Below are positions 1 to 64,000 of a DNA stretch of 64,000 nucleotides, piece by piece; the first letter of the stretch is position 1; every line of letters starts with the position of its first letter. The stretch comes from Leucoraja erinacea. Taxonomy: Eukaryota. The translations under genes were made by a program, and so were the position numbers. Under the pieces are notes generated by a model, which made no database searches, was not told the DNA's origin, and saw only the letters and a program-made list of their open reading frames with translations. The DNA lies in assembly GCF_028641065.1 (NCBI RefSeq), contig NC_073402.1, positions 17,608,001-17,672,000 on the forward strand. The letters run 5' to 3'.

Positions 1-496
1 CATTGAGCTCGTCAGGGGGTGGTGCTTCACTGACAATTGAGCTGCCTCCAAGTGAGCTACAATCTAAATCAAAGATTCTGTGTTAACATTGACCCCAGAA
101 TTGAATTGAAGATATGGGTAACAAGAATGCCTCAGTTGTAATTGCACATAAAAGAATGAGAACCAAATTTACAGTACTATCTCCCATTGACAATTTTTAC
201 GACAAATTTCCAAAAAAATACTAGAGTTAAGTTATGTTAGCTCTCATTAGTAGAACAAGTCCACAGCTATACCCCAAACACCAGGCACTCAAAGCATGCA
301 TTTAGAGGTGTAAATTTGAAGAAAGAGCCAGGCAACTCACGCAAAGATACAACCCAATACATGGTTGGACAGATCATGGCCAAAGCATTCTCTTTCCTGC
401 CATTTACTACTAATTTCACAGAGAAATTATACAAAAAAGTAAAGGGAAATATATCCTTTTACTTTAAAAAGTTCATCCATCCTTTCAAAAAAGTTA

Positions 497-4436
<3,940 letters not shown>

Positions 4437-4440
4437 GTTA

Positions 4441-4452
4441 GTGGAAAGGATG
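4441..4452 (-). promoter_or_regulatory. TCT/5'TOP pyrimidine initiator of rpl11
   Basis: Minus strand CATCCTTTCCAC just upstream of the ATG; typical of ribosomal protein genes. Confidence 0.7.
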
Positions 4453-5179
4453 AGTGCGGCAGATTAAAACATTTCTCAGGCCCCGAACGAAGAGGCGCAC
4501 AAAAATTCTCCTGGTGCGCAATATACTGACTAGCGCCACCTTTTTAAAGCCAAGAAAATTCACCCGCATCCTCACCCGGAGAGTAATAATCTGGCGTTTC
4601 ACATTCAGCAAAACCTTTAAACTGCGAGCAACTGTGATTGGGATTACACGTGGAACGAACGCTCTTGTTTTTTTTCCATTGCAGCTCTGATCTCTTGATA
4701 CTTTATTTGTGAAAAACGTCTTAAATAAAATGTAACGAATGAGCAATGATGAAAACGTCTGAAGAAGGGTTCCCACCCGCAGCATCACCCATCTTTTTTT
4801 TCTCCAAAGGTGCTGCCTGACCCACTGAGTTACTCCAACACCTTGTGTCTCATTTTTTTTTTATACATAAAATGGGATTTTAAATCGGTCTTCAGAAAAA
4901 ATACCCTAATGTTTATCTTTGTCAATAGACACAACGACCTCTGAGGTGCAACTTTTGGGAAATTAGATCCCCACTGCATCAGACCTTCATGGGCAAATTG
5001 AAGAGATGTGTGCCATGGTTTGAAACACATGGTTGCAATTGCACTTTGTATCATCTGTCACCTTCCATGTATGGAGTAGATAGCCACATTGTCCCTGGCC
5101 TATGCAGATTCTGTTGAGAATTATTCACTTGACTTGAGGGAGTTTGAAGCCAGATTGATGAAGATGTATTTGTCATCTG

Positions 5180-5870
5180 CAATGGATGTGTCCCATAATC
5201 CCTTCGATCTGGAAATGAGTTGGTTCTTACTTCCCACTAAGGCTTTTTTGATCTACCCGATCTATTCCTCTCATGATTTTGTATACCTCTATAAGATCTT
5301 CCCTCATCCTCCTGCTCTCCAATGAATAGAGACCCAGCCTTCTTAACCTCTCCCTAAAGCTCACACTTTCTAGTCCTTGCAACATCCTCGTAAATCTTTT
5401 CTGAACCCTTTCAAGCTTGACAATATCTTTCATATAAAATGGTGCCCAGAACTGAACACAATACTCTAAATGCGGTCTCACTAACATCTTATACAATTGC
5501 AACATGATCTCCCAGCTTCTATACTCAATACTCTGACTGATGAAGGCCAAAATACCAAGCCTGTTTGACCTCCTTATCTACCTGCGACTCGACCTTTAAG
5601 GAACCATGCACCTGGTACTGCTAGATCCCTCGGCTCTACAACACTACACAACCATTTACTGTGTAGGTCCTGCCCGTCCCAAAATGCAACACCTCACACT
5701 TTTCTGTATTAAATTCCACCAACCATACCTCTGCCCACCTGGCCAATCGATCCAGATCCTGCTGCAATTGTTCACAACCATCTTCACTATCGGCAAAACC
5801 AATAACTTTTGAATCATCAGCAAACTTGTTAATCTTGCCCTGTATGTTCTCATCCAAAATACTTATCAGT
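5180..5870 (-). mobile_element. CR1 (HER1-like) LINE fragment
   Basis: [20 protein letters not shown] and LERVQKRFTRM in minus-strand ORFs. Confidence 0.9.
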
Positions 5871-5934
5871 GCAGACTTTAAACACTACTGGAATAAGTAT
5901 GACTTTTCCTTCAGACAACCCCTGGGGATAAAAT

Positions 5935-6143
5935 GTTTAAGAAGGAACAGCAGATGCCGGAAAATCGAAGGTAGACAAAAGTGCTGGAGAAACTCAGCGG
6001 GTGCAGCAGCATCTATGGAGCGAAGGAAATAGGCAACGTTTTGGGCCGAAACCCTTCTTCAGACCGTTTCGGCCCGAAACATTGCCTATTTCTTTCGCTC
6101 CATAGATGCTGCTGCACCCGCTGAATTTCTCCAAAACTTTTGT
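5935..6143. repeat. Palindromic Penelope pLTR-derived element
   Basis: Arms ggagaaactcagcgggtgcagcagcatctatggagcgaa / ttcgctccatagatgctgctgcacccgctgaatttctcc. Confidence 0.75.
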
Positions 6144-7556
6144 CAAGTCAAGTTTATTCGTCACATACACATACGAGATGTGCAGTGAAATGAAAAGTGG
6201 AAATACTCACGGAGTTTGTGCAAAAAGACAACAAACAAACAACCAAACAAACTACAAACAGAATGGAATAGAATCACATATTCGTTTACATATTAAATAT
6301 TGTGGGTGGAAGGAAAAGGAAAAAGGGGAAAAAAACAGCGATTTTAAAAAAAAGCAGTAGAGTGGTACAGTAAAGTTAGTCCCTGGTGAGATAGGAGTTT
6401 ACAGTCCTAATAGCCGCTGGGAAGAAACTCCTTCTCAACCTCTCCGTTCTCACAGCATGGCAACGGAGGTGTTTGCCTGAATATAGCAGCTGGAACAGTC
6501 CTGGAGGTAAAGGTTGACTTGCTCAGATGGCAGTGGTGCAGCCCCATGTGTAGCTGAGCAATAGTAAATCTGCCGCCTTACATCTCCACTAACCTAGGTT
6601 CATTCCTAGCTTCCAATGCCACTTGGAGTTTGCACAATGCCCGTTTGCATATGTTTTCTCCGACATTAGAGACAGGTAGGTTGATAGATCAAGATGCAAA
6701 AAGCTGGAATAATAAGCGGGTCAGACAGCATCACTGGAGAAAAGAATAGGTGACGTTTCAGGTTGAGACCCTTCATCAGACTGAAGTCAGGGGAAAGGGA
6801 AATGAGAGATATTGACAGTGCTGTAGGGATACAATGACCTCCATAATGTTTGGGACAAAGACCCATCGTTTATTTATTTGCCTCTGTACTCAATTTGAGA
6901 TTTGTAAAAGAAAAATATCACGTGGTTAAAGTGCACATTGTCAGATTTTAATAAAGGGCAGTTTTATACATTTCATCATGTAGAAATTACAAGTGTTTAT
7001 ACATAGTCCCCCCCATTTCAGGGCACCATAATGTTTGGGACACAGCAATGTCATGTAAATGAAAGTAGTCATGTTTAGTATTTTATTGCATATCCTTTGC
7101 ATGCAATGATTGCTTGAAGTCTGTGATTCATGGACATCACCAGTTGCTGGGTGTCTTCTCTGGTGATGCTCTGCCAGGCCTGTATTGCAGTCATCTTTAG
7201 CTTATGGTTGTTTGGGGGGCTAGTCCAGTTTTCTCTCAGCATATAAAAGGCATACTCAATTGGGTTCAGATTGGGTGATTGACTTGGCCACTCAAGAATT
7301 GACCATTTTTTAGCTTTGAAAAACTCCTTTGTTGTTTTAGCAGTATGTTTGGGATCATTGGTAGACAAAAGCAAAGATCTTATAGCGGAGCAAGATGGCC
7401 TACTCCTACGCAAAACACGTAGTACGGTCATGGGCAGATTCATGGGTAATTATAGGACCCATTTTAGCAACCAGCCTCCGCCATCTTGCTTCCGGTCAAA
7501 GATCGGAACTTTGCTTCCGCCTCCGCTCTGGAATCTAAAGAATCTTCACTTTGTCC

Positions 7557-8788
7557 ATGGTGGCGTCCACGTCTACTAGTGTTGCATTCTGCTCTGCGAT
7601 AAATTGCTCCAATCGGCAAAGTAGGCGACCCAACTTGTCTTTCTTCAGGTTCCCCGTTAAGGAGGAAAGGTAAGAAAACATTTATTACTTCTGTGGCATA
7701 TTGAAAATTTTATTTAGTCTGTTCAATCTCTCATTGTAGTTAGATCATTAAGCTCAGATAGTTGAGGCCTCATGGCAACATCCTCTTAAAAATCTTCTCC
7801 TCAAGAGCATTTTCTTTCTATCTCCGTGTTATTTAATGCAGAATAAGAACATATTGACTCTGTTTTGTACTGAGAATTTTATTAAGTCTGCCCGAACTTT
7901 CACTATAGTTCAGATCTTAGAGCTGGGTGCTCCCCTTTGTCTCAGAAACAGTTGAGGCCTCATGGCAACATCCTTGTACTGAGAATTTTATTAAGTCTGT
8001 CTGAACTTTCACTATAGTTTAGATCTTAGAGCTGAGTGCTCCCCTTTATCTCAGCTAGTCGAGGCCTCAATAGACAATAGGTGCAGGAGCAGGCCATTCG
8101 GCCCTTCAAACCAGCACCATGGTCATGGCTAATCATCCACAATCAGCACCCCGTTCCTGCCTTCTCCCCATATTCCCTGACTCCGCTATTTTTAAGAGCC
8201 CTATCTAGCTCTTTCTTGAAAGAATCCAGAGAACCTGCCTCCACTGCCCTCTGAGGCAGAGAATTCCACCACTCTCTGTGAGAAAAGGTGTTTCCCCATC
8301 TCCGTTCTAAATGGCTTCCTCCTTATTCTTAAACTGTGGCCCCTGGTTCTGGACTCCCCCAACATCAGGAACATGTTTCCTGTCTCTAGCGTGTCCAAGC
8401 CCTTAACAATCTTATATGTTTCAATAAGATACCCTCTCATCCTTCTAAACTCCAGAATGTACAAGCCCAGCTGCTCCATTGACTGCATGCTTACTTTCAC
8501 AGACTGATGTACAAGGAACCCCAGATCCCGTTGTGTCCCCGTTTGCCAACTTGACGCCATTTAGATAGTGCTGGAATAGGTACAGGAGTACTAGTTGCCT
8601 CATGGCAACATCCTTGTAAAAATTTTCTCAAGAGCATTTTCTTTCTACCCGTTATTTAATGCAGAATAAGAACATATTGACTGCATGATATTTTCTGTAA
8701 ATTCAGATGTCGACAGTGTGTCTAGAACACTCGCCGACATGATTTCCTACACTGAACTGCAGAGTATTTGTCAAATAACTGCCATCTT
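7557..8788 (+). pseudogene. THAP zinc-finger domain remnant of the P transposase (exons 7557-7669 and 8707-8788)
   Basis: MVASTSTSVAFCSAINCSNRQSRRPNLSFFRFPVKEER, intron gtaag...ttcag, then CRQCV*NTRRHDFLH*TAEYLSNNCHL; two stops, truncated before the final C..H. Confidence 0.8.
8069..8568 (-). mobile_element. CR1 LINE 3' fragment nested in the P-element intron
   Basis: LEFRRMRGYLIETYKI...[12 protein letters not shown], plus the CR1 3' UTR. Confidence 0.85.
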
Positions 8789-10984
8789 ATGTACATTGTG
8801 TGAAATTGTGATTTGTTAGCTGCGCAAAACAATACAAATGGCGATTTATTTATTATTGTATCTACGTTGGACGTTTGCTCTTTGTTGTAAGCAGGGGTGG
8901 GGCTATCATTGTGTTACATACGTTGAATTGTACATCACTTTCACTGGTTAGCTGATATGCTGATCACTGCAACCCTGTATATCTCGCACACAGAATAATG
9001 TGAATTATATAAATCTTACTATGTATGTCAAAAATAAAGTGTTAACCATGTTAATGGATTTCTATTATGAATTATTTAAAATTGAGCGGGTTGGTGCAAT
9101 ATTGGTACCATATGCTGCTAATGTGTCGTTATCAGATATTCAGTTAAAAGAGAAATAAATCACAATAAAAGTGAAAAGATGTTCCTTCCACAGCGTGCGG
9201 GGAGTCTGGCCTGGATCAGCACGGCCGAGGCACCAAAGTGAAGTTGCGGGGAGGTTTACAATGTTTTTTTATTTAATGTTGTCCCTTGTCTAGTCTGAAA
9301 TAAAGTTCATCACTGGATATAAAAATCAGAAGAAATGAAAATGTGTGTGTTATATTATTATATACATCTATATCACATTCATATATGTGTGTTCTTTCCA
9401 GCACAATCTAATCAGTTGTATGTTCGCTGAATAAAACCATCCTTAAGTTATACAGGTACATCATTTGTAAATCTTGCTTAAACAAATTTAATTTTGTGAA
9501 ATACTTAATTTAGATAACCCCACCATTTACAGACAGATCTCATTCCACTCTCTGGCTATTGGGAAGACCAGACCCATTTTATTGTTGAGAAACTCCATAG
9601 ACACAAAAACATTAAGTAACTTTCCAGGGCTAGAGCAACTGGAATCTTCATATTGCTATTATTTTCCCAAATACTGCAGTTGTGAACAGTGTGATTAGAT
9701 GAATGAATTACAGAGTGCGGGTGTAATACAAAACCAACTCAAACTCAGCATATGAGACATTTAAAAATAAATTATTTAAAAAACATTAAAAAAGAAAATT
9801 ACCACTCAAATTTTATAAACATTTTATTCTTTAAAAAGAACTAACAGAATTATGACTCTAACCCTACATCTCACACACAAACTGTTTCCCCGCAACGTTG
9901 ATTACACTGCGAGTCGGGTAGGTTCCGGTTACTAAAATGGACGAAAAAAATGCCCACGATCCGCTCCGTAGCGTACTACACGTCAGCCCATTGCATTTCG
10001 CAGGAGTGGCCTATCTTGCTCCGCTATAAGATCTTTGGACAAAAGTGCTGGAGAAACTCAGCGGGTTAGGCAGCATCTATGGAGTGAAGGAAATAGGCAA
10101 CATTTCGGGCTGAAACCTTTCTTCAGACTGATGTAGGGTGGGGGATCATTGTCTTGCTGTGGAATGAACTGCGGCCAATGAGTTGTGAGGCATTTGTTTG
10201 AACGTGAGCAGATAGGATGTGTCTAAGTTCAGAATTAATTATGCTACTACATCAGCAGTTGTATCATCAATGAAGTGAGCCAGTGCCTTCAGCAGCCATA
10301 CATGCCCAGGCCATACTAGCCTCTGTTCATGAAGTCTTCTGCGGACAGTGGTCATTGACAAATCCACTCCTGAAGAGTCTGATCTGTCAGATAGGTGTTT
10401 GGGGGGGGTTTCTTTATGATATAGAGAATTCTTGTCATCAGCTGTGGAGGTCTTCCTTGGCCTGCCTGTCCCTTTGCTCACCAGTGTTCTTTCTTCCTAA
10501 TGATGCTCCGACAGTTGCTGTTGGTAAGCCTAAGGTTTGGCTGATGTCTCTAACAGTTTTATGCTCGTTTCTCAGTCTTATAATGGCTTATTTGACTTTC
10601 ATTGGCACCATGTTGGTCCTCATGTTGATAAAGAGCAATAAAAGTTTCCAAAGGTGATAGAAAGACTAGGTGCTGAGAGCTCTCTTATACCTGCATTAAG
10701 GAAGCATTTAAACACACCTGAGCAATTACAAACACCTGTGAAGCCATGTGTCCCAAATTTTATGGTGCCCTGAAATGGGAGGGGACTATGTATGATGTAG
10801 AATTACAGCTGAAATTTCTACATGGTGAAACCAAAATGTATAAAAATACCCATTAATAAAATCTGACAATGTGCACCTCAACCACGTGATTTTTTTCAAT
10901 TACAAATCTCAAATTGTGGAGTACAGAGGTAAATAAATAAATTATGGGTCTTTGTGCCAAAAATTATGGGGGCACTGTATATTG

Positions 10985-11420
10985 TTAGAGGCCTCCATTG
11001 TGAGTGATGTCAAACACAAATTGGAGGAACAGCATCACATATTTCACTTGGGCAGCTTACAAACAATATTAACCAAAGAATATTGATTTCTCTAACTTCA
11101 AGGAACCCTTGAATCCCTCTCCATTCCTCCTCCACCCAAGTCATACCAGCCTCAGTCGTCTTGTGTCTGACTATGCTTTCACCCACACCACTGGCTGTTT
11201 CCTTTATCGTTACTTTTATGCATATCTTTCATTCATTTGTTGTATATCTCTCGCTTCCCTTTCCTGACGCTGTCTTCTACGATCTTTGGTCTGAAGGGTC
11301 TCGACCTGAAACATCACCCATTCTTTTTCTCCAGAGATGCTGTCTAACCCGCTGAGTTACCTCCAGCTTTTTGTGTCTATCTTCAGTTCAAATCAGCATC
11401 TGCAGGTCCTCCCTACATCA
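10985..11420 (+). mobile_element. Penelope-like element 3' fragment (end of endonuclease plus pLTR)
   Basis: aaattggaggaacagcatcacatatttcacttggg (KLEEQH.IF.LG) followed by a pLTR with a degenerate hammerhead (ctgaagggtctcgacctgaaacatc). Confidence 0.7.
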
Positions 11421-12870
11421 GTTGTTAGGTTAGTTGGATACACCCCAATATGAATGTGCATGATGGTGGGGAGAATACAATGATTGGTGCTTGTCAGTGT
11501 AGGCAGATTCAGCCCCAAGGGCCTGAATCGACACTGAATGTCTCCATGAAGTCTCTGTTCCTTTGCCTGCAGAAGGGGGCCCATAGCTGGACGGGGCAGG
11601 TAATGTTTGTAAGTTCATGCATGAATTCACTCAGGTTGTGCTTCTGTTTTCACTTGCCCCCCCATATGCTCAAGTAATGTGTTCCATGCCTTCCAGAATG
11701 CTGTGCTTCCACTGTGAGGCGTAGTCTTGGCATTCCCATGTAATTTGTTCCCAAGACTTTGAGATCCTTTAAACATTTTCACATCCCAGACACCTCTTTC
11801 CATAAGATAGGCCTGTTGTCTAGCTAATAGCTGGGTCCTCTCCATTGGAGTGAAGAATTTGTACCTTGCTTAGATGCCAATATCCGTTTGTTCGATGTGC
11901 CAATGGATTTTGCAAACCTTTGATTATAGCTCTGGTTCCCAGGGAGGGTTGTTATAAAGGAATGGGTGACATTTCCAATCGAGATGCTTCTTCAGACTTC
12001 AAACGTCATCCAATACTACTCTCCACATGCTGCCTGTCCCACTGAGTTACTCCAGCACTTTGTGTATATCTTCGATGTAAACCAGCATCTGCAGTTCCTT
12101 CCTCCATATTCCCAAGCACAGGGATCACTGCAAGTTGCAGTAATGAACTAGTAGGTGCCAGATGAGGTAATGGGTCAAACTATTTCTCGAAGTTGAATAA
12201 TATAACCGAATAACTCCAAACATGGATTTCAGTTGTATTTTCATGAAATTAATGATTTTTTATATATTTTTTTTAAAATATCGCCTGCCCTACCTTCAAG
12301 TCATTTAATCTCTTGATAAATTGCTAAATCACCTTTTGACTTTGCCAAATCTATAACAAGATATTTGTCCTGTTGTAGTCGCTGGAAATCTATGGGTCTG
12401 ACTTCTGATACTGTGTATGATAGTTAGATAGAGCTCTTAAAGATAGTAGGCAAGGGATATGGGGAGAAGGCAGGAACAAGGTACTGATTGTGGATGATCA
12501 CATTGAATGGCTGCGCTGACCAAATGGCATACTCCTGCACGTATTGTCAAATATGAACTATTGCACAGTAGAAAGAAATGACATTTTGGGGGGAAATGGC
12601 TGAATGCTAATATGAACAAAACCAGCTATGGCCATCGCTCCATTTGAAAACCGGAAAGTCTTGCCCTTACCCACAATATCAACTTCCTCCAAATTCACCT
12701 GCTGAATTATCCAATATTTTGTAGTGATGTGGTGAAGTTAGCAATACTGAAAGGGAAAGGTCTACTTCCACACTATCATCCACCAAATGTTTGCATATGA
12801 CTAAGCATGCAGATTCAATTTACCATGTTAGCCCAAAAAATTGAACTTGAAACTGAAGTGGTTTTGGGTA

Positions 12871-12876
12871 TTTATT
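12871..12876 (-). terminator. Probable polyadenylation signal of eEF1A
   Basis: AATAAA on the minus strand about 240 nt after the stop codon. Confidence 0.55.
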
Positions 12877-13118
12877 AGTTTTAAATCATTACACAACCAA
12901 AATAGCTCCTAATTAGTGAAAGGACATTTACAATTACACTGATAGCTTTGGAATCTATTTAGAATCCATCATTCCTATCCTTTCCTTCTGAATTTCTTTC
13001 GATGCATCTTGATCAATATCCAGTATCTCATTAATACACATATTTGGCTGGTAATGAATAAACATTTTGGTGGTGTCTGTCTCAGGGTTTGCTGGATCTT
13101 GGTGGCTGGTGGTGATAT

Positions 13119-19063
<5,945 letters not shown>

Positions 19064-20316
19064 CTACTTATATTAGAACCTTGTAATAAGACAAGTGCCC
19101 CCAGGCAAGCATACTGCTAACTAACAGCTTGTTAAGCAATAAGAGGGACGCAATTGTTAAAAAATATCCATCCAGTTTCAATGAAGGCCAATAACGACGA
19201 TCACATCCTGTGAGTGAGTCAATGGGGACGTGGCAAACGATTCACTCATCAATGCCATGACATCGGTATTTCACGACGCCAGATGGCTCCCTTCGAGAAT
19301 GAACGGAGAGAAAAAAAGTACACTGGGTGCTGATTAGGGCACTTTTGAGAGAGAAAAAATGGTGCACGCCCTGCCCCAGAGGCGGTTTCAACAAGAAAAT
19401 GAATGCGGAAACCTCTGGAGGGGAGCTCAACTACTTAAAATCCAATCCTTAAAAATGTAACGCCAATCATTATGTGATCTTAATATCGAACCGGTGTGGA
19501 TAATTAAACATGCCCCCATTCTTGTAAAGGGTAAATTGTGCACAACCCTGGTGGGAACCGAGTGGCGCGCTGACCGGAACTCGCCGACGATTGCATCAGC
19601 CGCCGAACAATGGGCTCGGCCTTCTTAATTTTACCTCAGCGAGTCACAGCCACAAAACAATTGCCCCCCCCCAAAAATTAGAAATGACATTGCGAAAAGT
19701 TAAAATACGGTCAAAATGTTGTATCTACCCAGTCGATGTCACCGGATGGCGAAGTATAAGGATCGGATGACAACGGATTGTGTGCCGCCGAGAGCCGCAC
19801 GCCCATGATTCTCCGCCAACAAAAGCGGCCTTCGACGCCGGCGCCAGCGCGAGCGCCACTCCTCCCTCACACGGCCGCCTTCCGACCGAGAAAGGGACAA
19901 AAAATGCCTCTCCCATCGTACTGATCCGGTGGGTAGCTTTTAATATCTTTACTCCACTCGCTCATGAGAGGGGAGGGGGTGGGGGAGGGGAAACAAAAAG
20001 CCGCCATCGCGGATCTGAGATGAGGAAAATTCTTGACAGAAATATCTGTCGCCAGGTCGCCGGTGACGGTCGGGTTCCACAAACCGTCCGGGTGGCCTGT
20101 TATATGTAGTCAATTCAATTGGATTGGATTCTACCTGCTTGATTCCAATGTCGGAAACTGCTTTCCAGTCAACATCTACCAAGTTTATAAAAAAAAAACA
20201 AAAAAACTCCCACCACACTAAGGTTACAAAATAACCGGCGCCAAGGCCCGGGCCCCATCCCGTCGGGCAAATCTGCCCAGTTTGGCAAGGCCGACGGCCA
20301 TTTCTGAAATAGTTAC

Positions 20317-20366
20317 CGTTTGGATACAGCCGCAAACCTCCCTTTGGTTGAGTCGGAGACTAAAGG
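20317..20366 (-). other. Non-coding exon 1 of eEF1A beginning with a TCT/TOP tract
   Basis: Minus strand CCTTTAGTCTCCGACTCAACC...GGTTTGCGGCTG...CAAACG|gtaact; resembles vertebrate EEF1A1 exon 1; CpG-rich intron 1 (about 19500-20300). TSS position is approximate. Confidence 0.75.
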
Positions 20367-20390
20367 ACCAAAGAGATGGCGTCGTGGCAA

Positions 20391-20396
20391 TTTATA
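20391..20396 (-). promoter_or_regulatory. TATA box of eEF1A
   Basis: TATAAA about 30 nt upstream of the pyrimidine initiator; GC box (GGGGCGGG) further upstream. Confidence 0.75.
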
Positions 20397-22069
20397 GGGA
20401 AGGAGAGAGGCTGACGCCCACGGCGCATTCCTCCTCCCGCCCCCTTTTCTGCTCTCGTCGTGTTCATGGTGGGTGAATGCACGCTTTTAATATTTTCCTC
20501 CAGTCCTCTTTCTTGCCTTTTCACGTTCTCTTCCGCCTCCAAAGTAAAACTCAAAGTCAAAGGAGACGTGACATATTTCGCGATATTTTTCTTTGCGGGT
20601 TTAATTAGTGTTTTCTGAAACCAAAAATCATTTCAATCTTCCGAGATCCATTCGGGTTGCAGTCCATCCGGTTCTGGCGGATTAACGTTGTTGCCTCCCA
20701 CCTCCTCCAAGTTCCATCCAGAAGTTTCCGAAGTATGAATGACGTGCCAGAAATTTGATTGACTTTTTGTTTGTTGACTTCTGGTGCAATGCATAATTTT
20801 AACTATCGACTTCAAGGTACTTTCAGACAAACAAAATAACTCGAGATGATTTTTATCAACATTCTGGTTCGATTTTCAACTAATTTAGTCACAGTAATTT
20901 AAAATTTAATTTAAAAAAAAGGTTCCCGACTCCTCCCCCGCCATTGTACGATATGAAGGTCTTAGTTTTATGTACACTCTAGAAATTCATAATATTTAAA
21001 ACAAAACAATAATTGGAAATACAATTGACAGACAGCTTCCAACTAAGCTGAATTGTATTGAAACGGCCACCTGGTTGATAACTCGTATCGGAAAATACAC
21101 CGTAAAAGCTTGTTATTGATTTACACGTTTAATTACAGTTGCCCATCCGGAGTGATTGGAATAACCCAATCTTAAAATGTTCAGTCCTTATTTAAATTTA
21201 AGAGTAAAAGGATGCCGGTAAATGACAGAACCCATGTAGCTACTTCATGATACTTCGTGATTCAGGATCCTCCACATTATTAATCTCTCGTAGTTTTTAA
21301 TGTTTCTGTGCACACTCTAAATCAAATATGATTTCACTAAAAAATCTAAAAAATGACATTATAGTTGGCAGTCCATCTGGTTTTTCAGGCTTGTTCCGCC
21401 TTTGATCAAGATGAAGGCTGATCTACTTCAGTGTATCTTGGCGTAGCATCATATTTGTTAATGACCAGACCTAGTATCTTCGTTTGAATGGAATTAGAAC
21501 ATCCACAGAGTTCCAAGGGTTCCCTGCCCTCTGAAAGTAGATAGTTTTATTCTAAATGGCCTATTGCTTATTTGGGGTCCAATAATTAAAAAATGTAGAT
21601 GATCATCATTAAACTGGTATCATTTGTCTCCAATTGTAAATTGTTCAAATACATAATATATCTAATTTTACAACTATTCAAAACTGCTTTATATAAGTTC
21701 AGGGTTTGGATGTGAACTTGTAACTTTTGTAACTAATAATAACAGTTATTGGCTACAGCTGGATTCAGTCTGACAATTGGAAATGTAAACTTTAACCATG
21801 GAAATTAATTTCAAATATATAAATGTCGTGAAATACTGATTAATTGAATTAGTCTTAATACTAATTATTCTTCAATTAAACTGTCACCACTGCATAAAAA
21901 CATTTCCATTAAATGGCTAGTTAACTTAATTATCATTTTTTAATCTAAGCAGTTTAAATAAGTGTAAATATACGTTTAAGAATTGGGAGTGCTATGTGGT
22001 ATATATTTTTAGATACATTGTTGTACCAAATATTCTTGATGGTTCAATTAAAATGTATTTTTTCATAAG

Positions 22070-22672
22070 ATTATAAGTAATAGAATTAGACCATTTGGCC
22101 CAGCAAGTCGACTCTGCCATTCAATCATGGCTGATCTATATCTCCCTCCTAATTCCATTCTCATGCCTTCTCCCCATAATCTCTAATATCTGTACTAATC
22201 AAGAGTCTATCTCTGGCTCCACAGCCTTCTGTGGCAAGGAATTCCACAGATTCAACACCCTCTGACTAAAGAAATTCCTCCTCATCTCCTTCCTAAAAGA
22301 ACGTCCTTTAATTCTGAGTCTATGATCTCTAGTCTCAGACTCTCCCACTAGTGAAAACATCCTCTCCACAACCACTCTATCCAAGCCTTTCACTATTCTG
22401 TATGTTTCAATGAGGTCCCCCCCCTCTTCTAAACTCCAGCGAATATAGGCCCCGTGCCGTCAAATGCTCATCATATGTTATCCTAGTCATTCCTGGGATC
22501 ATTCTTGTAAACTACCTCTGGACCCTCTCCAGAGCCAGCAAATCATTCCTCAGACATTGTGCCCAAAATTGATCACAATATTCCAAATGTGGGCTGACCA
22601 GCGCCTTGTGGAGGGAGCCTCAGCATTACATAGCTGTTTTTGTATACCAGCCCTCTTGAAATAAATGCGAGC
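22070..22672 (-). mobile_element. CR1 LINE 3' fragment
   Basis: KGLDRV..ERMFSLVGES...[16 protein letters not shown]. Confidence 0.85.
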
Positions 22673-23715
22673 AATAAATGTTTGATAGTTCCATCTCTAT
22701 CATTTTCCTTTGTGAGCAATTACACAAAACCACCTATGGACACTGAAAATATAGTCAACTGATCATCTGGCCAATTTCCCTAGTTTACAGATCAACTGTG
22801 TGATCCCACTCCCTCATATTCTGGATACAACTTTCTTATACCCCTGTAGCCCAGTCTCCTGGCTGGAGCTCTGGGCTAGGCTGTCACTCTATGTAGGCTG
22901 GCATCTTGAGTCCTGAGGCGGGCAGTCCTTTTTCCAGTTGTAGTCCCTGGATAAGTTGATATTCTTCTGGTTTTAGCCGCAAGGTAGCCTACCATTCTCC
23001 AGATGGAACTCCAGGGCAAGCTGCTGTTCTACTGACTGAAGTCACAGGGCAGGCCACCGACTCTGCAGGGGGAACACCGGGTCCAGCAATCGGCGCTCGG
23101 TGTAGGTGGCCAGTTAATTTCTTGTGGGGTACACATAGAATGTGGAATGGAATCAGAAGGGCTGTGGTCATTCTCCCACCTTGGAACCCCAAGGTGATAG
23201 TTACTCTTACAGCAAGGGCCACCAATGTCCCAGCTGGAGCACATTTAATTTAAGAATTTGTTTAGCTTCTGAACCTCACAATTGAGAAATCTACTTGAAA
23301 TTTTGCTTAAAACTGTAAGGTTGGGAGAGATACATATCTGAATTGTCCAAGGAAATTCTCCCACCCCCATTTCCAAATCACCACAATCTTCCCCCATTAC
23401 CCTGAATTATTCCGGATCACAGTGGCGATGAATGAGGCAGACTGGTCTTGCCTTTTGGAGACGAGTCTTTTGGACTAAATTGATTTTGGAATGCAATCGT
23501 GCAGTATTACATGTTATGAGTTGCAGCTAACACTGTGAATACAATTCAAAAACATTGAGGAACGTGAATAGAAGCAGGAATAGCTCATCTTGCCTCAAGT
23601 CCCTACTCCACTATTCAATAAGATCATGGCTGATCTTTTGCCTTGACATATTGCTCTACAAAATCCAACTACTGACTCCCTTAATGTTTAAAACTCTATT
23701 GATTTTGATCTTGGG

Positions 23716-24962
23716 CTCACAGCCCTCCATGCTGCACTGTCCCACCTGGAGCAGCGGGGGAGCTACGTGCGGATGCTCATTGTGGACTACAGCTCTGCTT
23801 TTAACACCATCCTTCCCCACAAACTGGTGGACAAACTGGGGGACCTGGGACTTCCATACTACACCTGCATGTGGATAAATAGCTTCCTGTCGGGTCGCAT
23901 CCAGAGATCAGAGTGGGCCATCACACATCCACGGCCCTCAGTCTCAGTACCGGCTCTCCACAGGGCTGTGTGCTGAGCCCCCTGCTTTACACCATCTACA
24001 CATATGACTGCACCCCTGCCCACCACAGTAACACCATTGTCAAATTCACGGATGACACCACGGTGGTGGGGCTCATCTCTGGGGGGGATGAGTACGCCTA
24101 CAGGGATGAGGTGGAACAGCTGACAGTGTGGCGTGGAGAGAATAACCTGCTCCTCAACACCTCAAAGACCAAGGAGCTCATAATAGACTACAGGAAGAAG
24201 AAAACGGACATTACACCATTAATCATCAGGGGACTGTGTGGAGAGGGTGGCGTATTTCCGCTTCCTGGGAATCCACATTGAGGAGGACCTGACATGGAGC
24301 GTGAACACCTCTGCGCTGCTGAAAAAGGTCCAGCAGAGATTGCACTTCCTGAGGGTGCTCAGGAAGAACAACATCACCCAGAGACTGCTACTGTCCTTTT
24401 ATTGGTGCTCCATAGAGAGCATCCTAACATACTGTGTATGCGTGTGGTACACCAGCTGCACAGCGGCTAAGAGGAAAGCGCTCCAGAGGGCTATTGACAA
24501 TGCCCAGAAGATTGTCGGCTGCCCTCTCCTCACCTTGGAGGACCTACACAGTTCCCACTGTCTCAAGAAATCCCAGAACATTATAAAGGGCATTTCCCAC
24601 CCCGGACACTCCCTGTTTGAACTGTTGCCGTCAGGCAGACGGTACAGATCAATGAGGACAAGGCCAAACAGACTCAAAAACAGTTTTTATCCCACAGCAA
24701 TAACTACACTTAATATAGCCACCAAATGAGCGCAGGTGCGCTACATACCAAAGGGATTGTGCAATCGACATAAGAATGTATGGTTGTGCATTTATGCTTG
24801 TTTTTTTCATGTTATTTATTTTATTTGTTTATTTCAGATATTTCTTGTTTACGTATCGTTAGCTTTTAGATAATGTGTGAATGGTGCACTGACTGGTTGG
24901 CATTTTTAATTTTGTTGTACATGTTTACATGTTATAATGACAATAAAGAACTGATACTTATA
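23716..24962 (+). mobile_element. Rex1/Babar non-LTR retrotransposon 3' fragment
   Basis: [34 protein letters not shown] and LLPSGRRYRS..RLKNSFYP across frameshifted ORFs; gacaataaa 3' end. Confidence 0.9.
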
Positions 24963-26454
24963 CCTATATTTGGAGTAAGACCTCTCCCACCTTTAAATCA
25001 TCTTAAAATAAATCGTAACATAATGGCTACAAATGCCTGCTGTACCTTCATGTTAACTTTCAGTGATTTGTATACCAGGATACTCTGGTGCCTCTGAACT
25101 CCAACAATTTATAATGTTGTGTCTCTTAAAAAAATATGAAATCTTTCTACTTTTTTGATCAATGTGAATAACCTCATATTATTCCACTTTGTATTCCATC
25201 TGCCTTGACCCTTGACTTATTCTGCCTATCTCTCCTTCTGAAACCCCTCAAAACATACTCTGGCATCCAGCTTTATACCATTATTGAACATATTCATTAC
25301 ATTTAATTCCTTTACCCAGCTATTGATATAGATTGCGAACAGCTGGGTCCCCAGCAACAATAACTACTGCATTCTGCATCCAAACTCAAAATTGATCTGT
25401 TTATATGCACTGCTTTTTGTCCATTAGATTGGGTTGTTCTCTACTCTGCTAACTACTACCTCAAAAATCGTAAATGCTTTGTCAAACATGATACCTCCAT
25501 CTTGATTCTTCCCATTTATATTGTAATATTCTAAGTACTGATAGTAACACATTCTGACATTTTCCCCACAACTGATCAGATCAGGTTTATAAAACAGATG
25601 TCACAGTTGAAATAAAACTAGGCCAGTTTCATTCACACAGAGATGAGTCCCTTTGATCGTCATATGACTATGAGTCATCATATGCTACTTTGGTTTTAAG
25701 TAAAATCTACCACAATCATTTTGTTCATAGAAAGTGAAGACAGGCTTCAACTCCAATTACCAAGGAAGTAAATAAACTGACAAATTAATTGTTGTCCCCT
25801 GAATTACAGAAGGCAAATTACATTATTTGATTTGTATCTTTAACTGGCTAAATGTAAAAGCTTCAGAAAGAGTACAAAAAAAATGTGATTCCAGGCATGT
25901 GGAACTTTATTTCAATAGCGTTAGGGTTATTTATGTGGATAGATCAGAGATTCTGGGATGCACAAGTGCCTGCAAATGCTGGAATCTAGAGCAAAAAGTA
26001 AACTGCAGCAAGAACTCAGTGGGTCTCGAAGGAGACAATAGGAAAGTGGACATTTTGGGTTCAGAGACTGCATCAATCAGTGTAGAGAGAAGATAACCAA
26101 CAAATAGAAGTGAGAGAGAAGCTGCTAGATGGAGCCAGATTGGGGAGGTGTGAATGGTGGGCAGATAGACCCAGGTAGGGGAGGGGGAGTGTTGAGAAAG
26201 AGGCTGGAAGGTTATCGATGGAAACAAGGGAGGGTTGGTGTATCACCAAGGTTGTACAGATTTTCACAATTTTCTGTTCATTTAACTACAAAGGTGTTTG
26301 TCTGCAATAATTAAGCTTGCTGGCAGGGAGATAAGGCAATCATGTGGTTGTTTGGAAATATCAAGAACAAAACGGTACCAAGGTTTAGCTGTCCTTAAGA
26401 ATGAGATTAAAGGCTAAAGAATAAAACTTTCCAGATTTCCACTTTCCAGGTGAT

Positions 26455-27266
26455 ATAGAAACATAGAAACATAGAAATTAGGTGCAGGAGTAGGCCATTC
26501 GGCCCTTCGAGCCTGCACCGCCATTCAATATGATCATGGCTGATCATCCAACTCAGTATCCCGTACCTGCCTTCTCTCCATACCCCCTGATCCCCTTAGC
26601 CACAAGGGCCACATCTAACTCCCTCTTAAATATAGCCAATGAGCTGGCCTCAACTACCCTCTGTGGCAGAGAGTTCCAGAGATTCACCACTCTCTGCGTG
26701 AAAAAAAAAGTTCTTCTCATCTCGGTTTTAAAGGATTTCCCCTTTATCCTTAAGCTGTGACTCCTTGTCCTGGACTTCCCTAACATCGGGAACAATCTTC
26801 CTGCATCTAGCCTGTCCAACCCCTGAAGAATTTTGTAAGTTTCTATAAGATCCCCTCTCAATCTCCTAAATTCTAGAGAGTATAAACCAAGTCTATCCAG
26901 TCTTTCCTCATTAAGACAGTCCTGACATCCCAGGAATCGAGTCTGGTGAACCGTCTCTGCACTCCCTCTATGGCAATAATGTCCTTCCTCAGATTTGGAG
27001 ACCAAAACTGTACGCAATACTCCAGGTGTGGTCTCACCAAGACCCTGTACAACTGCAGTAGAACCTCCCTGCTCCTATACTCAAATCCTTTTGCAATGAC
27101 AAGCTAACATACCATTCGCTTTCTTTACTGCCTGCTGCACCTGCATGCCTACCTTGAATGACTGGTGTACCATGACACCCAGGTCTCGCTGCATCTCCCC
27201 CTTTCCCAATCGGCCACCATTTAGATAATAATTAGTTAGACAATATATCTAACTAATAGTCTGCTT
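26455..27266 (-). mobile_element. Young CR1 LINE 3' fragment
   Basis: (TTTCTATG)n tail; near-identical to the copies at 35709, 57790 and 61450. Confidence 0.9.
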
Positions 27267-29094
27267 TTAAAATAAACAGTGTAAACAATGACCAGCGAGT
27301 GTCCTAATTCATACAGTTTATTTCAAGTGTGTGCATATTGCCTTTAGCTAGAGTAAACCTGAGGGACAGACCACAGCACGGATAATAATTCAAAAGATCT
27401 TGTAACCCACTGTGCCTGGTCCTGATCTTTAGGAAAGCTCATTGAAATTATACTTGATGATAGGAGGAAAGGTATGCCCACCAAACTGCCCCCTAATGCT
27501 ATGCAATGACAGATCTGTGGCCACCAATAAACCAATGTATCCAGATTCATTCAAAATGTGAGACCCGGTTCAATATGTTCTCGGGTGCCAGCCCAGTCAG
27601 ATATCTATTCCTAAGGCTAGGTCCCCAATTCCAAGCACGTTATAAAAGAAGGCTCCAGAACTAGCAATGTTCGGGACCCAGAAGGACAGCAGGTGAAAAG
27701 AATTCAATATTACCACTGATTTCTACCCTTCATAGTACTCGTCCCAAATGCTTCTGTTCCATGACCACTCTGACTACTCCTTTTAAAGAGCTGGGGCTGT
27801 CTTGGAATTTCTTGAAAATATATTGTAAACTTAGGCTAATCCATGAACCCAGAAGGCGTATCTCATGTGTACGCAGTTGATTGCTCCTTGCCTGAACGTC
27901 AATGATTGCTGGGTATCACATGTTGACATGCTTGTTAGTATATCATGCGGTGGTGTATGCAGTACATTGATGGTGAGATAAGACTAAGAATGAATATGTG
28001 TGATTGTACAGCTGATGTGTATAAATTAGCAGGTTACACAGAAAAGCTGGAGAAACTCAGCGGGTGCAGCAGCATCTATGGAGCGAAGGAAATAGGCAAC
28101 GTTTCGGGCCGAAACCCTTCTTTAAACACTGTATAAATTAGCATGTCAGAGGACAATTTTTTTTTTGTGGAAAATAATTAGTTGACTTTTGTTAGAAGTT
28201 TGCTCATTTCACCTGCTCGGTGTTGCCCAACTACCCTTATTTCCTTTAGTTTAATTTGGTTAGTTTAATGCCATAAACACCAGGTTGCAGTGAAATTTCA
28301 TCTTTGCATAAAGGTTTGGAGACAAATGGTATTGCTTGATGTAGTATCTTGGTCGACATGGATGAGTGAGGCCAAAAGGCCTGTTTCCATGCTGTGTGGC
28401 TCTGACTCATATGCAAGTTGAACTTTAGGCAGCAGTTGATTTGTACAAATATAAGAACTAAGAAGAGATACAAGGAACTGCAGGTGCTGATTTACAAAAA
28501 AAGACACAAAATGCTGGAGTAATTCAGCAGGTCAGGCAGCATCTCTGGAGAACATAGCATGGTGACGTTGAAGAAGGATCTTCACCTATCGGCTATCCGT
28601 CAGCTATCCAGAAATGCTGCCTGACTTGCCGAGTTACTCCAGCACTTTGTGTCCTTATTAGAGCAACCAGTTTGATATAATTTAAAATAACAAAGGGTGA
28701 AGTGTAGGTTGGTAAGGATAGTGGTAATGATAATATGGAAGTTTGTGTCACAGCACTTCCAGGCTATGAAATGTGACATTATATTAATGCAAATTGCTCT
28801 TTTACTTTAGCGGCCACCACAAAATAATTAAATTATTGGCTTTTGATTCTGTTGTAAATCTGTTACTGTAGTCATCAGATTATACATTGTGAAAACAGGA
28901 AGCAGCTTGCAATAATATTTCTGTTTTGACTTTTCTCTTTTACATTGTACGTTTTCCCAAAATGTTACAGGGTATCAAATGTATAAATCCATATCAAAGT
29001 GTATCGAGCATGATTAAGCAAACTACTTGCTCAATTGTAACAAAAGATTAAAGATCGTACTTCTTGAACCATGGTTTCAACCAGGTTTGTAAGT

Positions 29095-29790
29095 TAATTG
29101 AAGGTAAACACAAAATGCTAGAGTAACTCTCCGGAGAGAAGGAATGGGTGACATTTCGGGTCGAGTCCCTTCTTCAGAATGATGTCGGAGTGGGCGGGAC
29201 AGGGATAGAATGTAGTCGGAGACAGTAAGACTGGTGGGAGAACTGGGAAGATGGAGGGGATGATGAAAGAGGGAAAACAAAGGCTATTTGAAGTTAAAGA
29301 AGTCAATGTTCATACCGCTGGGATGTCAGCGACCCAAGCGAAATATGAGGTGCTGTTCCTCCTATTTGCGCTGAGTCTCACTCTGATAATGGAAGAGGCC
29401 CAGGACAGAAAGGTCAGATTGGGAATGGGAGGGGGAGTTAAAGTGCTGAGCAACCGGGAGATCAGATAGGTTAAGGCAGACTGAGCGGAGGTGTTCAGCG
29501 AAACGATCACCGAGCCTGCGCTTAATCTCGCCGATGTACAGAAGTTGACATCTGGAACAGCAGATACAGTAGATGAGGTTGGAGGAGGTGCAAGTGAACC
29601 TCTGCCTCACCTGAAAAGACTGTTAGGGCCATTGGATGGAGACAAGGGGGGAGGTGAAGGGACAGGTGTTGCATCTCTTGTGGTTGCAGGGGTAAGTACC
29701 TGGGTGGGAAGTTTGGGTGGGAAGAGTTCACCAGGGAGTTGTGGAGGGACTGGTCTCTGCAGAAAGCAGAAAGAGGTGGGGATGGGAAGA
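29095..29790 (-). mobile_element. Penelope-like (Neptune-type) element: Zn-finger plus GIY-YIG endonuclease remnant plus pLTR
   Basis: GTYPCNHKRCNTCP, then FTCTSSNLIYCICCSRCQLLYIGEIKRRLGDRFAEH...VAQHFNSPSH; hammerhead-like core at about 29150-29177. Confidence 0.88.
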
Positions 29791-29794
29791 TGAT

Positions 29795-29927
29795 TGTAGG
29801 TTAATTCGCTTGGTATAAGTGTAAAATTGTCCCTTATGTGTAGGTTAGTGTTAATGTATGGGGATCGCTGGTCGATGTGGACTCGGTGGGCCAAAGGGCC
29901 TGTTTTCGCGCTGTATCGCTAAACTAA
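29795..29927 (+). mobile_element. HE1-type SINE 3' fragment
   Basis: tgtaggttaatt...gggccaaagggcctgttttcgcgctgtatcgctaaactaaa; same as the 3' half of 54538-54830. Confidence 0.75.
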
Positions 29928-30251
29928 ACAACCAAACGTAGCACATCATTTGAATCAATTACACTAATTTTGTCTTAAATTAAAATGCTCTGCTCCAATG
30001 GCAACGAAAATGTAACATATTATTTCAACCTGCAAACTTTACCATTTAAATTGCTCATGTTTTAATGTTCAATCTAATTGGGGGTGGGGGTGGGTGGGAG
30101 GGCAGGAATATAAAGCACCGGATGTCTGGCCGTGAGTCAGTCACTCTGCAAGATCGCTAGGGAGAGGCCATGACTGTCGTTATAAGCTGTGAATCAACTG
30201 AACTGTGAGTCTGCAATGTACTTGCAATAAATGATTTGTTAGCCCTTAATA

Positions 30252-30580
30252 ACAATGTCAGGAGTTAGGCCTGCTGCCCTGCCTGTGCTTGAAAGTGTAA
30301 TGCTTAATTGGAAATGAAATTAAATGACAATGCCATGAGTTGTTTGGCCTGCTGCCCTGCCTGTGCTTGAAACTGCAATGCTTTATTAGGTCCGACAGTG
30401 TTTGGAAGGAATAAATGCTTTACTAGGTCCGACTGTGTTTAGTTCAAAAGTCCCGCTCATTTTGTGACTTCCGCTTAGTGGACAGGTCACGCTGATTGCG
30501 TAATTTCCGGTGAGTGCAGAGGTCGGGCTGATTGCGTAATTTCCGGTAAATGCAGAGGTCACACTGATTGTGGAAGTGAT
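30252..30580. repeat. Tandem repeats: 78-bp period x2, then 36-bp period x3-4
   Basis: ggcctgctgccctgcctgtgcttgaaa at 30268 and 30346; aggtc...ctgattg at 30484, 30520 and 30556 (full gcgtaatttccggt in the first two). Confidence 0.8.
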
Positions 30581-31129
30581 GCTGACTGCGGAAGCCCCAC
30601 AGTGGAGAGGCCGCGCTCAGCCGTATGATTAGATTCAAGAACGTTTACTGTCATATGTGGTCTGTGTGTGTGCGTGATTGCGTGCGTGAGTGTATTGGAA
30701 TTGGTGGAGAAGTGGAATATTGCGTTGGGGGACCAGCCCTCTCGTGTGATGCTGGGACACAAAAGGTCCCACAGGCTAGTATTTTTCTATTTCTGTGCAG
30801 TCTCACTTTGGTCCACCTGGTCTCTGCCAAATGAGAGCCCTTTTGCATTCACCTATAATCCTTTTGCATTCACCCTATCAAAAATATATTCCCTTTGTTC
30901 TGCCCTTTAATCCACCCAACATCTTCGACTAGAAACCAACTTTTTTATCTCTTAACTTTTTTGTCTAGCCAGAAATGCTGTCTGACCTGCTTAAATTTTC
31001 CTACATTTTCGGTTTTTATTTCAGATTACCAGCATCGCAATTTGTTTTTGATTTTCATTGTATGTATATAAGTGTAAATATGTTATTAAGAACGGAGTGT
31101 TTCATGTGGTATGATTTAATTGATTTAAC

Positions 31130-34100
31130 TGAGACCTTACTACCTTCAATATCCTGGCGGGGAGATTTGCAAAGGCTACTGGGGAGACTTTAAACTAGAA
31201 CGGTTGGGGGGAGGGACTCTAATTGGGAAAGCTAGCAGTCGGTGTGGAGGCAGGAGGCAGAGAAGGGTAGCACTCTGACCCAAAATGTAGGGGAGAAAGA
31301 AGAAAAAGACAATAAACAGAGAATAAGAGAGGGTGGGTTTCTTAAATGTGTATATTTTAATGCTAGGAGCATTGTAAGAAAGGTGGATGAACTTAGAGCC
31401 TGGATTGACACCTGGAAGTATGATGTTGTGGCGATCAGTGAAACATGGTTGCAGGAGGGCTGTGATTGGAAACTAAATATTCCAGGATTTTGTTGCTTCA
31501 GATGTGATAGAATTGGAGGGGCAAGAGGTGGAGGTGTTGCATTGCTTATCAGGGAAGATATTACAGCAGTGCTTTGGCAGGATAGATTAGAGGGCTCGTC
31601 TAGGGAGGCTATTTGGGTGGAACTGAGAAATGGGAAAGGGGTAGCAACACTTATAGGGGTGTATTATAGACCGCCAAATGGGGAGCGAGAATTGGAAGAG
31701 CAAATATGTAAGGAGATCGCAGATATTAGTAGTAAGCACAAGGTAGTGATTGTGGGAGATTTCAATTTTCCACACATAGACTGGGAAACACATTCTGTAA
31801 ATGGGCTGGATGGTTTGGAGTTTGTAAAATGTGTGCAGGATAGTTTTTTTGCAGCAATACATAGAGGTACCTACTAGAGAAGGGGCGGTGCTGGACCTCC
31901 TGTTAGGAAATGAGACGGGTCAGGTGGCAGAGGTATGCGTTGGGGAACAGTTCGGGTCCAGTGATCACAATACCATTAGTTTCAATATAATTATGGAGAG
32001 GGTCAGAACTGGACCTAGGGTTGAGATGTTTGATTGGAGAAAGGCTAACTTTGAGGAGATGCGAAAGGATTTAAAAGGAGTAAATTGGGACATTTTGTTT
32101 TATGGGAAAGATGTGGAAGAGAAATGGAGATCATTTAAAGGTGAAATTTTAAGAGTACAGAATCTTTATGTCCCTGTTCGGTTGAAAGGAAATAGTAAAA
32201 ATTGGAAAGAGCCATGGTTTTCAAGGGAAATTGGACACTTGGTTCGGAAAAAGAGAGAGAGATCAACAATAATTATAGGCAGCATGGAGTAAATGAGGTG
32301 CTTGAGGAGTATAAAGAATAAAAATAATCTTAAGAAAGAAATTAGAAAAGCTAATAGAAGATACGAGGTTGCTTTGGCAAGTAAGGTGAAAGTAAATCCA
32401 AAGGGTTTCTACAGCTATATTAATAGCAAAAGGATAACAAGGGATAAAATTGGTCCATTAGAGAGTCAGAGTGGACAGCTATCTGCAGAGCCAAAAGAGA
32501 TGCGGGAGATATTGAACAATTTCTTTTCTTCTCGGTATTCACCAAGGAGAAGGATATTGAATTATGTGAGGTAAGGGAAACAAGTAGAGTAGCTATGGAA
32601 ACTATGAGATTCAAAGAAGAGGAAGTACTGACACTTTTGAGAAATATAAAAGTGGATAAGTCTCCAGGTCCGGACAGAATATTCCCTAGGACATTGAGGG
32701 AAGTTAGTGTAGAAATAGCAGGGGCTATGACAGAAATATTTCAAATGTCATTAGAAACGGGAATAGTGCTGGAGGATTGGCGTACTGCGCATGTTGTTCC
32801 ATTGTTTAAAAAGGGTTCTAAGAGTAAACCTAGCAATTATAGACCTGTTAGTTTGACATCAGTGGTGGGCAAATTAATGGAAAGGATACTTAGAGATAAT
32901 ATATATATAAGCATCTGGATAAACAGGGTCTGATTAGGAACACTCAACATGGATTTGTGCCTGGAAGGTCATGTTTGACTAATCTTCTTGAATTTTTTGA
33001 AGAGGTTACTCGGGAAATTGATGAGGGTAAAGCAGTGGATGTTGTATATATGGATTTCAGTAAGGCTTTTGACAAGGTTCCTCATGGAAGGTTGGCTAAG
33101 AAGGTTCAATTTTGGGTATTAATGGTGGAGTAGCAAGATGGATTCAACAGTGACTGAATGGGAGATGCCAGAGAGTAATGGTGGATGGCTGTTTGTCAGG
33201 TTGGAGGCCAGTGACTAGTGGGGTGCCACAGGGATCTGTGTTGGGTCCACTGTTGTTTGTCATGTACATCAATGATCTGGATGATGGTGTGGTAAATTGG
33301 ATTATTAAGTATGCAGATGATACTAAGATAAGTGGTGTTGTGGATAATGAAGTAGATTTTCAAGTCTACAGAGAGATTTATGCCAGTTGGAAGAGTGGGC
33401 TGAAAGATGGCAGATGGAGTTTAATGCTGATAAGTGTGAGGTGCTACATCTTGGCAGGACACATCAAAATAGGACGTACATGGTAAATGGTAGGGAATTG
33501 AAGAATGCAGTTGAACAGAGGGATCTGGGAATAACTGTGCACAGTCCCCTGAAGGTGGAATCTCATGTAGATAGGGTGGTAAAGAAAGCTTTTGGTGTGC
33601 TGGCCTTTATAAATCAGAGCATTGAGTATAGAAGTTGGGATGTAATGTTAAAATTGTACAATGCATTGGTGAGGCCAATTCTGGAGTATGGTGTACAATT
33701 TTGGTCGCCTAATTATAGGAAGGAAGTCAACAAAATAGAGAGAGTACAGAGGAGATTTACTAGAATACTGGGTTTCAGCAACTAAGTTACAGAGAAAGGT
33801 TGAACAAGTTAAGTCTTTATTCTTTGGAGCGCAGAAGGTTAAGGGGGGACTTGATAGAGGTCTTTAAAATGATGAGAGGGATAGACAGAGTTGACATGGA
33901 TAAGCTTTTCCCACTGAGAGTAGGGAAGATTCAAACAAGAGGACATGACTTGAGAATTAAGGGACAGAAGTTTAGGGGTAACATGAGGGGGAACTTCTTT
34001 ACTCAGAGAGTGGTAGCTGTGTGGAATGAGCTTCCAGTGAAGGTGGTGGAGGCAGGTTCGATTTTATCATTTAAAAATAAATTGGATAGTTATATGGACG

Positions 34101-34210
34101 GGAAAGGAATGGAGGGTTATGGTCTGAGTGCAGGTAGATGGGACTAGGGGAGAATACGTGTTCGGCACGGACTAGAAGGGCCGAGATGGCCTGTTTCCGT
34201 GCTGTAATTG
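31130..34210 (+). mobile_element. Near full-length CR1 ORF2 (APE endonuclease plus RT), frameshifted
   Basis: YFNARSI, ISETWL, GVYYRPP, VGDFNFP, LDLLL, SDHNTI; [35 protein letters not shown]; CR1 3' tail. Confidence 0.93.
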
Positions 34211-35036
34211 TTATCTGGTTATTATATGGTTAATAAAGGAAAGTGCAATAAAGGATACCTGCTATTTCAGTTATTTGTATTTGCAGCATCAACGCACAGA
34301 GCCATAAACACTATGTTGTCACTCTATATACAAGATGTCAGTGAAACCATACTTGGAATAATGTATCCAGTTTTGGACACCCTGCTTAAGGAAAGGTGCC
34401 ATTAAGCAGGAAAGAATTCCGAGAAGATAGATGAGATTGTTCGGGGTACAAGGATTTGCAGATGTTGTTTTACCAAAAAAGGCACACAATGCTGGAGTAA
34501 TTGAGCGGGTCAGGTAGCATCTCTGGAGAACATGGATTGATGATGTTTTGGGTCAGGAGCCTTCTTCAGACTCAATGTGGTGGGGAGAGAAAGCTGGAAG
34601 AGAAGTGGGGGCAGGATAAAGCCTGGCAAGTGATAGGTAGTTACAGATGATTGTCGGGAGGGGGAAAGAAAGCTGGGAGGGAGGAGGGGGCAGTGTTAAG
34701 TGCGGTTTAGCCTACTAAATCATTCCCTCTACCACCAGCACAAATAATCCCCCTCGCCTATGTCTACATATTACCTGCCAGGCTTTGTCCTTCCTTTCTC
34801 TCAGCTTTCTGGCAAGCTGTTCTGGGTACTGTCAAGTTTTGAGAGCTGTTGGTGCTACATTCATCCAGGCGAACAAAATATTTAATTACATTCCTGATTT
34901 GTACTGTGTAGATGGTCTTTTGGTATTGGGAGATGAGTCCTATGTTACACGATACACAGCCTTGACCTGCTGCAGGAGCTATGGCAATTATGTGATTGGT
35001 CCAGTTCCTGTTAATGTGACAGCACTTCTCTCTCTT

Positions 35037-35080
<44 letters not shown>

Positions 35081-35314
35081 ACCACCACTCTTCGCTGTGC
35101 CACTGAATTCCCTGAATCCTGCTCGATTTCCACCTATTTCTTGCTTCCCCCTCCTCCCGTCTCTTTCCACCTATATTCCTACTTTTGGTTTTACAATTTG
35201 CACATCTTCTATCTTTATCTTCTTATATCATACTTTTTGTCTTTTCATCTCCGGCCTTTGTCCAAACATCTTACAAAACATCTATCACTTGCCATTACCT
35301 ATTATGTATTGTGT

Positions 35315-35520
35315 AAGAAGGAACTGCAGATGCTGGTTTAAACCGAAGATAGACACAAAAAACTGGAGTAACTCAGCGGGACAGGCAGCATCTCTGGAAA
35401 GAAGGGACGAGTGACATTTCGGGTCTCTCTGACGAAGGGTCTCGACCCAAAACGTCACCCATTCCTTCTCTCCAGAGATGCTGCCTGACCAGCTGAGTTA
35501 CTCCAGCATTTTGTGCCTCT
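35315..35520. repeat. Palindromic Penelope pLTR-derived element
   Basis: Inverted arms; CTGACGAAGGGTCTCGACCCAAAACGTC at 35429-35456 (GAAA mutated). Confidence 0.75.
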
Positions 35521-35708
35521 GTGCCGCCCTTTACAAACACAAGTAGACAGGTCTCATCTTTTTCCATTTAACCCCTTCCTCCTCGCGGGAATGAGTAGCA
35601 ATATTATGTCAGGGCATGGAGGAAATCATAACAAAGCCCATCATTTTCTTTAATTCATTGTCTGAAAAATAATCCATTCCAGGATTAATTAACACGAAAT
35701 GGAACAAG

Positions 35709-36325
35709 ATAGAAACATAGAAAATAGGTGCAGGAGTAGGCCATTCGGGCCTTCGAGCCTGCACCGCCATTCAATATGATCATGGCTGATCATCCAACTC
35801 AGTATCCCATACCTGCCTTCTCTCCATACCCCCTGATCCCTTTAGCCACAAGGGCCACATCTAACTCCCTCTTAAATATAGCCAATGAACTGGCCTCAAC
35901 TACCGTCTGTGGCAGAGAATTCCACAGATTCACCATTCTGCGTGTAAAAAATGATTTTCTCATCTCGGTCCTAAAAGACTTGTCCCTTATCCTTAAACTG
36001 TGACCCCTTGTTCTGCACGTCCCCAACATCGGGAATAATCTTCCTGCATCTAGCCTGTCCAATCCCTAAGAATTTTGTAAGTTTCTATAAGATCCCCCCT
36101 CAATCTTCTAAATTCTAGTGAGTACAAGCCGAGTCTATCCAGTCTTTCTTCATATGAAAGTCCTGCCATCCCAGGAATCAGTCTGGTGAACCTTCTCTGT
36201 ACTCCCTCTATGGCAAGAATGTCTTTCCTCAGATTAGGAGACCAAAACTGTACGCAATACTCCAGGTGTGGTCTCACCAAGACCCTGTACGACTGCAGTA
36301 GAACCTCCCTGATCTTATACTCAAG
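35709..36325 (-). mobile_element. CR1 LINE 3' fragment
   Basis: [15 protein letters not shown]...; TTTCTATG tail. Confidence 0.9.
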
Positions 36326-36809
36326 ATCTAGCCTCATTTGCCATTGCAGCGGACATTTGCCAATATTTTAGCAATGTCCTAGTTCAATTGGCTTCTTATT
36401 GTATCAGACAGACCACAGCCTATTTAAGTGTTTGCTTGCTCAATCTAAGACCGTCATCTTGCAGTAATGTATATAATTTATAACTGCATATAGTTGATGG
36501 TTACACAAAAAAGCTGGAGAAACTCAGCGGGTGCAGCAGCATCTATGGAGCGAAGGAAATAGGCAACGTTTCGGGCCGAAACCCTTCACACTGTATAGTT
36601 GATGGTTGTTCTTCTCCACACCAGCAGGGGTCATGATGCTTTTGGGAGCACATCTTGCGTCAGTGTTTCGATATTTGCTGGATTTTGGTTCATCTCTTGT
36701 AGGATTGGGTTTTCAGATATGTACTTTCACCAGGCTTGAAGAAAATAAAACGTACTGAAGTACAAAACTCCACACATATTTTATATATTAAGATATGTTC
36801 AATACACAG

Positions 36810-37657
36810 ATAGACTCCAGGTAGGCGGCGCGACTCTCGTCAGCAGCGGCCTCTGCAGCCCGTCCGCGTTTTTATTATTTTTTGTCTATGTTTCTATGTA
36901 GTTTTTGTTATTTTTTTGTTGGGGTGTGTGTGTGGGAGGGGTGGGGGCAACTTTTAAATCTCTCCCTGCACGGGGAGACGTGACCTTTTCTGTCGGGTCT
37001 CTGTTGTCGTTGGGGCTGCAACGAGGAGCGGCCTCCAACAGGAGAAGACTGGGGACTCTGGTGCCGACGACTCACCTCACCGTCGCGGAGCTGGCCGAGT
37101 CCGGAGCGGGTGGAGCGTTGGTGGAGCCTGCTGCTGCTGCGGCCCGATCTCCGGAGATTCGGAGGCTGCAACTGCGGGTCTGGCGGACGGTGGCACCGGG
37201 TGCCCGCGGGTCCCTGGAGGGAGACCGCTTTTCAGGGCTCCTGCAACGGTGACTTCTCCCGCCCGAGTTGCGGGGTTGGAGAGCTCCTGGAGCGGGGCCT
37301 GACATCACCGCCCCGCGCGGCTTGGAATGGCCGCGGGACTCTGCGAGCCCACGCCGGGGGCTCTAACACCAAGACCCGGTGTGCGACCTTGCACCACCCG
37401 GCGTGGCTTTAATGGCCGCGGGACAATCACCATCGCCAGCCGGGGGCTTTGACTTTGACTCTGACATCGGGGGGGGGGGAGAGTGCAGTGGAGAGATAAG
37501 TTTTTTTTTGGCCTTCCGTCACAGCGATGTGATGGATGTTTATGTAAATTATGTTGTGTCTTGGGTCTATTTGTTTGTAATGTATGGCTGCAGAAACGGC
37601 ATTTCGTTTGGACCTCAAGGGGTCCAAATGACAATTAAATTGAATCTTGAATCTTGA
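36810..37657 (+). mobile_element. GC-rich non-autonomous retroelement with 3' stem-loop and (AATCTTG)n tail
   Basis: Sharp GC/CpG-rich block; 3' end TTGGACC-TCAAGG-GGTCCAA hairpin, gacaattaaa, then tandem tail; second truncated copy at 3337-3460. Confidence 0.65.
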
Positions 37658-38334
37658 CACAATTGATGGAGAAACTCAGCGGCAGCATCTATGGAGCGAA
37701 GGAAATAGGCAACATTTTGGGCCAAAACCCTTCTCCAGCAATTTTGTCTACCTTTGATTTTCCTGCATCTGCAGTTCCTTCTTGAACATGTGCAACACCC
37801 AGTATCCATGTAAAAGTAGATAGAGATAGGACTTGTGACTGCATCATCTCACCCAATATTCTGGGATCACTTTAAATGTGTTTTCATGTTAAATTGTAGT
37901 ACACTATTTTCTCAAATATTATACAGGCATGCAGATCGTTGAAGTTATTACTTAATTTCACCATTTAGGCATGTTTTACATTTATTAAACCAAAATTACT
38001 TGTGGGTGGTCACATAATACAAATCAAAGTTGTGTTTGGATAATCCAGAACAAAAAAACAAAATCTTAACCTACACGCAATCTTCCACAGATGCTTTTCT
38101 CATGTGGGCACTAAGATAAACAGAACCGCTTGCCTTCTGAGTTTCCTGACAGTTGATGCCTGACCTTGGTTTGGCATCTAATCTTTGTGTTACAACCAGT
38201 GCTGGAAAATTTCTGAGAAGCAAATGCCATGATAAAATTTTCTGCAACTTTGTGGCATGAAAATCAATGCTCCATTTCAACAGAGTAAATTTTGCAAAAT
38301 GTATTGGTGTAATTTAAAAATATACTGCAAGATG

Positions 38335-38868
38335 AAACATAGAAACGTAGAAAATAGGTGCAGGAGTAGGCCATTCAATGTAATCATGGCTGATCATCCA
38401 AAATCAGTACCACGTTCTGGCTTTTTCTGCATATCCCTTGATTCCCTTAGCCCTAAGAGCTAAATCTAACGGTCTCTTGGAAACATCCAGTGAATTGGTC
38501 TCGACTGCCTTCTGTGGCAGAGAATTCCACAGATTCATAACTCTCTGGGTGAAAAAGATTTTTCTCATCTCATTCCTAAATGGCCTACACCCTTATTCTT
38601 AAACTGTGACCCCCCCGTAGTTCTGGACTCTCAAAACATCGGGAACATTTTTCCTGCATCTACCCTGTCCAATCCTCTGAGAATTTTATATGTTTCTATA
38701 AGATACCCTCTCATCCTTCTAAATTCCAGCGATTACAAGCCCAGTCGCCCCATTTTTTCATCATATGTCAGTCCTGCCATCCTGGGAATTAACCTGGTTA
38801 ACCTACGCTGCACTCAGTAGAAATAATGTCCTTCCTTAAATTAGGAGACCAAAATTACACACAATATA
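38335..38868 (-). mobile_element. CR1 LINE 3' fragment
   Basis: CR1 3' UTR (aggtgcaggagtaggccattc...) and degenerate ORF2 end. Confidence 0.85.
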
Positions 38869-39760
38869 GTTCTTGATAGCTAAATAAAATATAATGGTTA
38901 GGATTTTAAAATAATGTTCAGATAAGTGTACAAAATATATATTCTGCTAAAAGGACAGAACAAACTAAAGGTTATGAAACTTCATCAATGAATGATGACA
39001 TAGAGGAACGAGTTGGGAGAAGGGTAGAGGTACATATTAAGTACATCAACAGTTGGGGAGTACGTGCCAAGAGAGTACAAAATGGGTAGGAAAAAAGTCA
39101 AAATCATTCAGAATCAAGGTGGACCTATGAACTTAACAAGGAACTTAAAACAAATAGCAAAATATTGTTCATACATCAATAAAAATGGCAGGTTAAGGTG
39201 TAATGGGGTAGATGGTTAGATAGAACTGATGAGCAATAGATGGTGAGACGAGGAATGAGATTATTCGGTTTAAAAAGCAGAAGAGCTATATTAAATAAAT
39301 TAATCAAGCATAAAAAAGTAAAACCCCTGATCTGGATAGATTGCATATATGTGGAATGTGGCCTCACTAGCATTCATAAAGGGTCAGGAAATTCCTGGGA
39401 TTGCTTCTTTCACCAGTTTGATGAAATGCGAGTTAAATGTTCTGTACAACGGTGACTGTCAGATCTTTCCACTGTACCACAACTACTATCCCATGCCTTC
39501 GCACAGCCTCAGCACACCACCGTCGCAGCATCAATGCATTTGAAGTATTAAATGCCATAGAGATCCGTTTACCATCGCCAATTCTCTGCTAGTTAAATAC
39601 AAATGCATCTTGTAACGTCGCAACCGGAGTACTGGATTCAACAGATTGAAGCCATTCCTGGCCAAAATCTTGCTCTAGTATCTTTGTTCCTGGCCACTGA
39701 GTGGAGACCAAGGATCATAGATCAGAGATCTCCGCTCTGGTATCTTTGGTGGAGACTGCA

Positions 39761-39783
39761 TCACGTGATTTGAATCATGTGAC
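39761..39783 (+). promoter_or_regulatory. CLEAR-like/E-box motifs (candidate TFEB/MiT-TFE sites) in the ppt1-A promoter
   Basis: TCACGTGA (39761-39768) and TCATGTGAC (39775-39783) immediately before the ATG of a lysosomal hydrolase. Confidence 0.65.
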
Positions 39784-39792
39784 TTGGGTAAA

Positions 39793-39913
39793 ATGGCTGC
39801 GCACGGAGCGAGGTTGTTGCTGCTGCTCTTCTGCTCCGTCCTGGAAACATTATCATGGCAAACAGTCCGCAATAGCACGCAGCCGCCTCCCGTGGTCATT
39901 TGGCACGGCATGG
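39793..39913 (+). CDS. ppt1: ppt1-A exon 1
   Basis: [40 protein letters not shown]|gtgagt. Confidence 0.9.
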
Positions 39914-42900
39914 GTGAGTACAAGGAAACAAAATATCAAATATATTGACAATTGAATATATTCAGGAAGTGATTGATCTGATATTTTTCTGTCCCTCTTT
40001 GGTAACAAAATCGTTGATGCTTTATACTGATGTGCAACTCATAAACAGTTAATTCAGAATTATTTAAAACGTCAATTGGAACCATTCAGTGTTTGGTGTA
40101 GCATTATTCTCCTTGATATGGTCTTGTAGTCTATGGTTATTTGTGATATTTGAAACGTAAATGCATGCATTTTTAGCCTTGTATAAAACTAACTTCCTCG
40201 CATCGTCAACAATTCCCATTGCACTGTGTTCAAGCTTTGAGATCACGAAATATAGAAATGAAAGTTGTTAAGGCGCTCACGGGAAAATCATTCTAAATAC
40301 GCATTTATTAAAGTTATGCAAATATTTTGTGCCAGAACTTGGAAACATACCGTTATCTAGTGTTCTACCCTTACTTTTACATTCTAATGTAACTCATACA
40401 GATTTTAAAAAATCAATTGATGACTTTTATGAAAGAAGAAAATTACTATGCTATTGTTAAGATTTTATATTGTGGTGATTACTATATTTTTTATTATCCT
40501 GTACAATTTACTCACTTTAGGTGACAGTTGTTGTAAAGGACGTACCTTGCATTTCATCAAACTGGTGAAAGAAGCAATCCCAGGAATATATGTCTTGTCT
40601 TTGCAAATTGGAAACAGTATTAAGGAGGTGTGTGTGAGAAAAAATGTAATGATAACAACTGAGCCAACTTTTTTTATGTAATTTTTTTGTGCTCTTAATA
40701 ATCATGTAACTGTTTTATTTTATTTTTTTTAAAGGTTTGCACAAAAAATGATACTGAACAGAGCTGACATGGATTTATGAAATGAAAACCATGTTTGACT
40801 ATTCTATTGGAATAGTCTATTCTTTTAGGTACATCAAACTAAGTGAAAATGGGGGATGGGGTGTATTTAAATGTTATGCCTTTGACTCCTTTTTAAAGCA
40901 TACCTTAAAATCTGCCCTTTAAACTACAGTTTAGGTTGTCCACTCTAATGACTACCTGTATCTTGTCAAATGTTGTTTGGTAACACACCTGTGAAGTATT
41001 CTGAAACAGTTCATTACGTTAAAGGCACTACATAAGTAAATGATTTGTTGTACTGAATATTGTGGTTATTAGTTGTAATGAAGACCGCTTATATTTCTTT
41101 AGAAAATAAAACAAAGGGTTGGATCAGGCAGTATCTGCGGAGGGAATAGACAGATAATGTTTTGAGTCACGACCCTTCTTCAGACGATCTAAGATTTTTT
41201 TGTGTCTATTTCTTTTAAAGTTGTTTAAAGATCCCTTTTAGCAAGTGGCCCCTAGGTGGCTGTAATGTATAATGAGATGGATAAGATTTGGGCTAATTCT
41301 TTACCCTACTTTCCTAACCCATTGAATAATGTGACTTTTACATTTTGTTTAATCAATGTCATTTGAAAGTAGATACTGAGTGCATGTAGGTTAAGCCTTT
41401 TGTTCTCAGACTTAAACAAAAACCAAAACAAATAATGGTGCTAAAAAGTTGAATGTTGCCTGAAATTATCCCATAACGCACATTCACTTCTCTTGGTTTA
41501 ATTTTAGGATAGGGAACAATGCTGAAGATGCTTTCAGGCTGAATATTTGGCAGATAAAACAATATTTGTATATCCTCTTATAAAGTTTCGTTTTATATTC
41601 AATTTCTGCAAATCATGGCTCCACACTGACCACCCCCGACACCCACCAGTTCCACCACCACCACCACCAAATATGACTACCAATAAGTGTTTTCTTCATG
41701 GTTGCTTTGGGTAGTTTTATCGATAGCCCTGTTTTTATTAATCCATATAGTTATTTTTGCAGGTTTGTGATTGGAGGTAAATGTGGCAAAGACTAATGCT
41801 TTTGAATCTTTCATTCATTTTTGCACAAATCTGAGGCATGTCATGGGTGGGTAATGAAAAACATAAGCATTCGATTATAAATTCAATTAGTTGGGCTACA
41901 ACGTAAACCAAGAGTCTGCAACCAGAGAGCAGCTAATGCTATAGTCCAAGGAGTGAAGCTGTGAACATATCTATGTGGTTCACCACATAGGTTCATAGTA
42001 TTTTATTAAGATAAAAATGAAGTGGATGTTGCAAGATTAACACAATTTAGACATACTGAATTATTATGTTAATTATTAAATGATTAAGAATTAAACTGCC
42101 AAGTTTCAAAAATCTAAAACGCATTCTAGATGTATTGTTAATTATACAATTCCTCAAAGTTGATGTGTATTAGGAATCTTTCTTTTTAGGACATTAAGAA
42201 CAGTTACTTCATGAATGTAAATGATCAAGTAGAGTTGGTGTGTAATATATTATCCAAGGACAGGAAGCTGAAGAATGGATACAATGCAATGGGCTTCTCT
42301 CAAGGTGGCCAGTTTATGTAAGTGTGACCAATAGGACCATTGCATTGGGGAAAAAAATGTCATTTGTAGAACGTATTCACATTCCAAAGTATTTTGCAGC
42401 CAATTAAAACAGTTTTGTAAAATATAGTCAAATAAGGGGTATTTTATAGTTGGCTGCTCAGTTGGCAGATGGAATTCTCTCATCAATGATTCTGTATCCA
42501 TTACAGAAGAGCTGTAGCACAGAGGTGCCCTTCTCCACCTATGATTAATCTTATCACATTTGGAAGTCAACATCAAGGTAACATTTAAAGTTCATTGTAC
42601 TATTTGTTCCATTTTTTTCTATTGTAAGGACTTATCTGCCAAGCTACACTGACTTCCCACACTCTACAATGCCCACGCCATTCTGCTTCCTAAACCGTTC
42701 TCGTATTTACCATTACCATCCCTCAAAAGCTACTGCAGGAAACAGAAACTAAGGTGCATTATTGTGAAATTGGTAATAGTGTTCCAACGTTAACTTCAGT
42801 AAATCCATTCAGCAAGTTAATTTGGAGAAGCAACCTTCTTGAAATTTCCTTCAATTGAGATCAATCACTGCACAGAAACTGCATGCACACCAATGATGCA

Positions 42901-45900
42901 CTCTAATCAAGAATGTTATCATCTCTATTTGTTCTATCGCTCCAAATTTGTCATGCCATTTGAACGCAGACTACTAAATTTAAAATGAAACAAATAGTTA
43001 GATGAAGCATAAGGTCATATGGTAGTACAGAAGGAAAACAGGCCATTTGGCCCAACTCTGCCATGGCGACCATTGGACACCCTTCCATATTAATCCCTTC
43101 TCCAGCACTTGGCACTCCAACCTTTTGTCCAAGCAATTTCAAGTCCTCATCAAGGGACTCTGCTTCATCCACTCTCTCAGGTAATGCACACCAGCAGGCA
43201 AGATGAGTCAGAACCGATCTGGAACCAAACATGCAATCATTACCGCAAATCATATTGAATGTACCAAAAGCCTGAACCTGCAGATTTCACATTGTATCAA
43301 CATTTTTATTAACACGGAGAAAAAATTCAGATCTTTAGATTAGATTATTTTATCTCTTGCACCTGCCTACCCCCCCCCCCCCCCCCCCCCCCCTTTCCAC
43401 CTTCATTTTCACCACTAGGGGTGTATGGTGTTGATGGTGTATTGCATCAACTTTTTTATGAACAACGAAAACAATTCTGATCTTTCATTTAAACCAAGTT
43501 ATCATTCTATCTTTTGCACCTGTCTCTCCCCACCTTTCATTTCCACCATGAGGAGTGTACGGATTACCCCGCTGTCCTGGAGAAACTTCTCAATTCTGCG
43601 ATTGGATAAGGAAATTGCTGAACGTTGGTGCTTACAGAAACTCCATTCAAAAGCAGTGAGTACCAACACTTATGTTTGAAGACACTTCCATCTTGCACTT
43701 ATTTCATGAATTGCCTGACTAGTCAAAATTAAGGCAAAATTGAATCAGTAAATATATTTTTGTGCACATATACCCTTGTCTTTTCCAGTGGGTTTTTTAG
43801 AGAATCGCTGCAGGTTTCTCTTCTGGAACGTCACCTTTTCTAAACTACAGTTTTGGTTATATACTCTAACTTCGTGTATCTTTAGTTTAGAGATACGGCA
43901 CATAAACAGCCCCTTCTGCCACGAGTCCTTGCCGATCTTCGATCACCTGTCAACGCTAGTTCTGTTATCTCACTTTGATGCCTTTGATGTGTATCTTTCC
44001 TTCAATTTGAAATTACTTTCTTACTAGTTTGGTGCAGGCAGAATACTGGCATGATCCTCTGAATGAAGAACTTTACAGGAGCAAAAGTGTTTTCTTGGCA
44101 GACATTAACCAAGAAAGGGTATGTGGTCAATATTATTTAATTATTTTGCTTCACGTTGGAAATTCCAAGTAGTGAACTCCATCCATGAAATGTATCCAGC
44201 CACCATTACGAATCACTTTGTATCTAATCATTTTTGTCCAGCACTGCGTTCCCTTTTGTATCACAGACTATCAATTTTGCTGCTGGTTTTGAGCATTGTT
44301 ATATAGTGGCAACTGAGTTTCAATATGCAGAATAGATATCAGATGATATTTTAATCTGGTTTAAATGTTCCTTTGGGAATGTAACAGCCACCAATATTGT
44401 GTTGCAGGGCATCAATGAAAGCTATAAGGAAAATTTGAAATTAAACAAGTTTGTAATGATAAAATTCTTGAAGGATTCTATGGTTGACCCTATTGATTCA
44501 GAGGTGAGAATGCAATGTTTTGATTCTGTATATTTAATGGTACTTTTTGGTATTAATAGTTGCAGTTTTATAAAGTTCTATAAAATGCTGCTTTTAGGAC
44601 TTTCTTGTTCATATGGATATAGCTGTAATATCAGCTACACTTCTTCCCATCTGCATGAGCATCTAAATCTACTATCTGCTCCCTTATTTTATTTTTTTTG
44701 GACTATAGTTTATGTGGAATAAATGGGTCATTGACAGAGAAGGAAACTCATGACCTAAAGCCCTATTGTCTCTCCAGTTACGGAAAGCTGGGCCATCTCC
44801 TCCAGCCTGGAGAGGGACCGGAGAGAGAGACATGATCTCTTGTAGTCCACTATACTCTTGCCTGTATCCTTGGTAGCTTAGGACAGCGTTGAGAATCTGT
44901 TCAGTTAAGAACTGATTTAATCAGAACAACAAAGTTGGTTATTTCCGGATAAAGTTACTAGGAAATCTAACAAGCATAAGGATTGATGGCAGTTCAGAAT
45001 TCAGCAACAACAAACCAATATATTGATTAAGAAAGGTGGAAAATTCATATTAGAGTAATTTCACTTCCCATGGAGGTAGTGAAATGACAGTTTGTCAGAC
45101 TGATTCTTGGGATGGATGAACTGTCATATTTTAAAAAAGGTTGGGTTCTTTCCACCTGAGTATTGAGTGAAGATCCTAATTTCTACTCCTACTCTTAATT
45201 GTCTGCAGGCTCTTAAGTCCCTGTTAAAATGAAACTAAACATTTTAAAATAATTGTTTCAAAATTCAAGCAACATCACAAGATGTACGGTGCTTTATATG
45301 ACACAAAATGATTCATTCTGAATTCTGTTCCAGTGGTTTGGTTTCTATAAAGCTGGCCAGGCCAAGGACACATACACCTTGCAAGAGAGTGCTCTTTATC
45401 AGGAGGTAAACTTTAATTTTACTTGTAATTTCCCTTTTTCTATAATATACAAAGTTAATTGTTAATTGTTAATTGATATGATTTGTTGCTGTCAAAGCCA
45501 CAATTTAATACTCTCTGTGCTGAGCCATCATTTTGATTTATTTCATTCTTTGGAGCAGAAATTTGATTTTGAGTGCTACAATTTATGACTTGGCAGTGAG
45601 TAAGGAACAATGACATGTTTCAGAAGTGTCTGACTTGGTGAATTTGCATCTGGTGGCATTCCCATGTGTGTGCTACCTATGCCCTTCCAAGTGGTAAAGA
45701 TCTCGAATTTTGATGTTGAAATGTAAGATGATGTGCCAGAGGAAGGGAGAGTGAATATTTAAAGTAGTGACTAGGGTTCCCATCAAGTAGGGTGCTTTGA
45801 CCTGGATGATGGTTTGCAACACGTTCATCTACGCTACGGAATGTGTTTCAGTAACTCTTGGCGTCTGACTTGCTCAGTTGGCCAGAGTATTTAGGATGGG

Positions 45901-46431
45901 TCAAATGAAGATTCTGGGATGTGGCAATGCTAATACGCAGGTCTAAAACACTGCTGTTTTTCTGCACCCCCCCATTTCAATTGTTGTAATATTCTGATAG
46001 GAGTATAGCCAATCAGACTAGTTGTACCAAAATTTGGCTAGATGGGGTCCAGATTCAGTTGTTGGTGTGCACTATATTTCATGATCTCAACTGAAGAAAT
46101 GGTGAGGTGGTCAGCTTACCTGCTTAGATCATTGTTTAGCAACCACTGGTGGAAATGCCAGTTGTGCAAGAATATTTATGGCTTGGATAAAACAGAACCT
46201 TTGGGAGGCAGGAATGGTAGTCAGATGAGCAATTTACCAGGAGCCACCAAAACCCCAAGAAATGAGTCTTGAATAGAAAATCAGTGAAAATATTTATTTT
46301 GTTTCCAGGATCGATTGGGGTTGAAGGCAATGGACAAACTGAACAAACTGGAATTTCTAAGCGTGGATGGAGATCACCTTGAATTCTCACAGGAATGGTT
46401 CATCACCCATATAGTTCCTTACCTAAACTGA
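39793..46431 (+). CDS. ppt1: Palmitoyl-protein thioesterase 1, copy A (divergent), 303 aa; exons 39793-39913, 40521-40627, 42190-42317, 42507-42577, 43553-43655, 44028-44118, 44408-44503, 45334-45405, 46309-46431
   Basis: Signal peptide, VIWHGMGDSCC, GFSQGG nucleophile, KFLKDS (catalytic Asp), GDHL (catalytic His). 9-exon PPT1 structure; frame open (912 nt including stop). Confidence 0.92.
40521..40627 (+). CDS. ppt1: ppt1-A exon 2
   Basis: [36 protein letters not shown]; 107 bp. Confidence 0.9.
42190..42317 (+). CDS. ppt1: ppt1-A exon 3
   Basis: [14 protein letters not shown]...[13 protein letters not shown]; 128 bp. Confidence 0.92.
42507..42577 (+). CDS. ppt1: ppt1-A exon 4
   Basis: [23 protein letters not shown]; 71 bp. 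Confidence 0.92.
43553..43655 (+). CDS. ppt1: ppt1-A exon 5 (GAG acceptor)
   Basis: [33 protein letters not shown]; 103 bp. Confidence 0.85.
44028..44118 (+). CDS. ppt1: ppt1-A exon 6
   Basis: [30 protein letters not shown]; 91 bp. Confidence 0.92.
44408..44503 (+). CDS. ppt1: ppt1-A exon 7
   Basis: [32 protein letters not shown]; 96 bp. Confidence 0.92.
45334..45405 (+). CDS. ppt1: ppt1-A exon 8
   Basis: [24 protein letters not shown]; 72 bp. Confidence 0.92.
46309..46431 (+). CDS. ppt1: ppt1-A exon 9 coding part
   Basis: [40 protein letters not shown]. Confidence 0.92.
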
Positions 46432-47767
46432 TCTTGTTAATGCTGCAGCAGATGAACAAATCAATTTGACCTAAATCAAAGCATCTATTTCCTTGCAATA
46501 TAATTTCTATAAATACTAATTCACTCAAAATATAATTAAGTTCAAACATAAATCATCCTTGTGACCATTCTACAAAGACAGTACCTTTTTTGTATAAAGG
46601 GGATCAATTCTGTACACAGCTTCCTTATAAGATGTGAGGTTTGTCTTGAACCTTTATTTTATAATGTAAAAATCACACCTAAGACAATTTGATTGACATA
46701 CCACAGCCCCATGAAAACCATTCTTCATCTTATCTGTTTGTCCAAGTCCATTCATTTCTGTGTCAGTGAATTGGTCCACTGAAGGAAAGGTCAGCCTGTT
46801 CAAAGATTTGACCATCGTCTCACACAGATGGTTTGATGGGAAATACTCTGTGTTTCTAAACAGTTTGAAAAGCTGCTGAATCGGTTTCTGTTCAGCAATG
46901 ACTTGAATATTAACATTTCTAAAGGCTCGATAATTAATCCAGAGTCACTAGGTGCTATTTCTGTGGATTTGTAAGTTCTATAGCTTGCTAAACCACAGGT
47001 TCAGAGGAAGTTCCCAGTTCCTTAAACTGGTTTCCATTTGAAAAGTTCATTTAAAAAAACCTTTGAGTGGGCTGCAACCCCTGCTTTCCCTCTCTCCGTC
47101 CCTCCCCTACCCTAGTTTCACTGTCCTCCTGATTAATTTTACTGTTGTATGCCTCGTCACCGACCCCACAGTGAACAATGAACCATTCTACATTTCCCTA
47201 ATCATCGTCTGCTTTGATCTGTCATATTCGTACCTTTCCCTTCGTTATGTCTAGTTTCCCTCCCCTGACTCTCAGTTTGAAGAAGGGTCTTGACCTGAAA
47301 CACCACCCATTCCTTCTCTCCAGAGATGCTCCCTGTTCTGCTGAGTTACTCCAGCATTTTGTGTCTATCTTTGCTGAGTATGAAGCTTGGTGACAAGACC
47401 ACAAAATCAGAACAGATTTTGAACTCTTTAATATTGGGTTTATGTGAAATGTTACTTACTTTTCTTAAATGGCAGTGTACATTAACATTTGCTATATACT
47501 ACTGAGATACCAATCACTAATTGAAAAGAATGCAAATTTTGCATCTGAAATGTTGTGAACATTATGTACAATACATTATAAAACGTGCATAAAATGCTGA
47601 AATGGCCACAATTTTCTGTTAAGGTGTTGCATAGTGATTAGTAATGTATTAAATTTTGAAATTGCGTTCTCATTTTTAAGATTCATGTTTTCAAAAGCTC
47701 CACTGCATTTCAAAATGACCACATAAAGCATGCATGTACATTTTCATTTTTTCCTACTGTTGTATTA

Positions 47768-47773
47768 AATAAA
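47768..47773 (+). terminator. Candidate polyadenylation signal for ppt1-A
   Basis: AATAAA; further AATAAA near 47859 and 47895. Confidence 0.4.
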
Positions 47774-49675
47774 ATTCCACTTACATTTTGAAACTCATCT
47801 GCCTTTGTTTATTCAAACCACAATGTGGAATTATTTTATAGACACTTCTAACTCCTAGAATAAAGGTTTGCAGGTGTGGTGGGACCGAGAGACCAATAAA
47901 AAGTATACACTTTTTAATTAAGCTACTTTTTGGTACAATGTGGCAATATAAACTTAACATTGCTATCTTAACATGGATTCCATCTAGCTATTTCCATTTT
48001 CATTTCATATTTTGTTTCTACTGGGAACAAATGCATTGGAAAAGCCACCGGTGTGTAAATATGTGAAATAGATAGAATGTGGGATTGGGTGAATGCACAG
48101 TCTTTACCCAGTCATGTTATCAAAATCAGAGGACCGGTTTAAGGTGAGAAGGGAAAGATTTAATAGGCTTTAAAGGAAACCTGAGGGGCAACTTTTTTTA
48201 TACAGAAGGTGGTGGATATATGGAACAAGCTGCCAGGGGAGGTGGTTGAGATAGGAACTGTAACAACATTTCAAAGACATCTGGACAGGTAAATGGATAG
48301 GAAAGATTTCGAGGGATATGGGCCAAACACAGACTGGTGGGACATGTAGATGGGGCAACTGGGTTGACAAGGGCAAGTTGGGCCAAAGGACCAGATTCTG
48401 TGCTGTATGACTAAATTGCCTAATAAGCATATGAGGAGAATCTGCAAGATGTTAAGATATGTATTCCTTTTCTCCAGCGATGCTGCCTGACATGCTGAAT
48501 TACTCCAGCATTTTCAGAGTCTGTGATCACGTCAGCATTTTTCGTGAATGTCAGAGATTGGAGTAACTCAGCATCGCCCTTTTACACAGAAAAGCTGGTT
48601 AATTAGGCATTTCGCTGATCGGGGGTGGGGGTGGGTGGGGACAAGAAAGGGAAAAGGAGGAGTAGCCAGAAGGCTGGAGGGTGGGAGGAGACAGCAGGGG
48701 AGCTGAGGAAGGGGAGGAGACAGCAAGGACTAACAGAATCCTGGTTCATGCCAACAAGGAGGAGACCCAGGACAGAGAGGTCGGAGGCGGAGTGGGAGGG
48801 GGAGTTGAAATGCTGAGACCGGGAGGTAACGGACCGAGCGGAGGTGTTCGCAAGTCCGCTTGGTCAGATCTGCTCTCTGGAGCGGAATCCCTTGCATCTC
48901 TTCTCTCTCTGTCCATCCTTCCCCCACCCATTGTACTAGTATCACTGTTGTCCTGGTGAGTTTCATTGTATGTATAACTCGATTTCACCTACCCCACAGC
49001 TAAAAAGATACTGTTTCCTTTACCATGTTTAAGAAAGAACTGCAGATGCTGGAAAAATTGAAGTAGACAAAAATGCTGGAGAAATTCAGCGGGTGAGGCA
49101 GCATCTATGGAACGAAGGAAGAGGTGACATTCCGGGTCGAGACCCTTCAGACGTTTGTGGGGGTGGGGCGGGAAGAAGAAAGGAAGAGGTGGAGACAGTG
49201 GGCTGTGGGAGAGCTGGGGAAAAGAGGGAGAAAGCAAGGACTACCTGAAATTGGAGGTCAATGTTCATAACGCTGGGGTGTAAAATACCCAAACAAAATA
49301 TGAGGTGCTGCTCCTCCAATTTGCGGTGGGACTCACTCTGGCCATGGAGGAGGCCCAGGACAGAAAGGTTGGATTTGGAATGGGAGGGGGAGTTGAAGTG
49401 CTGAGCCACCGGGAGATCAGGTTGGTTATTGTGGACTGATTTGGGGAAACTATTGAATGTATGTACAGCCTCCGAGAATGTCGGATGGAATTTTGTATGG
49501 ATCTTGTATATAATTATTTCTCGTATAAAGTATATTTTGAGAATTTAAAAAAAGTTATTGTGGACTGAGCAGCGGTGTTGGGCGAAGCCATCGCCAAGCC
49601 TAGAGCAGCTGACACCTAGAGCAGCGATGCAGTAAATGAGGTTGGAGGAGGTGCAGGTGAACCCCAGCCGCACCT

Positions 49676-49817
49676 TCTTCTTCTCCTTGCGCATGCCGTG
49701 CACAGCCTAAAGTTGGAGGACAACTTGTTCTATTTGATCTTATTTGTTTGTGCACACCGGGTTGATTGCATTTGCCGAAACAGGGCGGACCACGTGAAGG
49801 TTGCAATCTCCCACCCC
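49676..49817 (-). mobile_element. 142-nt non-autonomous retroposon (Vingi/Ingi-like) with 5' HDV-like ribozyme and (GAA)n tail
   Basis: Inserted in a Penelope remnant; TSD about 13 bp with perfect core GCCGCACCT (49667-49675 and 49822-49830); 3' end ...GCATGCGCAAGGAGAAGAAGA; no pol III A/B boxes. Confidence 0.8.
49764..49817 (-). ncRNA. Minimal (P4-less) HDV/CPEB3-like self-cleaving ribozyme
   Basis: GGGGUGG GA GAUUGCA ACC UUCACGU GGU CCGCCCU GU UUCG G C AAA UGCAAUC: P1 7 bp with G1-U wobble, P2 7 bp perfect, P3 3 bp, L3 UUCACGU, catalytic C at 49774. Confidence 0.85.
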
Positions 49818-49986
49818 ACCTGCCGCACCTGGAAAGACTAGTTAGGTCCTTGGATGGAGTCAAGGGGGGAGGTGAAGCGACAGGTGTAGCATTTCCTGCG
49901 GTTGCAAGGGAAAGTACCAGGGGAGGGGGTGGTTTGGGACGGAATTGACCAGGGAGCGGTCTCTGCAGATCATCGTTAATTTTATG

Positions 49987-50163
49987 TTTAAGAGGGAACT
50001 GCAGATGCTTAGAATCGAAGGTTACACAAAAAAGCTGGAGAAACTCAGCGGGTGCAGCAACGTTTTCGGGCTGAAGAAGGGTTTCGGCCCGAAACGTTGC
50101 CTATTTCCTTCGCTCCATAGATGCTGCTGCACCCGCTGAGTTTCTCCAGCTTTTTTGTGTAAC
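49987..50163. repeat. Palindromic Penelope pLTR insertion with hammerhead core (50071-50098, +) and 16-bp TSD
   Basis: TSD catcgttaattttatg (49971-49986 and 50164-50179); 40-bp perfect inverted arms; CTGAAGAAGGGTTTCGGCCCGAAACGTT. Confidence 0.85.
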
Positions 50164-50252
50164 CATCGTTAATTTTATGCTCATCTCTCATTCATTTGAT
50201 CTATATTTATCGCCGTCTATATCTCTAGTTTCCCTTTCCCCTGAATCTCAAT

Positions 50253-50366
50253 CTGCCTGTCCCACTGCGTTTCCAGAGACGCTGCCCTGTCCCACTACGT
50301 TTCCAGAGACGCTTATTGCGGATCTTTGACGCTGCCCTGTCCCACTGCGCCGCCGCATCACATGAC
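50253..50366 (+). promoter_or_regulatory. ppt1-B proximal promoter: 30-bp tandem repeat and TCACATGAC E-box
   Basis: ccctgtcccact(g/a)cgtttccagagacgct x2 plus a partial third copy; TCACATGAC at 50358-50366 before the ATG. Confidence 0.55.
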
Positions 50367-50374
50367 CCGGCAAG

Positions 50375-50495
50375 ATGGACGCGCAGGCAGCAGGGTTGTC
50401 GCTGCTGCTCCTCCACTTCACCTCCGCTTTGCAGACACAACCATGGACAGTCCAGAACAACACGCAGCTGCCCGTGGTCATATGGCACGGCATGG
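50375..50495 (+). CDS. ppt1: ppt1-B exon 1
   Basis: [40 protein letters not shown]|gtaaga. Confidence 0.9.
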
Positions 50496-53400
50496 GTAAG
50501 ATAAACGAGGTCGCGGTCTAAATTGCGCCCAAATCGAATGTATTTAGCAAAGGCGCTCCCTGTCTCTGGGAAGGACACAGAGTGCTGGAGTATCTCAGCG
50601 GGTCAGGCAGCGCCTCTGGGGAACATGGAGAGGTGCTGGTCCTGGTCCTGGTCCGGACCCTTCTTCGGACTGTAGATACAGTCTACAGACTGTAGAACTG
50701 CAGATGCTGGTTTACATCACACAAGACACAAAGTGCTGGAGTAACTCAGTGGTTCAGGCAGCAACTTTGGAGAAAAAGGACAGGCGACGTTTCGGGTCGA
50801 GATCCTTCAGACTCTTCTCCAGAAGGGTCCCGATCGGAAACGCCACCTATCCATGTTCTCCAGAGATGCTGCCTGACCCACCGAGTTACTGAGCACTTTC
50901 TGTCCTTTGTGTATTAACCAGCTTCTGCAGTTATTTGTTTCTGCATTCTCTGCGAGTTAAGTCTACCCGGAAACGAACCGTCTGTCTCTTTCGCTCTTTA
51001 CTTCAATTCCATCATATAACATATTTTATCGCAAAAGTGTTTAAAACGTTGCGTTATATGCTCGATATATGCTTTAGAAACGTTCTAGATATCGGTCTAT
51101 TATAACTGTTACGGATATTTTGCTCAATGGGAGCATTAAACCGTTTTCTGTGAGGCTGTTTTGTTCCTTTAAACTTCCGCCTTAGAGTCAGGCAAATCCT
51201 ATTAGAGAGTAATCACGCGTGGTGACAAAATACAAGGGATAGCTTCAATGTAGGGACAAGGAAACTTAATCTAATTTTTTGCAGCATCCAAAAGATTAAT
51301 CTGCAAAACAATTGCTCCTTTTAAGTTTTTTGATGTGGCTTTGCTGCATGTGAAACCAAGTGAACATGCAAATAAATTATAGGAGCAGAATTAGGCCATT
51401 TGGCCCATCAAGTCTATGCCACCATTCCATCATGGCTAATCTTTCTTTCCCTCTCAACCCCATTCTCCTGCCTTCTCACTGTTACCCTTGACACCCTTAC
51501 TAACCATAGATATCTTTGGTAGAATGTAAGTATTTCAGTTTATTTATTTTTGGGTTGCTGATTAAGGAAAAGGATATGAGGAAGGAAACATCAACCATGT
51601 TTTTCCCTTGTCCATGTATCTGTACACTGTAAAAGGGTGGTGAAAGGAGAGGATGATGGCACCAAGGTTGATTTGAAGCATAAGCGAGTTTAGTGACTCA
51701 GTCAATCCTTCAATACGAATCGGGACAAAGAATTCTTTCCAAACTGGCTCATGACATAAGTTGATTCTCAAATCCAGGAATATACTATGTCTTGATTAAA
51801 AAAAAACATAGAAATATGCTGGACTTGTAGTATGGAAGGATATAATATTACAGCAAAACTGATCGTCTGCTCAGGGCTCCGATGCCAGGCTAGCACAATT
51901 GTCAATGTGCCTTGTTCCTTGTATTGATAATGCAACACACTTAATTCACCAACAAAATGCAAACTACTGGAAGAACTCAGCCTGTCAAGTAGCACCTATG
52001 GAACAGACAGTGTTTCAGGTCGGGTCTTGCATTAGAACTAGGCAGAATTGGCTTGACCCAATCCTTGACGATCCCTTTGCTTCCACAGATGCTGCTTGAC
52101 CTGCTGAGTTCTTCCTGCAGATTTTTTTTGTTTTTGCTCCAGACTTCAACATTTGCAATCGCTTACTCTTGCACAATTTTTTTTCCAGTTATTTCATAGT
52201 CAAATAGTAAAACTGGTGAATTAAAGGGGGTGTGGTGATCATGTCCTGTTGAGTGAGATGCTGAGTTATTGATATCTCTGAATAGTTGGATAGTTGATTA
52301 TTGGAGTTTTATTTTATTTTATTTTTGACACTTGCATAACTAGTCAAACTGTTCCTTTGGAATATGCATGATGCTACTTGGACCAATTGATACACTTCAA
52401 ACGATCAATCCTGCTTGAAGTGTCCATTCAACATTATTAGAACAAAGAATATGTAATTGCAATAAACAGCATTGCTGCATTAAAGTGGAAGTGACAATAA
52501 CACTAATGAGGAAGATTGGAAATGGTTATGTTGATGCTGTAATATGGGAGGAAGTTTGTGAACTTTAGATAAGCCATTTGGAATGGCTAGTTTCTGCAAT
52601 TTTTAATGAAGACGTATGCAAAATTAGCTCTGGTGATACTTCAGTACAGTCCTGAACTGTTTTGTACAAATTAACTAGGTGACAGCTGCTGCAATCCTCT
52701 CAGCATGGGATTCATCAAGAAACTGGTGGAAGAAAAAGTTCCCGGAACTTATGTTTTGTCTTTGGAAATTGGGAACGGTATTACAGAGGTATGTTTGAAT
52801 GAGAGAATGAATTGTAAATGTAGTCCAATTTCTTTGAAATTCTTTTAATGGTCATGATATTGGGATGGATCATTAAAGATCCAGAGACAAAATTAAATCT
52901 TCCCATAGTAACTAAATGGTTTAAGTTCCATTAAATATCTTGGAAAGATGTTTTTACAATAATATGACAGGTTGATTAATTTAATTCATGGTTCTTGTTT
53001 AATCTAATCTGTATGTGAATAATGCTGGAGCCATTAGCATACTTCTGAACTCCTAGCAAGCCATACAAATCTAGGGCAACTTGGGAATGTCACTGAATAC
53101 TTCAGTAAATAGATTCAAGAACAGTACATGGTGCCATAACTGGTGGCATACGACGTTGAAGGACGAGCAACAAGTGAAGGCTGCAAATTAGAAGTGATGA
53201 TCTAGTCCATTTCAGATGTTTGCAGTAGGGTCTCTGTTCCTAATCCCAGTCCAGCTATCCCAGTACAAACTTTTCAATAAGATATCTGTCCGCTTAGTTG
53301 AGATGGAGCTCAACTGTGTTTCCTCATTTAATAGTTCAATGCCCAGTCCCATTCAACTGTGCTTTAAACTGAAGTTCTTTAGTATGACCACGTAATTCAG

Positions 53401-56400
53401 ATACTAGAGTATTCACTAAATTTTGCTCAAGAGTCTTTCTTGGAGTAAAATTTTAATATACCTGGTTTTAACTGGTCTTTACAAATATCTGTTACTTGAA
53501 TTATACTAGATATCTGTTGGTCAGGGTTTGATTGTGGGAGATTTAAGAGCAAAGTCTTGATTAATGGTAATACTGGACTGTGGAGTCCAGTATTAAAGGA
53601 TATAGGTTTAAGGTGAGAATGGATAGATTTAAGAAAGCTGGTGGGTAATTGCTTCATGCAGAGTGTGGTGGATGTATGGAACAAGCTGCCTGAGAATTGG
53701 TAGAGGCAGGTACAATGGTGATGTTTAAAAGACATTTAACCAGGTACATGGATAGACATGGTTTAGAGGGATATGGGCCAAAGCAAGCAAATGGGATAAG
53801 CTCAACTATAAAACCATGTCAGTGTGGATATGTTAGGCTGACAGGCCTGTTTTCATGCTGTATGACATGATAATCTAAATGTGGATTATTCTTCTCTACG
53901 GTTACAATATAATCCTTCATACAGATCTCTAATTTTGACCTTTTTCTTCAAAAAGGACGTGGAAAACAGTTTCTTCATGAATGTAAATGACCAGGTAGAG
54001 CTGGTGTGCAATATATTATCCAAGGACAAGATGCTGCAGAACGGATATAACGCAATGGGCTTCTCTCAAGGAGGTCAGTTTCTGTAAGTATCCTATCAGT
54101 TAAAAGTTTAAAAAGCAGCTGTTTGGTTTGTTATTTATTTCACTAAAGAATCTAATTTTGTATTTCTACCCATCACAGAAGGGCTGTGGCACAGAGATGC
54201 CCCTCTCCTGCCATGAAAAACCTCATCACATTTGGAGGCCAACATCAAGGTAATATTTAAGGGCCCTATTCATTGGCATATTTGTATGAAAAACGTATTA
54301 GAGTGAGAGGTTGCAAAATCCTATCATTATTACATCTGTAGGGGATACTAGATAGGTAATTATAGAACCCTGGTTAGATTATTACTTAAAATTGTGCTAC
54401 CATTCTAATGTTTTGCATTCATTGTTGTATTTATTTATTGTGATCATCATTATCATGTATACTATTTATTCTGAGCTTAATGTGAACAGGGAATTTCATT
54501 GCACCCTGGTGTAAATCAGCAGTAAACTAAGACAGTAGGGCGGCACGGTGGCGTAGTGGTAGAGCTACTGCCTTACAAAGCCAGAGACCCGGGTTCGATC
54601 CTGACTACTGGTGCTTGTCTATGCGGAGTTAGTACATTCTCCCCGTGACCTGCGTCTGTTTCCTCCGAGATCTTCGGTTTCCTCCCATACTCCAAAGACA
54701 TGCAGGTTTGTAGGTTAATTGACGTGGTATAAATGTTAAATTGTCCATAGCGTGCGCAGGATAATGTTAGTGTGTGGGGATTAGTGGGCCGAAAGGCCTT
54801 TTTCCGCGCTGTATCTCTAAACTAAACTAATGTGAAATCTGAATTAGAATGCAGCTAGAATATTGTACATTGACCGAGTGTCCCCATCTACAGGAGGAGA
54901 GGATCTGCAGTTCTTGCTTTGGAGAAAGTGCAGTAAGCATTCACCAAATTGATTCTGAGAAGTGGGTTGAGGAAAGTTGCCTTTTAAGAGAGAATAAGTA
55001 GGCTTGGGCCAGTACAATCTTGAGTTTAAAAGAATTGGAGGTGGTTTCATTGGTACTTAGAAAATTCTCAATAGGATAAATACAGGCATTTGTTTTCCCG
55101 TGGTTGTGGTGAATTGAAACTGGGAATTGGTCACACAAAAAAGGGTCCTCCATTCAGGACTAAGATGAGAACATGTCTTTACCTGGCAGTAGTGAATCTT
55201 GGGGAATTCTATATCCATGATTACTGTGCGGAGGTTTAGTTAACAAGCAGATTGTAGACAGATTAATATACTTTTATTGGATGTTAGAATTGATCAATGT
55301 GGTGTTACTTTGGAAAAGTGGTGCTGAGATAAAAGGTCAGTCTTGATCTTATCTGAACAATGCAACAGGGCTATATGGCCAACTCCTTGTTATTGATTTT
55401 GTTCCTACTGCAAATTCAAATGTGTTCGGCCCCTAAACAGAATGCACCTGGCTCATCAAAAAGCTGACCCTCAGCATCCGAGAGGCAGCCAGTGTGTCAG
55501 ATTGGCGTTGAGAGGCTGGTAGGGCTTGGAAATCTGCTGCAGAGACTCTGCCTCGACAAGCTATTACAGTCTGTTGCAGGCAGATTCTGACTTCAGGTTT
55601 TAAATGCTGAAACTAAAATAACTTTGCATTTTCCTTTCAAACGGTACTAATTCTATTTCTCCTAATCTTTCTTCACAGGTGTCTATGGTTTACCTCACTG
55701 TCCTGGAGAAAGTTCCCATGTCTGCAATTGGATAAGAAAAATGCTGAACTGGGGTGCATATTCAAGTCCAATTCAAGAGCAGTAAGTAATAAGCAAAGAA
55801 TGGGGCTAAGGGATTAAAGCCTGGAATATATTAGAAGTTTTGAATTTGAGTTGGTAAACTTTGACAACAGTTAAGAGGCCATTAAAGGTGCAGTGAAAGT
55901 AATTTAAGGGCACTGGAGGAATGTGATGTTGTGATCCTTGGGTAACGGGTAAACATTCGTTGACTGGTTCCACTTTTATTTTTTAGAATTGCATGGGAAT
56001 TGCACATAACATAGAAACAGAAGATAGGTGCGGGTGTAGGCCATTCGGCCCCTAAAGCCAGCACTGCCATTCAATATGATCATGGCTGATCATCCAAAAT
56101 CAGTATCCCGTTCCGGTTTTTTCCCCATATCCTTTGATTCCCTTAGCCCGAAGAGCTAAATCTAACTCCCTTGAAAACATCCAGTGAAATGGCCTCCACT
56201 GCCTTCTGTGGCAGAGAATTCCACAGATTCACAACTCTCTGGGTGAAGCAGTTTTTCTTCATGTCAGTCCTTAATGGCCTACCCCTTATTCTTAAACTGT
56301 GAGCCTGGTTCTGGACTCCCCCAACATCTGGAATATTTTTCCTGCCTCTACCCTGTCCAATCCTTTAAGAATTTTATATTTTATGTTATAACATTCGTCA

Positions 56401-59400
56401 AATGTCATTACTCTAACATTTCAGATTTCATTATGAAACAAATCCATAGTCTATTTATTTACATTTCGATTTCTGCCCAGGTCCTCAGCCCCTGATTGTG
56501 ACTGTTTGCAATGCATGAGCAAGTTTGATAAAGCAGAGATGAGTAATTATTCAGATCAGCAAACATGGCTACACAACCTAGACCTGATTATTTTGAAAGT
56601 TATTTTCAGGCTACAATGAAATTCTGCATGGAATTGTTTAATCCTCAGTTGGCAGCTTTCAATTTCCTGGTCCAACCATGGATGTCCAATCTAGCTACAT
56701 CTCAGTCCCACACTAGGATATCCTTGCAGCCACAATTGCTTCCTCAATGAAGGCTCAACCAGTAGCCCTTCACCGCCATTTTTATTTACCTGGCTGAGCT
56801 CATTCTTACATTGAATAACTTCTCCTTTACCCCCACTCACTCTCTACATCAGAGGTAAAATGTAATCTGCATGGGTCTAAAGTAAGCCAGTATATTTTTG
56901 GAGTTATTTAAGTTAAGATGGAGCTCCTTCCTTCCTTAGCACACTGACCAGATTGTTGCTGCTTCCTGCACTCATGCGGAACTTAATTTAATTAGTTTTT
57001 CTGCCAATTTCCTTTCTGCCCTTGTTTTGATGTGGTCCATATCTGACTCTTCCCATTTCTTGACTTCTCTATCTCGGGAATGAAGGTAGGCTAATAACAA
57101 TAACACAGCAGGCCCATAGACACCACAGCCATCTTGACTATAATTGGTTTCCCAAGTTTTTCCTATTTCATTGTTGTAATGAAGCCTTCTGCACCAGTGC
57201 CTTGGATGGCTCCCCTTTTCTTTAACCATGGCTTACACTCTACAATAGTTGACAAGAACCAAGTCACTTTATTTCCCATGATACTTTCCCTGTCATCCCA
57301 GCAGAGCAATGAGGTGCAACTTATTTTAGCCTTCCACCCTTCCACCCCAGATGTTCAATGGATCAACCCCATTATTTCCGCCATCAGATGCAACTCCCCT
57401 CCAAGCATTCCAAAGGGATTGATCACTCTGACCCCCTGGTTCTAGCATCTTCATGAGCCATCTCCTTTTCGCAATACTTTTCCCGTACAACCTCTGGGAG
57501 GCAACACCCGCTCTTCACCTTGTCCCTTCCCAACACAGAAAAACCCAAAAAGTATTTTTTAGGGGCGAAACAGCAATTACCAGCACTTATGCTTGTTATT
57601 GGTACTACAATATGGGCTTTTATCTTGGAGAACCCGTGCTGAATGAGTGGCTGTTTACAGCATATCTCTTCAATCTGCATCGACAACCAGAATTTCCAAT
57701 TGCCTTTTTAAATCTTCATCGCACATCCACGTTAGCTCCCACACAGTTCCAATCAAGCCCAAGAACAGCACATCACCCTCTATGAATGTTTAGAAACATA
57801 GAAACATAGAAATTAGGTGCAGGAGTAGGCCATTCGGCCCTTCGAGCCTGCACCGCCATTTAATATGATCATGGCTGATCATCCAACTCAGTATCCCGTA
57901 CCTGCCTTCTCTCCATACCCCCTGATCCCCTTGGCCACAAGGGCCACATCTAACTCCCTCTTAAATATAGCCAATGAACTGGCCTCAACTACCCTCTGTG
58001 GCAGAGAGTTCCAGAGATTCACCACTCTCTGTGTGAAAAAAGTTCTTCTCATCTCGGTTTTAAAGGACCTCCCCCTCATCCTTAAGCTGTGACCCCTTGT
58101 CCTGGACTTCCCTAACATCGGGAACAATCTTCCTGCATCTAGCCTGTCCAACCCCTTAAGAATTTTGTAAGTTTCTATAAGATCCCCTCTCAATCTCCTA
58201 AATTCTAGAGAGTATAAACAAGTCTATCCAGTCTTTCTTCATAAGACAGTCCTGACATCCCAGGAATCAGTCTGGTGAACCTTCTCTGCACTCCCGCTAT
58301 GGCAATAATGTCCTTCCTCAGATTTGGAGACCAAAACTGCACGCAATACTCCAGGTGTGGTCTCACCAAGACCCTGTACAACTGCAGTAGAACCTCCCTG
58401 CTCCTATACTCAAATCCTCTTGCTGTGAAAGCCAACATACCATTCGCTTTCTTTACTGCCTGCTGCACCTGCATGCCTACCTTCAATGACTGGTGTACCA
58501 TGACACCCAGGTCTCGCTGCATCTCCCCCTTTCCCAATCGGCCACCGTTTAGATAATAATCTGCTTTCCCGTTTTTGCCACCAAAATGGATAACCTCACA
58601 TTTATCCACATTAAACTGCATCTGCCAAACATTTGCCCACTCACCCAGCCTATCCAAGTCACCTTGCAGTCTCCTAGCATCCTCCTCACACCTAACACTG
58701 CCCCCCAGCTTAGTGTCATCCGCAAACTTGGAGATATTGCCTTCAATTCCCTCATCCAGATCATTAATATATATTGTAAATAGCTGGGGTCCCAGTACTG
58801 AGCCTTGCGGTACCCCACTAGTCACTGCCTGCCATTGTGAAAAGGACCCGTTTACTCCTACTCTTTGCTGCCTGTTTGCCAGCCAGTTCTCTATCCACAT
58901 CAATACTGAACCCCCAATGCCATGTGCTTTAAGTTTGTATACTAATCTCTTATGTGGGACCTTGTCGAAAGCCTTCTGGAAGTCCAGATACACCACATCC
59001 ACTGGTTCTCCCCTATCCACGCTACTAGTTACATCCTCGAAAAATTCTATAAGATTCGTCAGACATGATTTACCTTTCGTAAATCCATGCTGACTTTGTC
59101 CAATGATTTCACCACTTTCCAAATGTGCTGCTATCCCATCTTTAATAACTGACTCTAGCAGTTTCCCCACTACCGATGTTAGGCTAACTGGTCTGTAATT
59201 CCCCGTTTTCTCTCTCCCTCCCTTCTTAAAAAGTGGGGTTACATTTGCTACCCGCCAATCCTCTGGAACTACTCCAGAATCTAAAGAGTTTTGAAAGATT
59301 ATTACTAATGCATCCACTATTTCTGGAGCTACTTCCTTAAGTACTCTGGGATGCAGCCTATCTGGCCCTGGGGATTTATCGGCCTTTAATAAGAGTTCTA

Positions 59401-61818
59401 GGCACTTGGATTGAATTTAGTTTTGGGTAAACAGCCATTCCTATTTGTGAGAAAGAACAACATATTTCTGGTGTGAAGTCACCACCTGTAAGAGTTCTGG
59501 CATATTGCTTTGTTCTATTGATTGGCCATGTCTCCCTCTGTTTGCACTCTACATAGCTACATAGATACATCAACAATAGGTACAGCAGTAGCCATTCGAG
59601 CCAGCACCACCATTCAATGTGATCATGGCTGATCATCCACAATCAGTATCCCGTTCCTGCCTTCTCCCCAAATCCATTGATTCCGCTAGCCCTCAGAGCT
59701 CTATCTAACTCTCTTTTGAATGCATCCAGTGAATCGGCCTCCACTGCCTTCTGTGGCAGGGAATTCCACAAATTCACAATTCTCTGTGTGAAAAGGGTTT
59801 TTCCTCGTCTCAGTTCTAAATGGCCTACCCCTTATTCTTAAACTGTGGCCCCTGGCTCTGGACTCCCCCAACATCAGGAACACGTTTTCTGCATTACCCT
59901 GTCCAATCCCTTAATAATTTTATATGTTTCTATAAGATCCCCTCTCATCCTTCTAAATTTCTGTGAATTCAAGCCCAGTTGCTCCATTCTTTCATCATAT
60001 GATAGTCCTGCCAACCCGGGAATTGATCTTGTGAACCTACGCTGCACTCCCTCAATAGCAAGAATGTCCTTCTTCAAATTAGGAGATTAAAACTGCACAC
60101 AATACTCCTGGTGTGGTTTCACCAGGGCCCTGTACAACTGCAGAAGGACCTCTTTGCTCCTATACTCGACTCTAGATAGATCAGCTATGGTTAACAAACA
60201 TTCGTCATGCTCTGACAGCAGCAACATTGCTTGTTGTCATCTGGATAATTTTAGCCTCCACCTGATCGCAAAGAATCCTTTTCTTACCCATTTCACAACC
60301 TCTTTTCTGCAACTTTATAATATAATTCTCATTTTTCCAATTATATGAAAAATCATTGACCTGAAAGATTAACTGTTTCTCACCCCCATATATGCAGCCT
60401 GACCTGTTTGCGTATTTGCATCAGTTGTTTATATTTAATATTTCTAACATCTGGATTTATCTTACTTGAAAGTCTGATTGTTTATTATTGCTTTCCTGAC
60501 AGCTTGGTGCAGGCTGAATACTGGCATGATCCCTTGAATGAAGAGCTCTACAGGAGCAAAAGTGTTTTCTTGGCAGACATCAATCAAGAAAGGGTAGGTA
60601 TTATTGGAATAAATGTTACCAATTGTCTACCTCAACTGCGTTGTTAGGCATCTTAGACCATGAATTGTATTCAAGAAATGTTAGTAGAGATGTGGCATGT
60701 AACCTGTAGTGTTGCCACTATGCACCGCTATATCAGTATTCCAGATAGCCTGTCTTCTCATTGAGTCAGTTTTACTGCACTGCACTATATTCAATATCGA
60801 GTAGTGTCAAGACTCGAGAATGTTTCAATTGTCATAGATCAATTAATTTCTTGCTGCAACTTGCAGGCATATTAGTTTAGTTTATTGTCACGTGTACTGA
60901 GGTACAGTGGAAAGCTTTTGTTGCATGCTAACCAGTCAGCGGACAGACAATATATGATTACAATCGAATCATCCACAGTGCACAGATGTATGATAAGGGG
61001 AATAACGTGAATAACATTTAGTGCAAGATACAGCCAGCAAAGTCTGATCAAAGATTAAAATATTAAAATGCACCAGCATAAATATATACAATTATCAGGC
61101 ATACTAGATAAATCAGACCATTTTATTTATCCAAGCCAAAGGATGTAGTGCAATCTTAATAGTACAAAGCCCTTAGTATTTCAGTGCCTAGGGAGGGTTG
61201 TGCAGAGTGATTAATATCTTGAAACTGGTTCAGAGCAGATTTACTAAAACCATAGCTGAGATGGGTGGAATGCCTTGTAGGTAAATATTGGACGAGTAGT
61301 ATCAATGAATTAGAGTAAGAGGGATTGATTGAAACAAAGAATTTGAAAAATTTAGAGGGTGTGTTTCCTTATGTCACTCTTTAAAAATAAGAGTTCACCC
61401 ATTCAAGTTGCAATTTGTTTTTCCTGAGGACATTATTTAGAACTGTAACCATAGAAAATAGGTGCAGGAGTAGGCCATTCGGCCATTCAATATGATCATG
61501 GCTGATCATCCAACTCAGTATCCTGTACCTGCCTTCTCTCCATACCCCCTGATCCCTTTAGCCACAAGGGCCACATCTAACTCCCTCTTAAATATAGCCA
61601 ATGAACTGGCCTCAACTACTTTCTGTGGCAGAGAGTTCCAGAGATTCACCACTTTGAGGCCTTTGAGGAAGAGACTGAGTTTTTAAGAAAGATTCTTGAT
61701 AGGCCAGATGGAGAGTGGGCATAAATGCGAAATTGTGGTTATGTAGGTATGTTACAAAACTTACCTTCAGCGGCGCTGTAATTCTGCCACTGACAGTGTG
61801 AGCGATATTGGCGTGTTT

Positions 61819-61856
<38 letters not shown>

Positions 61857-63106
61857 GGGGTTAAAACCGGGTTTTTTCCCGACCTGGTCCTGAATTATAT
61901 TTGTTGGAGCGCAAGATTTTGTTAAAGAATCGTTCCTACGGCCATTCTGTGTGTTTTTAAAAAAAATTCACCCGACAAGTTAATCGCTGGAACGATTTTA
62001 AAAGTAGCTTCTGAAGCCGTCAATGTCGACAACTGGGACGGATTTTATGGAGGACCAGGTAAAAGAAAGTAGTTTATTATTATGTATAAAAGTGTTTCTT
62101 AAGATGTGTTTAATTCACATTTTAAGTTGTGATACGGTGATGGTGATATTCCCCTCCCCCCCCCGAAGAACCGGCAGTGTATTTGCTGCAGATATAGGGG
62201 TATAAATTCACCGCAACCTCAACGTTCTAAATGGTCCCGTTGCAGAAAATCCCACTCGCAAGCTGATTTAAATGGCCATTAATTTACAAGTATTAAACAT
62301 TAAATTCCTTCCAATTGGCCTATAAAGCCATGACTATGAGATTAAAAAAATTATGTTATATTATGAATTCTTGCGTGAATGTCATTTGGACACTTAGGCC
62401 ATTTAAAAGTGTTAAATCTATTCTTAAGAAATGGATAGATGTTTAGATCTAGTAATTGAATTTTGTAATTAGCTACAATTAGGTAACTAACTAATTATAT
62501 GCTTTAATTTCAAGTCATCCAAGTAAAATTTCTTTCAGTTCTCTTAAATTTTAAGAAAGTTATCGGCCTTTAAATGTTCTCGATCACAGCTTTTGTGTTA
62601 AGTCAATGAAAAAGCATTAGGGAACAAGATGCCAATTTCCGAGTATGAAAATGGCCATAACTTTTTTTAATACTGAAGATATGAAAGTGAATTAGGTGTC
62701 AAATTAAACTTCATTTTATGCTTTATCTGATGGGATAAATTAAAGACTTGATTTTTAAAATCTCAAAATTTTGTAACATTGCTAGGTTATGGTCAGATTA
62801 GTCCTAATTTCATTAAATGACACATGAGAAAGAAGGACTGAATTTTTGATCCCAATTTGATTGCAGCAGTTAAGTTTCAAAGTGCACTGGCGCAGTGAGG
62901 AGCAAATTGCACTTGCATGCCTGTATCTGGGTTTAAAATGAACAAATTGCAGCTGCATAGCTTTATCTGGGATTAAAAGAAGAACACACTATTGCTATTT
63001 GTTGCAGGGCATCAATGGAAGCTACAAGGAGAATCTGATGAAGCTGAATAAGTTTGTGATGGTGAAATTTTTGAAAGATTCTATGGTTGTTCCAGTTGAT
63101 TCAGAG
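50375..63106 (+). CDS. ppt1: Palmitoyl-protein thioesterase 1, copy B (conserved), partial; exons 50375-50495, 52679-52788, 53956-54083, 54179-54249, 55679-55781, 60503-60593, 63008-63106; exons 8-9 not seen in the window
   Basis: [60 protein letters not shown]; exon sizes 121/110/128/71/103/91/99. Confidence 0.94.
52679..52788 (+). CDS. ppt1: ppt1-B exon 2
   Basis: [37 protein letters not shown]. Confidence 0.93.
53956..54083 (+). CDS. ppt1: ppt1-B exon 3
   Basis: [14 protein letters not shown]...GFSQGGQF; AAG acceptor. Confidence 0.92.
54179..54249 (+). CDS. ppt1: ppt1-B exon 4
   Basis: [23 protein letters not shown]. Confidence 0.92.
54538..54830 (+). mobile_element. HE1-type tRNA-derived V-SINE, full length
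   Basis: A box TGGCGTAGTGG, B box GGTTCGATCC, V-domain (ttctccccgtg...ggtttcctccca..ctccaaagac), CR1-like tail and (TAAAC)n end. Confidence 0.88.
55679..55781 (+). CDS. ppt1: ppt1-B exon 5
   Basis: [33 protein letters not shown]. Confidence 0.92.
56010..56380 (-). mobile_element. CR1 LINE 3' fragment in ppt1-B intron 5
   Basis: CR1 3' UTR and ORF2 end. Confidence 0.85.
57790..59390 (-). mobile_element. Young 5'-truncated CR1 LINE with a 370-aa open RT segment
   Basis: [46 protein letters not shown]; (TTTCTATG)n tail. Confidence 0.95.
59555..60170 (-). mobile_element. CR1 LINE 3' fragment
   Basis: [10 protein letters not shown]...[10 protein letters not shown]; CR1 3' UTR. Confidence 0.88.
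60503..60593 (+). CDS. ppt1: ppt1-B exon 6
   Basis: [30 protein letters not shown]. Confidence 0.92.
61450..61655 (-). mobile_element. Short CR1 3' fragment
   Basis: Near-identical to the 3' ends of the 26455 and 57790 copies. Confidence 0.85.
61744..62784. mobile_element. Non-autonomous DNA transposon (hAT-like termini) with 7-bp TSD
   Basis: TIRs TAGgtATGTTACAAAA / TAGcaATGTTACAAAA; TSD GGTTATG (61737-61743 and 62785-62791). Confidence 0.75.
63008..63106 (+). CDS. ppt1: ppt1-B exon 7
   Basis: [33 protein letters not shown]. Confidence 0.92.
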
Positions 63107-64000
63107 GTGAGGATGGAGCCTTTTGACTTCTACTGGTAGTCACCATTATAGTTAAAAATGTGGTTTTATCATATCATTCCCATGGGCAGTTTTTGTTTTT
63201 GAATGTTTTGTCATTTTTCCATAGCTGCATTGAAACTAGCTGTGGGAAGTTTCCATACATACAAAGATAGACCTTTTGCAATGTAAATAAATTAAACTGG
63301 CCTTAGTCTTTTTTCCCCCTCCTTATCTCCCCCCCCCCCCCTTCTCCACAAAAAAACCCAATCTAATAGACTCAGACATTGGTCAGCTATTCATCTCATA
63401 AGCTCGGTATCTAACGTTTTCTCGATAACCAACCATTTTGTTTACACTTTTCCTGCTACTCCAACAGTGAAAACCCACATATGTTCTCTTTATACCTTAA
63501 TTGAGCCCATTTATTCAGCTGCTGCTTTCTACCTCCCATTAATCTCAAATGTTGCTTTTCCTAGTTTCTCCTACTTTTAGTTATTAACTTCCTGATCAGT
63601 AAGGATGTCAAAGTCTACGGGGAGAAGGCAGGAAAAAGGGGTTAATGGAAAAATGATCACTCTCATCCATTCTCAGTAAACTGATCAATTTAATTTTGTC
63701 TTTGAAGTGATCGTAAATAGTTCTCTTCCCTAATGTAATGTCATTACCTTAAGAAATCTTCCCCAGCACCGCCGACAATTTCCCCTTTCTCGTATCATGA
63801 CTCTTTATCCATCTCTCTCATTGCCTCCTCTTTGAATTTCTCCAGACTTTAGCATCGAAAGGCTCCAACAATTAATAAAACTTTATAAAATTGTAAACAT
63901 TCTGTTTAATGGGACATTTTCTCGCATTCATGGCATAATTGACATGCGTGCTTTGAGCTACTTTTCAGACTCCATCATCTCTCCCTCTACATCTTCCAGG

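Follow-up and report, generated by a model that had tools for sequence, protein, structure and literature searches.

What kind of mobile sequence is 142 nt long, codes for no protein and begins exactly where a self-cleaving RNA fold would begin? The question is raised by an element on the minus strand of a 64,000-nt stretch of Leucoraja erinacea DNA (hereafter the window), which runs from a G (G1) at position 49817 down to 49676. A preliminary description, made from the letters of the window, had taken it for a SINE-like family dependent on a Vingi/Ingi LINE and headed by an HDV/CPEB3-like ribozyme. Our analysis points to an element that joins the opening ~78 bases of a Vingi-like LINE to its final ~48, is inserted at thousands of sites and has a 54-base predicted HDV-like head that likely cuts the RNA out before G1; we assign this reading a probability of about 0.85.

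A predicted HDV-like ribozyme without P4

Read on the minus strand from 49817, the head of the element forms a nested double pseudoknot of P1, P2, P3 and P1.1 in a total of 54 nt (49764 to 49817), and 18 of 18 pairs form. P1 joins 49817-49811 to 49788-49782 through five G-C pairs and two wobbles, G1.U and U5.G, and by sequence and covariation encloses J1/2, the 5' strand of P2, P3 and L3 (49782 to 49817). J1/2 is a 2-nt GA between the 5' strands of P1 and P2. P2, seen in both sequence and covariation, has 7 Watson-Crick pairs (49808-49802 with 49770-49764), and P3, ACC/GGU, carries the loop L3, UUCACGU (49801-49789). P1 is followed at 49775 to 49781 by a G-U, which supplies the single C22-G37 pair of P1.1, and by a 5-nt linker that replaces P4, as seen in the copies and families described below. 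The predicted catalytic cytosine, equivalent to C75 and followed by AAA, is at 49774, and from the position of the fold the cut is predicted between 49818 and G1.

This reading reproduces the helices, J1/2, L3, G-U, catalytic position and total length of the preliminary description and amends it in its details. P4 is absent, as stated there, but the replacement is a 5-nt linker (UUCGG in the window copy, UUCGA in the family) and not a 4-nt UUCG loop. Its J4/2, G-C-AAA, is right for the window copy but private to it, the family majority being A-C-G-A-A with a variable third base.

A strict descriptor of the fold finds one site in the whole window, the head at 49817, and 0 sites in 100 shuffled windows in which dinucleotide frequencies were kept. 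A model built from 18 heads of sister LINEs, with the element excluded, places 49817-49780 at the top of the window with 30 bits, the next score being 12. Against these positive results, the proposed Infernal search gave only a sub-threshold match to an HDV model, HDV-F-prausnitzii (RF02682), which aligns exactly at 49817-49764 with 18.3 bits (cut-off 44, E 2.6), and the CPEB3 model RF00622 (cut-off 35 bits) was not matched by the window element. The heads of two further loci, L004 and L443, did not reach the cut-offs of the HDV-like Rfam models either. The HDV-like models tested here include P4, which the window head lacks, and RF00622 goes unmatched because the stems of the element differ from those of CPEB3 and P4 is absent.

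The same features could be those of a ribozyme relic, inactive since the loss of P4 and kept as a protective or protein-binding structure, with G1 as the transcription start. The single P1.1 pair, the missing P4, the 5-nt linker and the sub-threshold Rfam score would fit such a relic, as would a competing pairing of the 5' G-run offered by nested-only folding. The stability of the 142 nt under nested-only folding is not unusual (z +1.48), a value that says little on the ribozyme fold since such folding cannot score a pseudoknot. HDV-like ribozymes without P4 are, however, active in vitro (PMC10879173) and a one-pair P1.1 is compatible with fast cleavage (PMC13635239), which makes a dead fold less likely; the parent LINE and many subfamilies have also spread with this head, and the frequent variants leave the catalytic C untouched (see below). 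We consider an inactive relic unlikely. By its fold, G1 and catalytic C, the window head is likely an HDV-like ribozyme, with self-cleavage as a prediction of the model.

Compensatory changes in sister LINE families

Heads were recovered from 17/26, 20/30 and 7/30 loci of the sister LINE families A, E, and F, respectively. They have the same 7-2-7-3-7-3-7 spacing in other letters and a real P4 in the form of an 18- to 40-nt hairpin, whereas the linker of the element has no fold. Across the majorities of the element and families A, E, and F, 72/72 cells of the pairing table are paired, and 12 of the 18 pairs are doubly changed, among them the P1.1 pair and one pair of P3; strands combined across families pair in only 6-11 of 14 positions. 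The catalytic C is present in all four majorities, within a J4/2 of C-A-G-A in family A. The head of family B also forms 18/18 pairs, while in family H, represented by 3 decayed copies, one additional base precedes P3, and its heads do not fit the pairing table and were left out of it. Covariation in P1 and P2, suggested earlier as a check, is therefore present, and the HDV-like fold is supported, at the level of aligned sequences, by compensatory changes in sister LINE families.

Family E, with 798 candidates for its 5' region, makes its own two-end derivatives of ~200 nt (L241, L262, and L268), the heads of which have P4. Many family E heads (L192-L214) have the same flank upstream, carry A in place of G1 and occur as pairs separated by ~1.8 kb, and so belong to a further duplicated unit.

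Boundaries and parentage of the element

The element is flanked by a 13-nt target site duplication (TSD), of which the 5' copy (49818 to 49830) directly abuts G1 and is identical at 11/13 positions to the 3' copy (49663 to 49675) adjoining the tail, in agreement with the boundary originally placed at G1. Comparison with the ends of the parent LINE, described below, resolves the sequence in between. The 5' part (49740 to 49817) comprises the ribozyme and the start of the 5' UTR, including GTGCACA at 49755-49749. The 3' part (49676 to 49723) runs from the last ORF codons through a stop codon (49709-49707) and a 17-nt 3' UTR, which includes TGTGCAC (49704-49698), to the GAA tail (49689-49676); the stem and the tail noted earlier are thus both present. 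Between them, a deletion junction of ~16 nt (49724 to 49739) is absent from both LINE ends and may, from its appearance, be a local duplication. Compared with the majority sequence of 16 parent heads, which were picked via an anchor spanning element positions 43-50, the window copy is identical at 68/74 positions (element positions 5-78); compared with that of 17 parent 3' ends, it is identical at 35/41 (positions 95-135).

Elsewhere in the window, a long inverted repeat at 50038-50146, in which a common short repeat occurs twice in opposite orientations, gives spurious Rfam hairpin matches. The two halves of the GTGCAC stem (49749-49755 and 49698-49704) sit at opposite ends of the 3-kb parent copy L470, so the LINE RNA may pair end to end.

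The parent is seen from both sides. In L274, one of 90 copies picked by their 3' end, the final codons of a Vingi-like C-terminus, together with the stop, 17-nt UTR and tail that follow them, make up the 3' end of the element. At parent 5' ends, the same P4-less head and element positions 1-78 continue into an endonuclease ORF, and in L470 and L471 the head, ORF and tail lie inside one TSD. There are 664 parent candidates for the 3' part and 37 for the 5' ORF start; among the parent copies examined, every ORF is broken. Parent pieces match PF14529 and PF00078 and gave no match to an RNase H domain; the same is true of P0001, a protein of 1019 aa that is their closest database match (78% over the RT piece). 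The Pfam matches on the parent pieces and P0001 agree with the architecture by which Vingi elements are defined, a single ORF with APE endonuclease and RT, and no RNase H (PMC13708176). By architecture and an RT motif the parent appears Vingi-like, the RT tree holding only unnamed relatives. The predicted dependence on a Vingi-type LINE, and the existence of an autonomous partner sharing both ends, are supported by L274, L470 and L471. Some parent copies (L424, L430, L431, and L433) have an inverted 5' part, as in twin-priming insertions.

A search with an RT motif had yielded 187 matches in at least nine LINE families, most of which have a short UTR, then CG and a GAA tail at their 3' end. 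None of these families shares the element body, and the parent was missed by this search because its own motif differs. Three patterns for a LINE with the element's own head matched, among the matches listed, only short copies or family A and E heads. As candidate parents, families A, E, F, C, H, I, K, and L were discarded, their similarity to the body or 3' end being not clearly above that of shuffles; the best, to one family E 3' end, was reached by 7/300 shuffles.

The element has both ends of one autonomous LINE and no ORF, as a SIDE or bipartite LINE does. Short, non-coding, flanked by a TSD and ending in a simple-repeat tail, it might pass for an ordinary pol III SINE, and its head for a chance fold. 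In a promoter search that covered the pol III boxes, A and B box patterns were unmatched in the element, and no tRNA gene was found in the window; both ends of the element derive from a LINE, and a chance fold would have to account for 0 descriptor sites in the shuffled windows and for full covariation. An ordinary SINE or a chance fold is so improbable that we give it practically no weight. The label SINE-like is accordingly withdrawn: as judged from its two ends, the element is an internally deleted LINE, and its P4-less head was evidently inherited from the LINE and did not arise within the short derivative.

Copies, 5' ends and variation of the family

A search of the 2.19-Gb host genome found 955 exact matches to the first 38 nt and 2,354 to the 3' 24-mer, with 0 for controls; the family is dispersed. 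Capture-recapture (8/90 copies picked by their 3' end carry the exact head) gives ~7,000-11,000 copies, a rough figure inflated by a duplicated segment. That segment, represented by L007 and 17 other loci (e.g. G000:C2:15875165-15878306), is at least 3 kb long, occurs on many contigs with 90-98% identity and holds a single insertion; in one fetched set it accounted for 18/30 loci, which were counted once. An active head would cut any RNA-based spread of this segment in the sense direction.

To describe 5' ends we used the first 90 of the 2,354 matches to the 3' 24-mer, all on contig C1 and unselected for their 5' end. Alignment begins at positions 1-6 in 76/90 copies and at position 1 in 58/90. 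A TSD, mostly 9-13 bp long, was called in 74/90, with its end within -1 to +2 of G1 in 55 of the 74. Copies thus begin at or near G1, as had been expected, and the TSDs, the tail and some 5'-truncated copies are hallmarks of target-primed reverse transcription (TPRT). No upstream sequence is common to the copies among 68 ungapped heads. The base before G1 is T in 45/68 copies and TSDs usually start with A (L161-L190, L271-L330), which suggests an endonuclease nick 3' of T on both strands. Copies of the element show an apparent excess near Vingi loci. A subfamily (L246, L249-L251, L255, and L264) has another tail start, a shorter middle and tails resembling those of other Vingi-like families, possibly reflecting a switch of mobilising partner.

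After three copies with a truncated or inverted head were dropped, 74 full-length copies diverge from the family majority by 6.6% on average, and every pair and core base is intact in 16 of them, the window copy included. Copies decay after insertion, so conservation among them is not itself selection. The frequent head variants are at position 8 in J1/2 (28/74), position 32 (19/72, from G.U to U-A), the linker CpG at 41-42 and position 45, the base after the catalytic C (31/73). The catalytic C itself (C44) is changed in 3/74 copies; within the same CpG, C44>T occurs 3 times and G45>A 15 times (p 0.008). The tolerated changes look like variants of source lineages, and loss of the catalytic C was apparently not propagated.

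No RNA run was listed among the holders of the family. It is present, with loose ends at 49817-49818, in contigs from four sequencing runs of four organisms; the run type (RNA or DNA) was guessed, and loose contig ends cannot show transcription or RNA ends. The head pattern had no match in metagenome contigs.

Proposed mechanism of mobilisation

The ends shared with the parent LINE, its P4-less head, a TSD boundary at G1, the number of copies and the compensated stems suggest the following path. Loss of P4 would have preceded the internal deletion, within the LINE lineage. A copy of the element in a transcribed region would be read through, and the head would fold and cleave the RNA 5' of G1, its stable fold probably protecting the uncapped end. 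The endonuclease/RT protein of the parent may then bind the 3' end and GAA tail, and the RNA would be copied into a new site by TPRT, leaving a TSD of 9-13 bp.

As the main rival reading, an active ribozyme head could double as an internal pol II promoter, in which case the element would not depend on read-through and would not be promoterless. The Pr77 hallmark of the sister Ingi clade has such a dual role: a single stretch of 77 nt in L1Tc acts as both promoter and ribozyme (PMC4035085), and NARTc is a further example. Kojima (2018) expects bipartite LINEs to be transcribed by pol II from LINE 5' signals (PMC5786205), and about 7,000-11,000 copies would be a large output for read-through alone. 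On the other hand, the stems differ freely between families (21-38/49 core identity) with pairing kept, a pattern that fits a constraint on RNA better than one on a DNA motif. We regard a promoter function as possible but doubtful, and retain read-through followed by cleavage as the preferred route.

Probable link to the mammalian CPEB3 ribozyme

The preliminary description had likened the window head to the CPEB3 ribozyme (RF00622) and the family to a mobile source of such ribozymes. The 7-2-7-3-7-3-7 spacing, L3 UUCACGU and the G-U after P1 indeed agree with the consensus line in Rfam, but the score does not, and the claim is supported for the clade and not for the element. Among 20 upstream stretches fetched for families B, C, and H, 2/6 of family B match RF00622, with 62.2 and 57 bits (L560:688-761 on G000:C3, and L558), and each match runs into an endonuclease ORF. 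A metagenome locus, L506:1117-1189, reaches 55.6 bits against the cut-off of 35 bits; met three times, it is one locus, a full-length Vingi-like LINE flanked by a TSD. Among 27 metagenome loci of distant relatives, the sister-head model places a head (E below 0.01) shortly before the ORF in 6, L506 being one of them. The strict descriptor finds heads in only 5/30 metagenome loci, 3 of them one locus, and descriptors with A or G replacing the catalytic C also passed 2-3 metagenome loci.

An RT tree of unnamed relatives, rooted at the midpoint and leaving out L536 and L511 because of their short cover, joins family B and L506 as sisters with a support of 0.97; E and L501, and C and L491, are also sisters. 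The heads of the B/L506 and E/L501 pairs share 38/49 positions, compared with 21-38/49 overall, and head similarity seems to follow the RT tree; the L487 head also shares 38/49 with the element, though L487 is not the parent's sister in the tree. Since stems are free to vary between families, descent is the best reading of stems that nearly match those of CPEB3. These comparisons support CPEB3 kinship at the level of the clade, not of the window head itself, and the CPEB3-like head of a sister LINE likely points to the origin of the CPEB3 ribozyme, with the direction and donor clade deduced from the sequences. On balance we favour the view that Vingi LINEs, as a clade, inherit a compact HDV-like head with their RT, one lineage having given rise to an active 54-nt core and the 142-nt replicator and another to the mammalian CPEB3 ribozyme as a domesticated 5' end. 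Human DNA retains a Vingi trace (PMC5753468). In the accessible portions of the literature searched, no proposal of a Vingi origin for the CPEB3 ribozyme was found, and other papers, Repbase and patents may hold parts of it. With the head of one family far above the model cut-off despite free stems, the origin of the mammalian ribozyme becomes testable.

Comparison with known systems

Some LINEs and SINEs are already known to use HDV-like ribozymes (PMC6765202), and because NARTc, RIME, SIDER, the R2 SIDEs and Vingi derivatives have been described, the kind of element is not new. What appears new is a predicted ribozyme in Vingi, the occurrence of its minimal form in an animal genome and the likely connection to CPEB3. 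The accessible parts of the literature found assign no ribozyme to Vingi, and earlier papers, Repbase and patents may hold parts of this picture. Vingi would join the LINE clades that carry ribozymes, a point relevant to Kojima's question why two-end derivatives arise in some clades only (PMC5786205). Vingi elements with their native 5' UTR are also under development as gene insertion tools (PMC13708176), and a 142-nt natural template would define the minimal cis signals for such insertion.

The closest counterparts are NARTc, RIME, and SIDER, derived from L1Tc/ingi of trypanosomatids, a sister clade. They too are short and non-coding, keep LINE ends and have a 5' HDV-like ribozyme (PMC4035085), whereas the element described here has an animal host, a Vingi-like parent without RNase H, a length of 142 nt and a predicted 54-nt P4-less head. 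The R2 SIDEs of Drosophila similarly join a 5' ribozyme to a LINE 3' end and are mobilised in trans by TPRT (PMC3414825), but they are rare; the element is not rDNA-specific, has an APE-type parent and exists as thousands of dispersed copies. With bipartite Vingi derivatives, e.g. those of Vingi-1_EE (PMC5786205), it shares the internal deletion of a Vingi-type LINE. The head itself most resembles drz-Mtgn-1 and the theta ribozymes, in which P4 is also absent and the catalytic C comes first in J4/2. According to the accessible text of PMC10879173, those ribozymes are nearly 99% phage-borne and often lie beside tRNAs, while the head of the element belongs to a retroposon of an animal genome. 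An HDV-like fold without P4, hitherto almost confined to phages, would thus be present in an animal genome as thousands of natural variants.
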